Shown here: one piece after another, positions 1-32,000 of the stretch | Layout of the letters: each line of letters opens with the position of its first letter | How positions within the stretch are numbered: the stretch's first letter is position 1 | From: Candidatus Saccharimonadota bacterium | GTDB taxonomy: Bacteria > Patescibacteriota > Microgenomatia > UBA1406 > GWC2-37-13 | Assembly (NCBI GenBank): GCA_016432445.1 | Contig: CP066689.1 | Location: 750,001 to 782,000 of the forward strand | Reading direction: 5' to 3' | Length of the DNA stretch: 32,000 bases | Program-made: the position numbers and the translations under genes | The notes under the pieces: model-generated | What the model saw: the letters and a program-made list of their open reading frames with translations, nothing else | Told to the model about the DNA's origin: nothing | The model's database searches: none

Positions 1-1381
1 CAATAATGATGTAACCTGGAATATAACCAGTTTCCTTACAGATTTTTCCTAAAAGTTTGGCCACGCCGTAAAAATTATAAAACCACGCCCTTGCAATATC
101 ATGACTCCGGGCAAAAACATGAACATTAATTTTTCCTCTTCTTACCGAGAAAGAGAGTTTGTTAATACAAGGACGGCCGCTTTCAAGTTTGGTATCGCGC
201 CTCACATCCCAAAGCACCACCTCCTTATCCAAATCTGCAGGTTTTCGTTTTATTCTTTCTATTACATAAGCGATCTGATCGGTTGCGGGTATAAAAGCCT
301 CAAGCATTATTTGCAATCTTTTTTTCTCAGACTTTATTTTTTTCTCAATTTTTTTAGTCAAAACTTTTGTGTCTCTTTTTTGTAATTGGGAATTTGACAT
401 TATAAATTTTCTTGAAGAAAGATATCCTTTTTCTTTAAACAATCGCCAAACTGCCGAATCAATTTCTTTTAAGCGGGGTAACGCATACATTAATTCTGCA
501 TATAAATAGGCATAATCACGGGGTCTTTCAAATAAATAAACATCCTCAAATATTTTTTTCCGGTATGAATCTGCTGAAAATTGTGTTTTGTAATAATTTT
601 CTAAATTATGTTCTATAAAATTCAACGTTTTTGACTTAATCCACAGAGGGAGATAAATATCATCCGGGTTTTCATCCTCAACTACTACCACTGCTCCCCG
701 TATTTCTTTTAAATCCTCTCCTCCGGTATCAATCTGTGCTTTTTCTCCATACTTCCAAATAGAATAAAGAAGCGAAAGATAAGCGTTAGCCCCTTTTTTT
801 TCTCTTATTGTGTATGTGTATTCTTCAGATGGAAGCGTTTCTGAAGATTTAACAACAAACTCTGGAAAAATTACCGGCTTCATATAAGGTTTTTCTTCTT
901 TAAAGGTCTTGCTAACAATCAGTTTTTCCTGGCCGCGTACATCATGAAGCCGGACATTTTTAAGAATTTTTTCCGTAACTGACAAATCTATCTCTTCAAC
1001 TAATTTGTAATCTGTTCCTAGAATTTGTTTATTTTGTTTTAAACCTTTCTGCCACAAAGATAAAAGAGTATTTTTTCCGGTAATCCCAATGTCCGTATTG
1101 CTTAATTTATCAGGACCCCAGACGACAAGGTTTTTAATATGAGGATTAAGAGCTAAGTTATAAAGAATAATATTGATGCCAAAGGCTGAGCGCAGATTTC
1201 CAATAATGGCAAACTCTTCTTTCAAATGAGGAAAGTGATCAGCCACTTTCTCGCGATCTTGCCAAACCACACACAATGCCGTTGTTTTTTTAGGATTACC
1301 AACAATAACAGGATATTCGTTGTATTTATATAAATTTAACCCTTCAATTGAAGAAAGATATGATTGATTCAGTGATGTCAT
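1..1381 (-). CDS. Thymidylate synthase (ThyA)-like protein with long N-terminal extension; partial, C-terminus lies beyond window start
   Basis: Absent from ORF track because it runs off the edge. Hand translation of the minus strand from ATG (complement of 1379-1381) gives MTSLNQSYLSSIEGLNLYKYNEYPVIVGN... with no stop down to position 1. The frame was checked at both ends. The distal part ...LESGRPCINKLSFSVRRGKINVHVFARSHDIARAWFYNFYGVAKL... fits the ThyA catalytic-Cys and 'RS.D....N' core pattern. Confidence 0.65.
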   Translation of the reverse strand, partial: MTSLNQSYLSSIEGLNLYKYNEYPVIVGNPKKTTALCVVWQDREKVADHFPHLKEEFAIIGNLRSAFGINIILYNLALNPHIKNLVVWGPDKLSNTDIGITGKNTLLSLWQKGLKQNKQILGTDYKLVEEIDLSVTEKILKNVRLHDVRGQEKLIVSKTFKEEKPYMKPVIFPEFVVKSSETLPSEEYTYTIREKKGANAYLSLLYSIWKYGEKAQIDTGGEDLKEIRGAVVVVEDENPDDIYLPLWIKSKTLNFIEHNLENYYKTQFSADSYRKKIFEDVYLFERPRDYAYLYAELMYALPRLKEIDSAVWRLFKEKGYLSSRKFIMSNSQLQKRDTKVLTKKIEKKIKSEKKRLQIMLEAFIPATDQIAYVIERIKRKPADLDKEVVLWDVRRDTKLESGRPCINKLSFSVRRGKINVHVFARSHDIARAWFYNFYGVAKLLGKICKETGYIPGYIII

Positions 1382-1428
1382 TAATAATGCAGAGTATAAA
1401 TCAGCCCCATTTCCTTGTCAATCAAGAT

Positions 1429-2268
1429 TCAGCTTACATTCGGCCTTCCGCCAAATCTTCTGTCTCTAAAACTAAAATCAGCAAGAGATATTGCCAAATC
1501 TCTAGCTCCAAATTCTGGAAGAAAAACTTGGGGAAAACTATGTTCAGCGCCATTTATCCTCCAACCAAACTTCGAAGTCCTTTTTTCACCACCAGTTCTT
1601 ATCATCAACTCAATTTCTCCTACACCTTCAGGGTCAATAAATTTCATCGCTTCTTTTTCCAAATCTGAAGGTAACATAGAAATAACGGAATCAATCTCGC
1701 CGGATTGCTTCTTTGCTTCAATATACCTTTGAATACCTCTAAGATACTCCTGTTGCCCATCATAGTTAATGGCTACCGCTACTTTTTGACCCATATTGTT
1801 TGCTGTCACAGTCGTTGCATTATCAATTGCATTAAGCAATGCCTGATGTAGTCCAGCTCTTTCACCAAGATGAATAAACCGTCCATTGCCGGCTACTAAC
1901 TCCTCTTCCGTTGATTTTAAACTCTCTATCATAACTTCCATTATCCCTCTTATCTCTTCCACTGGACGTTTTTTTATATTATCAGGGGAAAGAGCCCAGA
2001 TGACAACCGTATTAATTGCCGGAAGAAGTCGGAAATTTCTCAATATATTTTTTAAAGCCTCTGCGCCTTGCCTATGACCTTCAGTAACAGGTAATCCATG
2101 CTCTTGAGCCCATCTACCATTGCCGTCAGCAATAACAAGAACGCTTTTTGGCAAAGTTAAACCTTCCTTGGAAACTAATACCTCTATTGGATTTTGAGCG
2201 TTGTTGATTTCTCTTACCAAATCAATTTTTGATGGAGAATAAATTCTCCCTTCGTATTTGTTCACCAT
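1429..2268 (-). CDS. uppS: Undecaprenyl-diphosphate synthase (cis-prenyltransferase)
   Basis: 279 aa. Motifs VIADGNGRWA, EGHRQG, WALSPDNIKKRPVEEI and ELMIRTGGEKRTSKF match the UPPS family signatures (DGNGRWA / FS.EN..R / IRTSGE.R.SNF). Confidence 0.85.
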   Translation of the reverse strand: MVNKYEGRIYSPSKIDLVREINNAQNPIEVLVSKEGLTLPKSVLVIADGNGRWAQEHGLPVTEGHRQGAEALKNILRNFRLLPAINTVVIWALSPDNIKKRPVEEIRGIMEVMIESLKSTEEELVAGNGRFIHLGERAGLHQALLNAIDNATTVTANNMGQKVAVAINYDGQQEYLRGIQRYIEAKKQSGEIDSVISMLPSDLEKEAMKFIDPEGVGEIELMIRTGGEKRTSKFGWRINGAEHSFPQVFLPEFGARDLAISLADFSFRDRRFGGRPNVS

Positions 2269-2291
2269 AACTGGTTATTATATCACCAAAT

Positions 2292-2783
2292 TTAAGGATT
2301 GAATTTGGAAGATCTTTTAACCAGTTTCGTCACAACTACAATTTCTCTTACTTCACCATCATCTCCGATAATTTGATTTGTTCCTGATGTTTGATAATAT
2401 TGCTGAACATAGCCAGATAAAGCTTGCTGCATATCTTTTATTTCTTCTTTAATGCTTTTAACTTTATCATCAAGCAATGCCACTGACGGATCTTTCATAA
2501 TTCTTTGTTTTATTCCGGTTTTTATTTTTGTTGCATCTTTAACTTTATCTGCCTGCGCTTTATATTCTGTGTCATTGTTAAAGGAATCCTCAAGCATGTC
2601 TTTTTGCATTTTTAAAGAATCCTGTGATTTTTTAATATCGGCGATATATCTGTTAATTAAACTTTCCAAATTAAGTCTTCCGGCAACCTGATTGTTAGCA
2701 CCGGTTTCAACCGGCTTCATTGCCACAATTGAATCATTAACTACTTCCGCATCCTCTACAGATTCATCATTTTGATCATTCAT
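2292..2783 (-). CDS. Hypothetical acidic, probably coiled-coil protein
   Basis: 163-aa ORF, tightly spaced upstream of uppS on the same strand. K/E/D/Q-rich heptad-like sequence. No family recognised. Confidence 0.55.
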   Translation of the reverse strand: MNDQNDESVEDAEVVNDSIVAMKPVETGANNQVAGRLNLESLINRYIADIKKSQDSLKMQKDMLEDSFNNDTEYKAQADKVKDATKIKTGIKQRIMKDPSVALLDDKVKSIKEEIKDMQQALSGYVQQYYQTSGTNQIIGDDGEVREIVVVTKLVKRSSKFNP

Positions 2784-2949
2784 AATTTAAATAAAAATAA
2801 TTAATAGAGATTAAAATATATAAAAATCTTGCCACTAAAATCAAATGATATTTTTTAAGGTGGAGACTATAATATCTATCTTATTATGTTAGAAGTATTT
2901 AGAAACCACTTACAGGCTTATACCGGCGCTTTAAAACCAGGAATGAGAT

Positions 2950-3768
2950 ATGCAGGTTCATACACTAACACCCGAAGCTCCAGGTTTAAAGGCCTTAGGC
3001 TCCATTGATGCGCGAATGACGCCTGAAGACACTGTTGAGGCTATTGAAGCTTTAGGTTTGAATGTAATTGCAGTTACCGATCACAACGCTATCGACGGCG
3101 CCGTAACTGCTTTTAATCATGCTCAAAGACGTAATTATCAAGTTGAAATTTATATTGGTGAAGAAATCAGCACCCTTGACGGCCATATTATTGCTATAGG
3201 TATTGAAACTCCTATTGATAAACAACTATCAGGTGAAGAAACCATAAGAAGAATTATCAAACAGGGAGGAAAAGTTATCATTCCTCATCCAATGAGAAAA
3301 GGAGCTTTTGGTGAAGATAAAATCGCAGCTATCCTTAATCGTCAAAATCCAGAGTTGAAAATCCATGGAGTCGAGATTTTAAATGCTAGTTATTACAATG
3401 GTTCTCCTGAAATTGCTAATGAATTTTTGGGCGTTTTTTCGCAAAAATTTAAGGGACAAATCGCTCCCATTGGTTCAAGTGATAATCATAATTATACTCC
3501 TGCTAGAGCATTAACCGGATTTACGGGAAATTTTCTAGAAGCTTTAGAACAAAAAAACACTATTGTGGTTTATCCTGATATAATCGGACAGCTTCTAATT
3601 ATTCAGGCTGCTTGGCAAAAATTTGGAGATATCATCTCAAATAAATCTTTAAGATATTTTTTGGAGGGATTAATTGCTCAAAATTCTATACCGCCTGAAT
3701 TTAATCATTTGAGCCATTTAATAGATATCCCAGATGGAGGAAAGAGACCTCATGAGGTTTTGATTTAA
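2950..3768 (+). CDS. PHP-domain (polymerase/histidinol-phosphatase-like) metal-dependent phosphoesterase
   Basis: 272 aa. N-terminal MQVHT..., VIAVTDHNAIDGA and IIPHP motifs are typical of the PHP fold. An in-frame TGA lies immediately upstream, so ATG 2950 is the start. Confidence 0.7.
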   Translation: MQVHTLTPEAPGLKALGSIDARMTPEDTVEAIEALGLNVIAVTDHNAIDGAVTAFNHAQRRNYQVEIYIGEEISTLDGHIIAIGIETPIDKQLSGEETIRRIIKQGGKVIIPHPMRKGAFGEDKIAAILNRQNPELKIHGVEILNASYYNGSPEIANEFLGVFSQKFKGQIAPIGSSDNHNYTPARALTGFTGNFLEALEQKNTIVVYPDIIGQLLIIQAAWQKFGDIISNKSLRYFLEGLIAQNSIPPEFNHLSHLIDIPDGGKRPHEVLI

Positions 3769-5849
3769 AGTATAATTCTAGCGTCGGCAACAACCAATTT
3801 TTCCTCGTTTAAAAATAGAGGATTGATATCAATTTCTTTTATCTCTTTAAAATTTTCCATTAAATATCCGATTTTCGCAGATATATCGTATAACTTACGG
3901 ATATCCACAGATTTTGATCCCCGGAATCCTTTGAATAATTTTGCTAATTTAGTTTCTTCTATCATCTGCGTAAATCGTTTTTGCGAAAAAGGAAAAACCA
4001 GATAGTTTATTTCTTTTAAAAGTTCCGCATAAATGCCTCCTAAACCAACAACGATAACTACGCCAAAATTATTATCTCTTTTAGCTCCCAAAAAAATCTC
4101 ATGGCCTTTTACCATCTGCTGTATATAAATTCCTTTGGCTTTACCGGAAGCGGTTATTTTGTTGAATACTTCTTTAAGCTCAATCTCCGATTTAATTCCT
4201 GTTATCACACCGTTTACCTCAGTTTTATGGGTAATAATATCAGAAGCGATTTTTACAACTGCTGGATATTTGATCTTAGATTTTAAGTCTTGGATCTTTG
4301 ATTCAGAATCAAGAAATAGTAAATCTAGAACCGGAATATTTAATAGTTTAAAAAAGCTCATTGAATCTCCCAAGTTAAGAAAAGGCTTACTGAAATTATT
4401 GTTTAAAATATTTTTAATTTCTTGCTCTTGAAGTTTTATTGGTAAAGAATTTGATCTTAAACCGTTCTCATCATTTTGTTCACCGTGAAACTCCTGTCTT
4501 TGCAAAATTTTGGCTAAACATTGAGATAAAAAATCATAAGTCGAGAAACTGACCATTTTTTTCTCTTCAAAAAAAACGTGAGACTGGGCTACTGATTCTT
4601 CACCCATAAAAATTGGAAATATTGGCTTATCTAAATGACTTTGGTTTTCAGCGATAACTTCGGCCGTCTCAAAAATCTGCGTATTGGCTTGAGGCGTAAG
4701 AAGAACACCAATTGATCCAATATCTTTTTCCTGCATTGTTAATCCAATGGCTTGAGAATATTCAAAAGCGCTGGCGTCACCTAAAAGATCAATCGGATTA
4801 CGGATACTTATTTTTTTGTTTTCTCCGACAGTCGACGTTAATTCTTTTTCAGTTTCGGGAGAAATGGTAACAAGGGATAACTTATTTTTAACAATATCGT
4901 CGGTAAAAAGCACCCCCACACCACCGGCATTAGATAAAACCAGCAATGCCCGGTTGGTTGGAACACGATCATAACTGTATATTTTCAATATCGTCATAAA
5001 TTCTGTAAAAGTAAAAGCCCTTATAGCTCCGTTTTGATTAAACACCGCATCATATACCTGATCATCTCCAACTAATCCTCCGGTATGAGAGATTGCCGCT
5101 TTAGAACCTTCGGTTGTTGATCCGGCTTTCAAAATAACAATAGGTTTAATCTTAGCTGCTTTATTTAGCACATCCATAAATCTTTTTCCGTTTTTTACAT
5201 CTTCAAGATACATACCGATAACTTTTGTATTGCTGTCTTTTAGTAAAAATTCGAGAGCATCGGACTCATCAATATTGGTTTTATTTCCTAAACTTATAAA
5301 ATAGGAAAAACCTAAATTTTTATGACCGGCAAAATAATCAATAATCACACTGCCTAAAGCTCCTGACTGAGAAATGAAACCAATATTGCCTGAGGGTGAA
5401 ATATGTTTTAAAAAAGTCACATTAATATTTAATAACGTATTGATAAAACCAATACAGTTTGGACCTAAAAGATTAATATTGTATTTCTTTATTTTTTCAA
5501 TCAGCTCACTCTCAATTTCAACTCCATCTTTACCGATCTCTTTAAAGCCGGCAGCGAAAATAACGATATCTTTAATTCCCAATTGACCTATTTCATCAAT
5601 AAGCGATAAAGAAACGGCTGCGGGCGTCGCCAAAACAGCTAAATCAATTTTTTCTCCAACTTCAGAAAGACTTGGGTATACTTTTTTTCCCAAAATATCC
5701 TCTGAAGCATTTTTATTCACAAAATAAATCCTGCATTTGTATCCTTGATTAATTAAGTTATTAGCAACAAGATACCCAACTTTTTTTAAGTCATGGGAGA
5801 CACCAACTACAGCAATAGAGGAGGGATTAAATAATTTTTCAAAATCCAT
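3765..5849 (-). CDS. Acetate--CoA ligase (ADP-forming), fused alpha/beta (CoA-binding + ATP-grasp)
   Basis: 694 aa. N-terminus FNPSSIAVVGVS...VYPSL..V....DLAVLATPA is the classic CoA-binding domain, followed by a succinyl-CoA-synthetase-like flavodoxin domain and a C-terminal ATP-grasp. Confidence 0.85.
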   Translation of the reverse strand: MDFEKLFNPSSIAVVGVSHDLKKVGYLVANNLINQGYKCRIYFVNKNASEDILGKKVYPSLSEVGEKIDLAVLATPAAVSLSLIDEIGQLGIKDIVIFAAGFKEIGKDGVEIESELIEKIKKYNINLLGPNCIGFINTLLNINVTFLKHISPSGNIGFISQSGALGSVIIDYFAGHKNLGFSYFISLGNKTNIDESDALEFLLKDSNTKVIGMYLEDVKNGKRFMDVLNKAAKIKPIVILKAGSTTEGSKAAISHTGGLVGDDQVYDAVFNQNGAIRAFTFTEFMTILKIYSYDRVPTNRALLVLSNAGGVGVLFTDDIVKNKLSLVTISPETEKELTSTVGENKKISIRNPIDLLGDASAFEYSQAIGLTMQEKDIGSIGVLLTPQANTQIFETAEVIAENQSHLDKPIFPIFMGEESVAQSHVFFEEKKMVSFSTYDFLSQCLAKILQRQEFHGEQNDENGLRSNSLPIKLQEQEIKNILNNNFSKPFLNLGDSMSFFKLLNIPVLDLLFLDSESKIQDLKSKIKYPAVVKIASDIITHKTEVNGVITGIKSEIELKEVFNKITASGKAKGIYIQQMVKGHEIFLGAKRDNNFGVVIVVGLGGIYAELLKEINYLVFPFSQKRFTQMIEETKLAKLFKGFRGSKSVDIRKLYDISAKIGYLMENFKEIKEIDINPLFLNEEKLVVADARIIL

Positions 5850-5888
5850 GAATTGATTATATACAAATTTTAACCCAAATATATATTA

Positions 5889-5917
5889 TTGACAAAAAAT
5901 ATGCTTCCTGATAAAAT
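5889..5917 (+). promoter_or_regulatory. Sigma70-type promoter of the T-box leader
   Basis: TTGACA (5889-5894), 17 nt spacer, TAAAAT (5912-5917). Predicted TSS is near 5924, just upstream of Stem I. Confidence 0.5.
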
Positions 5918-5935
5918 ATGGGTACAGTTTGTTTA

Positions 5936-6305
5936 AAAGCTTTGATGGAGAAATAGTAGAAAATATCTTGTGACAACTGAGAAAAGTCGGTAGGGAGCAA
6001 GACTTTCGTAGAGATTTTTTCGAATTACCCTCCTGAGCTGTAAGCTAAAAATCTGCTTCGCCAGTTGGCGGATGCCGGAAAATAAGCTTAGCCGGGTTCG
6101 AACCGTGATAGCGAAAGAGTGTGTCGGCGTAAAAGTCGGAGCACTCGAGAAGAAGCGCTTATTGCGAAACTCGAGAGCACCCACACACGGGTGTTTTTTT
6201 TTGCAGTAATCGGAAGCAAGGTGGTACCGCGAGACCTCATAAGCCCTCGCCCTTGTCTGACTATCAATTAAAAGTTGGTAGATAGGCAGCGGCGAGGGTT
6301 TTTTT
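5936..6305 (+). promoter_or_regulatory. T-box riboswitch leader (tRNA-responsive transcription attenuator)
   Basis: Stem I base is a textbook K-turn. AGC(5938-40)/GCU(6037-39) forms the C-stem and UUU is the bulge. G5944.A6036 and A5945.G6035 are sheared pairs, followed by GGAG(5947-50)/CUCC(6030-33). AGUA S-turn at 5955-5958. Helix 5959-5968/6010-6019. GAGAA bulge at 5979-5983 and distal hairpin AAAGUC/GACUUU with loop GGUAGGGAGCAA (5989-6000). Specifier-loop 3' side is GAA-UUA-C (6022-6028). T-box sequence is AAGG-UGGUACC-GCGAG (6218-6233), closed by CUCGC-CCUU (6246-6254). Competing terminator CCCUCGCC (6244-6251)/GGCGAGGG (6291-6298) plus U7. Confidence 0.9.
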
Positions 6306-6318
6306 ATAGGAGGAAAAT

Positions 6319-7383
6319 ATGGAAAATCAAAAAATAGTCTGGTTTCAGGATGGAGTAAAGTTAAAAGCACCTAAAAGTCAGTGGGAAAAAATAGATTCTT
6401 TAAACCGGCAACTGATTAATTTAGCCGGCCATCCGTCCTTTGACCATCAAATTATCGAACCTGTTGAGTGCGTTAGAAATTTATTTAGTCAAATAAATTT
6501 TCACCAACATAGCGTTATTATTGATCTTTCAGGTATGTTTGGTGAAGATTTAAAAAAAACTTTTCCCAGATTACCAGTCGTTGATAACTTTAGACTCAGC
6601 CGAGTCAGAGTAATCACATCTCCAAGGCTCGACGGAGTGGGACATCTAATTACATTAAACAGTAAAGAATTAGCAGAATTAAAAAACTCTGCAGATTTAT
6701 CTCACCCTTTATTTATTGATGATATCTGCTGGTCAGGAAGAACAGCTTTAGATGCCGTTAAAATAATTGGAGCTGATCTATCAAATACTACTTTTGGTTT
6801 TTTAACTTTAAACCGCGGCAATTTTGGAGAAAGTGTTCCATGTCCTGTCCAAATATTTGAACAATCTGGAGCTAAAGTATTGAACGGCATAGCTGTTCAT
6901 ACACCTCAAGATGATGGCTTCCATTTAGCTGATTTTTTTGAAAACCCTTCTACTAGTAACCCTGATGTATTTGGTATTATTATCCGCATTCAAGAATTAC
7001 GAGAAAGAGCTGCAACAAGTGATGAAACAGCTAAAAAAACCTTAGAGGCAGAAATAAAAGGATTATTGTTAGAAAATCGAGAAGTACTTTTCCCAAGCTC
7101 AAGAAGTACACAAGAGATGAAAGAACTACAGGCAGAAGGTAGATTAATAGCTAATGGCGGAATTAATAAAAACTCTTTTTTTGATATTAATCCTCCAAAC
7201 TGGCTAATGCCTTCTTTCTCAAGAAGAGTTAATTCTCAAATGTTAAGAAACAGTAAAGCAGAAATAACAGATGTAATAAGGGAACTAAAATCAATAACCG
7301 AAAGTAGCCGTGAACTAAAAAAAGAACAAATATCTGAACCAAGTAATGAATTTTCAATAGCAAGGAGGTGCGAAACATTATAA
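6319..7383 (+). CDS. Phosphoribosyltransferase (type I PRT)-like protein, otherwise uncharacterised
   Basis: 354 aa. AGGAGG lies 5 nt upstream of the ATG. The only recognisable motif is the PRPP-loop-like HPLFIDDICWSGRTALDAV. The rest has no family I recognise. Confidence 0.55.
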   Translation: MENQKIVWFQDGVKLKAPKSQWEKIDSLNRQLINLAGHPSFDHQIIEPVECVRNLFSQINFHQHSVIIDLSGMFGEDLKKTFPRLPVVDNFRLSRVRVITSPRLDGVGHLITLNSKELAELKNSADLSHPLFIDDICWSGRTALDAVKIIGADLSNTTFGFLTLNRGNFGESVPCPVQIFEQSGAKVLNGIAVHTPQDDGFHLADFFENPSTSNPDVFGIIIRIQELRERAATSDETAKKTLEAEIKGLLLENREVLFPSSRSTQEMKELQAEGRLIANGGINKNSFFDINPPNWLMPSFSRRVNSQMLRNSKAEITDVIRELKSITESSRELKKEQISEPSNEFSIARRCETL

Positions 7384-7393
7384 AATAAAGCTT

Positions 7394-7921
7394 ATGAAAA
7401 AATTACAGACTGGTGTTATCGGCTCAATGGGTGATTCAAAGCTAGAACAGTCACTTATTGAAACAGCCAGTGAACTTGGAAAAGAAATTGCTAAAAATAA
7501 AGCCACGCTTCTTTTTGGATTTGAAGGCGACTTTAACTCGCTTTCTCAAATAGCGGCACGAAGCGCTCAAGATAACGGTGGAGATACAGTAGCTTTTTTA
7601 TGGGGCAATAAACAAATTGATCTTGGTAAACTAAAGTCAACACGTATTGTAAGCGGACAAAACCGGGGAGGAGGTAGGGAGTTTTCGTTTATTTTAAGCT
7701 GTGATGCTTTAATTTGTATAGGCGGTGGGTCAGGAACTTTAATGGAAATAGCCATGGCTTACCAAGCCAATATTCCGATTGTTGTTTTAAAGAACACTGG
7801 AGGCTGGAGCGAAAAATTAGCCAATCATTTTTTGGATACTCGCCAAAGATTAAAAATAATAGAAGCTAATAACGCTAAACATGCAATGGAAATTGTAATA
7901 AAATTGCTTAGTAAATCTTAA
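7394..7921 (+). CDS. LOG / TIGR00725-like Rossmann-fold (SLOG superfamily) nucleotide-binding protein
   Basis: 175 aa. VIGSMGD...LG..IAK N-terminus and ...SCDALICIGGGSGTLMEIAMAY...PIVVL (GGG.GT..E motif) are characteristic of the LOG/'lysine decarboxylase-like' family. Confidence 0.65.
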   Translation: MKKLQTGVIGSMGDSKLEQSLIETASELGKEIAKNKATLLFGFEGDFNSLSQIAARSAQDNGGDTVAFLWGNKQIDLGKLKSTRIVSGQNRGGGREFSFILSCDALICIGGGSGTLMEIAMAYQANIPIVVLKNTGGWSEKLANHFLDTRQRLKIIEANNAKHAMEIVIKLLSKS

Positions 7922-7925
7922 ATGC

Positions 7926-9026
7926 TTAGGCAGCTTGCTTTAAGGGAACAAGTCTATATGCAGTCATATGTTCATAAACATTTAGATCTTTTTGAAATCT
8001 AGAAATGGTTTTCTTCGCTAAAAGATTTTTTTGTCTTGGAGAAAGTTCACTCACATGTCCAGCATTCTGAATTACTTCTTGAGCCATCTCTTTTGCTAGT
8101 TTCATAATTTTGGAAACACGGCGAGACGCTTCTTCGACAGTAAGTTTATTTCCTCCTTTATCTTCAAATCTTTCCCCATCATCATCAAAAGCCCCCACCA
8201 TCCAGCTTACATCAGTGTCGATATCATGTCTTACTGTTTTTGTAACTACAGCTTCAGACGCATCCCAGCCTGCAGTTTGCACCATATTAGCTATAATTCC
8301 GTCCGGAATTCGATTAGACATCACCACTAATGCTTCCGTTCGCGGTGTAACGATCTTTCTAAGTTCAGTTAACACTGCAGCATAGAGAACTAAACCGTAA
8401 TTATCCCAAGGCTCCTTGTATGGTTCATATAACTCTTCATTTGAATCATAAGCATGTGAATGTGAAAAACTATCGGCTAAAGAAATAACAGTAGATTTCG
8501 ATTGCGGCAAAAAAGACTGAAATCTGCCATCAAAAAGTTCTTTTCCCCCATCTGCAATTTCCTGCCTCCAAGCTTGGAGATAATGTACTCCATCATCACG
8601 ATCAATACTAATATAAATATCTTTCTTTTTTATACGCGAGGCGAGAAAAGGATCTTTCCTTATATTATATTCTGCTAAACTCATCTCTTCTTTACCTCTA
8701 CTCATCCGAATAAATTTCGAACGATCAACTTCACAACCCATGGCCGCACTAATATGGTGATCTGCCTTAAGATAATCTGCTCCATCTCCAGCTCCAACTA
8801 CAAGAAGAGGAAAACCTTTCGATCTGTTTCTATCTGTTAAATACCAACCTCTACTAACCATCGCATCAATCGCCGGAAAATAAACCTCTTTTCTTCCCTC
8901 AGCTTTTAACCTGTAGGATCTATCCTCAACAAAACCATCAACTGGCCTTTGAACTATCATTTGGCCTGAAGGTCGTAGATCACGTAGAGTTAGAAAACAG
9001 TTCGGTTTTTCAGCTGATACTGCCAT
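7926..9026 (-). CDS. Orphan protein with a possible class-I SAM-dependent transferase / spermidine-synthase-like core
   Basis: 366-aa ORF, convergent with the LOG-like gene. PLLVVGAGDGADYL...AMGCEVD resembles motif I (G.GDG) plus the beta-2 acidic residue. Later LVLYAAVLTELRKIVTPRTEALVV resembles the MTase post-motif. The functional call is weak. Confidence 0.35.
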   Translation of the reverse strand: MAVSAEKPNCFLTLRDLRPSGQMIVQRPVDGFVEDRSYRLKAEGRKEVYFPAIDAMVSRGWYLTDRNRSKGFPLLVVGAGDGADYLKADHHISAAMGCEVDRSKFIRMSRGKEEMSLAEYNIRKDPFLASRIKKKDIYISIDRDDGVHYLQAWRQEIADGGKELFDGRFQSFLPQSKSTVISLADSFSHSHAYDSNEELYEPYKEPWDNYGLVLYAAVLTELRKIVTPRTEALVVMSNRIPDGIIANMVQTAGWDASEAVVTKTVRHDIDTDVSWMVGAFDDDGERFEDKGGNKLTVEEASRRVSKIMKLAKEMAQEVIQNAGHVSELSPRQKNLLAKKTISRFQKDLNVYEHMTAYRLVPLKQAA

Positions 9027-9036
9027 AGTTTAAGTT

Positions 9037-9170
9037 AAAAAAAACCTCCTTAATTTGGGAGGGTAATGTAATTTAAGGTTTTTTAAACATTACCCCTATT
9101 TCCTAGTAAAAATAGGAATATAGTATAGTTTAAAAAATCTTTGAATTTTCATAGCCTCACAATTATAACA
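9037..9170 (-). promoter_or_regulatory. Extended -10 promoter plus structured 5' leader with terminator-like SD-sequestering hairpin for the 366-aa gene
   Basis: On the minus strand: TGTTATAAT (complement of 9162-9170). Hairpin CUAUAUUCCUA/UAGGAAAUAG (complement of ~9096-9122). 9-bp hairpin GGGUAAUGU/ACAUUACCC (9061-9069 / 9087-9095). Then CCUCC-CAAAUUAA-GGAGG (9062-9045) followed by U8 (9044-9037), 10 nt before the ATG. Confidence 0.4.
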
Positions 9171-9191
9171 CAATACGCATAAAAATACCTA

Positions 9192-9220
9192 TTGACTTTT
9201 ATTTCTTGATTCACTAGAAT
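9192..9220 (+). promoter_or_regulatory. Sigma70-type promoter P1
   Basis: TTGACT (9192-9197), 17 nt spacer, TAGAAT (9215-9220). Confidence 0.55.
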
Positions 9221-9226
9221 AAAATT

Positions 9227-9345
9227 GTTTTATGATAGTTAACATTTTTTCAGTTATTTTTACTCAACTCAAACCCTTTAAAAGGGCGGTTGATTGATGA
9301 TTGAAAAAGTGAAAGTCACCCGCCCAAGAAAGGGCGGTTTTTTTT
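9227..9345 (+). promoter_or_regulatory. Leader/sRNA module L1 (outer helix, ACCC...GGGCGG core, intrinsic terminator)
   Basis: Outer helix UUUUUCA (9246-52)/UGAAAAA (9302-08). Inner helix UCAAC (9264-68)/GUUGA (9289-93). ACCC at 9273-76 and GGGCGG at 9284-89. Terminator CCGCCC (9320-25)/GGGCGG (9332-37) plus U8 (9338-45). The internal GGGCGG can pair instead with the terminator 5' arm. Confidence 0.5.
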
Positions 9346-9466
9346 GCCTCTGTTTACGATAACAAGCGTAAGCGCAGTTGAGTATTACAGAGGCAAATCC
9401 TGCCGGAGCGAAGTTTCGACTGCGTGGATGTAAACCACGAGGCGAACCTGAGCGAAGGAGGATTTT
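9346..9466 (+). ncRNA. Unclassified ~120-nt two-hairpin structured RNA, copy A
   Basis: Hairpin 1 is GCCUCUGU (9346-53)/ACAGAGGC (9387-94) with conserved apical loop AAGCGUAAGCGCA. Hairpin 2 is AAAUCCU(G)CC (9395-9404)/GGAGGAUUU (9457-65). It encloses GAGCGAA//GAGCGAA internal loops and CGUGG-AUGUAAA-CCACG. Copy B (11079-11197) keeps both helices through compensatory changes. Confidence 0.55.
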
Positions 9467-9492
9467 GAGTTAATTATAAGTTTAAAAAATAT

Positions 9493-9684
9493 ATGGACCA
9501 GCTAAATAGTTTGGACATACCACATGTAGGCGCCGCTGAAAAGGCGGCAATTAGCAATTTTATTACCAAACACTTAAAAAGTGAAATAATACAGGATGTC
9601 ACTATAGAGATACACAAAGAAAAAAATAATCCTGATTCTTGCCAAAAAATCGATATTATTATCTTATTTAAAAATAACAATTGA
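9493..9684 (+). CDS. Doubtful small ORF (63 aa)
   Basis: ORF-track entry. No Shine-Dalgarno within 15 nt of the ATG. Its stop overlaps the -35 box of promoter P3. No family recognised. Confidence 0.25.
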   Translation: MDQLNSLDIPHVGAAEKAAISNFITKHLKSEIIQDVTIEIHKEKNNPDSCQKIDIIILFKNNN

Positions 9685-9709
9685 AATCTTTTTTCTTATC
9701 TGGTAGAAT
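9681..9709 (+). promoter_or_regulatory. Sigma70-type promoter P3
   Basis: TTGAAA (9681-9686), 17 nt spacer, TAGAAT (9704-9709). Confidence 0.55.
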
Positions 9710-9715
9710 TCAATA

Positions 9716-9831
9716 ATTCAAATGGAAAATAAAAATATTTTAGTCAGCCTTCCTCTTATTACCCTATATGGGGCGGGAAGTTGATTGACTAAAATATTTT
9801 TATCAATAACCCGCCGAAAGGCGGGCTTTTT
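9716..9831 (+). promoter_or_regulatory. Leader/sRNA module L3 (paralog of L1/L2)
   Basis: Outer helix AUUUUAGUCA (9737-46)/UGACUAAAAU (9786-95). Inner helix CUUCC (9749-53)/GGAAG (9776-80). ACCC at 9761-64 and GGGGCGGG at 9770-77. Terminator CCCGCC (9810-15)-GAAA-GGCGGG (9820-25) plus CUUUUU. Confidence 0.5.
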
Positions 9832-9838
9832 AGTATAT

Positions 9839-9915
9839 AGCACTTTTACAACACGAGCTAGATTGACCGGGAGAAATTAGGGGAGACAACCTCTCTTCTA
9901 TTCTCTCCTGGTCAA
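9839..9915 (+). promoter_or_regulatory. Conserved cassette 5' element, copy C (nested long hairpin)
   Basis: AGCACUUUUACAACACGAGCUAGA followed by hairpin UUGACCGGGAGA (9863-74)/UCUCCUGGUCAA (9904-15). The hairpin encloses GGGGAGA-CAACC-UCUCUUC. Nearly identical to 11246-11321, where the apical loop is replaced (CAACC vs UAAAA). Confidence 0.5.
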
Positions 9916-9954
9916 CAAGACAAGGGGAGAAATTTTAAAGGGAAGGAGGAAAAA

Positions 9955-10035
9955 ATGATGAACACTGTATCATTCACACCGCTGCAAGTCTATCAGATCA
10001 TGCGGGACGCCCGCAGAGCCATCGCGCGCAGATAA
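9955..10035 (+). CDS. Small ORF, 26 aa (MMNTVSFTPLQVYQIMRDARRAIARR)
   Basis: Found by hand; it is below the ORF-track size cutoff. Strong SD GGAAGGAGGA (9941-9950) lies 5 nt before ATG 9955. Visibly G+C-rich. No family recognised. Confidence 0.4.
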   Translation: MMNTVSFTPLQVYQIMRDARRAIARR

Positions 10036-10139
10036 CAATCTCGCGCAAACCCAATCGTACAGCGTAGTACAAAATGGGACAATGACGTCCACTCCAAACG
10101 ACAAATAAATCTAAAATAAGTAGGGAGGAAACAGTTTCT

Positions 10140-10694
10140 ATGATTACCACTTATCAGCATCTCGTCTGCGTCGCCGCCAAAGGTGATGTCCTAGCTGAAG
10201 AGATTCTCAAATACCTTAAAGGCAGTTTCAAGATCGCCGTAAGACTCATTGACCCGAACCATGAGAAAGCCGGACCGTTGGAAATAGTAATTTTCCAGCC
10301 AGAAGAAGGATGGCCGGGAAAAAATACTTTCACCTGCACGGCATTTTACCAGCTGGAAGAATCCACACCACAATGGGCAGCAGACAGCTTATTCCCTGTT
10401 GCCGTAAGGTTTCCCTTCGGCACTAACAAGATAAGGGAAAAACTATGGTACGCAACTGTTAACGTGGTTCGGCAAATAGAACTCTGGATCTGCAGTGATC
10501 GGCCGGTCGATACCACACCATGGGTAGGTTCACCAAAAGAACTCAGTGAAGACGTCAAAGGTAAAATCACAGTATGGCGCGCCCAGATAGACGGTATCAT
10601 GTCTCAAATCACAATCATGCCAATCCCTGACTTTCACCCTGTAAAGGAGCCAAAGTACAGTAGGAAAAGGAGCTTGGCCAGCTTAATCACCTAA
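10140..10694 (+). CDS. Orphan 184-aa protein with foreign-looking composition
   Basis: ORF-track entry with GGGAGGA 11 nt upstream. Many C/G-ending codons (gtc tgc gtc gcc gcc; cgc gcc cag) contrast with the A/T-ending codons of neighbouring genes. Trp-rich. No family recognised. Confidence 0.65.
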   Translation: MITTYQHLVCVAAKGDVLAEEILKYLKGSFKIAVRLIDPNHEKAGPLEIVIFQPEEGWPGKNTFTCTAFYQLEESTPQWAADSLFPVAVRFPFGTNKIREKLWYATVNVVRQIELWICSDRPVDTTPWVGSPKELSEDVKGKITVWRAQIDGIMSQITIMPIPDFHPVKEPKYSRKRSLASLIT

Positions 10695-10782
10695 AATTAA
10701 GACGGCAACGTCTCCTAAGGTCATTGACTAAAAGGCATCTCACGCATGATGCGTTTTTTGGTCTTTTGGCCTGCTAGCTCAA

Positions 10783-10848
10783 CAGTAGGGGATCAGCACC
10801 CAAATTACAGGTTTTACCTGTTTTTTGCCATGCTGATCCCCCCTACTT
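10783..10848 (+). terminator. Conserved cassette 3' element, copy E: terminator nested inside an 11-bp outer helix
   Basis: GGGGAUCAGCA (10788-98)/UGCUGAUCCCC (10831-41) encloses ACAGGU-UUU-ACCUGU plus U6 (10807-10826). Preceded by CUAGCUC (10774-80), the inverted match of GAGCUAG in element C. Confidence 0.55.
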
Positions 10849-10854
10849 TTTCAA

Positions 10855-10911
10855 GATTCAAGACTTGTGATTCGAAAATATTCATGAATCGTGAATCCTG
10901 AATCATGAATC
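10855..10911 (+). repeat. Low-complexity imperfect palindrome (GATTCA/TGAATC words)
   Basis: gattcaagacttgtgattcgaaaatattcatgaatcgtgaatcctgaatcatgaatc. The arms pair imperfectly. Same style as other intergenic hairpins in the window. Confidence 0.5.
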
Positions 10912-10915
10912 TCAG

Positions 10916-10944
10916 TTGACAAGAATCACCTGATTTGTTATATT
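10916..10944 (+). promoter_or_regulatory. Sigma70-type promoter P2
   Basis: TTGACA (10916-10921), 17 nt spacer, TATATT (10939-10944). Confidence 0.55.
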
Positions 10945-10950
10945 ACGTTT

Positions 10951-11076
10951 ATGGCAAATTTATCTACCTGGTATTGCTTTTTCTTTTTTACCCGCTTAGG
11001 CGGACTGGTAGATAATGAGATAAAACTCTAAGCCAATATTTCGAAAGAAACCAGCCGCCGCAAGGCGGTTTTTTTT
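10951..11076 (+). promoter_or_regulatory. Leader/sRNA module L2 (paralog of L1/L3)
   Basis: Outer helix UUAUCUACC (10960-68)/GGUAGAUAA (11007-15). U/C-rich tract. ACCC at 10990-93 and GGCGG at 10999-11003. Terminator CCGCC (11055-59)-GCAA-GGCGG (11064-68) plus U8. Confidence 0.5.
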
Positions 11077-11078
11077 AT

Positions 11079-11197
11079 GTGTCCGTTTACGGAAACAAGC
11101 GTAAGTGCAGTTTACGTATTACGGACACAAATCCTTCCGAAGCGAAGTTTCGACTGCGTGGATGTAAACCACGAGACGAACCTGAGCGAAGGAAGAT
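11079..11197 (+). ncRNA. Unclassified ~120-nt two-hairpin structured RNA, copy B
   Basis: GUGUCCGU (11079-86)/ACGGACAC (11121-28) replaces GCCUCUGU/ACAGAGGC of copy A, with every substituted position compensated (five of the eight pairs differ). Hairpin 2 closing helix CUUCC/GGAAG replaces CU(G)CC/GGAG. The core CGAAGUUUCGACUGCGUGGAUGUAAACCACGAG.CGAACCUGAGCGAAGGA is near-identical. Confidence 0.55.
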
Positions 11198-11231
11198 ATA
11201 TACGAATTATTTTCTTCACCCATAAGCATGG

Positions 11232-11259
11232 TTGACTGAAAATACAGCACTTTTACAAT
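11232..11259 (+). promoter_or_regulatory. Candidate promoter in front of cassette 2
   Basis: TTGACT (11232-37), 16 nt spacer, TACAAT (11254-59). The -10 lies inside the conserved element. The copy-C equivalent has TACAAC and no good -35. Confidence 0.4.
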
Positions 11260-11321
11260 ATGAGCTAGATTGACCAGGAGAAATTAGGGGAGATAAAATC
11301 TCTTCTACTCTCTCCTAGTCA
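11246..11321 (+). promoter_or_regulatory. Conserved cassette 5' element, copy D
   Basis: Aligns base-for-base with 9839-9915, with about 10 differences by eye over ~77 nt. Hairpin UUGACCAGGAGA (11270-81)/UCUCCUAGUCA (11311-21). Confidence 0.5.
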
Positions 11322-11441
11322 TGCCTCTTCTTGAGGGAATTAAATGGGAACGTACCCCAATATCGCATGTCGAAGAAATAGAACCCCAAGGTGAAATCGG
11401 ATTACCTCGTCACTGCGGCGTCTGGGGAAAATACTAACTCA

Positions 11442-11513
11442 AATCTAGCTCATTTCAAGGGGATCAGCTACCCAAATTACAGGTTTTACCTGTTTTTTAC
11501 CATGCTGATCCCC
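11442..11513 (+). terminator. Conserved cassette 3' element, copy F
   Basis: AAUCUAGCUCAU (11442-53) is the inverted repeat of AUGAGCUAGAUU (11260-71). GGGGAUCAGC (11459-68)/GCUGAUCCCC (11504-13) encloses ACAGGU-UUU-ACCUGU plus U-run (11479-11498). Confidence 0.55.
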
Positions 11514-11569
11514 TTAATACTTTTCTTTCAAAATTTTTGAGAAAGAAGTATCGCCAGTTATTAAAAAAA

Positions 11570-12742
11570 ATGGAAAAAAAATTACTTATATCTAAAGAAA
11601 CTCAACCATCGAAAACCATGGCCTATTTAGGACCAAACGGAACTTTTACAGAAATGGCTGCTGCCTTAGCTATGGATAAACTTGGAGGAGATATCCTTCC
11701 AATCCAAGCTAAAAACATTTCAGAGATCTTTAAAATGGTAGCTGATGGAACAACGGAACTAGGAATAGTACCGATTGAAAACTCTACGGATGGACCGGTT
11801 GGAGATACTTTAAAGAATCTCACCGATTTTGAGGGCACTTTTATTGGCGAAGTCGCCATTCCTATAAGTCATTCTCTATATTACCAGAGTGCCTGGCTAG
11901 TACAACACGTCGCCTCTAAAGATACTGCTTTAAGACAATGTCAAAAACATATCTCCAAATACCTCCCTGGACGCAATCTAATGAATGTCGATAGTACAGC
12001 CCTTGCTGTCCAAATGGCGGCTGCAGACCCAACCATAGCTGCTATTGGCAGCAAAATCGCCGCTGAAGCTCTTGGCCTTACTGAAAAATTTTGGCGAGTT
12101 GACGGAGTGGAGGATAATCCTTTAAATACGACTAGATTTGTAGTGATTTCCAAATCAAGAGAGGTGCACGAAGATCTGGAAAATAATAAAACTACTTTAC
12201 TTGTTCATATGAGAGATGAACCAGGAAGCTTAGCCAATTGTCTGCATGTTTTTTCCGAAAATAAAATTAATCTTACCCAAATTAAATCTTTTTTGAGAGA
12301 TGATCAGGGAGTCTCATTTCTTATATCAATTGATGGAGGAAACCATGAAGCTAGCGTTAAAAAAGCTTTTAATGATTTATATACTTACGCCAATTATCGA
12401 GTACTAGGATCATATGTAAAAGATGAAACAGAGTCTCAGGAAGATCAGGCAGATATCAATCAAATAGCCGACCAATTAAAAAGAGAGGCGGTAAATGGGA
12501 ATGGTATTGATCATGATGAAAGCGTTTTGGCTTTTACTCTTAAAGATGAAGTAGGCTCTTTGGAAAAAGTAGTCAGTATTTTTACCCAAAGGAAAATAAA
12601 TCTTACCCGTATCGATTCCATACCCACAGGAAGATTAAACGAATATGCATTCTATCTAGCTTTTAAAAACGGCATCCCCAACCATCAGGAACTGCTTGAT
12701 GAAGTAAAACTAGCCTGTAAAGAAATTGTGCAGATTGCTTAA
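11570..12742 (+). CDS. pheA: Prephenate dehydratase with two C-terminal ACT domains
   Basis: MAYLGPNGTFTEMAA, ...NTTRFVVI, and ACT-like TTLLVHMRDEPGSLANCLHVFSENKINLTQIKS. A second ACT-like segment is VLAFTLKDEVGSLEKVVSIFTQRKINLTRIDSIP. The start is uncertain: TTG 11537 in the track, ATG 11570, or ATG 11618 at MAYLG. Confidence 0.85.
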   Translation: MEKKLLISKETQPSKTMAYLGPNGTFTEMAAALAMDKLGGDILPIQAKNISEIFKMVADGTTELGIVPIENSTDGPVGDTLKNLTDFEGTFIGEVAIPISHSLYYQSAWLVQHVASKDTALRQCQKHISKYLPGRNLMNVDSTALAVQMAAADPTIAAIGSKIAAEALGLTEKFWRVDGVEDNPLNTTRFVVISKSREVHEDLENNKTTLLVHMRDEPGSLANCLHVFSENKINLTQIKSFLRDDQGVSFLISIDGGNHEASVKKAFNDLYTYANYRVLGSYVKDETESQEDQADINQIADQLKREAVNGNGIDHDESVLAFTLKDEVGSLEKVVSIFTQRKINLTRIDSIPTGRLNEYAFYLAFKNGIPNHQELLDEVKLACKEIVQIA

Positions 12743-12783
12743 AGCGAAATTCATCTGCTTTTTTGATAGAATTTACACATCAA

Positions 12784-13575
12784 ATGAAGAAATATTGGCT
12801 TTTTTTTAAGGCAAACGTAGATTTTTACTTCGTCTACCGCTTAAGTTTTATCTTGTGGAGAGTACGTAACATCCTTGGCTTTCTTATTATCTATTTCTTA
12901 TGGTCATCAATTTACTCAGGTAAAACAGTCGTCTTTAATTATACCCAAGAGCAAATGATCACTTATGTTTTAGCCATCAGCTTTACAAATGCCCTTATTA
13001 TCGCCTCAAGAACGACAGATATTGCCTCTGAAATTGTTAGCGGTGATATCATTAATTATCTTCTAAGGCCGGTTTCTTTTTTTTCTCTTGTTATCACAAA
13101 AGAATTAGCTGATAAGATTGTCAATGGCATCGCGGCTGTAATAGAAATTGTATTATTGGTACTAATATTTCAGCCTCATATCTTTATCCAGCAAAACTTA
13201 AGTGTTTATCCTTTTGTATTTGCGGCTTTGCTTATAGGCGCCGCCATCACTTTTTTCCTTTCTTTATCTTTATCTTTTATAGCTTTTTGGACATCAGAAG
13301 TCTGGGCGCCCCGTTTTATTTATTTTGTTTTAATCTCCATGTTCGCCGGCACTTTTTTCCCTTTGGATATCTTGCCGCCTCTACTTTACAATTTCCTTCT
13401 GGCCACGCCTTTCCCTTACCTTATTTATCTGCCCACAAAAATATATCTGACCGGAATATCTGGTGATAACATTAAACTTCTAGGCATAGGAATTATCTGG
13501 GCAGTAGTTTTTTATTTTGTAGCTAAAAAAATCTGGCAGAAAGGATTAATGGAATTTAGTTTTTACGGAAAATGA
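12784..13575 (+). CDS. ABC-2 type transporter permease (DUF990-like)
   Basis: Polytopic membrane protein, first of a permease-permease-ATPase trio. The track starts at TTG 12763; ATG 12784 (MKKYWLFF...) is more plausible. Confidence 0.7.
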   Translation: MKKYWLFFKANVDFYFVYRLSFILWRVRNILGFLIIYFLWSSIYSGKTVVFNYTQEQMITYVLAISFTNALIIASRTTDIASEIVSGDIINYLLRPVSFFSLVITKELADKIVNGIAAVIEIVLLVLIFQPHIFIQQNLSVYPFVFAALLIGAAITFFLSLSLSFIAFWTSEVWAPRFIYFVLISMFAGTFFPLDILPPLLYNFLLATPFPYLIYLPTKIYLTGISGDNIKLLGIGIIWAVVFYFVAKKIWQKGLMEFSFYGK

Positions 13576-14354
13576 AAAAACATCTTAAAATATTTTTCTT
13601 GTTAAGTAAATACTCAATGAAAATAACTTTTCAGTATCCGGCTGGATCTATCTCCTTTTTAATTGGAAAACTATTAAGATTCGGAACTTATTTTTTGTTT
13701 GTATTTTATCTTCTTGCCAATACAAAGCTCTTAGTTGGCTACAGCATGACTCAAACTTTAATATTTTTTTTAACTTTTAACATTATTGATACTTTATCTC
13801 AGTTATTATTTCGCCAAGTCTACCGATTTCGTCCAATGGTTGTAAGTGGAGAACTTGATACTGTCCTAGTTAAACCCCATCATCCTTTTGTACGAATACT
13901 TTTGGGTGGCATTGATTTTCTAGATCTTCTTACTGTTGTCTTTTATATCGGCCTGCTTTTCTTTTTAGCCCTTCAGTTGCAGGCTTTATCGTTAATCAAT
14001 ATCTTTTTATATTTATTATTGATGCTTAATGGTTTGATTATTGCCACAGCGTTTCACATTATGGTTCTAGCTTTAGGTATTCTCACGACAGAAGTCGATC
14101 ATACCATTATGATTTACCGCGATCTAAACCGACTGGGCGTATTTCCTATAGATATTTACAGTGAGCCGATAAAAAGTATTTTTACTTTTGTCATACCCAT
14201 AGGTATTATGGTGACCTTTCCAGCTAAGTCACTTTTTGGTATCCTTTCATTAAATCTTATTTTTATAAGTTTTGCTATTTCTTTTGGCTTATTTGTTTTT
14301 TCAATGGTCATGTGGAATAATGCTCTTAAAAAATACCAAAGCTGGGGAGGATAG
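13572..14354 (+). CDS. ABC-2 type transporter permease (second subunit)
   Basis: 260-aa polytopic membrane protein. ATGA start/stop overlap with the upstream permease. Confidence 0.7.
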   Translation: MKKHLKIFFLLSKYSMKITFQYPAGSISFLIGKLLRFGTYFLFVFYLLANTKLLVGYSMTQTLIFFLTFNIIDTLSQLLFRQVYRFRPMVVSGELDTVLVKPHHPFVRILLGGIDFLDLLTVVFYIGLLFFLALQLQALSLINIFLYLLLMLNGLIIATAFHIMVLALGILTTEVDHTIMIYRDLNRLGVFPIDIYSEPIKSIFTFVIPIGIMVTFPAKSLFGILSLNLIFISFAISFGLFVFSMVMWNNALKKYQSWGG

Positions 14355-14395
14355 AATCGTTAATATAAATCCAAATTACAAAGCTCAAATATCAA

Positions 14396-15364
14396 ATGAT
14401 AAAAGTAAATAACTTAACCAAAATCTATAGGACGCCAATTAAGACTAATAATTTTTTGCAGGATCTATTTGCCCGTAAATATGAAGAAAAAAAAGCTTTA
14501 AATAATATTAGTTTTGAGATTGGAGAAGATGAGTTTGTAGGGTTTGTCGGTCCAAACGGGGCAGGAAAGACAACGACTATGAAGATATTATCAGGTATTC
14601 TTTATCCAACGTCTGGAAATATCGAAGTTCTAGGCTTTACTCCGTTTGAAAAAAGAAAAGAGTTTCTAAAACAAATCGGCTTTGTCATGGGACAAAAAAA
14701 CCAGCTTCTCTGGGAACTGCCGGCTATTGATTCATTTCAACTGGCCAAAGAGATTTATGAGGTAAATGATATTACTTATAAAAAAACTCTGAACAATCTT
14801 ATCGAACTTCTTGATGCTCAAAAATTAGTAGAACAGCCTCTCAAAACATTATCCTTAGGTCAAAGGATGAGAATGGAGCTTATTGCTTCTCTTCTTCATC
14901 AGCCAAAAATTCTATTTCTGGATGAACCTACGATCGGACTTGACATTTTTGCTCAAACCACAGTCAGAAACTTTATCAAAGAATATCAGCGAATGTATCA
15001 TGCTACCATAATTTTAACATCTCACTACATGCAGGACGTTCAAAAACTGACCAAACGGGTTATCTTAATTGATACCGGTAAAATTATCTTTGACGGACAG
15101 CTGGGAGATCTAAAAGAAGAATATTCCGATGAAAAAACTATAACTATAACCCTGGAGCGCCCTGAAGAAAAACTTCCTGATCTGGACTTTAAGTATGATT
15201 ATCAGGCGCCTCTTTTAAAAATAAACTTAAAGAAAGAAAAATTGAATACTATACTGCCTGAGATATTAAAAAAAATAGATTTTTCGGATCTCACTATTGA
15301 AGATGAACCTATTGAAGAAATCATCAAAAATATTTTCATGAGGAAAAAAGATAGCCCCTCATAA
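14396..15364 (+). CDS. ABC transporter ATP-binding protein
   Basis: Walker A GPNGAGKTT, signature LSLGQRMRM, Walker B ILFLDEPTIGLD, H-loop TSHYM. Confidence 0.9.
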   Translation: MIKVNNLTKIYRTPIKTNNFLQDLFARKYEEKKALNNISFEIGEDEFVGFVGPNGAGKTTTMKILSGILYPTSGNIEVLGFTPFEKRKEFLKQIGFVMGQKNQLLWELPAIDSFQLAKEIYEVNDITYKKTLNNLIELLDAQKLVEQPLKTLSLGQRMRMELIASLLHQPKILFLDEPTIGLDIFAQTTVRNFIKEYQRMYHATIILTSHYMQDVQKLTKRVILIDTGKIIFDGQLGDLKEEYSDEKTITITLERPEEKLPDLDFKYDYQAPLLKINLKKEKLNTILPEILKKIDFSDLTIEDEPIEEIIKNIFMRKKDSPS

Positions 15365-15408
15365 GAGTCTAAATGTCGAAATCCAAATTTCAAATCAAAC
15401 CCAAAGTT

Positions 15409-15465
15409 AAAAATCCAAAGGACAAAATTATTTGACATTTGTCATTGGGATTTTGTCATTTTTTT
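15409..15465 (+). terminator. Long imperfect hairpin plus U-run after the ABC operon
   Basis: AAAAUCCAAAGGACAAA / UUUGUCAUUGGGAUUUU followed by GUCAUUUUUUU. Confidence 0.5.
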
Positions 15466-15474
15466 CACTTCCCC

Positions 15475-15503
15475 TTGTATCTGGTCTCCAGATTAGCTAT
15501 AAT
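15475..15503 (+). promoter_or_regulatory. Sigma70-type promoter of the 66-aa gene
   Basis: TTGTAT (15475-80), 17 nt spacer, TATAAT (15498-15503). Confidence 0.5.
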
Positions 15504-15552
15504 GAGATTATAGATATAAATTTCAAAATTTTTAGAAGGGAGGTGAACGAAA

Positions 15553-15753
15553 ATGGCATACGAATATACTAATAAAAAAGGACAAAAATATTATCTACAC
15601 AGCCGAACAGTAACTCTTCGAGGAAGCGGAAAAAAACAAACAATTTATTATTTTGCCAGAGAAGTTAAAAAAGATGCGATTAATGAAGTTCCAGCAAATA
15701 TGAAAGTCATGGAAGTTGAAAGAACCGGCTTACCAATCTTAAAGAAAAAGTGA
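15553..15753 (+). CDS. Small basic protein (66 aa) with internal duplicated K.Q.(Y/I)Y(L/F)..R motif
   Basis: Strong SD GAAGGGAGGTGA 7 nt upstream. KGQKYYLHSR and KKQTIYYFAR repeat. No family named with confidence. Confidence 0.65.
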   Translation: MAYEYTNKKGQKYYLHSRTVTLRGSGKKQTIYYFAREVKKDAINEVPANMKVMEVERTGLPILKKK

Positions 15754-15793
15754 ATTAATTTATGATTTCTGTTGTTGTTATACCCGAGCAAAT

Positions 15794-17542
15794 TTATTTG
15801 CCGGTGGAATATATTCTGATAACTGGGTGATCAAATACACTCCAGGTTTCTTCAGCTTGTTCGTCTTTGAATTCAAGGAGGGTTTTATTGAATAAAGTAA
15901 TTTTGGGATATGAAGTAAACCTGATAATTTCCTTAAATCCCAGATTACCTGAAAATAAACGATTGTAATATTGATTTATTTGAGGGTAATTTTTTTTATG
16001 ATTAGCAAATACTCTCCTTGAGGGCACAAAAATATAATCAGCATTTTGTGAATATATAAACAGATCAGCTTGCAGTTGACTGCTTTCATCCAGGTTATAA
16101 AAATCAAACGAAACAAGGTTATATCTAAAGTTCAGCGTTGAGCGTTTGTCGTTTAGCGTTGGAATGGGAATATCCACTACATTTCCGTCTTCTGATAAAA
16201 TGCGGGCATAGACAGGAATATTTTTATAAATCCACCTGGACGCAGTTATCCTAACGTCTTCATTGTTATATATAGATAAATAAGCAACTCCCGGCAAAAC
16301 CGCTAACACTATTAAACACCCCCCGGCTAAAAGCCGTACCCCTCTTGTAAAGAGGGGAATAATTCTCCTCTTTTTAAGAGGAGTGTCCACGACGAAGTCG
16401 GGACGAGGTGTTTTTATTAATTTAAAAATGCGTTGTAAAAATAAAGCACTAATAATTAGCATTATGGGCATAACCGGGGTCATAAAACGGGTCCACTTGG
16501 TAAAAAGGAAAGCATTAAATAGAAAGTAAATCAAGAAAGATAACCTAAAAATATTAAAATTTCTCTTGAAAGGAAGAATAAAAAAACCTCCGAAAAAAAG
16601 AGCTAATACTATCCACCCTAAAGCATAGGGGAAAATATTGAAAAACTGAAAAATTACAGGAACAGTATCAATAAACTGGCGGGTGTAAAAAACTTGCATA
16701 GTTCCCAAACCTACAGCTGACTCATAGCGCATTGATGAGATAAACTCATTAAAAGAAATCAGATTGTATGGAGAAGACAGTACTGCGACGGCGGCAAACA
16801 CAACTGCAAATATAAGTAATCCCTTAAATTTTTTATTAATGAGAATTAGAGATAAAGGTATAAGTATAAATATTAATGAAGAAACCTTAGTTCCAACGGA
16901 CAATCCGCCAACTATAGCTGACCATTTAATAAAATCCGGCAAAGTTAATAAACGGTTTAAAAATAATAAAGAGACATAAACAATAACGCTGTAAAAAAGC
17001 ATGAGCAAAGACTCCGTTGTTCCAAAATGCGCAAACTGAATAAGCGCAGGAGAAAAAATAAAAATTGGAAAAGCGATCAATATGTCATTTCGAAGGAGCT
17101 TGCGACTGAGAAATCCAGCGAAGCGTCCGCTTCTGGATTTCTCGCCTTTGGCTCGAAATGACTCAACAAACAGCTCAACAACTTTTATCATCACCAAAAC
17201 ATTAATTACTGAAGCAATTGCAGAAATTAATCTGAGCGCCATTACGGCTTGTGTAAAAGTAATTACATCATTTAAAGAACCAAAAAGGAAGTGATAAGCC
17301 TTAACTAAGATATATCCTAGATACAAAGGCAGTTGACCATAAGCAAAAAAATGCGGATTAAAACAATTAATTATCGAAGATCTAAGATCTAAGATCGAAA
17401 ATCGAGAACATTCAAATTGCTGCAGTGCCGCTGCCATATTCCTTTCATCAGGATGAAAAGGTAGAGGAAGACCCCAGCCAAGATTAACAAAGCGGGTATA
17501 GATTAAAAAAAATAAAAATATAAATAAAATAAATTTTTTCAT
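15794..17542 (-). CDS. Membrane glycosyltransferase, GT39/ArnT-PMT-like
   Basis: 582 aa, polytopic. N-terminal GWGLPLPFHPDE motif is typical of the dolichyl/undecaprenyl-phosphate-sugar dependent GT-C family. Contains two palindromic-repeat-derived segments (see repeats). Confidence 0.7.
   Translation of the reverse strand: MKKFILFIFLFFLIYTRFVNLGWGLPLPFHPDERNMAAALQQFECSRFSILDLRSSIINCFNPHFFAYGQLPLYLGYILVKAYHFLFGSLNDVITFTQAVMALRLISAIASVINVLVMIKVVELFVESFRAKGEKSRSGRFAGFLSRKLLRNDILIAFPIFIFSPALIQFAHFGTTESLLMLFYSVIVYVSLLFLNRLLTLPDFIKWSAIVGGLSVGTKVSSLIFILIPLSLILINKKFKGLLIFAVVFAAVAVLSSPYNLISFNEFISSMRYESAVGLGTMQVFYTRQFIDTVPVIFQFFNIFPYALGWIVLALFFGGFFILPFKRNFNIFRLSFLIYFLFNAFLFTKWTRFMTPVMPIMLIISALFLQRIFKLIKTPRPDFVVDTPLKKRRIIPLFTRGVRLLAGGCLIVLAVLPGVAYLSIYNNEDVRITASRWIYKNIPVYARILSEDGNVVDIPIPTLNDKRSTLNFRYNLVSFDFYNLDESSQLQADLFIYSQNADYIFVPSRRVFANHKKNYPQINQYYNRLFSGNLGFKEIIRFTSYPKITLFNKTLLEFKDEQAEETWSVFDHPVIRIYSTGK
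16339..16383. repeat. Pair of perfect short hairpins inside the GT39 CDS
   Basis: CCCCUCU-UGUAA-AGAGGGG (16339-57) and CUCCUCUU-UUU-AAGAGGAG (16365-83). They encode the basic segment ...TPLKKRRIIPLFTRG... on the minus strand. Confidence 0.5.
17084..17162. mobile_element. MITE/REP-like 79-bp palindromic element translated in frame within the GT39 gene
   Basis: GTCATTTCGA...TCGAAATGAC termini. Inner arms GAGAAATCCAG/CTGGATTTCTC surround GAAGC-GTCC-GCTTC. Corresponds to the protein segment FRAKGEKSRSGRFAGFLSRKLLRND. Confidence 0.55.
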
Positions 17543-17658
17543 AGATCTTTGATCTGGGATCTTAGGTTTTAGATTAATCTAAAATCGAAGATCTAATTCC
17601 CCTTGATTTTTGACGGTTTAGATATTATTATATAGAAAACTTAAATCGCAAAGTTCAT

Positions 17659-17919
17659 ATGACTAAGTACGAGATAACCTTTCTTCTTGAGAAAGAAGAA
17701 CAAACCCAATCAATAAACGAGATCATTACCTCTTTAAAAGGTACATTCATTGATGAGAAAAAATGGGGCCAAAGGCAGTTGGCTTATCCTATTAAAAAAA
17801 ATAATTCTGCTTTTTACTTCACTTGGGTGTTTGAAATGGATAGAAAAAGCTTACTAGAGCTAAAGAAAAAACTTAACTTTAATGAAAATTTAATAAGATA
17901 TTTATTATTAGTTATCTAA
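17659..17919 (+). CDS. rpsF: 30S ribosomal protein bS6
   Basis: MTKYEITFLL...WGQRQLAYPIKK...YFTWVF pattern. Position upstream of ssb-rpsR. Confidence 0.85.
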   Translation: MTKYEITFLLEKEEQTQSINEIITSLKGTFIDEKKWGQRQLAYPIKKNNSAFYFTWVFEMDRKSLLELKKKLNFNENLIRYLLLVI

Positions 17920-17925
17920 TAACCT

Positions 17926-18420
17926 ATGGCAAGCAGATCTTTAAACCGTGTTATTTTGATTGGAAACTTAACTCGAGATCCTGAACTTAAGTATACTCCT
18001 TCAGGCACAGCTGTTTGTACTTTTGGCGTAGCCACCAACCGCTCTTGGACAACGGCCGAAGGCCAGACAAAAGAAGAAACTCAGTTTCATCGAATTGTTT
18101 CATGGCAAAAGCTTGCAGAACTTTGCGGAAAATTATTAACTAAAGGCCGAAAAGTTTTTTTAGAAGGACGACTAACTTACCGTTCATTTACAGGAAAAGA
18201 TGGAGTACAGCGCTCAATCTCAGAGATTGTTCTTGATGACTTTATAGTTTTTAGTGATGGCAAGCGAGTTGTAGAAGCTGAAGAAACCGAAGCACACGCG
18301 CCTGAAGAAGAAGGATTAGTTACCGATGAAGAATTAAACCACGATACAGCTGCAGCAGAAGAACCAAAAGGAAAAAAAGAAAAAAGTGAAGATGTTGACC
18401 CAGACGATATTCCATTTTAA
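17926..18420 (+). CDS. ssb: Single-stranded DNA-binding protein
   Basis: LNRVILIGNLTRDPELKYTPSGTAVCTFGVATNR OB-fold. Acidic tail ending in DDIPF. Confidence 0.95.
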   Translation: MASRSLNRVILIGNLTRDPELKYTPSGTAVCTFGVATNRSWTTAEGQTKEETQFHRIVSWQKLAELCGKLLTKGRKVFLEGRLTYRSFTGKDGVQRSISEIVLDDFIVFSDGKRVVEAEETEAHAPEEEGLVTDEELNHDTAAAEEPKGKKEKSEDVDPDDIPF

Positions 18421-18421
18421 A

Positions 18422-18481
18422 AGTTATGAGTTCTGGGTTTTGAGTTTTGGGCTAAAAACCCACAACCCATAACCCATAAAC
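18422..18481 (+). repeat. GU-rich/CA-rich intra-operon hairpin (family with 27661-27724)
   Basis: AGTTATGAGTTCTGGGTTTTGAGTTTTGGGC...ACCCACAACCCATAACCCATAA. Begins with the same AGTTATGAGTT.TGGGT as the rplJ-rplL spacer element. Confidence 0.55.
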
Positions 18482-18489
18482 GATATTTT

Positions 18490-18699
18490 ATGAACAAATG
18501 TTTCTTTCATCGATACAATACCTATCCTAATTATAAGGACGTGGAGAACTTGGAAAAATTCTTGTCCCCCAGAAAAAAAATTCTAAGCCGTGAAAAAACC
18601 GGTGTCTGTGCCAAACACCAAAGACAGCTGACCAAACATATTAAGTATGCCCGCTTTCTTGCCCTTCTTCCTTTTGTGTCTTACCACGGTGTCCGATAA
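18490..18699 (+). CDS. rpsR: 30S ribosomal protein bS18
   Basis: YKDVENLEKFLSPRKKILSREKTGVCAKHQRQLTKHIKYARFLALLPF. Confidence 0.9.
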   Translation: MNKCFFHRYNTYPNYKDVENLEKFLSPRKKILSREKTGVCAKHQRQLTKHIKYARFLALLPFVSYHGVR

Positions 18700-18716
18700 A
18701 CTGTTATAATAAACAA

Positions 18717-19436
18717 ATGCTGTTAAGTTTTATCATTGAGGAAGAAGGAGACATATTAATTAAGTCAGGACAGACCGTTAATTTTAAAGATCCGCTTATT
18801 CAAAAAACCAAAGCTCACGAATTAAAAATACCTCTTTCATCTATTCTTAATGTTTCACCCAGCTCAATCTTCAAGTCACTTAAAAAATTTGTGGGCGAAG
18901 AGATTAAAAAAGGAGAACTTATTGCCGAAAACAAGGGTTTATTATCAGCAAAAAAATACTTTAGTGAATCTGACGGAATTATAAAAGAAATCAATCACCA
19001 TGAAGGAACAGTTATTTTAGAAGTAAGCAGTGATCAAAAAGATACTACTTTGACTTTTTTTAAAGGCTATGTAACCAACATTAAAGATAAAGAAATAACT
19101 ATCGAGGTACAAAAATATAAAGAATTTGAGCTTAAAAAAGCATCCGGCGATTTTGGCGGAGAAATTATTTATAAAGATGAAAAAGCTTTAAGCGAAGTCA
19201 CTGAAGAAAAAATTAAAGATAAAATTATTATTGTTGATAAAATACCTGCATTTATGCAGGTTAAACTTGAAGCTTTGGGAGCTAAAGGATTTGTATTTTT
19301 ATATCCCTACGATGAAGAAATTTCTTTACCAGCCGCCTTTATTAAACAAATTCAAGAAGCCGAAAAAATCAAAAGTTCGCCTTATCCCTATTGCATAATT
19401 AGCAAGAATCATAATAAAATCTACATTTATACATAA
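18717..19436 (+). CDS. Hypothetical protein
   Basis: 239-aa ORF in a co-directional gene string. No family recognised. Confidence 0.55.
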   Translation: MLLSFIIEEEGDILIKSGQTVNFKDPLIQKTKAHELKIPLSSILNVSPSSIFKSLKKFVGEEIKKGELIAENKGLLSAKKYFSESDGIIKEINHHEGTVILEVSSDQKDTTLTFFKGYVTNIKDKEITIEVQKYKEFELKKASGDFGGEIIYKDEKALSEVTEEKIKDKIIIVDKIPAFMQVKLEALGAKGFVFLYPYDEEISLPAAFIKQIQEAEKIKSSPYPYCIISKNHNKIYIYT

Positions 19437-19442
19437 ACTACT

Positions 19443-20702
19443 ATGATTTCTAAACACTTTACCAGTATTCTTCTTTTTCTATCTTTAGGTATTTTTTTAT
19501 TTGGCTCAGGATACATGCTTGGCGAGTACAAAACTAAAAGAGGTCTTCAAAACAGGCCATCTTATAATGTTTTCAATACTGCCTCCGATAAAAGTCAACA
19601 GATAAAAGATGTTGATTTTCAGCTTTTTTGGGATACATGGGATAAAATTGAAAAAAAATATGTTGATAAAAAGAAAATTGCTCCGCAAAAAATGTATTAC
19701 GGCGCAATAAAAGGCATGGTTGCCTCAGTTGATGATCCTTATACATTTTTTCTTACTCCTGATGAAAATAAACAATCAAAAGATGATCTGGGAGGAAAAT
19801 TCGAGGGCATAGGAGCTCAACTTGGTCTAAAAAGCAATAAGATTGTTGTTATCGCCCCGCTAAAAAACTCCCCAGCTGAAAAAGCAGGCATCAAATCAGG
19901 AGATTTTATAATTAAAGTCAATAATGAATCTGTTAAAGGCTGGTCACTAATTCAGGCTGTATCAAAAATAAGAGGCCCAAAAGGCACTAAAGTAAAAATC
20001 GCTTTTGAAAGGAACGGAAAAGAGTTTGAAGTTGAGTTAACTCGTGATCAAATTCGAGTCTCCTCAGTTGACTTAAGTTATGAAAGCAAACGAGACTGCG
20101 CGGCAAACTGCCAAAAGATTGCTTATCTTAAACTGAATCAATTTGGAGAAAATACTAACGACGAATGGGATAAAACCATAGCAGAAATTCAAAATAACTG
20201 GGCTAAAAAAGAAATAAAAGGAATGGTTTTGGACTTAAGAAATAACCCCGGTGGTTATTTGGAAAGTGCTGTTTATCTTGCATCCGAATTTTTACCAGAA
20301 GGAAAATTAATAGTCAAGCAGGAATCAACAATTGAACAAACAAGAAATTACAACGTGATGCGAAGTGGTAAACTTCAGGATATTCCATTAACAATTTTAA
20401 TTAATAAAGGATCCGCCTCTGCTTCTGAAATCCTATCAGGAGCTTTAAGAGATTACAAAAGAGCCACCCTTGTCGGCGAAAAAAGTTTTGGTAAAGGATC
20501 GGTGCAGGAAGCTCTTGATCTGAAAGATGGAGCTGGACTTCATGTGACTGTTGCTAAATGGATCCTACCAATGGGCGACTGGATTAATGCCAAAGGAATA
20601 GAACCACAAATTAAAGTAGAGAATCAGCCCAAAGAAGGGGAAACCATGACTAAAGAAACAGATGACCAACTTGAAAAAGCAATTGAAGAAGTGCTAAAAT
20701 AA
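19443..20702 (+). CDS. ctpA: Carboxyl-terminal processing protease (S41 family, PDZ domain)
   Basis: N-terminal TM segment, FEGIGAQL, PDZ PAEKAGIKSGDFIIKVN, LDLRNNPGGYL, LINKGSASASEIL. Confidence 0.9.
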   Translation: MISKHFTSILLFLSLGIFLFGSGYMLGEYKTKRGLQNRPSYNVFNTASDKSQQIKDVDFQLFWDTWDKIEKKYVDKKKIAPQKMYYGAIKGMVASVDDPYTFFLTPDENKQSKDDLGGKFEGIGAQLGLKSNKIVVIAPLKNSPAEKAGIKSGDFIIKVNNESVKGWSLIQAVSKIRGPKGTKVKIAFERNGKEFEVELTRDQIRVSSVDLSYESKRDCAANCQKIAYLKLNQFGENTNDEWDKTIAEIQNNWAKKEIKGMVLDLRNNPGGYLESAVYLASEFLPEGKLIVKQESTIEQTRNYNVMRSGKLQDIPLTILINKGSASASEILSGALRDYKRATLVGEKSFGKGSVQEALDLKDGAGLHVTVAKWILPMGDWINAKGIEPQIKVENQPKEGETMTKETDDQLEKAIEEVLK

Positions 20703-20717
20703 GCAAAAATAATTTTT

Positions 20718-21656
20718 ATGGTTGAGACAAATGTACCTAGTGAAAGTAAAGAAAGATTGAATCCTCGATCAATAACAGTATGTACTCCCACTTTATATAA
20801 AAATTGGCAGCCAGATGGAAATCTTGAACTTAATTCAGATAGTGTGAGGGGCAATATTGCCTTACGCACTTTTAAACTAACAATTGATGCAGGATATCAG
20901 GTAGTAGTTGTTGATGGAGGAAGTAACCCGCTATATCTTGAAGAGCTCAAGAAACTAGGAGTAACAATCCAACCACAAAAGGGATCAACTATGTCATCAG
21001 CTAAAAGAGAATGTTTGAAAACAGCTAGTGAATTACCAGATTGTAAAGTACTAGTTTTTATACAGCCAGAAAAAGATGCTGCGATTGCTAATATTCCTCA
21101 AATTGTACTACCAATTATGAGAGATCATGCAGATATTGTCATTCCGGCAAGAAATCTTCAACTTTTTGAAAAAACATGCTCTTCTGTTCAGTTTAAGTCA
21201 GAAAAATTGGCTAACAGATGGTGTAATAGAATATCTCACTTACTAGGTATCCTGCCGAAATCTGAGGAACTTGATTGGTTTTTTGGAATAAAAGTTTTAA
21301 AAAATGATCCTGAAATTGTCGATTTATTTATGAAAAGATATGAAATTAGTGATACTCAACTCGTTGAAGAAAAATTTACAGATCCTGAACGTTATTCTGA
21401 TGTTGATTTTTATCCTGTAATTGAAGCACTTAAATCAGGAAAAAAGGTCGTCAGTGTCGAAATTCCTTTTGAGTATCCTGCATCTCAAAAAGAAATTGAA
21501 GAAAAACTGAATGATCAATTTGCTGACAAGAGAAGAAGACAAAAAATTAGTATATTAGCAGAGTTTATTCAGTATGCCCGCTTTATGACTAATAATCCTC
21601 GTAGTAAATTAATTAAAATAATGGAAAAAGAAGCTAATCAACTGGCTAATGATTAA
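20718..21656 (+). CDS. GT-A fold (GT2-like) glycosyltransferase-like protein
   Basis: SITVCTPTLYKN and VVVVDGGSNP resemble GT2 N-terminal motifs. Otherwise divergent. Confidence 0.45.
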   Translation: MVETNVPSESKERLNPRSITVCTPTLYKNWQPDGNLELNSDSVRGNIALRTFKLTIDAGYQVVVVDGGSNPLYLEELKKLGVTIQPQKGSTMSSAKRECLKTASELPDCKVLVFIQPEKDAAIANIPQIVLPIMRDHADIVIPARNLQLFEKTCSSVQFKSEKLANRWCNRISHLLGILPKSEELDWFFGIKVLKNDPEIVDLFMKRYEISDTQLVEEKFTDPERYSDVDFYPVIEALKSGKKVVSVEIPFEYPASQKEIEEKLNDQFADKRRRQKISILAEFIQYARFMTNNPRSKLIKIMEKEANQLAND

Positions 21657-22500
21657 TAAAGCTAAGTAGACTTTTAGCAAATCCCATTGTGCAAGCAGAA
21701 AAAACAAGAAAATGATCTTTTTGACCAAATTCATTATATTTTGATTCTCCTAACTGAATAGCATCTTTGGTCACCATCACTCCACCTGCTTCATTTATTA
21801 AAGGATAAGCTGCGGCTATCTCTAAATTTCCTTTTCTCGTACACTCAATTACTCCATCAACTGCTCCATTAGCTAAATCAGCATATTGTATACATGATGA
21901 AAGAGTAAAAGATGTATTAAAATTTATTAACTTCGTAACAATTTCATCAAAGACGTGAGATCCAAAAATATTATCAAAAGCTGCATCAATATATAATTTT
22001 GATCTTTGTTTATTCAACTGTTTTGAAGATCGGCAATGAATAGATTGTGTTTGTCCTTCATTTACCAGCCAACTACCATCACCTTTAGATGCGTAGTAAA
22101 GTTTATTAGCTACATGTTCCATGATTCCTCCATAAATATAATCATTATATTTTGGATCCAATCCTTTATAGATTGCCAGCATTGTCCCATATCTGCCGAC
22201 CCCTCTCGATTTCATATAAACTCCGCTTCCATCAATACTATCTAAGATTCCTAAATACCGCGGCTCTTTTCCTATAATTATGATTCCATGTTCTTCAGAG
22301 ATAACTTTTAAGGGTAAATTATATTTTTTTAAAACGTCTAATACTGCTTCCTCTGTTTCAATATCAGCTTTCAAAGCTGTATCACCAAACTGATTTTTAT
22401 TAATTTTCCTTTCTCCTTCAGCTCCTAATTGATCATGGACATTTCGCGCCGCTTGAAGAGCTTTATTGGCTACTTTTTTTATAATCTCTATATCTATCAT
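21646..22500 (-). CDS. Inositol monophosphatase / FBPase-family phosphatase
   Basis: SEEHG..., ILDSIDGSG (DPIDGT-like) and LEIAAAYPLINEAGGVM motifs. Confidence 0.75.
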   Translation of the reverse strand: MIDIEIIKKVANKALQAARNVHDQLGAEGERKINKNQFGDTALKADIETEEAVLDVLKKYNLPLKVISEEHGIIIIGKEPRYLGILDSIDGSGVYMKSRGVGRYGTMLAIYKGLDPKYNDYIYGGIMEHVANKLYYASKGDGSWLVNEGQTQSIHCRSSKQLNKQRSKLYIDAAFDNIFGSHVFDEIVTKLINFNTSFTLSSCIQYADLANGAVDGVIECTRKGNLEIAAAYPLINEAGGVMVTKDAIQLGESKYNEFGQKDHFLVFSACTMGFAKSLLSFINH

Positions 22501-22564
22501 ATTATTTATTTTTTTTTGGTTTTATAATTATTGCTTCAGTAATATTTCGTGTTAAAATTATAAT

Positions 22565-23719
22565 ATGAAAAAGCTATTAATTCTTTTGTCTTTTTTAATC
22601 ATAGTTCTTGTAATCGGACAAAAAGTTAATCTCTTACCTCAAATACAGCTTGATAAATATCTGTCTCTTCCTAAGATAGCTCCTGCGCCTGCAACAGATG
22701 AAAATAGAACTGTTCTTTATGAAGAATCTGTTATTACTAAAGTAGTTGAAAACGCCTTGCCTTCGGTTGTTACAGTTGGAATAAGCACCACTTCGCAATC
22801 AAGAGGATTTATAGAAATAGATCCGTTTAATCCATTTTCCCCCTTCCGTCAGGTTCCCGGATCAAAAAAGAAAGTTGAACAAAATATAGGCAGCGGTTTT
22901 ATAATCTCTCAAGATGGACTAGTGATCACAAACAAACATGTTGTCTCTGAAACAAACGCATCCTACAATGTATTAACTAACGATAATAAGAAATATTATG
23001 TTGAAAAAATATACCGTGATCCTTTGAATGATATCGCTATTCTTAAAATTAACGCCGGCAAACTCAAACCTTTAAAGCTTGGCAATTCTTCATCCTTAAA
23101 ACTAGGTCAGCTAGTGATTGCTATCGGTACTCCGCTGGGAGAGTTTACCAATACAGTAACAAACGGCATTGTTTCTGGATTAGGTAGAGGTATTACTGCC
23201 GGTTCACCTTTGGAAGGATATGTTGAGAAGCTTGATAATGTCGTCCAAACTAATGCCGCCATCAGCCCGGGTAACTCAGGCGGTCCGCTTCTTAACTCAA
23301 AAGGCGAAGTCATAGGCATCAATACGGCTATTGCCGCCGGTGGTCAAAACATTGGTTTTGCCATACCCTCAGATATCATTAAAGAACTTATTGATAATTT
23401 TAATAAACAGGGCGCCACTTTTGAAAGACCTTACATTGGTGTCCGCTATGAAATGATTGATCTTCAAAATGCTTTAAGAAATGCCGTAGTAGAAGGTGCT
23501 TACGTAGTTGAGGTTCTTGAGGGATCCCCAGCTGAAAAAGCCGGCATTCAGGAAGAAGATATTATAAGTGAAGTTAATAGCAAAAAAGTAAAAGGAGACG
23601 ACAACCAAAGCATAGCTCAACTAATTGCCCAAAAGAAAATTGGCGACAAAATTCAACTTAAAGTTTGGAGAAATGGAGAGTTTAAAACCTTTCAAATTGC
23701 CCTTGAAGCTTCTCCATAA
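22565..23719 (+). CDS. htrA: HtrA/DegP-family serine protease with PDZ domain
   Basis: GSGFIIS.DGLVITNKHVV (His), NDIAILKI (Asp), GNSGGPLLN (Ser). C-terminal PDZ GSPAEKAGIQEEDII. Confidence 0.9.
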   Translation: MKKLLILLSFLIIVLVIGQKVNLLPQIQLDKYLSLPKIAPAPATDENRTVLYEESVITKVVENALPSVVTVGISTTSQSRGFIEIDPFNPFSPFRQVPGSKKKVEQNIGSGFIISQDGLVITNKHVVSETNASYNVLTNDNKKYYVEKIYRDPLNDIAILKINAGKLKPLKLGNSSSLKLGQLVIAIGTPLGEFTNTVTNGIVSGLGRGITAGSPLEGYVEKLDNVVQTNAAISPGNSGGPLLNSKGEVIGINTAIAAGGQNIGFAIPSDIIKELIDNFNKQGATFERPYIGVRYEMIDLQNALRNAVVEGAYVVEVLEGSPAEKAGIQEEDIISEVNSKKVKGDDNQSIAQLIAQKKIGDKIQLKVWRNGEFKTFQIALEASP

Positions 23720-23724
23720 AATTT

Positions 23725-24552
23725 ATGGCTATACGCCCAGTTTTTGAAAAAGAAGCTAACGAAGAAATAAAGAATCTTTATCGAAAACTTAAAGAAGCTC
23801 TTAAATTAGATTCTCTTCCTTTATTCTTTGCTTATCTTGGAGCTTTTCCTGAATATTTTCGCTACATTGCCCAACAAATAGATAATCTCGCTAAAAATCA
23901 TGAGTTTAATAAATTATGCGGTGAAACAGCAACCGAGATTGAAAAAGAATTAACTGAAAAACTGACAATCTCTGAGGAACTTGAAAATTGGCTTAACCGT
24001 TACAAATATTCTCCGGCTTTTTATAATTTTCAGAAAGATCTACAGCATATTTTTTTATCTAACGTTAAATTGACTTTTATATTCATCGCTTTAAGAGAAG
24101 CTGTCAAGGGATGGGCAGTTGCGTCCAAAAAACTTTCAGGTGAAGTAAAAATCAATGCGCAAACTGCCAAAGAGACTCCTCAGGAAGATTTTGTTTTCGA
24201 TGATACTTACGCTAAAAATTATTCTATTGAGGCAAGAAAAGGAGAGATTGCCGCAGCCGGAGAATCAGCCTTAGAAAAAGATCTGCTTCCTGAGTATTTA
24301 GTTTTATGCCGCAGAGATTTTATTGATGTTTTAAAAAATGAAGACTTTTTAAGATTAAGGGTTCAGATTGAGCAAAAATTCCTTAATGATCTTGCTCTTC
24401 TTCCAGAAAGTATTTATTCGCCAATCAATGTAGTTTTACAATATACTTCAAAATACCCTGACTTCCCCGATCTGCTTTATCTTCTAACCGAACATTTCCC
24501 CACCTATGCAGTCCAGCGCATGCTTTTCTCAGGGTACATGATAAAAGGATAG
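23725..24552 (+). CDS. Hypothetical protein
   Basis: 275-aa ORF, 5 nt after htrA. No family assigned with confidence. Confidence 0.55.
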   Translation: MAIRPVFEKEANEEIKNLYRKLKEALKLDSLPLFFAYLGAFPEYFRYIAQQIDNLAKNHEFNKLCGETATEIEKELTEKLTISEELENWLNRYKYSPAFYNFQKDLQHIFLSNVKLTFIFIALREAVKGWAVASKKLSGEVKINAQTAKETPQEDFVFDDTYAKNYSIEARKGEIAAAGESALEKDLLPEYLVLCRRDFIDVLKNEDFLRLRVQIEQKFLNDLALLPESIYSPINVVLQYTSKYPDFPDLLYLLTEHFPTYAVQRMLFSGYMIKG

Positions 24553-24576
24553 CTTATTATGCTATAATTTCCTCAT

Positions 24577-25821
24577 ATGGCAATCCAATTACAGCCGGTA
24601 AAAGGTTTTCGTGATTTATACCCAGCTGATAAGGCTTTGCAAAATTATGTTTTTGATAAGCTTAAAGCGGTGGCCTCCCTTTATGGCTTTGAAAATTATG
24701 ACGGACCAATCTTAGAACCGATTGAACTTTATTTAGGCAAGTCTTCCAAAGAACTAGTTGAAGAACAAACATTTAAAATAAAAGATAAGAAAGATCAAAC
24801 TTTGGTCATGAGACCAGAGATGACACCATCTTTAGCTCGTATGATAGCTCAAAAAGCTAATCAGCTGGTTTTCCCACTTAAACTCTTTAACCTAGGTTTA
24901 AGATTCCGTTATGAAGCTCCTCAAAAGGGAAGAGAACGTGAGTTTTATCAGGCTGATTTTGATATTTTAGGAACTGAAAATATATTGGCCGATGCAGAAA
25001 TTTTAGCGGCTGCGGTTAACATTTTTCTCAATCTTGGCGCGACCGAGAATGATTTTGTGATTTATATTAACTCACGAACTTTTGTTGACCGTAAATTAAC
25101 TGAGCTTGGTATAGAAAATAAAAAAGATATTATGTCTTGCATTGACCGTAAAGATAAAATAAGCCGGGAAGCTTTTCTTGAATCATTAAAAAAGGCAAGC
25201 TTAAATGAAAAACAGATTATTGATCTTGTTTCTTTTTTGGAATCGGAAATAAAACCGCAAGATGATGAGTATTTCAAAAAACTATTTAATATCTTAAAAA
25301 GATACGGCATTGATCAGTATTTTAAAATAAATAAAAATACCGTACGAGGTCTTGATTATTACACTGGTTTAGTTTTTGAAGCTAAGGATTTATCAGGAAA
25401 AATAAACAGAGCTCTTCTTGGCGGAGGCCGCTACGATAATCTCGTGTCAGCTTATAACCCCAACATAAAAGTACCGGGAATTGGTTTTGCCACTTCTGAT
25501 GTCATTCTTCTGGAATTTATTAAAATTATTAATAAAGCACCTCAATTAAATCCTTGCCCAACCAAATATCTAGTAACTATCTTCAGTCAAGAAACTTTAA
25601 ATGACTCCATTCAAATCTTAAATAAGTTAAGAAAACAAAATATTTCGGCAGAAATTTACCCTGATACTGAAAAAAAACTTGATAAACAATTAAAATATGC
25701 TGACAGAAACAATATCCCTTACGCCGTAATTGCCGGTCCTGAAGAAATTCAAAAAGGCATAGTTAAGGTCAAAGACATGAAAACAGGAGAACAGAAAGAA
25801 ATTAATATTTCAGATCTTTGA
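24577..25821 (+). CDS. hisS: Histidine--tRNA ligase
   Basis: VKGFRDLYP, MRPEMTPSLARM, FRYEAPQKGREREFYQADFDILG, GGGRYDNL. C-terminal anticodon-binding domain. Confidence 0.9.
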   Translation: MAIQLQPVKGFRDLYPADKALQNYVFDKLKAVASLYGFENYDGPILEPIELYLGKSSKELVEEQTFKIKDKKDQTLVMRPEMTPSLARMIAQKANQLVFPLKLFNLGLRFRYEAPQKGREREFYQADFDILGTENILADAEILAAAVNIFLNLGATENDFVIYINSRTFVDRKLTELGIENKKDIMSCIDRKDKISREAFLESLKKASLNEKQIIDLVSFLESEIKPQDDEYFKKLFNILKRYGIDQYFKINKNTVRGLDYYTGLVFEAKDLSGKINRALLGGGRYDNLVSAYNPNIKVPGIGFATSDVILLEFIKIINKAPQLNPCPTKYLVTIFSQETLNDSIQILNKLRKQNISAEIYPDTEKKLDKQLKYADRNNIPYAVIAGPEEIQKGIVKVKDMKTGEQKEINISDL

Positions 25822-25861
25822 TCTTCGACATTCGATAATCGAAAATCTAAAATCATAAACT

Positions 25862-26551
25862 ATGCAGGTAAATCCTAATATCGTTATTATCGAAACTCAT
25901 CAGGGCGCAGGAGGCGATGAATCAAAACTCTGGGCAAAAGAGCTTCTCTTGTCATATGTTAGATTTGCTCAAAGAAGAGGATTCAAATTTACTTACCTTG
26001 ATGATTATATTGTAAAAATCTCAGGAGAAAATGCATTCAATCTATATAAAAATGAAACTGGCGTTCATAGAGTTCAAAGAGTACCGGCAACCGAAAGAAA
26101 AGGCAGAATCCATACATCTACAGCTGTAATCGTCGTCCTTCCTCAAATAATTCAATCAGATATAAGAATTAACCAAGCTGACCTGGATTGGCAATTTTAC
26201 AGAAGCGGCGGCCATGGCGGACAAAACGTCAATAAGGTAGAAACAGCCGTCAGGTTAACCCATAAACCAACTGGAGTAGTCGTCACTTCAAGCCAAGAAA
26301 GATATCAGCAAGCCAACCGCCAAATTGCTCTTGAACTTTTGGCCAGTAAACTTTATCAGCTTGAGGAGGAAAAAAAGAAAGGTATGATGTTTTCATATGT
26401 TACTAATGTTGGTACCGGAGAACGCGCCGAAAAAATCCGCACTTATAACTTTCCTCAAAACAGATTAACCGACCACCGCTCCGGCAAAAGTTTTCACAAT
26501 CTGGAAGAAATTATCGAGCAGGGAAAATGGGACAAAGTCTTTGGAATTTGA
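25862..26551 (+). CDS. prfA: Peptide chain release factor 1-type protein lacking N-terminal domain 1
   Basis: 229 aa. PAT tripeptide in [18 protein letters not shown] (RF1-type PxT) and GGQ in [17 protein letters not shown]. The sequence begins at the domain-2 'AGGDES' region. Confidence 0.8.
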
Positions 26552-26591
26552 ATTGAAATTTCACGACTAATCTGCTAAAATGGAATTTCTT

Positions 26592-26894
26592 ATGAAAGCA
26601 AAGATTCATCCAACATATTTCCCGGAGGCCAAGGTCGTTTGTTCGTGTGGTAATACTTTTACCACCGGATCAACAAAAGAACACATTAAGGCTGACGTCT
26701 GTCACAAATGCCATCCTTACTACACAGGCGAACACAGATTCCTCGATACTAAAGGCCGCGTGGAGAAATTTCAGATAAAACAAAAACAAGCTAAAGAATA
26801 TAAAGAAAAGACCGCCTCCAAAAAAGCTAAAACAGAAGAACAAAAAGAAAGAGAAACTAAATCTTTACGAGAACTTTTGGAAGAAAGCAAGTAA
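26592..26894 (+). CDS. rpmE: 50S ribosomal protein bL31 with Lys/Glu-rich C-terminal extension
   Basis: [28 protein letters not shown]...[10 protein letters not shown]. The track ORF starts 4 codons earlier, at 26580. Confidence 0.85.
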
Positions 26895-26901
26895 TAAATT
26901 T

Positions 26902-26992
26902 CAAAGTTCAAATATCAAATTTCGAATCATTTAGATTTTGGATTTGATTTGATATTTGGATTTTGACATTTGGATTTTGACATTTGGATTTT
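26902..26992 (+). repeat. Low-complexity hairpin plus 14-nt tandem repeat
   Basis: CAAAGUUCAAAUAUCAAAU (26902-20) pairs with AUUUGAUAUUUGGAUUUUG (26947-65). ATTTGGATTTTGAC is repeated ~2.8 times (26954-26992). Confidence 0.6.
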
Positions 26993-27033
26993 CTTTGGTA
27001 TACTAATTAGATCACCAAGACTTTAGGTTTATC

Positions 27034-27106
27034 TCGCCGAAGCTTTAGCGAAGGCGGATTTTAAAAATTTTCCTAAAATATCCCTCCGAAGCTTTAGCGA
27101 AGGGGG
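27034..27106 (+). promoter_or_regulatory. rplJ leader with twin GAA/GAA-loop hairpins (candidate L10 autoregulatory leader)
   Basis: (U)CGCC-GAA-GC-UUUA-GC-GAA-GGCG(G) (27034-57) and CCUCC-GAA-GC-UUUA-GC-GAA-GGGGG (27083-27106). The apical parts are identical and the closing helices differ. The second 3' arm (GGGGG) is the only SD-like sequence before ATG 27120. Confidence 0.45.
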
Positions 27107-27119
27107 AAAGTGAAACAAT

Positions 27120-27659
27120 ATGGTAAACACATCTAAAAAAAATCAGGTACAATCTTTCATTGATCTTATTGAAAAAAACAAAAACTTTGTAATAGTAAGC
27201 TTTGAAAAAACTCTCCACACAACTCTTGAATCTTTAAGAAAAGATCTCCGACAAAGCGGCGCCAAAATAAAAATCATCAAAAACAGTCTATTTCAAAAAG
27301 CTCTCAATAAAGAAGCTCTTAAAAATAAAAATCTGGAAGATCTTCAGAAAAAATTTAAGGAGCTCCAAAAAAACAGCGCTATATTAATGCTTGGAGACCA
27401 ATGGAATAAAGGATTAAGCGCTTTTTACAATTTTGCTAAGAAAGAAACGTTTTTATCATTTAAGATAGGTTTTCTTGATGATCAGGTTTATATGAATGAT
27501 GACCTTAAAAAAATAGCCCAGCTGCCGTCAAAAGAAGAACTTTTGGCAAAAGTTATAGGCGGATTGAAAACACCTATCTCCAATCTTAACTATGCTCTTA
27601 AATTTAATATGCAGAAGTTTGTTTACATTTTAACCGCAAAATCAAAGCAAACGAATTAA
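27120..27659 (+). CDS. rplJ: 50S ribosomal protein uL10
   Basis: 179 aa. Position directly upstream of rplL. ...FVIVSFEKTLHTTLESLRKDLRQSGAKIKIIKNSLFQKAL pattern. Confidence 0.8.
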   Translation: MVNTSKKNQVQSFIDLIEKNKNFVIVSFEKTLHTTLESLRKDLRQSGAKIKIIKNSLFQKALNKEALKNKNLEDLQKKFKELQKNSAILMLGDQWNKGLSAFYNFAKKETFLSFKIGFLDDQVYMNDDLKKIAQLPSKEELLAKVIGGLKTPISNLNYALKFNMQKFVYILTAKSKQTN

Positions 27660-27660
27660 T

Positions 27661-27724
27661 AGTTATGAGTTATGGGTGATGAGTTGTGAGTTTAACCCAA
27701 AACCCACAACCCAAAACTCATAAC
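27661..27724 (+). repeat. GU-rich/CA-rich intra-operon hairpin (family with 18422-18481)
   Basis: AGTTATGAGTTATGGGTGATGAGTTGTGAGTTT / CCCAAAACCCACAACCCAAAACTCATAAC. Pairs well as plus-strand RNA when G.U pairs are allowed. Confidence 0.55.
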
Positions 27725-27754
27725 CAAACAATAAATGAGGGGGGGTGATACTAC

Positions 27755-28153
27755 ATGGCAGAAGTAAAACTAAGTGAAAAAATAGAAAAAATCGCAAAGG
27801 ATATTGAATCTTTATCAGTTATCGAACTGTCGGATTTATCAAAATATCTAGAAGAAAAATTTGGAGTTTCAGCAATGCCTGTTGTGTCGGCAGGTGCAGC
27901 AGCACCAACAACAGTAGGAGCAACACCAGCAGAAGAGAAAACTTCATTTAATGTTGTTTTAACCGCTTCAGGTGATAATAAACTTGGAGTTATCAAGGCA
28001 GTAAGAGAAATCGTTCCTACATTAGGCTTAATGGAAGCTAAGAAATTAGTCGAGTCAGCTCCACAAAATATTCTAACAGACGCAAAAAAAGATGCAGCTG
28101 AAGAAGCTAAAAAGAAACTTGAAGCTGCAGGAGCTAAAGTTGAGCTTAAATAA
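27755..28153 (+). CDS. rplL: 50S ribosomal protein bL12 (L7/L12)
   Basis: ...LEEKFGVSA..., Ala/Pro hinge, KLGVIKAVREI..LGLMEAKKLVESAP...EAKKKLEAAGAKVELK. SD GAGGGGGGGTGA. Confidence 0.95.
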   Translation: MAEVKLSEKIEKIAKDIESLSVIELSDLSKYLEEKFGVSAMPVVSAGAAAPTTVGATPAEEKTSFNVVLTASGDNKLGVIKAVREIVPTLGLMEAKKLVESAPQNILTDAKKDAAEEAKKKLEAAGAKVELK

Positions 28154-28168
28154 AAGTTCACAAGAATA

Positions 28169-28204
28169 AGAGATTCTTCGCTTCAGCGAGGGATCTCTTT
28201 TTTC
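28169..28204 (+). terminator. Intrinsic terminator after rplL
   Basis: AGAGAU-U-CUUCGC-UUCA-GCGAGG-G-AUCUCU followed by a U-run. Confidence 0.7.
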
Positions 28205-28232
28205 TTGCAGTGATATAAATTATTTGTATAAT
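28205..28232 (+). promoter_or_regulatory. Promoter of gdhA, implying a leaderless or near-leaderless mRNA
   Basis: TTGCAG (28205-10), 16 nt spacer, TATAAT (28227-32). ATG at 28241 lies only 8 nt after the -10 box, with no SD. Confidence 0.45.
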
Positions 28233-28240
28233 GAAACATT

Positions 28241-29533
28241 ATGGAAAATATTAATCCCTGGAAAAGAGCCCAAATGCAACTGACAAAAGCTGCAACTCTG
28301 CTTGAAATTGACCCTTTACTTTTATCAATTCTTTGTGAACCCGACCGCGTAATTGAAATCTCGCTCCCAATTAGAATGGACAATGGAGAAATTAAGAATT
28401 TTAAAGGTTTCCGTGTCCAACACAATAATATCCGCGGCCCTTACAAAGGCGGAATAAGATATCATCAGCAAGTTGATTTAAGCGAAGTTAAAGCTTTATC
28501 TTTATGGATGACTATGAAAAATGCTGTCGTCGATGTGCCTTTTGGAGGCGGTAAAGGCGGCATTCATGTTAACCCCAAAGAACTATCAGAAGCTGAACTT
28601 GAAAGATTAAGCCGTGAATACACTCGAAAACTAAAAGATGAGATTGGACCTCATATTGATGTTCCTGCACCCGACGTAAATACCAATGCCAAGATTATGA
28701 ACTGGATAGTTGACGAATATAGTAAACAAATGGGAAAAAAAACTCCGGCCGTAGTTACTGGTAAAACTGTTGATAACGGTGGTTCAAAAGGAAGAACCGG
28801 CTCAACAGGAATGGGCGGCGTTTATGTTTTAAAAGAAGTTCTTAAAAAATTAAGCAAAAAACCAAAAGGCATGACTGTTGCCATTCAAGGTTTTGGCAAT
28901 GTCGGCCGCCATATTGCTAGATATTTACAAAGGGAAGGATTTAACATCGTCGCGGTGTCTGACTCCCAAGGCGGACTTTATATTCCTGAAGGAATAAAAG
29001 ATATAGAGCAAATCGAAAAGTGTAAAGATGAAATGGGGCATGTAGCCGGATGCTACTGTATCGGCTCAGTCTGCGGCATTAGCTTTAAAGACCATTTAAA
29101 AGGTAAAAGCATTACTAATAAAGAACTCCTAGAACTGGACGTAGACATTATCGTTCCTGCCGCTTTGGAAAATGTTATTACTAAAGAAAATGCCCATAAT
29201 ATCGAAGCCAGTATAGTTTTGGAAATGGCCAATGGTCCAACCAGCCAAGAGGCGGATAAAATCTTAAAAGACCGGGGAATTGTTGTCGTACCTGACATTT
29301 TAGCTAACTCCGGAGGAGTAACAGTCAGTTATTTTGAATGGTATCAAAATTTACATAACCAAAAGTGGAGTGAAGAAAAGGTCGCCAAAAAACTTAAGGA
29401 AAAAATGAAAGCAGCCACTCATGCTGTCTTTGAGATTTCTAAAAAATACAATGTCACATTAACTGAAGCCGCCTTTCTCCTGGCTGTCAAAAGAGTTGCA
29501 GAAACCTGGAAAAAAAATACCTCAAAAATCTAA
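28241..29533 (+). CDS. gdhA: Glutamate dehydrogenase
   Basis: KGGIRYH, PFGGGKGG, GFGNVG Rossmann motif. 430 aa. Confidence 0.9.
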   Translation: MENINPWKRAQMQLTKAATLLEIDPLLLSILCEPDRVIEISLPIRMDNGEIKNFKGFRVQHNNIRGPYKGGIRYHQQVDLSEVKALSLWMTMKNAVVDVPFGGGKGGIHVNPKELSEAELERLSREYTRKLKDEIGPHIDVPAPDVNTNAKIMNWIVDEYSKQMGKKTPAVVTGKTVDNGGSKGRTGSTGMGGVYVLKEVLKKLSKKPKGMTVAIQGFGNVGRHIARYLQREGFNIVAVSDSQGGLYIPEGIKDIEQIEKCKDEMGHVAGCYCIGSVCGISFKDHLKGKSITNKELLELDVDIIVPAALENVITKENAHNIEASIVLEMANGPTSQEADKILKDRGIVVVPDILANSGGVTVSYFEWYQNLHNQKWSEEKVAKKLKEKMKAATHAVFEISKKYNVTLTEAAFLLAVKRVAETWKKNTSKI

Positions 29534-30390
29534 CGATTTTCCCTTATAGCTCTTGCTATTTCTTCTGCTACTATATGTCGAGTTTTTTGATAAAAAAAGA
29601 TATCGGGATGAGAAGTAAGACCTCTTAAACCCAACTCATCCACAAGTCCATTTCTCGGTAAAGGACTATTATCAACGTCAATTCCTCCTGTAAAACCTGT
29701 GGGGTCATGATCTTTATCTTCAGTAACCTCACCTTCCTCAGTAAAGTGTCTAAATTTACCATAACCGGTTGTCATTAAGAAACCTCCAATTCTTAAGGCT
29801 TCAATAGCTTTACCCCAAACCGTTGCTGAAGGAAAGGCTCTCCAAATAATAAGGTTAGGAATTGTCTGGGAAGCTTGAGAGCTTACCCATTCTTTTGCAT
29901 CTTGCGGACATAATTCGATAGTTCGATCTATACCTTTTCTTTTTCCTTTGATTATTTTATTACCATGACCTGATATTTTATCTGGGACTTCTATTTGTTT
30001 TAAAATTTGCTTTAAACTTGTTGTCATATTTGCTTTTTCGGCAGCTGAACCATAAACATCTGGATCCCTATCTCTGAAAGATTCCATACCTCTAGTTTCA
30101 AAAAATTCGTAACAGGGATCAATACATAGCGTATGAACTGCATCGAAAAAAGCGATGGCTCTAAGAACTGTTCTACTGGCTGCTAAATCAACAACGTATG
30201 ACTGAGCCCCTCTTAGCTCTGCCTGCAATCTGATTAACCCTTCATGTCCTAACTCTCTAGCGAGATGCCTATCAATTGCATTAATAGCTTCAAAATCAGT
30301 TAACTCTTTGGATGACCTATAATGTCTCTCAAGCCTAACTTTATCAATAAAATTTCTCGCTCCATTTTCAACCCGCCTGAGCTTTTCCAT
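29530..30390 (-). CDS. Orphan protein, possibly Rossmann-fold methyltransferase-like
   Basis: 286-aa ORF. SYVVDLAASRT and ...ALRIGGFLMTTGYGKF faintly resemble MTase motifs I and the post-motif. Composition looks less AT-rich than neighbours by eye. Confidence 0.3.
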   Translation of the reverse strand: MEKLRRVENGARNFIDKVRLERHYRSSKELTDFEAINAIDRHLARELGHEGLIRLQAELRGAQSYVVDLAASRTVLRAIAFFDAVHTLCIDPCYEFFETRGMESFRDRDPDVYGSAAEKANMTTSLKQILKQIEVPDKISGHGNKIIKGKRKGIDRTIELCPQDAKEWVSSQASQTIPNLIIWRAFPSATVWGKAIEALRIGGFLMTTGYGKFRHFTEEGEVTEDKDHDPTGFTGGIDVDNSPLPRNGLVDELGLRGLTSHPDIFFYQKTRHIVAEEIARAIRENR

Positions 30391-30459
30391 AAATATTATT
30401 AAATTTATTTATCACAAAATTATAGCTTATCTTATGAAGGATTACAACTATAGGATAGT

Positions 30460-30945
30460 TTAAATATTTTCAAGTTCAAACTCAACCATATTGTTTCCTT
30501 TATCATAAACTGCTTTGTAGGAGACTACTTTATCATCGTCACTAAAAAGATAGGGGAGTACATAATGGATTTCTGATAACAAATTATCCAGTTTAGATAT
30601 CTCATCAGGAAAAAGCCACACAAATTCACCATCCTCTGGATTTTGTTTTAATTCGCCACTTTCAAAATCGGCAATTACAAAATGGAAATAAAGTTCCTGG
30701 TCCAAATCTTTAAGATAAGCATTACCTGTAGATTTCACACGAAGATTTTTTATTGTCAATCCGGTTTCTTCTTGAATCTCACGTCTTGCGCATTCAAACA
30801 AACCTTCATTAAACTCTCTTTTGCCACCTGGAGCCATCCAAACATCTGGCATTATCTTTTTATTTTTATTGCGGTGAAGCATTAAATATTTTCCGTCTTT
30901 TTTTACAAAACACTCAACTGTCACAATAATATTTCTATTAGTCAT
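30460..30945 (-). CDS. NUDIX hydrolase
   Basis: Nudix box GGKREFNEGLFECARREIQEETGL. I place the start at MTNRNIIV (ATG is the complement of 30943-30945). The 20 extra N-terminal codons in the track ORF are read out of the adjacent palindromic element. Confidence 0.85.
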   Translation of the reverse strand: MTNRNIIVTVECFVKKDGKYLMLHRNKNKKIMPDVWMAPGGKREFNEGLFECARREIQEETGLTIKNLRVKSTGNAYLKDLDQELYFHFVIADFESGELKQNPEDGEFVWLFPDEISKLDNLLSEIHYVLPYLFSDDDKVVSYKAVYDKGNNMVEFELENI

Positions 30946-30948
30946 AAT

Positions 30949-31020
30949 GTCATCCCGAGCAAAGTCGAGGCTATAGTCCTGAGCTCGCGAAGGAGATCCC
31001 TCCACTTCGGTCGGGATGAC
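30949..31020. mobile_element. MITE/REP-like 72-bp palindromic element (same terminal family as 17084-17162)
   Basis: GTCATCCCGA...TCGGGATGAC termini. The interior contains CCTGAGC, CGAAGGAG and GGAG-ATCC-CTCC hairpin words. Confidence 0.55.
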
Positions 31021-31102
31021 ATAATAATACCAGATACATTATTAAAAATGGGCTAAAATTTGCGCTAGAAATTGCTGAAAAATTGGTGTAAAATGTGTGC
31101 TT

Positions 31103-32000
31103 ATGGCCACGAAAAAACAAGAATATGGTGCAGAATCGATAGTAGTATTGGAAGGACTTGAACCCGTAAGAAAACGACCCGCCATGTACATAGGCTCTAC
31201 CTCACAGGTTGGTGTTAACCACTGCCTTAACGAAATAGTCGATAACGCCATTGATGAAGCCTTAGCCGGCTTTTGTAAAAATGTCAATGTCATCATCAAT
31301 GAAAATAATTACATGACTGTTTTTGATGACGGACGAGGAATCCCAATTGATAAAGTACCCAAATATAATGTCTCAGCTCTTGAACTTGTCATGACTAAAC
31401 TTCACGCCGGAGGAAAATTTGGTCAAGGAGCATATAAAGTTTCAGGAGGTCTTCACGGAGTCGGCGCTTCTGTGGTCAATGCCTTGTCAGAGCACGTTAT
31501 TGTTGAGGTCAAACGCAACGGTCAGCTTTATAAACAAGAATATAAAAAAGGAAAACCTACAGGACCGGTTTCTAAAATTAAAGAATCTGTATTAGGTTTC
31601 CCTTTTGAAACCGGTACTGCTTTTTCATTTCTTCCCGATAAAGAAATCTTTCAGGAAACAACCGAAATTAATTACACTAACTTCAAAAAACAGGTTAAGG
31701 AAAGAGCTTACCTTGTACCAACTGTTTATTTTAAGATCAGCAACAAAAAAAATAATGACCGGGTCAGCTATTATTTTGACGGTGGCATAATTTCTTTGCT
31801 CCGTGATATGAACCGCGGTAAAAAAGCGCTTCATGATCCAATTTCAATCAAAAAACAAAGCGACGATAAAGAAATCGATGTTGCCATTCAATATAATGAC
31901 TCTATAAACGAACACGTTTACTCATTTGTAAACGTCATTAATACCCATGAAGGGGGAACTCATTTAACCGGCTTTAGGTCAGCTTTAACCAAATCAATTA
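31103..32000 (+). CDS. gyrB: DNA gyrase subunit B (N-terminal part; continues beyond window end)
   Basis: Absent from the track because it runs off the edge. Hand translation gives MATKKQEYGAESIVVLEGLEPVRKRPAMYIGST...HCLNEIVDNAIDEALAG...GGLHGVGASVVNALS. Confidence 0.95.
   Translation, partial: MATKKQEYGAESIVVLEGLEPVRKRPAMYIGSTSQVGVNHCLNEIVDNAIDEALAGFCKNVNVIINENNYMTVFDDGRGIPIDKVPKYNVSALELVMTKLHAGGKFGQGAYKVSGGLHGVGASVVNALSEHVIVEVKRNGQLYKQEYKKGKPTGPVSKIKESVLGFPFETGTAFSFLPDKEIFQETTEINYTNFKKQVKERAYLVPTVYFKISNKKNNDRVSYYFDGGIISLLRDMNRGKKALHDPISIKKQSDDKEIDVAIQYNDSINEHVYSFVNVINTHEGGTHLTGFRSALTKSI

Follow-up and report, generated by a model that had tools for sequence, protein, structure and literature searches.

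The question raised by this locus is what a T-box leader is doing in front of a gene for a PRT-like protein and a SLOG gene. T-boxes are highly reliable guilt-by-association markers, with nearly every target serving the supply of the cognate amino acid, and here the constant target is an unannotated family in ultra-small uncultured bacteria. Within the 32,000-nt stretch of DNA that was analysed (the window), positions 5889-7921 of the plus strand hold, in this order, a promoter-like site, the T-box leader, the PRT-like gene and the SLOG gene. It is very probable that these form a two-gene operon of a Patescibacteria/CPR genome, in which a tyrosine-specific T-box riboswitch controls transcription. 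The predicted promoter-like site (5889..5917, plus strand), which is a consensus match only (11/12, with the TG present), consists of a -35 element TTGACA (5889-5894), then a 17-nt spacer, and an extended -10 element TGaTAAAAT (5909-5917) that reads as sigma-70-like. A ribosome-binding site, AGGAGG (6308..6313), can be read 5 nt 5' of the ATG of the 354-aa PRT-like ORF (6319..7383), which is followed by the 175-aa SLOG ORF (7394..7921), all on the plus strand and both ORFs with the coordinates given in an earlier note on this DNA. The window also contains a prephenate dehydratase gene (11537-12742). Bacteria of this group usually lack most amino acid synthesis.

The covariance search with RF00230 that had been proposed for this region does score it: the match at 5933-6257 reaches 86.3 bits (E 1.9e-19) and covers model positions 1-219 with no truncation. 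This is 7 bits short of the gathering score of 93 bits, and an Rfam scan of the whole window at the gathering threshold reported nothing, the T-box being visible by permissive scan only. Two departures from the model account for the missing bits: Stem II has a 25-nt insertion, and 84 nt stand in place of the expected 13-nt loop of Stem III. The 11 orthologous leaders, each directly 5' of a PRT-like gene, score between 62.6 and 101.9 bits, and four of them exceed the gathering score (95, 100, 98.7 and 101.9 bits). The fold of the whole leader is far more stable than that of shuffled sequences (z -5.5). At the level of sequence, the window leader is confirmed as a genuine full-length transcriptional T-box, which begins on the plus strand at the first model position and runs through the whole U-tract of the terminator (5933..6305).

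It had been claimed that all hallmark T-box parts can be read directly, and their alignment to RF00230 with high posterior probability bears this out. Stem I (5939..6038, plus strand) was delimited by the structure-aware RF00230 alignment and by the conserved columns in an alignment of the 12 leaders. Its base forms a K-turn (GC/UGA...UGA/GC, with the strands GC-UUUGAUGG and CCUGAGC), and its upper parts are the AGUA S-turn in the specifier loop, which contains GAAUUACC, the AG bulge (UGAGAA) and the distal loop GGUAGGGAGCAAG. The K-turn, S-turn, AG bulge and distal loop are kept in 11/12 leaders, Stem I being shortened in the remaining one (L005). Stem II (6041-6090, plus strand) carries the hairpin insertion of about 25 nt, which the 12-leader alignment places in the window leader only, and the Stem IIA region (6093-6105, plus strand) was assigned from the RF00230 alignment and the fold. 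Between Stem IIA/B and Stem III lies a conserved hairpin, GAGUGUGUCGG...CGGAGCACUC (6117..6146, plus strand), whose fold is predicted and in which UGUGUC and GGAGCA are invariant across the 12 leaders.

Stem III (6151..6215, plus strand) is enlarged, and its nested fold is common to the 12 leaders. It comprises the RRRNG element (AGAAG, 6151-6155), an outer helix (6156-6165 with 6203-6212), an inner GC hairpin plus U9 (6173-6202) and AA at 6214-6215, an arrangement corresponding to the RRRNG-Stem III-AA motif described for T-boxes (PMC7778990). The internal hairpin plus U9 had previously been taken for a distinct element; it is actually the apical part of the enlarged Stem III. Folded singly, all 12 leaders give this identical nested architecture, with differing helix sequences. 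The MAFFT alignment of the Stem III region was too poor for RNAalifold to predict any structure, and single-sequence folds were used instead. The enlarged Stem III, with the inner hairpin and the invariant U-run, may act as a pause or assembly element.

The antiterminator (6217..6255, plus strand; -9.9 kcal/mol), which is marked by invariant columns in the 12 leaders, contains the T-box sequence AAGGUGGUACCGCGAG (6218-6233, aligned to RF00230) with the 7-nt bulge UGGUACC (6222-6228), of which UGGU (6222-6225) is the complement of the tRNA 3' end ACCA. The intrinsic terminator (6241..6305, plus strand; -35.9 kcal/mol; U7 at 6299-6305) was missed by a simple terminator scan because of its long apical part. 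Its 5' arm, the strand 6241-6255, is shared with the antiterminator, so the two structures are mutually exclusive. The description of a long leader of about 380 nt with an antiterminator overlapping a U7 terminator is upheld.

For the specifier, the earlier note had allowed either UUA (Leu) or UAC (Tyr), and only the second of these stands. In the window, UAC (6026..6028, plus strand) follows GAA-U (6022-6025) and precedes C6029 and the closing helix CUCC (6030-6033), and the positional rule of TBDB (codon, one base, stem) returns UAC. The triplet is invariant in 12/12 leaders, while the base 5' of it is U, A or G. The base 3' of UAC is a pyrimidine in 9/12 leaders (C in eight, U in one) and a purine in the other three (G in two, A in one). 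The C after the codon, which had been noted as a deviation from the usual purine, is real in the window (C6029) and common among the 12 leaders (8/12); it counts against the window leader. A tRNA scan found no tRNA gene in the 32,000-nt window, for which reason the match to a tRNA could be shown in a relative only: at locus L023, a tRNA-Tyr(GUA) gene separates the T-box terminator from the PRT gene, and there UAC is complementary to GUA, and UGGU to A73-CCA. The prediction that UGGU fits a tRNA with discriminator A73 agrees with the A73 that this tRNA-Tyr carries. The chance that the specifier is UUA and the leader a leucine T-box is negligible. A strict reading of GAA followed by the codon does give UUA in the window, and tRNA-Leu also has A73, but the first base of UUA is replaced by A in L023 and by G in L012, and in L009 and L029 extra bases follow GAA while UAC still stands one base 5' of the closing helix. 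Moreover, a leucine gene is never linked to these leaders, whereas tyrS and tRNA-Tyr are. The leucine T-box was rejected on these comparative data of 12 leaders, which refute UUA. By the invariance of the triplet, the TBDB rule and the presence of tyrS or tRNA-Tyr in the operons of relatives, the codon that serves as specifier is UAC (Tyr) and not UUA (Leu).

Following the established T-box model, RNA polymerase would start near 5925 and make the leader of about 380 nt, in which Stem I would bind tRNA-Tyr through pairing of the specifier UAC (6026-6028) with the anticodon GUA. When this tRNA is uncharged, its ACCA end would pair with UGGU (6222-6225) and stabilise the weak antiterminator, allowing read-through into the PRT-like and SLOG genes. 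When it is charged, the terminator (6241-6305; -36 kcal/mol) would form and transcription would stop.

The claim that the T-box controls this gene pair instead of an aaRS holds for the window genome only. In relatives, tyrS adjoins the pair in seven loci, lying 3' in L001, L006, L015, L018, L023 and L029 and 5' in L032, and hisS lies 3' in five loci of one clade. The TyrRS encoded there is of the bacterial type in L001, L018, L023 and L029 and of the archaeal type in L006 and L015. In at least five lineages (the window, L002, L005, L007 and L022), the T-box precedes the PRT-like gene with no tyrS downstream. A rough neighbour-joining tree suggests T-box-PRT-SLOG-tyrS as the ancestral order. 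As for the synteny, the T-box and the PRT-like gene recur together (11 leaders), but the SLOG partner is not constant. The neighbours of the PRT-like gene vary among SLOG, a HAD phosphatase (HAD-IIB), a PfkB kinase and a nucleoside hydrolase; HAD and IU_nuc_hydro occupy the place of SLOG in L022, PfkB is a further partner in relatives, and HAD, PfkB, SLOG and prephenate dehydratase occur together in one operon with a Tyr leader. Judged from their families, these varying partners would all belong to ribosyl or nucleotide salvage chemistry. The hisS clade encodes a second PRT-like protein of about 305 aa that has only the PRPP loop in common with the 354-aa family. A 275-aa ORF located before hisS in the window (23725-24552) was considered as its counterpart and rejected, the two having no meaningful similarity. 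A defence or conflict system was also rejected, with no PADLOC matches and with housekeeping genes as neighbours.

Twelve relatives without the T-box carry in its place, before the genes, a leader-peptide attenuator rich in Tyr or in Tyr and His. The short ORFs (among them ...SYYYYQLLYGG, VYYYTS, NNYYYST, AYHYYTT and IHHYYYAA) lie in 12 loci directly 5' of a GGCGG/CCGCC antiterminator-terminator pair ending in U7, and a shuffle control puts the chance of such a codon run at 0.02-0.10 per locus. His codons are confined to the hisS-linked clade, Asn codons occur in some leader peptides, and the codon runs never include Asp. These loci score under the Rfam thresholds of the named leader families; the L015 leader reaches 34.8 bits against Phe_leader, under the threshold of that family, and its likeness is one of mechanism, not of family membership. 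Even permissive filters brought up no T-box in L006, L015 or L032. Tyr-codon leaders are kept with tyrS absent or outside the unit in the hisS clade and at L004, L024 and L032; at L032, tyrS lies 5' of the leader peptide. Given that relatives have either a T-box or a Tyr leader peptide, the comparison shows the PRT-like gene to be the constant predicted target of tyrosine-charging control across the family, through two unrelated sensors, the T-box in 12 lineages and the attenuator in 12 others. The convergence of the two on the same genes argues that the tyrosine link is under selection.

The 354-aa protein falls outside all curated families: neither Pfam nor NCBIfam assigns it one at E <= 0.01, and sequence searches with its relatives included, against Pfam, NCBIfam, PDB sequences and PADLOC, brought no family to significance. 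The motif matches are all sub-threshold (13.7 bits against PRTase-CE for the window protein, 12.5-13 bits against Pribosyltran for two relatives), and since profile scores stay under the gathering score, the protein is called PRT-fold or PRT-like and not a member of PF00156. Its AF2 model (pLDDT 90.5) shows an N-terminal extension, a PRT core, a helical C-terminal half of about 130 residues and a disordered tail. The best PDB matches of this model are all type I PRTs, with a Foldseek probability of 0.99-1.0 and a TM-score, normalised to the target, of about 0.35-0.57; the top match, 5vog, is a PRT-fold protein crystallised with ppGpp. The PRPP loop LFIDDICWSGRT (residues 130-142; four hydrophobic residues, DD, xxx, SGxT) has D134, W138, S139 and G140 invariant and D135, R141 and T142 in at least 90% of sequences. 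The family has its own invariant motifs DDGFH and NxGxF (fuller unique motifs DDGFHxxDF and NPPNWLMPSF). Only 53 and 92 relatives were retrieved, the latter as sequence clusters among 1.8 billion, and the family is found only in Patescibacteria/CPR, mainly in Microgenomates. The structural model and the conserved loop support a PRT fold in which the PRPP loop is intact, in agreement with the PRPP-loop-like motif recognised in this ORF by the earlier note. The protein did not prove to be a known amino acid pathway or transport component, which would have made the T-box regulon an ordinary one.

The 175-aa protein matches PF18306 (SLOG cluster 4) with 84.9 bits (cut-off 26.3, E 5.8e-24). Against TIGR00725 it scores 84.4 bits, under the cut-off of 106.9, and it remains far from TIGR00730 (23.6 bits, cut-off 96.35) and NF058542 (20.3 bits, cut-off 300). 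The earlier label of LOG/TIGR00725-type is thus right for a SLOG protein resembling TIGR00725 and wrong for a canonical LOG; its profile scores place the protein in SLOG cluster 4. Its motifs RGGGRE and GGGSGTLME are kept unchanged across 19 orthologues. Its closest solved relatives are TM1055 (1rcu) and a Moco carrier protein (2iz5), and given that this non-enzymatic carrier keeps the same positions, the motifs are no proof of catalysis, and hydrolase activity is not assured in a SLOG clade that includes such a carrier. Hydrolysis of nucleoside monophosphates is therefore a putative activity of the 175-aa protein. Literature searches on PRTase-CE and on TM1055/LDcluster4 returned nothing useful.

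What the pair does for tyrosine supply can be approached with less confidence. There is a real possibility, somewhat below an even chance, that the genes belong to an undescribed pathway of Patescibacteria that is needed specifically under poor charging of tRNA-Tyr (in one clade of tRNA-His as well), and that was recruited twice to charging control. More doubtful is the specific chemistry, in which the PRT-like enzyme and its interchangeable partners would act in the turnover of N-ribosyl 5'-phosphate compounds. The purpose that fits together best would be to obtain ribose-5-phosphate or PRPP out of scavenged nucleotides during a shortage of tyrosine, and in one clade of histidine as well. Two amino acid families are built from pentose phosphates, the aromatic amino acids and histidine. 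A role in pentose supply leaves the choice of Tyr over Phe or Trp unexplained, and a nucleotide-making PRT together with a nucleotide-destroying glycosidase would be a futile cycle, unless the PRT forms PRPP or uses a different substrate.

Other explanations were weighed against this pathway. The T-box might belong functionally to tyrS, with the PRT-like and SLOG genes as passengers and tyrS having moved away in the window genome. The tyrS genes 3' of the pair in six relatives and the ancestral order suggested by the tree speak for this, yet the T-box was kept before the PRT-like gene in the five or more lineages with no downstream tyrS, Tyr-codon leaders persist where tyrS is absent or outside the regulated unit, and two evolutionary types of TyrRS stand behind the same pair, which makes the explanation unlikely. 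It is of similarly small probability that the pair replaces the stringent response at the level of transcription, with uncharged tRNA directly turning on enzymes that reduce or remodel the nucleotide pool during starvation. In E. coli, ppGpp acts on PRTs and on the LOG-like nucleosidase PpnN, so that type I PRTs and a LOG-family nucleosidase are both ppGpp targets; the ppGpp in the 5vog crystal fits as well, and both sensors report uncharged tRNA or stalled ribosomes. However, a brake for starvation in general should not depend on a single amino acid or share a transcript with the synthetase for it, and for the rest this explanation overlaps the undescribed pathway, differing mainly in purpose.

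Less probable again is salvage of queuine or 7-deazaguanine for GUN-anticodon tRNAs, where SLOG, or HAD with the nucleoside hydrolase, would free the base; the Tyr and His link would then reflect queuosine-bearing tRNAs. The tRNAs served by TyrRS and HisRS, whose genes adjoin the module, carry queuosine in bacteria, queuosine hydrolases are known in the nucleoside hydrolase family that takes the place of SLOG in L022, and some leader peptides have Asn codons. Against it, a T-box reads charging and not modification, the occurrence of His codons only with hisS in the operon and the lack of Asp codons in the codon runs follow amino acid logic and not queuosine logic, and no tgt or que gene was seen in about 26 loci; to our knowledge, no PRPP-dependent enzyme has a role in the queuosine pathway. 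The lowest standing among these explanations, a very slight one, goes to detoxification of a nucleoside-type inhibitor of TyrRS or HisRS by glycosidic cleavage induced through uncharged tRNA. T-box-controlled resistance copies of synthetases are known and all partner enzymes act on ribosyl compounds, but there is no pattern of transporter or resistance genes, no match in defence or conflict libraries and no candidate inhibitor; this is pure conjecture.

If the undescribed pathway is real, a new nucleotide or ribosyl chemistry would feed tyrosine and histidine supply, by release of ribose-5-phosphate or PRPP or by action on some other ribosylated compound. The tyrosine link offers a testable handle on the enzyme pair: two small soluble proteins, PRPP and a nucleotide panel. 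The searchable literature has no mention of a T-box paired with PRT/SLOG chemistry, as the earlier note had supposed, and none was found there of T-boxes or of Tyr or Tyr/His attenuators in Patescibacteria.

Compared with known proteins, the 354-aa protein shares the core fold and the PRPP-binding loop of type I PRTs (XGPRT, UPRT, OPRT; PF00156), but it is twice as long, its C-terminal half has no structural match, and its sequence similarity is under every family threshold, with invariant motifs of its own. The 175-aa protein shares with LOG and PpnN the SLOG Rossmann-like fold family, GGGSGTLME resembling PGGxGTxxE and the conserved Arg being that of RGGGRE, but it scores far under the LOG equivalog models; its fold relatives TM1055 (1rcu) and 2iz5 have no demonstrated hydrolase activity, 2iz5 being a cofactor carrier. 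Coupling of SLOG and PRTase is also known from YpsA-family SLOG genes, which by comparative genomics are strongly coupled to a PRTase gene in uncharacterised two-gene units (PMC6459960). Those pairs belong to a different SLOG family (YpsA, not cluster 4), have no reported link to tRNA sensing or a synthetase, and were read as nucleotide signalling or conflict (PMC6459960), a context that finds no support here.

Among RNA elements, the attenuators of the T-box-less relatives combine a codon-run ORF, alternative hairpins and a terminator as do the E. coli pheST, pheA and his attenuators (Phe_leader, RF01859), but with Tyr or Tyr and His codons and in a CPR host, the element being absent from the window itself. 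A lineage-restricted extra stem in a canonical T-box has a parallel in the staphylococcal glyS T-box, for which the accessible part of the source describes a lineage-specific "stem Sa" insertion near the decision domain (PMC9177973); that insertion, as given there, lies in the terminator/antiterminator domain, whereas those of the window leader lie inside Stem III and Stem II. The closest counterpart is the B. subtilis tyrS T-box, the founding T-box (UAC; RF00230), which has the same parts in the same order, the same specifier UAC and the same UGGU-A73 discriminator logic. The window leader differs from it in its host (Patescibacteria, not Firmicutes), in the base after the codon, usually a pyrimidine here (9/12 leaders), in a Stem III that reaches about 57 nt and contains the inner hairpin and invariant U-run, in the extra conserved hairpin 5' of Stem III, and in its first regulated genes, which are no synthetase, biosynthetic gene or transporter. 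T-boxes with an unusual Stem III, together with Tyr and Tyr/His leader-peptide attenuators, are thereby added to the Patescibacteria.

A scan of the whole window with Rfam at gathering thresholds gave no matches. With permissive filters, the T-box family RF00230 covers positions 5933-6257 across its full model (1-219) at 86.3 bits (E 1.9e-19), 7 bits short of its gathering score of 93 bits, which is a consequence of insertions of 25 nt in Stem II and of 84 nt in place of the 13-nt Stem III loop. Each of the T-box hallmarks listed in the earlier note aligns to the model with high posterior probability, and the whole leader (5933-6305, +) folds better than shuffled sequences by 5.5 standard deviations. 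The 3' strand of the antiterminator (6217-6255, -9.9 kcal/mol) also belongs to a terminator (-35.9 kcal/mol) with U7 at its end. A weak antiterminator facing a strong terminator is the usual T-box arrangement, where the antiterminator wins only with the tRNA. Eleven other T-box leaders, scoring 62.6-101.9 bits, immediately precede genes orthologous to that of the 354-aa protein, and four of them exceed the gathering score. Membership of the window leader in RF00230 can be regarded as established in substance, with the full-length match below the gathering score. The leader of locus L005 of a relative (the same as L010 and L035; 3590-3840, 62.6 bits) lacks the distal Stem I, about 46 alignment columns, and may represent a variant form in which Stem I is shorter.

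In the window, which is from a Candidatus Roizmanbacteria genome (Patescibacteria/CPR, Microgenomates group), a strong promoter-like site, matching the consensus (5889-5917), is followed by the leader of about 380 nt, an AGGAGG ribosome-binding site and two co-directional ORFs on the forward strand, the PRT-like gene (6319-7383), whose product has the same sequence as NCBI protein HYW86_04020, and the SLOG gene (7394-7921). A convergent gene starts 5 nt past the end of the SLOG ORF, so that in this genome only these two genes form the transcription unit. A prephenate dehydratase gene (11537-12742) is located 3.6 kb downstream of the operon, and between them are an ORF of 366 aa (7926-9026, -) with no match in Pfam, NCBIfam or PADLOC, and one of 184 aa (10140-10694, +) with no Pfam match. 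The region 24577-26894 contains hisS, an ORF of 229 aa for a release factor whose PCRF domain is incomplete (it may be prfB with its programmed frameshift), and rpmE; this hisS-L31 neighbourhood is also found behind the module in L030.

The internal hairpin plus U9 recorded in the earlier note is present, but it is not a free-standing terminator: in 12 of 12 leaders, each folded singly, the same element is nested in an enlarged Stem III. The outer helix, formed in the window by 6156-6165 with 6203-6212, varies in sequence between leaders, and the nested element is flanked in all of them by the RRRNG and AA motifs, which define Stem III (PMC7778990). The outer helix encloses a GC hairpin, which passes at its 3' strand into an invariant stretch of five or more U (6173-6202, with the same position in the 11 other leaders), a terminator- or pause-like feature just before the antiterminator. 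The polymerase would meet this hairpin-plus-U before the outer helix is able to close, and it could be a pause site that lets the tRNA dock ahead of the decision point. Another hairpin, with invariant UGUGUC and GGAGCA (6117-6146), is kept in all 12 leaders between Stem IIA/B and Stem III, outside the Rfam consensus.

The specifier had been read as either UUA (Leu) or UAC (Tyr), and only the latter stands. UAC is invariant across the 12-leader alignment while the preceding base is U, A or G, which rules out UUA; two of the 12 leaders carry extra bases after GAA. According to TBDB, the specifier is the three bases ending one base before loop closure (PMC7778990), and this rule applied to the leader gives UAC. 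The base after UAC, directly followed by the closing helix, is C in eight leaders, G in two, and U and A in one each. The C that had been noticed there instead of the usual purine is not peculiar to the window: with a pyrimidine in 9/12 leaders, the deviation is real and lineage-specific. In L023, a gene for tRNA-Tyr with anticodon GUA and discriminator A73 (3883-3969) starts two bases past the U-tract of the T-box terminator, before the PRT-like gene, and the TyrRS encoded downstream of the pair carries a fused YbaK-type editing domain. Given this placement, the T-box may control the transcription of its own tRNA ligand, an internal promoter being the other possibility.

The 354-aa protein gave no match in Pfam, NCBIfam, PDB sequences or PADLOC. 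Its family counts only 53 relatives among 5.8 billion clusters, and an exhaustive profile search over 1.84 billion representatives found 92; all relatives bearing names belong to Microgenomates or other Patescibacteria, as do all but one of the named contigs, that one being labelled Gammaproteobacteria. The AlphaFold model is confident (25 sequences; pLDDT 90.5, pTM 0.86), and it has as best PDB matches only type I PRTs (XGPRT, UPRT, OPRT and a ppGpp-bound PRT-fold protein), with probabilities of 0.99-1.0, yet with weak E-values (~1e-3) and about 160 residues covered. The PRPP loop LFIDDICWSGRT, which had been pointed out as a motif in the first ORF, is essentially invariant in the family, as are DDGFHxxDF, NxGxF and the C-terminal NPPNWLMPSF, the last within a helical half for which no matching structure was found. 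Distant members touch PF00156 and PF24390. The protein is outside every curated PRT family and is a PRT-fold protein that probably binds PRPP or a ribose-5-phosphate group. In three related loci, L003, L024 and L030 (~4797-5042), the gene is split by a reading-frame shift at one shared position around codon 275, beyond which a second ORF of 62 aa remains, and in L006 (4219-4266) by a different shift near codon 75; these may be sequencing errors, decay or a conserved frameshift.

The 175-aa protein had been described as a LOG/TIGR00725-type SLOG protein. It is indeed SLOG (cluster-4, PF18306, E 5.8e-24), while it scores under the TIGR00725 cut-off and far under the LOG models. The closest relatives of known structure are TM1055 and the Moco carrier protein of Chlamydomonas. 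The RGGGRE and GGSGTLxE motifs are invariant in 19/19 orthologues, and hydrolase activity is plausible but unproven, given that the Moco carrier protein also retains these positions. This SLOG subfamily is far commoner than the PRT-like family.

Across about 26 distinct loci, the PRT-like gene is the sole constant element, with SLOG following in most, not all, of them. In L022, SLOG is replaced by a HAD-IIB phosphatase and an IU nucleoside hydrolase, whose combined net reaction equals that of a LOG-type enzyme. A PfkB kinase is present in L009, L028 and L032, the last also containing HAD, SLOG, one unknown gene and prephenate dehydratase; pairing a kinase with a nucleotide glycosidase is how pseudouridine catabolism works. 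The partner enzymes are all suggestive of N-ribosyl 5'-phosphate turnover. L022, from a Daviesbacteria genome, also carries a SAM-I riboswitch (8513-8619, -; 56.5 bits, above the gathering score) before an S-adenosylmethionine synthetase gene. A tyrS of bacterial or archaeal type is found downstream of the pair in six lineages and upstream of it in L032, and hisS downstream in five lineages that form one clade in a rough tree, inside which a T-box and tyrS locus is also found. The description of the pair as regulated instead of an aaRS is therefore correct for this genome and not for the system. In the hisS-linked clade, a second, distantly PRT-like protein of about 305 aa (L003 5669-6601; L030 5687-6601; L027 5713-6624), with the PRPP loop VLVDDVVFSG and a weak PF24390 PRTase-CE match, is encoded between SLOG and hisS.

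In 12 loci without a T-box, a leader-peptide element takes its place before the same operon, as a short ORF with a run of Tyr, or of Tyr and His, codons within the last ~150 nt upstream. Two units occur in tandem in L006 (3648-3728, 3897-3959), L015 (216-266, 340-432) and L017 (3714-3764, 3842-3919), and one in L003 (3879-3938), L004 (3881-3928), L008 (ending at 3939), L019 (21-95), L024 (3870-3941), L027 (3849-3896), L028 (~1801-1848), L030 (3866-3940) and L032 (~2143-2196). Examples are MKSFDNKKQLTWSVSYYYYQLLYGG..., MKIKSSSVSVYYYTS and MANIFEKLNNYYYSTVR, and, in the hisS clade, ...AYHYYTT..., ...SYHHYTTS..., ...IHHYYYAA and ...NWHYYSLA. The ORFs end in or next to GGCGG, able to pair with the CCGCC arm of the next terminator (U7), and a comparable codon run arises per locus in 2-10% of dinucleotide shuffles. 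They are predicted to be classical ribosome-stalling attenuators, and no description of an attenuator family with Tyr or Tyr and His codons was found. In L024, the leader ORF and the PRT-like gene are immediately preceded by a match to bacterial RNase P RNA (3497-3818; 60.2 bits, under the gathering score of 100; E 6e-16).

His codons appear in the leader ORFs only where the operon has hisS, and Tyr codons throughout. Two unrelated sensors of tRNA-Tyr charging, T-box and Tyr leader peptide, would thus converge on the PRT-like gene, which is the main argument against the PRT-like and SLOG genes being mere passengers. The persistence of Tyr codons where tyrS is absent (L004, L024 and the hisS clade) or outside the regulated unit (L032) also speaks against passengers. 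As for function, the most coherent reading, still a tentative one, is that, at times of short supply of aromatic amino acids or histidine, the module frees ribose-5-phosphate or PRPP from nucleotides that the cell has scavenged. Of the amino-acid families, it is these two that derive from pentose phosphates, the aromatic one via erythrose-4-phosphate and histidine via PRPP. One prephenate dehydratase gene is in the L032 operon, and another is that downstream of the operon in the window. The weak points of this pentose supply are the direction of the PRT reaction, the use of Tyr rather than Phe or Trp as the signal, and the biosynthetic capacity of these genomes. Alternatively, the module could serve queuine salvage, substitute for the stringent response or detoxify an inhibitor.

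The searchable literature gave no report combining T-box, tRNA and Patescibacteria, and none linking a T-box to a PRT-like/SLOG-type gene pair, in agreement with the earlier note that this link is undescribed. The riboswitch mechanism and the SLOG and PRT folds are already known; what is new is the content of the regulon, the enlargement of Stem III and the interchange of T-box and Tyr leader peptide in Patescibacteria. The leader of L015 resembles the Rfam Phe leader (34.8 bits), but its codons are Tyr. The only SLOG-PRTase pairing found is that noted for the YpsA family (PMC6459960), which, unlike the module described here, has no link to a tRNA.

Follow-up and report, generated by a model that had tools for sequence, protein, structure and literature searches.

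The closest described counterparts of the RNAs considered here are the leader-peptide attenuators of enterobacteria. In the E. coli pheL-pheA leader, a Phe-rich peptide ending in FFFTF-x-stop is encoded behind a Shine-Dalgarno (SD) sequence (AAGGAAACAAACATG), the loop of the 1:2 hairpin contains the stop codon, the 3′ arm of the terminator is repeated as region 2 (UGGGAGG), a CCUCC-type terminator comes next, and the regulated gene encodes prephenate dehydratase. E. coli pheM is also a Phe-rich peptide and lies in the gene order thrS-infC-rpmI-rplT-pheM-pheS-pheT. The leader peptides of the enterobacterial leu and ilv operons are classical cases of multivalent attenuation, and mixed Ile/Leu/Val leaders are known to function in the E. 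coli ilv operons. T-box leaders, too, attenuate through alternative terminator and antiterminator folds, and they gauge amino-acid supply by the charging state of tRNA.

In the window, by which we mean the whole 32,000-nucleotide stretch of DNA that was analysed, three modules (M1, M2 and M3) had been put forward in a preliminary description as a new class of ligand-, protein- or RNA-responsive attenuators, or as stand-alone sRNAs. We conclude that they belong to a known mechanism, amino-acid-sensing leader-peptide attenuation, and not to a new RNA class. Taken together, M1, M2 and M3 are likely to be ribosome-mediated (leader-peptide) transcription attenuators; we are confident that M3 is a Phe leader attenuator upstream of pheA, while M1 and M2, diverged paralogues located upstream of small genes without an assigned function, are probably ribosome-mediated attenuators as well. 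This would place classical leader-peptide attenuators in a candidate-phyla-radiation (CPR) bacterium. The window comes from a genome of Candidatus Roizmanbacteria.

The promoter-hairpin-terminator organisation reported previously is borne out in every listed element. A scan of the + strand between 8900 and 11700 returned 13 sigma-70-like sites (6.1 ± 2.4 in shuffles), the three top-scoring of which, with 10–11 of 12 matches, are the module promoters, and among 17 terminator-like sites in the same region (3.1 ± 2.1 in shuffles) the three strongest are the module terminators starting at 9320, 9810 and 11055. These bound three RNAs of ~115–130 nt, each a long hairpin followed by its terminator, with minimum free energy z-scores of −4.45 (M1), −5.62 (M2) and −2.24 (M3), and the outer and inner helices that had been named recur in the minimum free energy folds. 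The ACCC motifs and G-rich words are also placed as claimed (GGGCGG at 9284–9289, GGGGCGGG at 9770–9777 and GGCGG at 10999–11003), each G-word being a repeat of the 3′ arm of its own terminator. A composite signature of promoter, ATG within 15 nt, short ORF, repeated G-word and terminator was found nine times in 300 kb made up of the window and related loci (0.1 times per shuffled set), and in the window it picks out exactly M1, M2 and M3 with no further copies. BLAST among the three window copies gave no matches apart from the terminators; they are too diverged to align, so that their helix covariation, which had been claimed, is untestable on the window copies alone, but it does appear once homologues and orthologues are added. 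For the same reason we infer the common descent of the modules from architecture and not from sequence.

In each module a short ORF begins at approximately the transcription start, 6–12 nt past the −10 box; its run of hydrophobic codons forms the U/C-rich tract and overlaps region 1. The earlier reading had missed the short ORF in each module. No SD sequence precedes any of the three, so leader translation would need a leaderless mode or a 5′ UTR of ~5 nt, neither of which is known to occur in this phylum.

M3 has the best promoter of the region (TTGACA-17-TATATT with extended TG, 11/12 matches, 10916..10944, + strand, as for all module features). Its Phe leader ORF, MANLSTWYCFFFFTRLGGLVDNEIKL followed by a stop (10951..11031), has its ATG 6 nt past the −10 box, and the mRNA would thus be effectively leaderless. 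A 1:2 hairpin (10960..11015) carrying the G-word is followed by the intrinsic terminator CCGCC-GCAA-GGCGG-T8 (11055..11077). The presumed regulated gene, pheA (NCBI HYW86_04045; 11570..12742, +), encodes a prephenate dehydratase with two ACT domains. The terminator and pheA are ~490 nt apart, and this gap holds repeats A2, B2, a 38-codon ORF and repeat C2 with its weak terminator-like hairpin, so that control of the window pheA by M3 is not certain. In relatives the leader-to-pheA gap is 15–60 nt, with one exception (L090) in which a called 87-aa ORF fills ~270 nt.

Six uncultured or metagenomic relatives have pheA homologues (34–43% identity) with the same leader design directly upstream, making seven genomes in which the Phe-codon leader accompanies pheA. 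The shared design comprises TTGACA-17-TAnnnT (the L089 promoter being counted on its TAGAAT −10 box, with the −35 unconfirmed), an ATG 7–13 nt later, a Phe-rich ORF, a repeat of the terminator 3′ arm as G-word, and the terminator. The leader peptides are MKQYKNVTIFSFFFTFA (L005), MENRQELAFGFFFTFA (L006), MQNQRENFNFFFTFV (L007), MKQFNKLTIFSFFFTFA (L089), MNIIHRNYFYFTFTSQTGRFLLS (L090) and MKQYTNVTIFSFYFPFA (L092), each ending at a stop codon. When the leaders of L005, L089 and L092 were compared, the differences at codon positions 1, 2 and 3 numbered 1, 1 and 7; 2, 3 and 7; and 3, 4 and 8, and they include Ser TCG/TCA to AGT exchanges and a TAA to TAG exchange at the stop; judged from these sequences, the substitutions are of the coding type.

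The closest described analogue of M3 is the E. coli pheL/pheA attenuator, which the six homologues closely resemble and which weighs against the new-class claim. The relatives' peptides end in IFSFFFTFA-stop, their DNA reads TTTACCTTCGCTTAAGCGGAGG where pheL has TTTACCTTCCCCTGAATGGGAGG...GGCCTCCCAAATCGGGGGGCCTTTTTT, their region 2 is GCGGAGG, and the stop codon in the 1:2 hairpin loop, the repeated terminator arm, the CCUCC-type terminator and the prephenate dehydratase target are shared. The leaders here differ from pheL in that they lack an SD, with the ATG 6–13 nt from the −10 box; the M3 ORF continues through region 2 to a stop 26 nt beyond it, and its words are GGCGG/CCGCC. Moreover, the window pheA carries two ACT domains but lacks a chorismate mutase domain, and the host is a CPR bacterium, not a proteobacterium. 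The Rfam check, which had been called for, gave a partial answer: Phe_leader (RF01859) ranks first for M1 and M2, matches M3 as well and is the top, weak Rfam hit of the leaders as a group, yet every score is below the gathering score of 55 bits (M2 29, M1 26.3, M3 18.3; at most 42 in relatives, in L090, E=7e-4). In position the relatives' leader recalls pheM, since it lies between rplT and pheA-pheS-pheT; the order (thrS-)infC-rpmI-rplT-leader-pheA is seen in L005, L089, L090 and L092, with pheS-pheT following in L089 and L090. Unlike at pheM, pheA stands between leader and pheS, and the window pheA is away from both pheST and rplT, an ABC-2 transporter gene following it.

M1 begins with TTGACT-17-TAGAAT (9192..9220, 10/12 matches), and the orthologous locus L138 has TTGACA-17-TAGTAT at the same position. 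Its ORF, MIVNIFSVIFTQLKPFKRAVD (9232..9297), starts 11 nt past the −10 box, without an SD; the L138 orthologue, MSNINFSFIRIQLKPYFRAVD, has the same length, frame and stop, although 9 of 21 residues differ, including V8F, F10R and T11I in the putative sensor window. The anti-antiterminator hairpin (regions 1:2, 9243..9311; the G-word is region 2) shows two compensatory changes and no broken pairs against L138, and is followed by the terminator CCGCCC-AAGAAA-GGGCGG-T8 (regions 3:4, 9320..9345). Downstream of M1 and repeat A1 lies ORF63 (HYW86_04035; 9493..9684, +), a small gene of unknown function with one orthologue, 70% identical, in L138. The M2 promoter, TTGAAA-17-TAGAAT with extended TG (9681..9709), is identical in L138. 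The M2 ORF, MENKNILVSLPLITLYGAGS (9722..9784), starts 12 nt past the −10 box, its hairpin (regions 1:2, 9729..9803) contains an 18-nt perfect inverted repeat, and its terminator is CCCGCC-GAAA-GGCGGG-CT5 (9810..9831). In L138 the orthologous peptide, MENKNILVSLLLTTLYRAGS, has three Leu codons in a row (LVSLLLTTL). Both ORFs, in length and frame, and all helices are kept in L138. Two ORFs with strong SD sequences follow M2: ORF26 (26 codons, 9955–10035) and the orphan ORF184 (HYW86_04040; 10140..10694, +), for which no informative homologues were found and the AlphaFold2 pLDDT is 31. No link to amino-acid metabolism was found for ORF63, ORF26 or ORF184.

The peptides of M1 and M2 have no clean runs of a single codon type. 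With ILVSLPLITL in M2, LLLSLLTQSLLL in a Leu leader of L007 and IQIIGIIIT in an Ile leader of the same genome, M2 and the two L007 leaders resemble sensors of Leu, of Ile or of several branched-chain amino acids by analogy with leu and ilv leaders, although the genes downstream encode small proteins of unknown function and not biosynthetic operons. These L007 leaders (MIKTLKLNFNLLLSLLTQSLLLGDNVREVFLD, Leu; MLTKTIQIIGIIITSRRGGLFR, Ile) have the same architecture. The Rfam Leu, Thr and His leader models gave no match at E≤10 for M2 or for these two. Neither specifier/T-box sequences nor an Rfam T-box match were found in the window modules, and sensing here would use the ribosome, not direct tRNA binding.

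In the mechanism we propose, transcription would start 6–12 nt 5′ of the ATG, giving an mRNA that is leaderless or nearly so, and the 20–26-codon ORF would be translated before RNA polymerase has finished the leader. The hydrophobic codons, putatively Phe in M3, Leu/Ile/Val in M2 and Ile/Phe/Val in M1, would act as sensors; they lie in region 1, which makes up the 5′ strand of the long hairpin. When charged cognate tRNA runs short, the ribosome would stall on and occupy region 1, leaving the G-rich region 2 to pair with region 3, the 5′ arm of the terminator, so that no terminator would form and polymerase would read through. With ample supply, either the ribosome would move on across region 2 as far as the stop codon or, behind it, the 1:2 hairpin would form again; the 3:4 terminator would then form and transcription would stop.

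The mutually exclusive folds that had been suggested are supported by the energies, since in the window modules 2:3 pairings of −14.3 to −16.8 kcal/mol compete with 3:4 pairings of −12.0 to −14.1 kcal/mol (−16.5 against −14.1 in M1, −14.3 against −14.1 in M2, −16.8 against −12.0 in M3). Across 12 leaders the antiterminator (−12.3 to −19.6 kcal/mol) is in every case at least as stable as the terminator (−11.3 to −15.6). The G-word covaries with the terminator arms over three word types (GGCGG, CGGAGG and GGGAGG), the mean 2:3 energy being −16.4 for cognate and −10.1 for cross-type pairs (p=1.6e-7). In a stalled-ribosome folding model, in which the ribosome footprint is a simplification, all 12 leaders flip from terminator to antiterminator at the hydrophobic codons: P(terminator) is ≤0.23, and ~0 in most, with the A site on these codons (I5–Q12 in M1, L10–L12 in M2, N3–F11 in M3), and 0.97–1.00 once the footprint covers region 2. 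The equilibrium minimum free energy structure of several free leaders is a nested 1:4 plus 2:3 fold, and the attenuation model therefore relies on co-transcriptional order.

We regard as improbable the view that the modules are RNA-only attenuators, whose hairpin senses a ligand, protein or RNA, or stand-alone ~115-nt RNAs acting in trans through the C/U-rich tract, the ORFs being incidental. Stable folds (z-scores down to −5.6), strong promoters and terminators that would give discrete small RNAs, ORFs without SD and the lack of an Rfam family reaching threshold speak for it, but homologues keep the ORF, frame, Phe codons and stop position while changing at third positions and between Ser TCN and AGY, which argues for selection on the peptide and not on an aptamer. 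Indeed, no aptamer-like core is conserved, and no sequence core is kept outside regions 1–4. The tie of the Phe-codon version to pheA and the coincidence of the modelled switch point with the codon cluster in 12/12 leaders also count against it. The complementarity between the CU-rich tract of M2 (CCUUCCUC) and the SD at 9940–9949 carries little weight, as the tract consists of Leu-Pro-Leu codons, any CU-rich tract would match trivially, and such a match is expected from composition alone.

It is unlikely, too, that M3 alone works, with M1 and M2 being duplicates in decay or put to another use that do not sense amino acids, perhaps constitutive leaders that carry a terminator, genes for small hydrophobic peptides, or products left by recombination among terminator cassettes. 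The lack of homopolymeric codon runs, the targets without assigned function and the divergence of the M1 peptide would fit this, as would the shuffling of 3′ halves: M1 and M3 are 84% identical from the terminator through A, modules b and c of L007 have identical 3′ halves, and in L138 the M2 terminator is chimeric, having an M3-type 3′ flank. However, promoters, helices and the competing 2:3 pairing are preserved intact from the window to L138, as are the length, frame and stop of the ORFs, the changes lie in loops or are compensated, and the L138 M2 peptide has gained its LLL run; the clear Leu and Ile leaders of L007 indicate that the family diversifies to other amino acids, and mixed leaders do work in the ilv operons. 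A further reading seems to us very improbable, namely that repeats A, B and C, the three modules and the ORF26–ORF184 segment (47–53% GC, richer than the 35.6% of the window) together form a mobile or recombining island, whose promoter-terminator units would work for the element rather than for host regulation, for instance by insulating it or by giving element A a point of entry. A, B and C each occur twice in unchanged order, A is present or absent at one site (M2 is followed by A in L138 and by B in the window), and element A is multi-copy and dispersed over many metagenomic contigs in either orientation. Yet the six relatives have the Phe leader directly 5′ of pheA without A, B or C, and the attenuator thus predates and is independent of the repeats; transposase, integrase, terminal inverted repeats and target duplication were looked for and not found, and the neighbouring genes are chromosomal housekeeping genes.

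As to the repeats themselves, A1 (9346..9465, +) lies directly 3′ of the M1 terminator and A2 (11079..11199, +) directly 3′ of that of M3. B1 (9835..9916, +), a long purine/pyrimidine hairpin, directly follows the M2 terminator and has a second copy, B2, at 11242–11323. C1 (10787..10841, +) is a 10-bp GC stem enclosing a weak terminator-like hairpin, with its second copy, C2 (11458–11513), just 5′ of pheA. Repeat A belongs to a structured element that is widespread, shows covariation and is not represented in Rfam. In L101/L129, element A and argG stand behind a T-box-like leader (AAUUAAGGUGGCACCGUG).

The 2.5 kb between positions 9030 and 11570 is gene-poor; its neighbours are a divergent ORF of 366 amino acids on the minus strand (7926-9026) and pheA, which encodes prephenate dehydratase. 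Within this stretch lie M1, M2 and M3, three promoter-leader-terminator modules that begin at 9192, 9681 and 10916 and that a preliminary description had put forward as a candidate new attenuator or sRNA class. We conclude that they are leader-peptide attenuators of the classical sort, whose nearest counterparts are the pheL and pheM leaders of E. coli. Specifically, we are confident that M3 is a leader-peptide attenuator responding to Phe, and consider it probable that all three modules work in this way.

A scan of 8900-11700 ranked the three described promoters at the top, with TTGACA-17-TATATT at 10916 scoring 11/12 and TTGACT-17-TAGAAT at 9192 and TTGAAA-17-TAGAAT at 9681 scoring 10/12 each. 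The strongest terminator-like sites in the same interval are the hairpin-plus-T-run sites of M1, M2 and M3, which lie between leader ORF and downstream gene, and the three promoters and three terminators are thus confirmed where they had been placed. Each of the three RNAs folds as a long hairpin followed by a terminator (z-scores -4.45, -5.62 and -2.24 for M1, M2 and M3), and all the helices and sequence words named earlier are present in these folds.

Each module also contains a short leader ORF, which had been missed; the U/C-rich tract recognised in the preliminary description is real, and corresponds to the run of hydrophobic codons in them. The M1 ORF has 21 codons from an ATG at 9232, 11 nt past the -10 box (MIVNIFSVIFTQLKPFKRAVD), that of M2 has 20 codons from an ATG at 9722, 12 nt past the -10 box (MENKNILVSLPLITLYGAGS), and that of M3 has 26 codons from an ATG at 10951, only 6 nt past the -10 box (MANLSTWYCFFFFTRLGGLVDNEIKL). 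None is preceded by a Shine-Dalgarno (SD) sequence and all have their start codons at the 5' end of the transcript or close to it, and leaderless translation is therefore predicted in this lineage. The M3 peptide carries the cluster W-Y-C-F-F-F-F, and the M2 peptide has four Leu, two Ile and one Val within 10 residues, while that of M1 mixes Ile, Phe and Val without a run.

The next sizeable gene after M3 is pheA (11570-12742, annotated start ATG at 11570), whose product has a prephenate dehydratase domain and two ACT domains, without a chorismate mutase domain. The product is 100% identical to HYW86_04045 from a Candidatus Roizmanbacteria MAG, the nearest other homologues being 34-45% identical, and no further aromatic amino-acid biosynthesis genes occur within the 32-kb window. 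About 490 nt separate the M3 terminator from pheA and hold A2, B2 and C2, the second copies of three repeats (A, B and C), together with a 38-codon ORF. The promoter scan found no good promoter directly upstream of pheA, so that M3 is its likely promoter, and we infer read-through from M3 into pheA in this genome.

M3 has counterparts in relatives. We compared the metagenomic contigs of seven pheA homologues, one of which (L094) offers too short an upstream sequence for assessment, and the same design was found directly upstream of pheA in all six that could be assessed (L005, L006, L007, L089, L090 and L092). In these relatives a promoter of the form TTGACA-17-TAnnnT (for L089 the -10 box TAGAAT alone was confirmed) is followed after 7-13 nt by an ATG, a Phe-rich ORF, a hairpin with a 3' arm that recurs as the 3' arm of the terminator, the terminator and pheA. 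The gap from terminator to pheA is 15-60 nt, except in L090, where it is about 270 nt with a called ORF of 87 amino acids inside. The six leader peptides (MKQYKNVTIFSFFFTFA, MENRQELAFGFFFTFA, MQNQRENFNFFFTFV, MKQFNKLTIFSFFFTFA, MNIIHRNYFYFTFTSQTGRFLLS and MKQYTNVTIFSFYFPFA) have four to five Phe each. Four of these loci show the gene order (thrS-)infC-rpmI-rplT-[leader]-pheA, continued by pheS-pheT in L089 and L090; the E. coli pheM leader sits between rplT and pheS, and the relatives' Phe leader occupies the same spot. Moreover, the E. coli pheL DNA, with TTTACCTTCCCCTGAATGGGAGG and GGCCTCCCAAATCGGGGGGCCTTTTTT in succession, has a layout very close to that of the relatives (TTTACCTTCGCTTAAGCGGAGG). 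A search of genome contigs with pheA alone returned no relatives, and 80 loci from the alignment of the two-ACT pheA clade proved to be ordinary pheA genes of Planctomycetota, Proteobacteria and similar groups, gathered by patterns that were too general, and were left out.

The leader ORFs bear indirect signs of being translated. Between the three closest leaders (L005, L089 and L092), differences at the first, second and third codon positions are 1, 1 and 7; 2, 3 and 7; and 3, 4 and 8, so that the third position dominates; Ser is retained through a switch between TCG/TCA and AGT, and the stop alternates between TAA and TAG. Such a pattern is typical of coding sequence. For M1 and M2 the comparison is with L138, an orthologous contig of a different sample, reached through a 70%-identical homologue of ORF63 (the ORF after M1, for which this single orthologue was found). 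Length, frame and stop of both leader ORFs are kept there, all helices of both modules are retained with two compensatory changes in M1, and the other substitutions lie in loops.

A signature scanner was also applied that requires a promoter, an ATG within 15 nt, an ORF of 12-40 codons, a repeated terminator 3'-arm word and a terminator. A stricter version missed M1 and M2, and the counts given here come from a relaxed version with a shuffle control: nine matches, namely the three modules of the window and six in relatives, against 0.1 per shuffled data set. In the other contigs, about 240 kb retrieved by way of repeat A, the scanner found no modules.

In the notation used for attenuators, pairing of regions 1:2 forms the anti-antiterminator hairpin, in which the regulatory codons lie, 2:3 the antiterminator and 3:4 the terminator, region 2 being a G-rich word that repeats the terminator 3' arm. 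Duplex energies for M1-M3 are -8.4 to -12.1 kcal/mol for 1:2, -14.3 to -16.8 for 2:3 and -12.0 to -14.1 for 3:4, and in no leader is the antiterminator less stable than the terminator. The G-word and the terminator arms co-vary over three types of word, GGCGG (window), CGGAGG and GGGAGG (both in relatives), with cognate 2:3 pairs averaging -16.4 kcal/mol against -10.1 for cross-type pairs. The energies and this co-variation bear out the mutually exclusive antiterminator and terminator folds that had been proposed. The sensor would be the translating ribosome: stalled on the regulatory codons it would favour the antiterminator, and once beyond them the terminator. We modelled this by folding each leader to the end of the terminator stem with a footprint of -15 to +13 around each A-site codon masked. 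In silico, the probability of the terminator stem was at most 0.23, and near 0 in most cases, with the A site on the hydrophobic cluster, and rose to 0.97-1.00 once the footprint reached the G-word, in 12 of 12 leaders. The windows of low terminator probability are I5-Q12 in M1, L10-L12 in M2 and N3-F11 in M3. At equilibrium several of the free leaders prefer a nested fold in which 1:4 encloses 2:3, and the stall model thus depends on the usual co-transcriptional order.

M1 and M2 have every architectural feature of M3; they align neither with M3 nor with each other except at the terminators. There are echoes at the peptide level, in that IFSVIFT of M1 resembles IFSFFFT of L005 and MENKN of M2 resembles MENRQ of L006. 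The M2 peptide of L138, MENKNILVSLLLTTLYRAGS, has three Leu codons in a row, and its M1 peptide, MSNINFSFIRIQLKPYFRAVD, keeps the M1 pattern only in part. The best reading is a Leu or branched-chain type for M2 and an Ile/Phe/Val type for M1. A parallel is provided by L007 (GCA_943356485.1), where three more modules follow directly after pheA (5715-7260), one mixed, one Leu-rich (MIKTLKLNFNLLLSLLTQSLLLGDNVREVFLD) and one Ile-rich (MLTKTIQIIGIIITSRRGGLFR), the latter two indicating that the leader family diversifies to other amino acids. By locus, the leader types would be Phe, Leu and Ile in L007, and Phe, Leu-like and Ile/Phe-like in the window and L138.

Each of these extra modules in L007 precedes a small gene (184, 128 or 120 aa) without a Pfam domain; the 184-aa protein contains an IIDGHHR motif, which we take to be reminiscent of ParB/sulfiredoxin-like domains. 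In the window, M2 is followed by ORF26 (9955-10035, MMNTVSFTPLQVYQIMRDARRAIARR) and ORF184, both with strong GGAGG SD sites; pheA, like the leader ORFs, lacks one. The similarity between ORF184 of the window and that of L007 is not significant. ORF184 found no match in Pfam, NCBIfam, PHROG or PDB, and an index of 5.8 billion proteins returned only ORF184 itself. With HMMER, 1.8 billion representatives yielded a single relative over the full length, at 32%, and giant proteins whose Big_9/cadherin repeats weakly match residues ~37-98; the AlphaFold2 model, at pLDDT 31, is unusable. The Logan contigs that contain ORF184 match the window exactly and break off inside repeat A. The segment 9900-10760, which holds ORF26 and ORF184, has 47-53% GC against 35.6% for the window, and may have been acquired from elsewhere.

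On our reading the modules do not form a new riboswitch or sRNA class. If the modules were riboswitches, homologues should be united by an aptamer core independent of reading frame; what they have in common is only a peptide and regions 1-4, with substitutions of the coding type, and no riboswitch family scores at E<=10 in the Rfam search of the window. In gathering mode Rfam gives no match anywhere in the window. In E-value mode its matches are confined to leader families and stay below threshold; the best match to M1 and M2 is Phe_leader (RF01859), a proteobacterial family that also matches M3, with 29.0 bits for M2, 26.3 for M1 and 18.3 for M3, all below the gathering threshold of 55 bits, as are the relatives L090 (42.0 bits, E=7e-4) and L006 (28.3 bits). 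The Rfam comparison proposed earlier has thus pointed to a known family, at scores under its threshold. A short hydrophobic peptide could also suggest a type I toxin-antitoxin system, which calls for a membrane-spanning helix of ~18 residues or more and an antisense RNA that overlaps or adjoins; the hydrophobic stretches here reach about 11 residues at most, in peptides of 20-26 residues, and the scan of 8900-11700 found no convergent minus-strand promoter of comparable quality. What is unusual about these examples of leader-peptide attenuators is their SD-less, near-leaderless starts, their occurrence as arrays of paralogues with varied codons before orphan genes, and their shuffled terminator halves.

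Bacteria of the candidate phyla radiation (CPR, or Patescibacteria) have minimal amino-acid biosynthesis, and to our knowledge very few regulatory RNAs are known from them. A full-text literature search found nothing that joins leader peptides or attenuation with the CPR or Patescibacteria, and nothing specific on attenuation or structured RNAs in the CPR. It is a tentative and rather doubtful generalisation that CPR bacteria with reduced genomes possess local arrays of leaderless leader-peptide attenuators for different amino acids that control, pheA aside, small lineage-specific genes rather than biosynthetic operons. Were this true, such arrays would be amino-acid-starvation switches, for a response not yet described, in an organism that obtains most amino acids from outside. 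The putative Phe sensor before a lone prephenate dehydratase, and the Leu/Ile-type sensors before orphan genes, are direct leads to the way in which such cells perceive their supply of nutrients. The annotation is precise and testable, with three leader peptides, the codons at which stalling is predicted, and terminated 3' ends expected at about 9345, 9831 and 11077.

The 3' halves of the modules are shuffled like cassettes. From ~35 nt ahead of the T-run through repeat A, M1 and M3 show 84% identity. The peptide-coding halves of L007 modules b and c are unrelated, and over ~90 nt, from region 2 to the start codon downstream, the two modules are identical. In L138 (1-923, compared with 9100-9920 and 11060-11290 of the window) the order is M1, a shortened A, ORF63, M2, A and B, and the M2 terminator is a chimera, its 5' arm that of M2 and its 3' flank of the M3 type, with A and B after it. 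The window additionally has B1, ORF26, ORF184, C1 and M3 between its M2 terminator and A. This looks like recombination of the M2 and M3 terminators with everything between them deleted or inserted.

Repeat B (9835-9916 and 11242-11323, 89% identity) forms a purine/pyrimidine hairpin of ~25 bp, and the 3' arm, made up of pyrimidines (UCUCUUCUAUUCUCUCC), could alternatively pair with the SD region at 9921-9949, which is rich in purines. Repeat C (10787-10841 and 11458-11513, 96% identity) has a 10-bp GC stem, GGGGATCAGC/GCTGATCCCC, around a weak hairpin that resembles a terminator, ACAGGT-TTT-ACCTGT-T6; the ORF184 unit ends with one copy, and 55 nt separate the other from pheA. Repeats B and C had no relatives in any of the collections searched. 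In viral contigs A and C were unmatched, and a 17-mer of B had six matches, as many as chance would give.

Repeat A (9346-9465 and 11079-11199, directly after the M1 and M3 terminators) is a well-supported structured element, separate from the leaders and missing from Rfam, which gave no match to it in the window or in 19 other loci. The two window copies differ by four compensatory changes. The core, TTTCGACTGCGTGG-N7-CCACGAG, has 35 exact matches in metagenome contigs. Their alignment reveals two hairpins in succession, the first variable and covarying, the second conserved and irregular; the latter has tandem G.A pairs and, in its loop, a U-A/C-G pair that covaries. In the core 96.6% of cells are paired and nine pairs show double changes, values reached by none of 500 shuffles. 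A covariance model recovered second, diverged copies on several contigs, and of the two copies in L138 (268-355 and 717-838) one is the shortened copy after M1 and the other has four compensatory changes inside the 'invariant' core. The element is flanked by diverse housekeeping genes, and its contexts include smpB-tmRNA, a cluster of tRNA genes and the leader of argG, which is T-box-like. It occurs in either orientation with respect to the genes beside it, and which strand is functional is ambiguous. A tmRNA or tRNA fragment, 5S rRNA, SRP RNA, domain V of a group II intron, a hammerhead or other small ribozyme and a k-turn were each considered, and none is supported by ARAGORN or Rfam, or by manual comparison with consensus sequences. 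Element A may represent a structured RNA class that is both new and widespread, and could act on read-through transcripts.

The argG case (L101:1560-1800, minus strand, the same region as L129) comprises the T-box-like sequence AAUUAAGGUGGCACCGUG, which scores 25 bits against the Rfam T-box gathering score of 93, a terminator, a copy of element A and argG. It is a third instance of the element between an attenuator-type leader and its gene.

A further hairpin lies at the other end of the region, in the 5' UTR of the minus-strand 366-aa ORF, where the scan flagged CCTCCC-AAATTAA-GGAGG-T8 (9037-9064) as terminator-like. Its 3' arm is the ORF's own SD sequence, and it could act as an SD-sequestering hairpin or as a leader terminator.

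Follow-up and report, generated by a model that had tools for sequence, protein, structure and literature searches.

Two copies of a structured two-hairpin element in a Saccharimonadota genome belong to a previously uncatalogued intergenic family of CPR bacteria

Among the short structured sequences described from bacterial intergenic regions, the ERIC elements (or IRU, ~127 bp) are imperfect palindromes confined to transcribed intergenic regions, where they lie in either orientation and keep their sequence across genera at differing chromosomal positions, with no associated gene. The REP, BIME and REPIN sequences are co-transcribed extragenic hairpins whose stems are kept by compensatory change; REPs have been tied to mRNA stabilisation, and they are 20-40 nt long, carry GTAG/CGTC tags, occur in tens to hundreds of copies and have a RAYT gene. 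The Correia (NEMIS) repeats of Neisseria are intergenic sequences of ~100-150 bp that form hairpins in mRNA; RNase III processes them, and they change how neighbouring genes are expressed. Their terminal inverted repeats measure 26 bp, the target duplication is TA, and copies number in the hundreds. Single-gene features of a comparable kind are the 5' UTR hairpins of ompA in E. coli and the STAB-SD of cryIIIA in Bacillus, in which hairpin(s) at the head of the message are combined with an SD-like sequence that does not serve initiation. The put RNA of phage HK022 consists of two adjacent hairpins of ~60-70 nt that act in cis in a leader, upstream of the terminators they suppress, and the thrS operator of E. 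coli is a mimic of a tRNA anticodon arm. T-box riboswitches are made up of a Stem I specifier, a 14-nt T-box (AGGGUGGNACCGCG), and a competing antiterminator and terminator.

The genomes of CPR bacteria (Patescibacteria) are tiny and compact, and to our knowledge almost nothing has been described of their non-coding elements. The window (the whole 32,000-nt stretch of DNA analysed, from a Candidatus Saccharimonadota bacterium) contains two copies of a ~120-nt two-hairpin element which, like ERIC, is intergenic, is found in both orientations, keeps its sequence across genera at non-orthologous sites, forms hairpins and has no associated gene. The likeness is one of behaviour, not homology: there is no sequence similarity to ERIC (no match to the element in 5,426 E. 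coli genomes), the hosts are CPR bacteria, the element has far fewer copies (1-3 per genome) with several positions conserved between genomes, and it is built of two unlike hairpins, whereas ERIC is one long palindrome. Identity with REP/REPIN was rejected because the element is ~115 nt long, has two copies in 32 kb and shows no REP tag or RAYT features. It resembles Correia in its size, intergenic location and hairpins but has neither terminal inverted repeats nor regular target duplications. With put it shares two adjacent hairpins in a leader near terminators, but it lies directly downstream of the terminators and has no similarity to put in sequence or loops, and a put-like role is inconsistent with the reversed copies. 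A T-box riboswitch was rejected because the window copies contain no T-box sequence; a T-box-like AAGGUGG(C/U)ACCGCC follows the element in two related loci only (L021 and L029), where the Rfam T-box model is silent. Derivation from an IS200/IS605-type element (PATE) was also rejected, as the hairpins are dissimilar, the left flanks share pyrimidine richness only, and there is no TnpA nearby.

Rfam 15 gave no match in the window at gathering score and none overlapping either copy at E up to 10, and in 20 related loci it reported rRNA, tRNA and tmRNA only. Viral contigs, GenBank phages and PLSDB plasmids had no match to the element, and literature searches by sequence and by topic found no description of it. 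The statement in an earlier note on this DNA that no known family fits thus holds at gathering and at permissive thresholds, and the element is a member of a family of structured intergenic sequences in CPR bacteria that had not been catalogued before.

The two copies and their surroundings

The interval 9027-11536 has little coding sequence and three units, each made up of a promoter, a leader ORF and an intrinsic terminator. The first (9192-9345, + strand) has a sigma-70-like promoter at 9192-9220, a leader ORF at 9232-9297 (MIVNIFSVIFTQLKPFKRAVD) and an intrinsic terminator at 9320-9337 with a T-run to 9345. The middle unit lies at 9681-9831. The third (10916-11078, + strand) has its promoter at 10916-10944, its leader ORF at 10951-11031 and its terminator, followed by a T-run, at 11053-11070. 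The third leader is a classical Phe attenuator because its peptide carries an FFFF run and the gene downstream is pheA (11537-12742, + strand), coding for a prephenate dehydratase with ACT domains (Pfam PDT, 1.4e-42; NCBIfam NF008865, 225 bits with a cutoff of 219); Rfam detected weak, sub-threshold Phe_leader similarity only in the leaders. No transposase was found in the window, and no Y1 transposase among the window proteins.

Copy A (9346-9466, + strand) and copy B (11079-11199, + strand), each a whole two-hairpin element, directly follow the first and third of these terminators. Copy A begins immediately past the T-run of terminator 9320-9337 and copy B 2 nt past that of terminator 11053-11070, so that the placement of both just beyond leader terminators, made in the earlier note, is borne out (0-2 nt). 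The element as a ribosome-mediated attenuator was rejected, since its start lies beyond the U-tract and it brings with it neither a leader ORF nor a U-tract; the attenuator features sit in the upstream units, 9192-9345 and 10916-11078.

A repeat search of the window paired 9382-9463 with 11116-11197 (82 nt, 91% identity) and 9338-9379 with 11071-11112 (42 nt, 83% identity). The 34-nt core GCGAAGTTTCGACTGCGTGGATGTAAACCACGAG has two exact occurrences in the window (shuffle expectation 0.00), the core of copy B at 11142-11175 being identical to that of copy A. Both copies take the same two-hairpin MFE fold, at -50.2 kcal/mol (z -5.9) for copy A and -47.2 kcal/mol (z -6.1) for copy B, with none of 200 shuffles as stable. 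A scan of the 32-kb window with the full covariance model (CM) returned copies A and B and no third copy. Repeat search, folds and exact core match all bear out the duplicated ~120-nt two-hairpin RNA that had been noticed earlier, and the two copies are paralogous members of one family.

Hairpin 1, the variable one, spans 9346-9394 (+ strand) in copy A, where in the MFE fold it has the closing helix GCCUCUGU/ACAGAGGC and the apical loop AAGCGUAAGCGCA, and the inverted repeat 9343-9353/9387-9397 is 100% complementary. In copy B it spans 11079-11128 (+ strand), with the closing helix GUGUCCGU/ACGGACAC in the fold and an inverted repeat at 11078-11086/11121-11129. Five of the eight closing pairs had been said to change between the copies; three of eight do (C-G to U-A, C-G to G-C and U-A to C-G, from copy A to copy B), and each change re-pairs as had been claimed. 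The remaining comparisons between the copies were correctly described: UAAC/GUUG becomes AAAC/GUUU, a U.G to A-U change; the basal stem of hairpin 2 is re-paired from CU(G)CC/GGAG to CUUCC/GGAAG; the apical loop AAGCGUAAG(C/U)GCA is common to both; a 1-nt indel distinguishes GAGUAUU from UACGUAUU; and hairpin 2 contains two GAGCGAA segments.

Hairpin 2, the conserved core of the family, occupies 9395-9466 in copy A (+ strand; CM R1 84.1 bits, E 9e-26) and is supported by the fold and by family covariation. It consists of the basal stem UCCU(G)CC/GGAGGA, the purine internal loops GGA/GAA and GA/GA, the helix UUCG/CGAA and the stem CGUGG/CCACG, which is capped by the loop AUGUAAA. In copy B it occupies 11129-11199 (+ strand; CM R1 88.9 bits, E 2e-27) with the basal stem CUUCC/GGAAG. 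The SD-like GGAGGA that had been pointed out in the 3' arm is real, but it is too distant from true start codons to be their SD. Two further pairings were rejected: pairing of hairpin 1 with the core (9373-9381 with 9416-9424) exists in the window copies only, and kissing of hairpin 1 with the GUAAAC loop is not conserved family-wide.

Structure, distribution and contexts of the family

In hairpin 2, 92.9% of the cells are paired over 36 sequences (36-42% in slid-partner controls), and both sides have changed at 10 of the 21 pairs, with none of 500 shuffles as good. In hairpin 1, examined in 13 sequences of the commonest subfamily, 96.1% are paired and both sides have changed at 8 of 12 pairs. 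Covariation thus strongly supports both hairpins. Hairpin 2 forms a conserved unit of ~62 nt with purine internal loops and a YGUAR apical loop; hairpin 1 is more variable and usually precedes it, although it is missing in some loci, L036 and L049 among them, and a promoter stands in its place in L024. Outside the search pattern, the 2x2 GA/GA internal loop does not vary (31 of 31 sequences) and the loop flanking it reads GAA or AAA in 29 of 31; the unpaired purines have the form of a sheared G.A motif. The invariance of the 32-nt core is partly an artefact, as the search patterns for homologues demanded that core. Diverged copies have the loops ACGUAGA or UCGUAG, and YGUAR alone is common to all. 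With its ~21 bp and symmetric internal loops, hairpin 2 has a modelled geometry that would be compatible with an RNase III processing hairpin of the T7 R1.1 type.

Scans of public data gave about 50 related loci with about 40 distinct sequences, from Microgenomates, Levybacteria, Gottesmanbacteria, Saccharibacteria and several MAGs with doubtful labels. Exact matches to a 24-mer of the core were present in 11 representative genomes: one Microgenomates, two Gottesmanbacteria, one Levybacteria, one Saccharibacteria, five MAGs labelled "uncultured Gammaproteobacteria" (a doubtful label), and one "archaeon" contig identical to the Levybacteria contig. With a degenerate pattern that did not fix the apical stem, 39 metagenome loci came up, mostly from groundwater; Rifle, Hainich and the SRR121134xx runs are among the sources of the contigs. 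Most representative genomes have one canonical core, with 1-3 copies per genome; the window, L016 and L029 have two copies each, and only three extra diverged copies were seen in 330 kb of fetched loci.

Relative to local transcription, about 16 contexts are co-directional and about 18 reversed. Among the co-directional ones are the window copies A and B (after leader terminators), L005 (past a leader and terminator, before hisG), L009 (between rpsJ and rplC, past a terminator), L020 (between two leader ORFs with YYY runs), L023 (past a leader and terminator, ~200 nt upstream of 16S), L053 (between sufB and sufD), and L036 and the L010/L018/L042 group (past a stop codon). In L021 and L029 the order is leader and terminator, element, T-box-like antiterminator, tRNA-Trp; L029 holds a second, diverged copy. 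Several co-directional copies lie in aromatic amino-acid leaders. In many reversed contexts hairpin 1 comes within 0-5 nt of the reverse-complement SD of an opposite-strand gene, such as those for HU, the ATP synthase c subunit (atpE), lysW, thioredoxin, a cupin, a glycosyltransferase and TasA-like secreted proteins (thioredoxin has a Pfam hit; the other identities rest on N-terminal sequence). Three genomes have a reversed copy between smpB and the 5' end of tmRNA; further reversed copies lie between tRNA-Ala and 23S or inside a tRNA cluster. At several reversed loci both neighbours are on the opposite strand with ~20 nt to spare, so the element can be transcribed there as its reverse complement only. 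An all-against-all BLASTP of 560 ORFs gave no recurrent neighbour protein family. The reversed contexts scanned have no promoter of their own except L024/L045, and inspection by eye of the element for a promoter serving tmRNA or adjacent genes gave no convincing -35/-10 pair.

These contexts bear on the reading of the element as a riboregulator tied to the leaders L1 and L2 and their cassettes. The position directly after a terminator recurs in seven further loci beyond the two window copies, but the element is a dispersed family with many unrelated contexts, about half of them reversed, and the specific tie to the leaders was not supported. The earlier note had named two findings that would count against it, a dispersed repeat with no positional association and helices that further homologues fail to support; the first is half borne out, by the dispersal in many unrelated contexts, and homologues support the helices of both hairpin 1 and hairpin 2. 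Its view that selection acts on nucleic-acid hairpins and not on a peptide agrees with the covariation in ~36 homologues and with a conserved frame that has no start in several of them. The interpretation is therefore partly supported: RNA-type structure, no peptide and no known family stand, and leader specificity does not.

Insertion footprints were seen in three contexts. In L016 (a sequence shared with L007 and L048) a 5'-truncated tRNA-Thr pseudogene, located after an intact tRNA-Thr, has its anticodon stem split by hairpin 2 alone. In L022 and L050 a ~50-nt direct repeat lies on both sides of the element; it consists of the start codon and first 17 codons of a nucleotidyltransferase gene (GalU-like by N-terminal sequence), and the upstream repeat copy reads into the element and terminates. 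In L019, L038 and L040 the element is surrounded by a 17-nt direct repeat, and the sequence just beyond differs between strains. Direct repeats flank the element in three contexts only and measure 17, 46 and 51 nt with diverged copies, so there is no fixed-length target duplication of the MITE kind; MITE terminal inverted repeats are absent too, as an inverted-repeat search gave intra-hairpin arms only and left the ends unmatched. From sequence comparison, the three contexts point to insertion and to past mobility. The position is nevertheless kept across diverged genomes between smpB and tmRNA in three and at the TasA-like gene in two, which speaks for sites kept by selection and against mobility that is still going on. 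Pyrimidines make up 69% of the 8 nt left of the element (58% on the right), and the pyrimidine-rich left flanks are terminator T-runs or reverse-complement SD sequences, a pattern that either a target preference or a set of tolerated insertion points would fit. The two dominant classes of context would be explained either by an insertion preference or by the tolerance of insertions in very short intergenic spacers. Assemblies of the source organism break inside the repeated core, and a comparison with an empty site in other assemblies of that organism met contigs that end inside the repeat.

The evidence on which strand matters points both ways, to the transcribed strand and to one fixed strand. 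Co-directional contexts have 35 G.U pairs in the + fold and 21 in the reverse fold, and reversed contexts 43 and 59, so that G.U usage follows the transcribed strand (Fisher p = 0.02, weakly informative as the sequences are related). The SD-like GGAGG in the 3' arm is present in 9 of 16 co-directional and 0 of 18 reversed copies (p = 2e-4). In favour of one fixed strand are the unpaired purines, which do not vary and stay on one and the same strand whether the context is co-directional or reversed, and the + fold of hairpin 2, which is the stabler one in 32 of 38 cases. Over all contexts the + strand has 20 G.U and 18 A.C mismatches, near-equal numbers that favour neither side. The one-strand invariance of the purines points to a strand-specific partner, which may act on RNA or on single-stranded DNA; because this invariance holds in both orientation classes, an orientation-free, purely structural RNA role does not account for it.

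Possible roles of the element

We propose, with a probability of about 40%, that the element is an ERIC-, REP- or Correia-like structured intergenic element that is co-transcribed with whatever flanks it and may serve, through its hairpin pair and SD-like GGAGGA arm, as a portable module for RNA processing or stabilisation. The window copies, read on the + strand, would be the first structured segment of transcripts that read through the L1 and L2 (Phe) terminators, and the downstream message would gain a protected, leader-independent 5' end with no sensing of a metabolite by the element. The closest analogues of such a module would be the ompA 5' hairpins and STAB-SD: the GGAGGA arm of co-directional copies and the abutment of hairpin and SD in reversed copies are comparable to them, but those are single-gene features and not a dispersed family, and the stabilising role of the element is our extrapolation. 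In favour are a widespread family in which both helices covary, heterogeneous contexts in both orientations with no recurring neighbour gene, the three insertion footprints and the assemblies broken inside the core, and strand use in which G.U pairs track transcription and the SD-like arm is limited to co-directional copies. Against it stand a copy number low in comparison with the classical REP, ERIC and MITE families, positions kept across diverged genomes, purines invariant on one strand, the missing terminal inverted repeats and regular target duplications, and a G.U strand test that reaches only p = 0.02 on related sequences. A general hairpin module that was formerly mobile is thus a more probable description of the element than a switch reserved for these leaders.

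In a dedicated cis-regulatory leader RNA, which we consider possible although on the unlikely side, a protein or small ligand would attach to the sheared G.A platforms and the YGUAR loop of the + strand hairpins, which would thereby impose a second control after the attenuator, for example by exposing or hiding the GGAGGA of the 3' arm. Ten copies in nine loci do begin 0-3 nt past a terminator, regulated or intrinsic, and have pheA, hisG, a Tyr leader, a T-box-like element with tRNA-Trp, rplC or 16S downstream of them, and the SD-like arm specific to co-directional copies, the invariant unpaired purines and the stabler + fold of hairpin 2 (32 of 38) all suit this reading. It has to account, however, for the half of the family that is reversed and keeps the same strand-specific invariants, for regulated genes with no pathway in common, and for a GGAGGA that is ~30 nt from the true start codons in the window and L009; no conserved alternative (switching) structure and no match to an Rfam riboswitch model was found. 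The same invariants, kept regardless of the direction of transcription, would follow if single-stranded DNA hairpins were recognised by a recombinase, an HUH-type transposase (as in IS200/IS605-like PATE) or another DNA-binding factor, with the RNA folds a by-product. Tandem G.A mismatches are stable in DNA as well as in RNA, and that stability, the near-equal G.U and A.C counts on the + strand, the insertion into a tRNA pseudogene, the direct repeats around the element (three contexts in all) and the pyrimidine-rich left flank are in line with this DNA-level role. We nevertheless hold it to be quite unlikely, given that no locus has a transposase or recombinase near the element, that hairpins 1 and 2 are unlike each other in contrast to IS200/IS605 ends, that no target tetranucleotide is conserved, that copy number is low and that G.U usage tracks the transcribed strand; moreover, the orientation differs in two rRNA-operon contexts (L023 and L052), so there is no fixed replication-strand bias.

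Two further readings treat the element as a gene. Housekeeping ncRNA genes typically show what is seen here, namely one or two copies per genome, a core that is conserved, stems that covary and neighbours that change, and an independent small RNA gene, trans-acting or protein-sequestering, would be free in its orientation if it had its own signals or were processed from longer transcripts. L024/L045 has a good promoter (TTGAAG-17-CATAAT) at the usual site of hairpin 1 with a predicted start at the base of hairpin 2, but the other reversed loci scanned have no promoter starting at hairpin 1 (L006 and L046 give weak or distant matches), a start 0-3 nt past terminators or against an SD leaves no room for signals, no U-tract follows hairpin 2, and many loci are inside operons of the opposite strand; we hold a small RNA gene to be very unlikely. 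A micropeptide encoded by hairpin 2 (conserved ..FRLRGCKPRGEPERRR.., the sole conserved reading frame of the element being ..FRLRGCKPRGE..) is so improbable that it can be set aside. The frame is kept over ~20 codons and gene callers occasionally predict ORFs across hairpin 2, but L005, L010 and L012 have stops directly upstream and no start codon, the substitutions are pairwise-compensatory and not synonymous, the indel between the window copies interrupts any longer frame, and the peptide is contained in only 8 predicted proteins of 5.8 billion, a number for which spurious ORFs were also rejected as a proxy for enlarging the family.

Next to the processing or stabilising module that we prefer, we make a more speculative and in itself unlikely suggestion about hairpin 2, namely that it is a CPR-wide recognition module, active on one strand only (RNA or single-stranded DNA) and read by a putative conserved trans-acting factor. 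The features recognised would be the invariant tandem sheared G.A loops and the YGUAR heptaloop, which may mimic the anticodon arm of tRNA-Tyr; a tRNA-binding or tRNA-modifying enzyme, a nuclease or a recombinase would be candidate factors, and through such a factor the element would be connected to genes of translation and amino-acid metabolism (rRNA, tRNA, tmRNA, rplC, pheA, hisG and lysW). Like the anticodon-arm mimic of the thrS operator, the apex of hairpin 2 has a 5-bp stem and a 7-nt loop, AUGUAAA, which matches the anticodon loop CUGUAAA of the L016 tRNA-Tyr at 6 of 7 positions. The likeness to thrS has limits: diverged loops keep YGUAR only, most contexts are unrelated to tyrosine, and no synthetase is linked. 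If the recognition module were real, the element would be functional and of a new class, and no passive repeat.

Very few non-coding sequences have been shown to be shared by several CPR lineages, and the element is among them; Rfam does not contain it, and the covariation behind it is of textbook quality. If it is, or was, mobile, such repeats can persist in genomes of ~1 Mb and settle beside the most highly expressed genes; if a specific partner exists, it would point to a further level at which RNA is processed or regulated in an uncultured clade. In practice, the repeat breaks assemblies at its conserved core and gene callers extend real genes or call spurious ORFs at the element.

Attenuators and duplicated elements around pheA

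Three full attenuators, each composed of a promoter, a leader ORF, and a terminator, are packed into 1.9 kb of the window, at 9192-9345, 9681-9831, and 10916-11078. The third, with the leader MANLSTWYCFFFFTRLGG..., is located upstream of the prephenate dehydratase gene pheA (11537-12742, + strand) and is a classical Phe attenuator; when the leaders in the window were searched with Rfam, Phe_leader matches were found at sub-threshold level only. In each of the three attenuators a long hairpin encloses the leader ORF, and translation of that ORF would open the hairpin.

Besides the two copies of the two-hairpin element (copy A, 9346-9466; copy B, 11079-11199), two further elements are duplicated here. 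The copies of D2 (9835-9914 and 11242-11321) share 89% identity and fold into a nested hairpin, UUGACCGGGAGAA...UUCUCUCCUGGUCAA, with a z of about -3. The copies of D3 (10774-10841 and 11445-11513) are 98% identical over 44 nt and form a long GC-clamped hairpin around a small terminator-like one, ACAGGUUUUACCUGUUUUUU, with a z of -7.5; one of the copies is directly 5' of pheA. The order element, D2, D3 is kept in both units, the first of which is interrupted by small ORFs of 63 aa, plus 26 and 184 aa, for which no family match was found. Neither D2 nor D3 was detected in the fetched element-bearing loci.

Possible pairing between hairpin 1 and the hairpin 2 core

In copy A, the hairpin 1 sequence CGCAGUUGA (9373-9381) is complementary to the conserved hairpin 2 core UCGACUGCG (9416-9424), and just GCAGU/ACUGC of this complementarity is retained in copy B. 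The pairing is not conserved across the element family; it may thus be a mere coincidence, or else an alternative or tertiary interaction.

Leaders, motifs, and record labels at related loci

Among the public loci carrying the element, L020 has two leader ORFs with YYY runs, one to either side of the element and each with a terminator downstream of it; the two leaders appear to be tandem tyrosine attenuators. At two other loci (L029 and L021), a T-box-like antiterminator and terminator lie downstream of the element, the antiterminator having the sequence AAGGUGG(C/U)ACCGCC, and the gene that comes next encodes tRNA-Trp, not a protein; no match to the Rfam T-box model was obtained in this region. 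The exact E. coli rrn boxA consensus TGCTCTTTAACAA is found ~50 nt upstream of hairpin 1 in L015/L026, a Gottesmanbacteria contig without a nearby rRNA gene.

One contig labelled "archaeon" (L014) is identical to a Levybacteria contig (L012), and five element-bearing MAGs whose sequence looks CPR-like (L006, L008, L009, L010, and L013) are labelled "uncultured Gammaproteobacteria". Errors of binning or labelling in the public records probably account for both labels.

Translation genes elsewhere in the window

Two small hairpins at 27029-27112, just 5' of rplJ (27120-27659), are probably an L10 leader; no Rfam L10_leader match was found there. In a class-I release-factor homologue of 229 aa (25862-26551), the RF-1 domain is present and PCRF is represented by its C-terminal half alone; the ORF starts 40 nt past hisS and therefore lacks the usual N-terminal ~100 residues.

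Follow-up and report, generated by a model that had tools for sequence, protein, structure and literature searches.

In the early region of phage T7 (R0.3–R1.3), hairpins of about 20–25 bp, each made of a stem, an internal loop and a second stem, act as RNase III sites that punctuate one transcript. These hairpins bracket unrelated coding segments, and protective hairpins are left at the ends of the messages. We examined a 32,000-nt stretch (hereafter, the window) of a CPR genome, a MAG from an uncultured Candidatus Roizmanbacteria bacterium. The stretch contains two adjacent units with a comparable layout, each carrying a 5′ block predicted to fold as a stem-loop and a 3′ block with a terminator nested in an outer helix. 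The likeness to T7, which is one of analogy, lies in the recurrent ~20–25 bp stem, internal loop and stem bracketing unrelated segments. Unlike the T7 series, the locus has two units only and sits in a bacterial chromosome, its 3′ module holds an intrinsic terminator, its two ends differ in sequence, and cleavage is only predicted. Intergenic mosaics of hairpin modules co-transcribed with genes are also formed by the E. coli REP/BIME, Neisseria Correia/NEMIS and Rickettsia palindromic elements (RPE), which can serve as mRNA stabilizers, terminators or RNase III sites. The RPE likeness extends to a hairpin adjacent to our blocks (B), which several CPR genomes carry and which in one case lies in frame within a gene. 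Unlike these elements, the 5′ and 3′ blocks show no dispersed copies in ~48 kb, no RAYT or other transposase lies in the window, and conservation reaches beyond the inverted repeat. Integron cassettes share with the units a variable, compositionally foreign interior beside a conserved, structured palindromic element (attC). Unlike integron cassettes, the units lack IntI, have two conserved ends in place of one 3′ attC, carry their own SD sites behind attenuators, and number only two. An integron gene cassette was rejected on the absence of a recombinase domain from the window, on 3′ block arms (GGGGATCAGC/GCTGATCCCC) without the R″ (RYYYAAC)/R′ (GTTRRRY) core consensus, and on a 5′ element that is different.

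The setting of the locus is best compared with the pheA/pheST attenuators (Rfam RF01859), with which it shares a promoter, a short ORF with a Phe run (FFFF in leader L2), alternative hairpins and a terminator. In relatives, the leader ahead of pheA(-pheST) is orthologous, and the 5′ and 3′ blocks, which in this genome have been added behind the attenuator, are absent. In six relatives a promoter, a Phe leader peptide and a terminator are followed within ~15–60 nt by pheA or another first gene. This genome instead has ~490 nt of structured sequence between L2 and pheA, and upstream of that it has another, larger unit. The pheA gene (11570..12742, plus strand) encodes a prephenate dehydratase with two ACT domains. 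Three leader-peptide attenuators (L1, L3 and L2) are present, two of them with an A/B hairpin pair behind. L2 (10916..11078, plus strand) combines a TTGACA-17-TATATT promoter (11/12), the peptide MANLSTWYCFFFFTR... with its FFFF run, and a terminator at 11053–11070; it aligns with the pheA leaders of the relatives (..FFFTFA*) and is orthologous to them, so that the leader-peptide assignment draws on promoter, Phe run, terminator and the six relatives together. L1 (9192..9345, plus strand; TTGACT-17-TAGAAT, peptide MIVNIFSVIFTQLKPFKRAVD, terminator 9320–9337 followed by T8) and L3 (9681..9834, plus strand; TTGAAA-17-TAGAAT, peptide MENKNILVSLPLITLYGAGS, terminator 9810–9825 adjoining the first 5′ block) are attenuator paralogs with the same architecture and no Phe run. 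Matches to the Rfam Phe_leader model reach only 18–29 bits against a gathering score of 55 bits, the best being L3 at 29 bits; L1, whose architecture is that of the relatives' leaders, has a sub-threshold match of 26 bits. Just 5′ of the L2 promoter, a spacer (10849..10915, plus strand) forms an imperfect hairpin of periodic TCATGAA/TGAATC repeats, and similar sequences are found in L018, L005 and L010.

The two A/B pairs, both on the plus strand, are 87–91% identical. In copy 1 (9346..9463; −50.2 kcal/mol, z −5.4) a variable A hairpin at 9346–9396 precedes a conserved B hairpin at 9397–9463; in copy 2 (11079..11197; −47.2 kcal/mol, z −6.6) A spans 11079–11130 and B 11131–11197. Three compensatory double changes distinguish the A stem of copy 2 from that of copy 1, and A of copy 2 aligns with the post-terminator 5′ UTR of pheA in L007 (3/1000 shuffles). 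B has ~90% identical homologs in four other MAG contigs, two of them labeled Roizmanbacteria/Levyibacteriota, and judged by sequence it is a member of a family spread across CPR. We found no description of this family in the literature on CPR/Microgenomates hairpin or structured-RNA families. The homologs occur in either orientation, and one lies in frame inside an rseP-like gene.

Unit 1 runs from L3 through the 5′ stem-loop, a 26-aa ORF and a 184-aa ORF (each with an SD) and a terminator of its own to the 3′ block. Unit 2 runs from L2 through A/B, the 5′ stem-loop and a 16-aa ORF with an SD to the 3′ block and pheA. The 3′ block thus lies behind a gene in unit 1 and ahead of pheA in unit 2. 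The order of leader, A/B RNA, 5′ hairpin, interior and 3′ hairpin-terminator that the first-pass annotation had proposed describes this anatomy well. Unit 1 alone has a further 63-aa ORF (9493..9684, plus strand), which has host-like composition (GC 0.31), no SD, and only a weak DUF3194 match (E 0.0085). The whole is a mosaic, with blocks 83–98% identical between units versus ~51% for the adjoining leaders. Three of the four left block boundaries adjoin the T-tract of an attenuator terminator, and the 13-mer GGCGGTTTTTTTT is exactly common to L1 and L2, at their terminators.

The 5′ blocks (~80 nt) align without gaps between 9835–9914 and 11242–11321 at 89% identity, with nine differences, much as had been estimated by eye. 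Copy 1 (9835..9915, plus strand) begins with single-stranded AGCACUUUUACAA..GAGCUAGAUU and continues into a stem-loop of 12 bp, a 3×3 internal loop and 9 bp (−30.8 kcal/mol, z −6.0). For copy 2 (11242..11321, plus strand), located by repeat alignment and folding (−24.0 kcal/mol, z −3.4), the same succession of lower stem, 3×3 internal loop and upper stem is predicted. Of the nested 12-bp and 7-bp helices first described, the 12-bp lower stem stands for copy 1; in copy 2 it is divided into 4 + 6 bp by a C·A mismatch, and the upper stem has 9–10 bp. Nor is the apical loop the only part that differs, since substitutions fall in 2/40 paired and 7/37 unpaired columns, avoiding the stems at p 0.08. 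As modeled, the geometry (12 bp, 3×3 loop, 9 bp) would fit an RNase III processing site of the T7 R1.1 kind.

The 3′ block (~70 nt) is conserved at 96% identity between 10787–10841 and 11458–11513, and every difference between the copies is at a loop position. Both copies share CTAGCTCA, which starts at 10774 and 11445. As had been claimed, an outer helix, here of 10–12 bp, encloses ACAGGTTTTACCTGT, which is followed by T6 and was also found by the terminator scan, so that both copies contain a predicted intrinsic (Rho-independent) terminator. In copy 1 (10774..10848, plus strand; fold z −7.0), CUAGCUCA is followed by a GGGGAUCAGC/GCUGAUCCCC clamp around the terminator at 10807–10821 and U6. 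In copy 2 (11442..11520, plus strand; z −7.7), the right arm of an inverted repeat (11442–11453) is followed by the clamp around the terminator at 11479–11493 and U6. Conservation of loops and single-stranded parts as well exceeds what a pure stability or terminator role would need. Folding gives the hairpins about the same stability whichever strand is used, and their role as plus-strand RNA is therefore argued from context (promoters, SD sites, ORFs and U-tracts), not from the structure itself.

The first-pass annotation had also suggested that each transcript could close on itself by pairing of its 5′ and 3′ elements. For unit 2 this is supported by a perfect 12-nt inverted repeat, ATGAGCTAGATT (11260..11271, plus strand, from the repeat listing and shuffle test) and AATCTAGCTCAT, which encloses 194 bp and is equaled in 3/1000 shuffles; the whole unit (275 nt) is predicted to form a closed multi-helix fold (−98.9 kcal/mol, z −7.0). 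For unit 1 the 7-nt match GAGCTAG/CTAGCTC is present at chance level (319/1000 shuffles) and lends the suggestion no support. Homology between the copies continues 18 nt upstream and ~65 nt downstream of the 12-nt repeat. This overrun and the 7-nt repeat of unit 1 speak against a MITE or TIR transposon, in which the terminal inverted repeats are the unit limits.

The interiors, 858 nt in unit 1 and 120 nt in unit 2, cannot be aligned (best E 0.26, local scores inside the shuffle range), in agreement with the view that unrelated cargo lies between conserved ends. Since cargo 2 aligns nowhere in cargo 1, simple tandem duplication with a later deletion is excluded. The cargos are also G+C-richer, as had been suspected: 0.46 for cargo 1 and 0.47 for cargo 2, against a window average of 0.36 and 0.22–0.37 for leaders and spacers. 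The interior of cargo 2 has no more structure than its shuffles (z −0.4), and the raised GC of both cargos together with this lack of structure hints at a common foreign source. A riboswitch or other conserved cis-regulatory RNA family was set aside on this z-score and on the absence of an Rfam match and of homologs in the relatives' leaders. The 26-aa ORF (9955..10035, plus strand) has a strong SD, AAGGAGG, 7 nt before its ATG, an Arg-rich tail (..RDARRAIARR) and a composition atypical for the host. The 184-aa ORF (HYW86_04040; 10140..10694, plus strand) belongs to a rare family and is host-atypical in both its SD and its GC3 of 0.50. The codon usage and SD use of cargo 1 are foreign. Horizontal acquisition of this cargo is probable. 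The 3′ UTR of the 184-aa ORF (10695–10773; fold z −5.3) contains a terminator-like hairpin with T6 (10735..10760, plus strand), proximal to the ORF and upstream of the 3′ block. The 184-aa protein has no match in Pfam, PHROG, PADLOC or NCBIfam and a single homolog, P0125 (32% identity), whose gene is preceded by a promoter, by the leader MNILNKINFFF* and by a terminator, without the 5′ stem-loop or these ends. A family that also stands behind a Phe leader elsewhere, without these ends, looks like a regulon member and not like arbitrary cargo. An IS200/IS605-derived palindrome-associated element was rejected, as the 5′ and 3′ hairpins have no common sequence and the 184-aa ORF matched neither Y1_Tnp nor OrfB.

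In unit 2 the 16-aa ORF (MGTYPNIACRRNRTPR; 11344..11394, plus strand) has an SD-like GAGGGA and an Arg-rich tail. In both units an SD and ATG lie 23–41 nt past the 5′ stem-loop, and Arg accounts for 5/10 of the last residues of the 26-aa peptide (MMNTVSFTPLQVYQIMRDARRAIARR) and 4/8 of those of the 16-aa peptide; the two are basic, not hydrophobic, and mutually unalignable. The minus strand of unit 2 has one promoter-like (11458>11431) and one terminator-like (11359>11345) site; both are consensus matches only and are absent at the corresponding place in unit 1. Small ORFs and structured RNAs beside a ~180-aa protein, all behind a terminator, recall type I/III toxin-antitoxin loci. Unlike those, the locus has no tandem repeat RNA, no ToxN/AbiQ domain and no conserved antisense RNA, and its peptides are basic. 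A type III (ToxIN-like) system was rejected because TRF returned only a 7-nt × 4.3 repeat, in the spacer, and the 184-aa ORF has no Pfam or PADLOC match; a type I system was rejected on basic, non-hydrophobic peptides and on antisense signals at consensus level only. The toxin-antitoxin-like module envisaged at first, with neither tandem RNA repeats nor a ToxN-like protein, gained no positive support.

Searches outside the two units found neither block in ~48 kb of the genome (the window and ~8 kb past each end, ~4% of 1.1 Mb; contig 1.10 Mb), in 10 related loci including the relatives' leader–pheA regions, or in IMG/VR. Nor did the 5′ block have another copy in the GTDB representatives or the 3′ block in the JGI metagenomes. 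All contigs, from at least 12 samples, showed the same arrangement without polymorphism. Pfam searches of every window gene returned no recombinase, RT or Cas domain, in line with the earlier statement; the window genes are housekeeping only, and none encodes a RAYT transposase. No target-site duplication is visible by eye at the flanks of the inverted repeat. With just two adjacent copies and none further in ~48 kb, the relatives or the public collections, the idea of an exchangeable-cargo platform gained no positive sign, and nothing spoke for an integron-like or satellite origin.

We tentatively favor the explanation that the two 'cassettes' are paralogous RNA-structure modules, in which a 5′ stem-loop and a nested terminator have undergone local shuffling between attenuator units that are paralogs of one another. 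The modules appear to sit in a lineage-specific expansion (~2.4 kb) that the pheA attenuator region has undergone in this Candidatus Roizmanbacteria genome. The ancestral layout, as in the six relatives, is a promoter, a Phe leader peptide and a terminator followed by pheA or another first gene. They would work as UTR 'bookends' on a plus-strand transcript. By analogy with a phage T7 RNase III site, the 5′ stem-loop (~21–22 bp, 3×3 internal loop) would separate the SD-led downstream message from the attenuator and A/B RNA, or protect it; alternatively, the 3′ arm of the stem-loop, rich in pyrimidines, might base-pair with the purine-rich region of the SD. At the 3′ block, transcription may stop at the weak inner terminator, and upon read-through the GC clamp would close, shielding the 3′ end and insulating the next unit. 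In unit 2 a second terminator would thereby be placed between the Phe attenuator and pheA. Small-ORF translation, termination and RNase III cleavage are all predicted roles in this account. As to origin, the position of three of the four left boundaries at attenuator T-tracts and the GGCGGTTTTTTTT shared by L1 and L2 point to local recombination or duplication among repeated modules. The interior would have been replaced non-homologously, and dedicated mobility machinery would be unnecessary. Complete replacement of an interior without a trace would also be expected from cassette exchange or from two mobile-element insertions.

Alternatively, a non-autonomous mobile element or a recombination cassette (MITE/Correia-like or of a new type) could end in these blocks and have other copies, with different passengers, elsewhere in the genome or pangenome, which we consider rather unlikely. 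Unit 1 would then represent a loaded form and unit 2 an empty or minimal one, and insertion or cargo exchange would take place at the ends, which would be recognized or would supply homology. Conserved ends around wholly unrelated interiors are what such an element would leave, and in unit 2 a perfect 12-nt inverted repeat of terminal type encloses 194 bp; in unit 1, however, the repeat is just 7 nt and at chance level, and conservation runs 18 nt and ~65 nt outside it with no target-site duplication seen by eye. Interiors and blocks are G+C-richer than the host, the codon usage and SD use of cargo 1 are foreign, the units are insertions relative to the leader-gene layout of the relatives, the hairpins have equal stability on the two strands, and the neighboring B hairpin behaves as a spreading palindromic element, ~90% identical across CPR MAGs. 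Yet only two copies, adjacent, were found across the ~48 kb, the 10 related loci, GTDB (5′ block), JGI (3′ block) and IMG/VR, with no transposase or recombinase and no polymorphism in at least 12 samples. A dispersed cassette or MITE system is possible, with ~48 kb of the 1.1-Mb genome searched. The more specific proposal that the blocks are the standard ends of a new CPR gene/RNA cassette system strikes us as improbable. Under it, passengers would be swapped at structured ends behind amino-acid attenuators, acquired genes would come under starvation control, and more cassettes would lie elsewhere in the genome or in relatives.

Closer to pheA, unit 2 might be a dedicated cis-regulatory RNA, a protein- or ligand-controlled second terminator composed of closing helix, 5′ stem-loop, interior and terminator, with unit 1 a co-opted copy of its parts. 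Its position directly between attenuator and pheA (terminator 50 nt before the gene), the closed fold of all 275 nt (−98.9 kcal/mol, z −7.0) and the significant closing helix (3/1000 shuffles) would suit such a role. We nevertheless hold it to be quite improbable: the interior alone is unstructured relative to shuffles (z −0.4), the relatives' pheA leaders have no homolog, Rfam gives no match, and no antiterminator pairing was found by eye. An aptamer also sits ill with unit 1, where the same ends surround 858 nt with translated-looking ORFs. Very improbable, in our estimate, is a functional core consisting of the small SD-led ORF (26 or 16 aa), either as an Arg-rich peptide that binds RNA and targets the conserved hairpins or as a toxin or regulatory uORF of the type I toxin-antitoxin kind. 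The recurrent SD and ATG 23–41 nt behind the stem-loop and the Arg-rich C-termini (5/10 and 4/8 residues) argue for it, and the minus-strand signals (11458>11431 and 11359>11345) could yield a transcript antisense to the beginning of the 16-aa ORF. The peptides, however, are unalignable and, being non-hydrophobic, unlike type I toxins, the antisense signals are at consensus level and missing at the matching place in unit 1, and neither a tandem-repeat antitoxin RNA nor a ToxN-like domain is present. Weighing these accounts, the bookends look locally reshuffled rather than like a proven mobile cassette system.

The locus documents leader-peptide attenuation in CPR bacteria. An orphan 184-aa family that is tied to phenylalanine control in two organisms may supply a missing step in Phe metabolism or an accessory to it, and the spread of the B hairpin, with its in-frame copy, suggests that CPR genomes harbor a family of RPE-like hairpins, selfish or functional. 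If the blocks were cassette ends, they would represent a new kind of modular gene exchange. If they are locally reshuffled UTR bookends, they would show how a reduced CPR genome with mostly leaderless, SD-less messages handles SD-dependent genes; such genes, one of them probably foreign, would have been wired into an amino-acid attenuator regulon by re-used RNA modules.

A repeat search and blastn identified three kinds of block common to two adjacent units, all on the + strand: the A/B hairpin pair (9338-9463 and 11071-11197; 83-91% identity), a 5′ block (9835-9914 and 11242-11321; 89% identity) and a 3′ block (10774/10787-10841 and 11445/11458-11513; 96-98% identity). All blocks fold far better than their shuffles, with z-scores of -3.4 to -7.7. 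The 5′ block folds into a lower stem, a 3x3 internal loop and an upper stem. In the 3′ block, a 10-12-bp clamp (GGGGAUCAGC/GCUGAUCCCC) encloses ACAGGUUUUACCUGU followed by U6; this inner hairpin was also picked up by a terminator scan and fits the definition of an intrinsic terminator. Rfam yielded no match for the blocks, either at gathering thresholds or at E ≤ 10. Stability of the hairpins differs little between the strands, and a strand call from G.U pairs was dropped because folding was about equally good on both. As the promoters, SD sites, ORFs and U-tracts are all + strand features, the blocks are read as RNA modules. The first-pass annotation had described conserved ends around unrelated, G+C-richer interiors, a description borne out by repeat search, blastn, folding, Smith-Waterman alignment and GC content. 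It had also held that the 5′ copies differ in the apical loop alone, which is incorrect, as the differences reach beyond that loop. Its proposed pairing of 5′ and 3′ ends is better than chance in unit 2 alone (12 bp, with 3 of 1000 shuffles as good); in unit 1 it is at chance level (7 bp, 319 of 1000).

The interiors of unit 1 (cargo 1, 9916-10773) and unit 2 (cargo 2, 11322-11441) cannot be aligned: the best blastn match has an E-value of 0.26, and Smith-Waterman scores lie inside the shuffle distribution. Cargo 2 as a deletion derivative of cargo 1 was ruled out, there being no alignment by either method; the best hint of kinship, between the start of cargo 2 and 10695-10718, reaches only 32/500 shuffles. 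With unrelated interiors, the locus cannot stem from a simple recent tandem duplication and later deletion, an origin that the first-pass annotation had set against its own reading. GC content is 0.46 and 0.47 in the interiors, against a window average of 0.36 and 0.22-0.37 in leaders and spacers. The 26-aa and 184-aa ORFs of cargo 1 combine a strong SD with a GC3 near 0.5 and with codon usage unlike that of host genes (GC3 mostly 0.18-0.35), features by which cargo 1 looks horizontally acquired. The small SD-led ORFs at 9955-10035 and 11344-11394 end in Arg-rich C-terminal tails (RDARRAIARR* and CRRNRTPR*), and their DNA is unalignable.

The remaining genes of the window are housekeeping genes (ribosomal proteins, HisRS, RF, SSB, proteases, an ABC transporter and others); no tRNA or tmRNA was found. 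Host genes mostly lack an SD and often show a TGnTATAAT-like box 5-12 nt ahead of the ATG, a pattern suggesting that mRNAs with no leader or a very short one are widespread; examples are 1429-2268 and 3765-5849 (both - strand) and the genes at 18717, 24577 and 28241. Strong SD sites mark the cargo ORFs and a small number of further genes. Imperfect intergenic hairpins of 7-8-nt periodic repeats, of TCATGAA/TGAATC or ATGAGTT/TGGGTT types, recur 3′ of genes in this genome (10849-10915, 18417-18479, 27656-27723) and on other CPR contigs (L018 1617-1692, L005 4409-4443, L010 ~2900-2980), and may represent a lineage-typical terminator or repeat class.

The gene 3′ of unit 2 is pheA, encoding a prephenate dehydratase with two ACT domains whose closest homologues share only 34-45% identity. 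We compared the loci of relatives (n = 6; L005, L006, L007/L008, L024, L025 and L026), and all six have a promoter, a leader peptide ending in ..FFFTF(A/V)*, an alternative hairpin and a terminator, with the first gene about 15-60 nt past the terminator. Leader attenuators on CPR-type contigs lie at L005 4860-4990, L006 4855-4965, L007 4372-4478, L024 41-180, L025 1-100, L026 1089-1215 and L020 93-226; peptides of this family end in FFFTFA* or FFF*, and pheA follows downstream (in L026 within infC-rpmI-rplT-leader-pheA-pheS-pheT; in L020 the following gene encodes P0125, a homologue of the 184-aa protein). The leader L2 of unit 2 fits the definition of a leader-peptide attenuator, and its peptide MANLSTWYCFFFFTR... 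aligns with the relatives' leaders, which on sequence grounds identifies L2 as the orthologous pheA attenuator. The ~490 nt from the L2 terminator (11076) to the pheA ATG (11570) hold A/B, the 5′ block, the 120-nt interior and the 3′ block; blastn and covariance models found none of these three blocks at the relatives' loci. A possible pheA promoter of the leaderless type, noted by eye (TTGAGA-16-TATTAA, 11538-11569, 5 nt before the ATG), lies 3′ of the terminator of unit 2, where it could free pheA from control by the L2 attenuator. The other two leaders, L1 and L3, share the architecture of L2, have peptides without a Phe run, and may be paralogous sensors of another amino acid or degenerate. 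The L3 peptide MENKNILVSLPLITLYGAGS (9721-9783) has CTT/CCT/CTT/CTA at the relatives' Phe codons, and the L1 peptide MIVNIFSVIFTQLKPFKRAVD (9232-9297) has only three scattered Phe codons. For L1, L2 and L3, Rfam at gathering thresholds and E ≤ 10 returned only sub-threshold Phe_leader matches.

The A and B hairpins have a wider distribution. A 20-mer from B matched four MAG contigs, two labelled Roizmanbacteria and Levyibacteriota and two labelled Gammaproteobacteria, the latter two low-GC and CPR-like by eye. Homology amounts to ~90% over 66 nt with covariation in the basal stem (window 9397-9463 and 11131-11197; L009 1107-1174, +; L010 3189-3250, L011 7747-7811 and L012 5769-5834, all -). 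Intergenic B is always preceded by a non-conserved 40-50-nt hairpin, A, and takes either orientation relative to neighbouring genes. The L010 copy lies in frame and antisense inside an intact rseP-like ORF (2968-4152, +), where it encodes ..APLRSDSPRGLRPRSRNFASEGQ.. in a loop ~17 residues longer than in Aquifex RseP (structure 9j82). Rickettsia palindromic elements (RPE) are likewise inserted in coding genes. On all these features, B resembles an RPE-like palindromic element that is either spreading or under strong constraint. The stem of A shows three compensatory double substitutions between copies; the copies are therefore not brand new, and the structure is under selection. The second copy, A2 (11077-11130), aligns through ..AGTTTACG..CGGACA with the part of the pheA 5′ UTR past the terminator in a distant relative (L007 4476-4536; 3/1000 shuffles). 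This alignment suggests that A is an ancestral component of the pheA leader, to which B and the blocks beyond it were later appended. Two 35-nt mini-versions of B (27028-27062 and 27077-27111) stand directly upstream of rplJ (27120); these hairpins, ..CCGAAGC-TTTA-GCGAAGG.., have the basal part of B, the second with an SD-like GGGGGA in its 3′ arm, and they may be an L10 leader, with no match to the Rfam L10_leader. Direct repeats (GGATTTTGACATTT x3, 26930-26995) lie upstream of the rplJ promoter/leader region.

The 5′ and 3′ ends were found only at this locus. Blastn detected no third copy of either in the window, and neither recurs in an extra ~16 kb of flank, the two together representing about 4% of the 1.10-Mb genome. 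Covariance models of the blocks (R2 and R3) found no copy at related loci; the match of R3 to L017 7641-7701 (18.7 bits) is coding sequence and due to chance. GTDB representative genomes, a collection evidently without the source genome, gave 0 matches to the 5′ block. For the 3′ block, JGI metagenomes gave three matches, all chance, on high-GC soil contigs without clamp or U-tract. IMG/VR held no real copy, as matches from looser scans were rejected by the covariance models. Contigs in Logan, drawn from at least 12 samples, match the window at every base, end only at a 35-nt identical stretch of the B hairpin, and show no presence/absence or orientation polymorphism. An invertible promoter was dropped, with no recombinase and one orientation in all of these contigs.

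We tentatively favor reading the blocks as locus-confined RNA bookends, UTR modules that frame unrelated interiors, although we hold this with somewhat less than even confidence. At three of the four left block boundaries, the block directly adjoins the T-tract of an attenuator terminator, GGCGGTTTTTTTT is identical in the L1 and L2 terminators, and the blocks are 83-98% identical as opposed to ~51% for the adjoining leaders, which are no closer to each other than to those of other lineages. From this mosaic we infer that the repeated motifs recombined or were duplicated locally and that the interior was replaced non-homologously. The same picture would be left by a mobile element or cassette system, which we consider unlikely, though a serious competitor; a MITE or REP-type element is a candidate form of it, judged on about 4% of the genome. 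In line with the first-pass annotation, Pfam domains of the window genes include no recombinase, RT or Cas, and there is no Nop gene either. The integron cassettes and type I or III toxin-antitoxin modules that it offered as analogies each lack a defining feature here, as does an IS200/605-type element, and TIGR-Tas (PMC12045711) was ruled out by the lack of arrays and of a Nop-domain protein. The annotation thus pointed to something real and unusual, and interpreted it correctly only in part. That unit 2 serves as a dedicated regulator of the adjoining pheA is improbable. Least probable of all is a module centred on the small ORF.

Under the bookend reading, the 5′ stem-loop, which stands just ahead of an SD-led small ORF in both units, would process or protect the 5′ end and tune translation; its pyrimidine-rich 3′ arm could instead pair with the purine-rich SD region. 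Its geometry, ~21-22 bp with an internal loop, is that of phage T7 RNase III sites, and cleavage here is predicted. The inner hairpin of the 3′ block would act as a modest intrinsic terminator; the clamp could close only once transcription has read through, and would then shield the 3′ end and keep the next unit insulated. Unit 2 would thereby carry a second terminator, located past the Phe attenuator and ahead of pheA. In functional terms, the nearest parallels are RNase III punctuation hairpins and mosaic palindromic repeat elements.

The 184-aa ORF (10140-10694) is annotated as 'hypothetical protein HYW86_04040, Candidatus Roizmanbacteria bacterium' on the 1.10-Mb contig. It has no blastn match in phage and plasmid collections, and its product has none in Pfam, PHROGs, PADLOC or NCBIfam. 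AlphaFold2 models were unusable, with a pLDDT of 31 for single-sequence input and 43 for an alignment of two sequences. Giant Big_9/cadherin-like proteins were not accepted as homologues, their HMMER score being one short PEEGWxGxxTFT-like motif summed over repeats. These multi-repeat matches to adhesin-like proteins, which probably reflect no true homology, arise from the motif PEEGWPGKNTFTCTAF (residues ~36-98), which resembles the YTPxxGWxGxDxFTY strand motif of such repeats. Also unrelated to the window ORFs are a 184-aa ORF downstream of pheA in L007, the 267-aa ORF of L024 and the 73-aa ORF of L025.

An exhaustive HMMER search left one true homologue, P0125 (189 aa, 32% identity). Its gene, on the 849-nt contig L020, lies behind a promoter, a leader encoding the peptide MNILNKINFFF*, a terminator and an SD; a 5′ stem-loop is absent there. 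By this arrangement the orphan family is, as judged from sequence, attenuator-controlled in two organisms. Relatives also hold uncharacterised genes between leader and pheA, of 267 aa in L024 (192-995) and 73 aa in L025 (115-336); a further Phe-leader-controlled ORF of 377 aa in L025 (1540-2673) has weak prephenate dehydrogenase similarity. The content of the regulon therefore varies between lineages. The 184-aa/P0125 family would belong to this Phe-responsive regulon, and cargo 1 would not be arbitrary.
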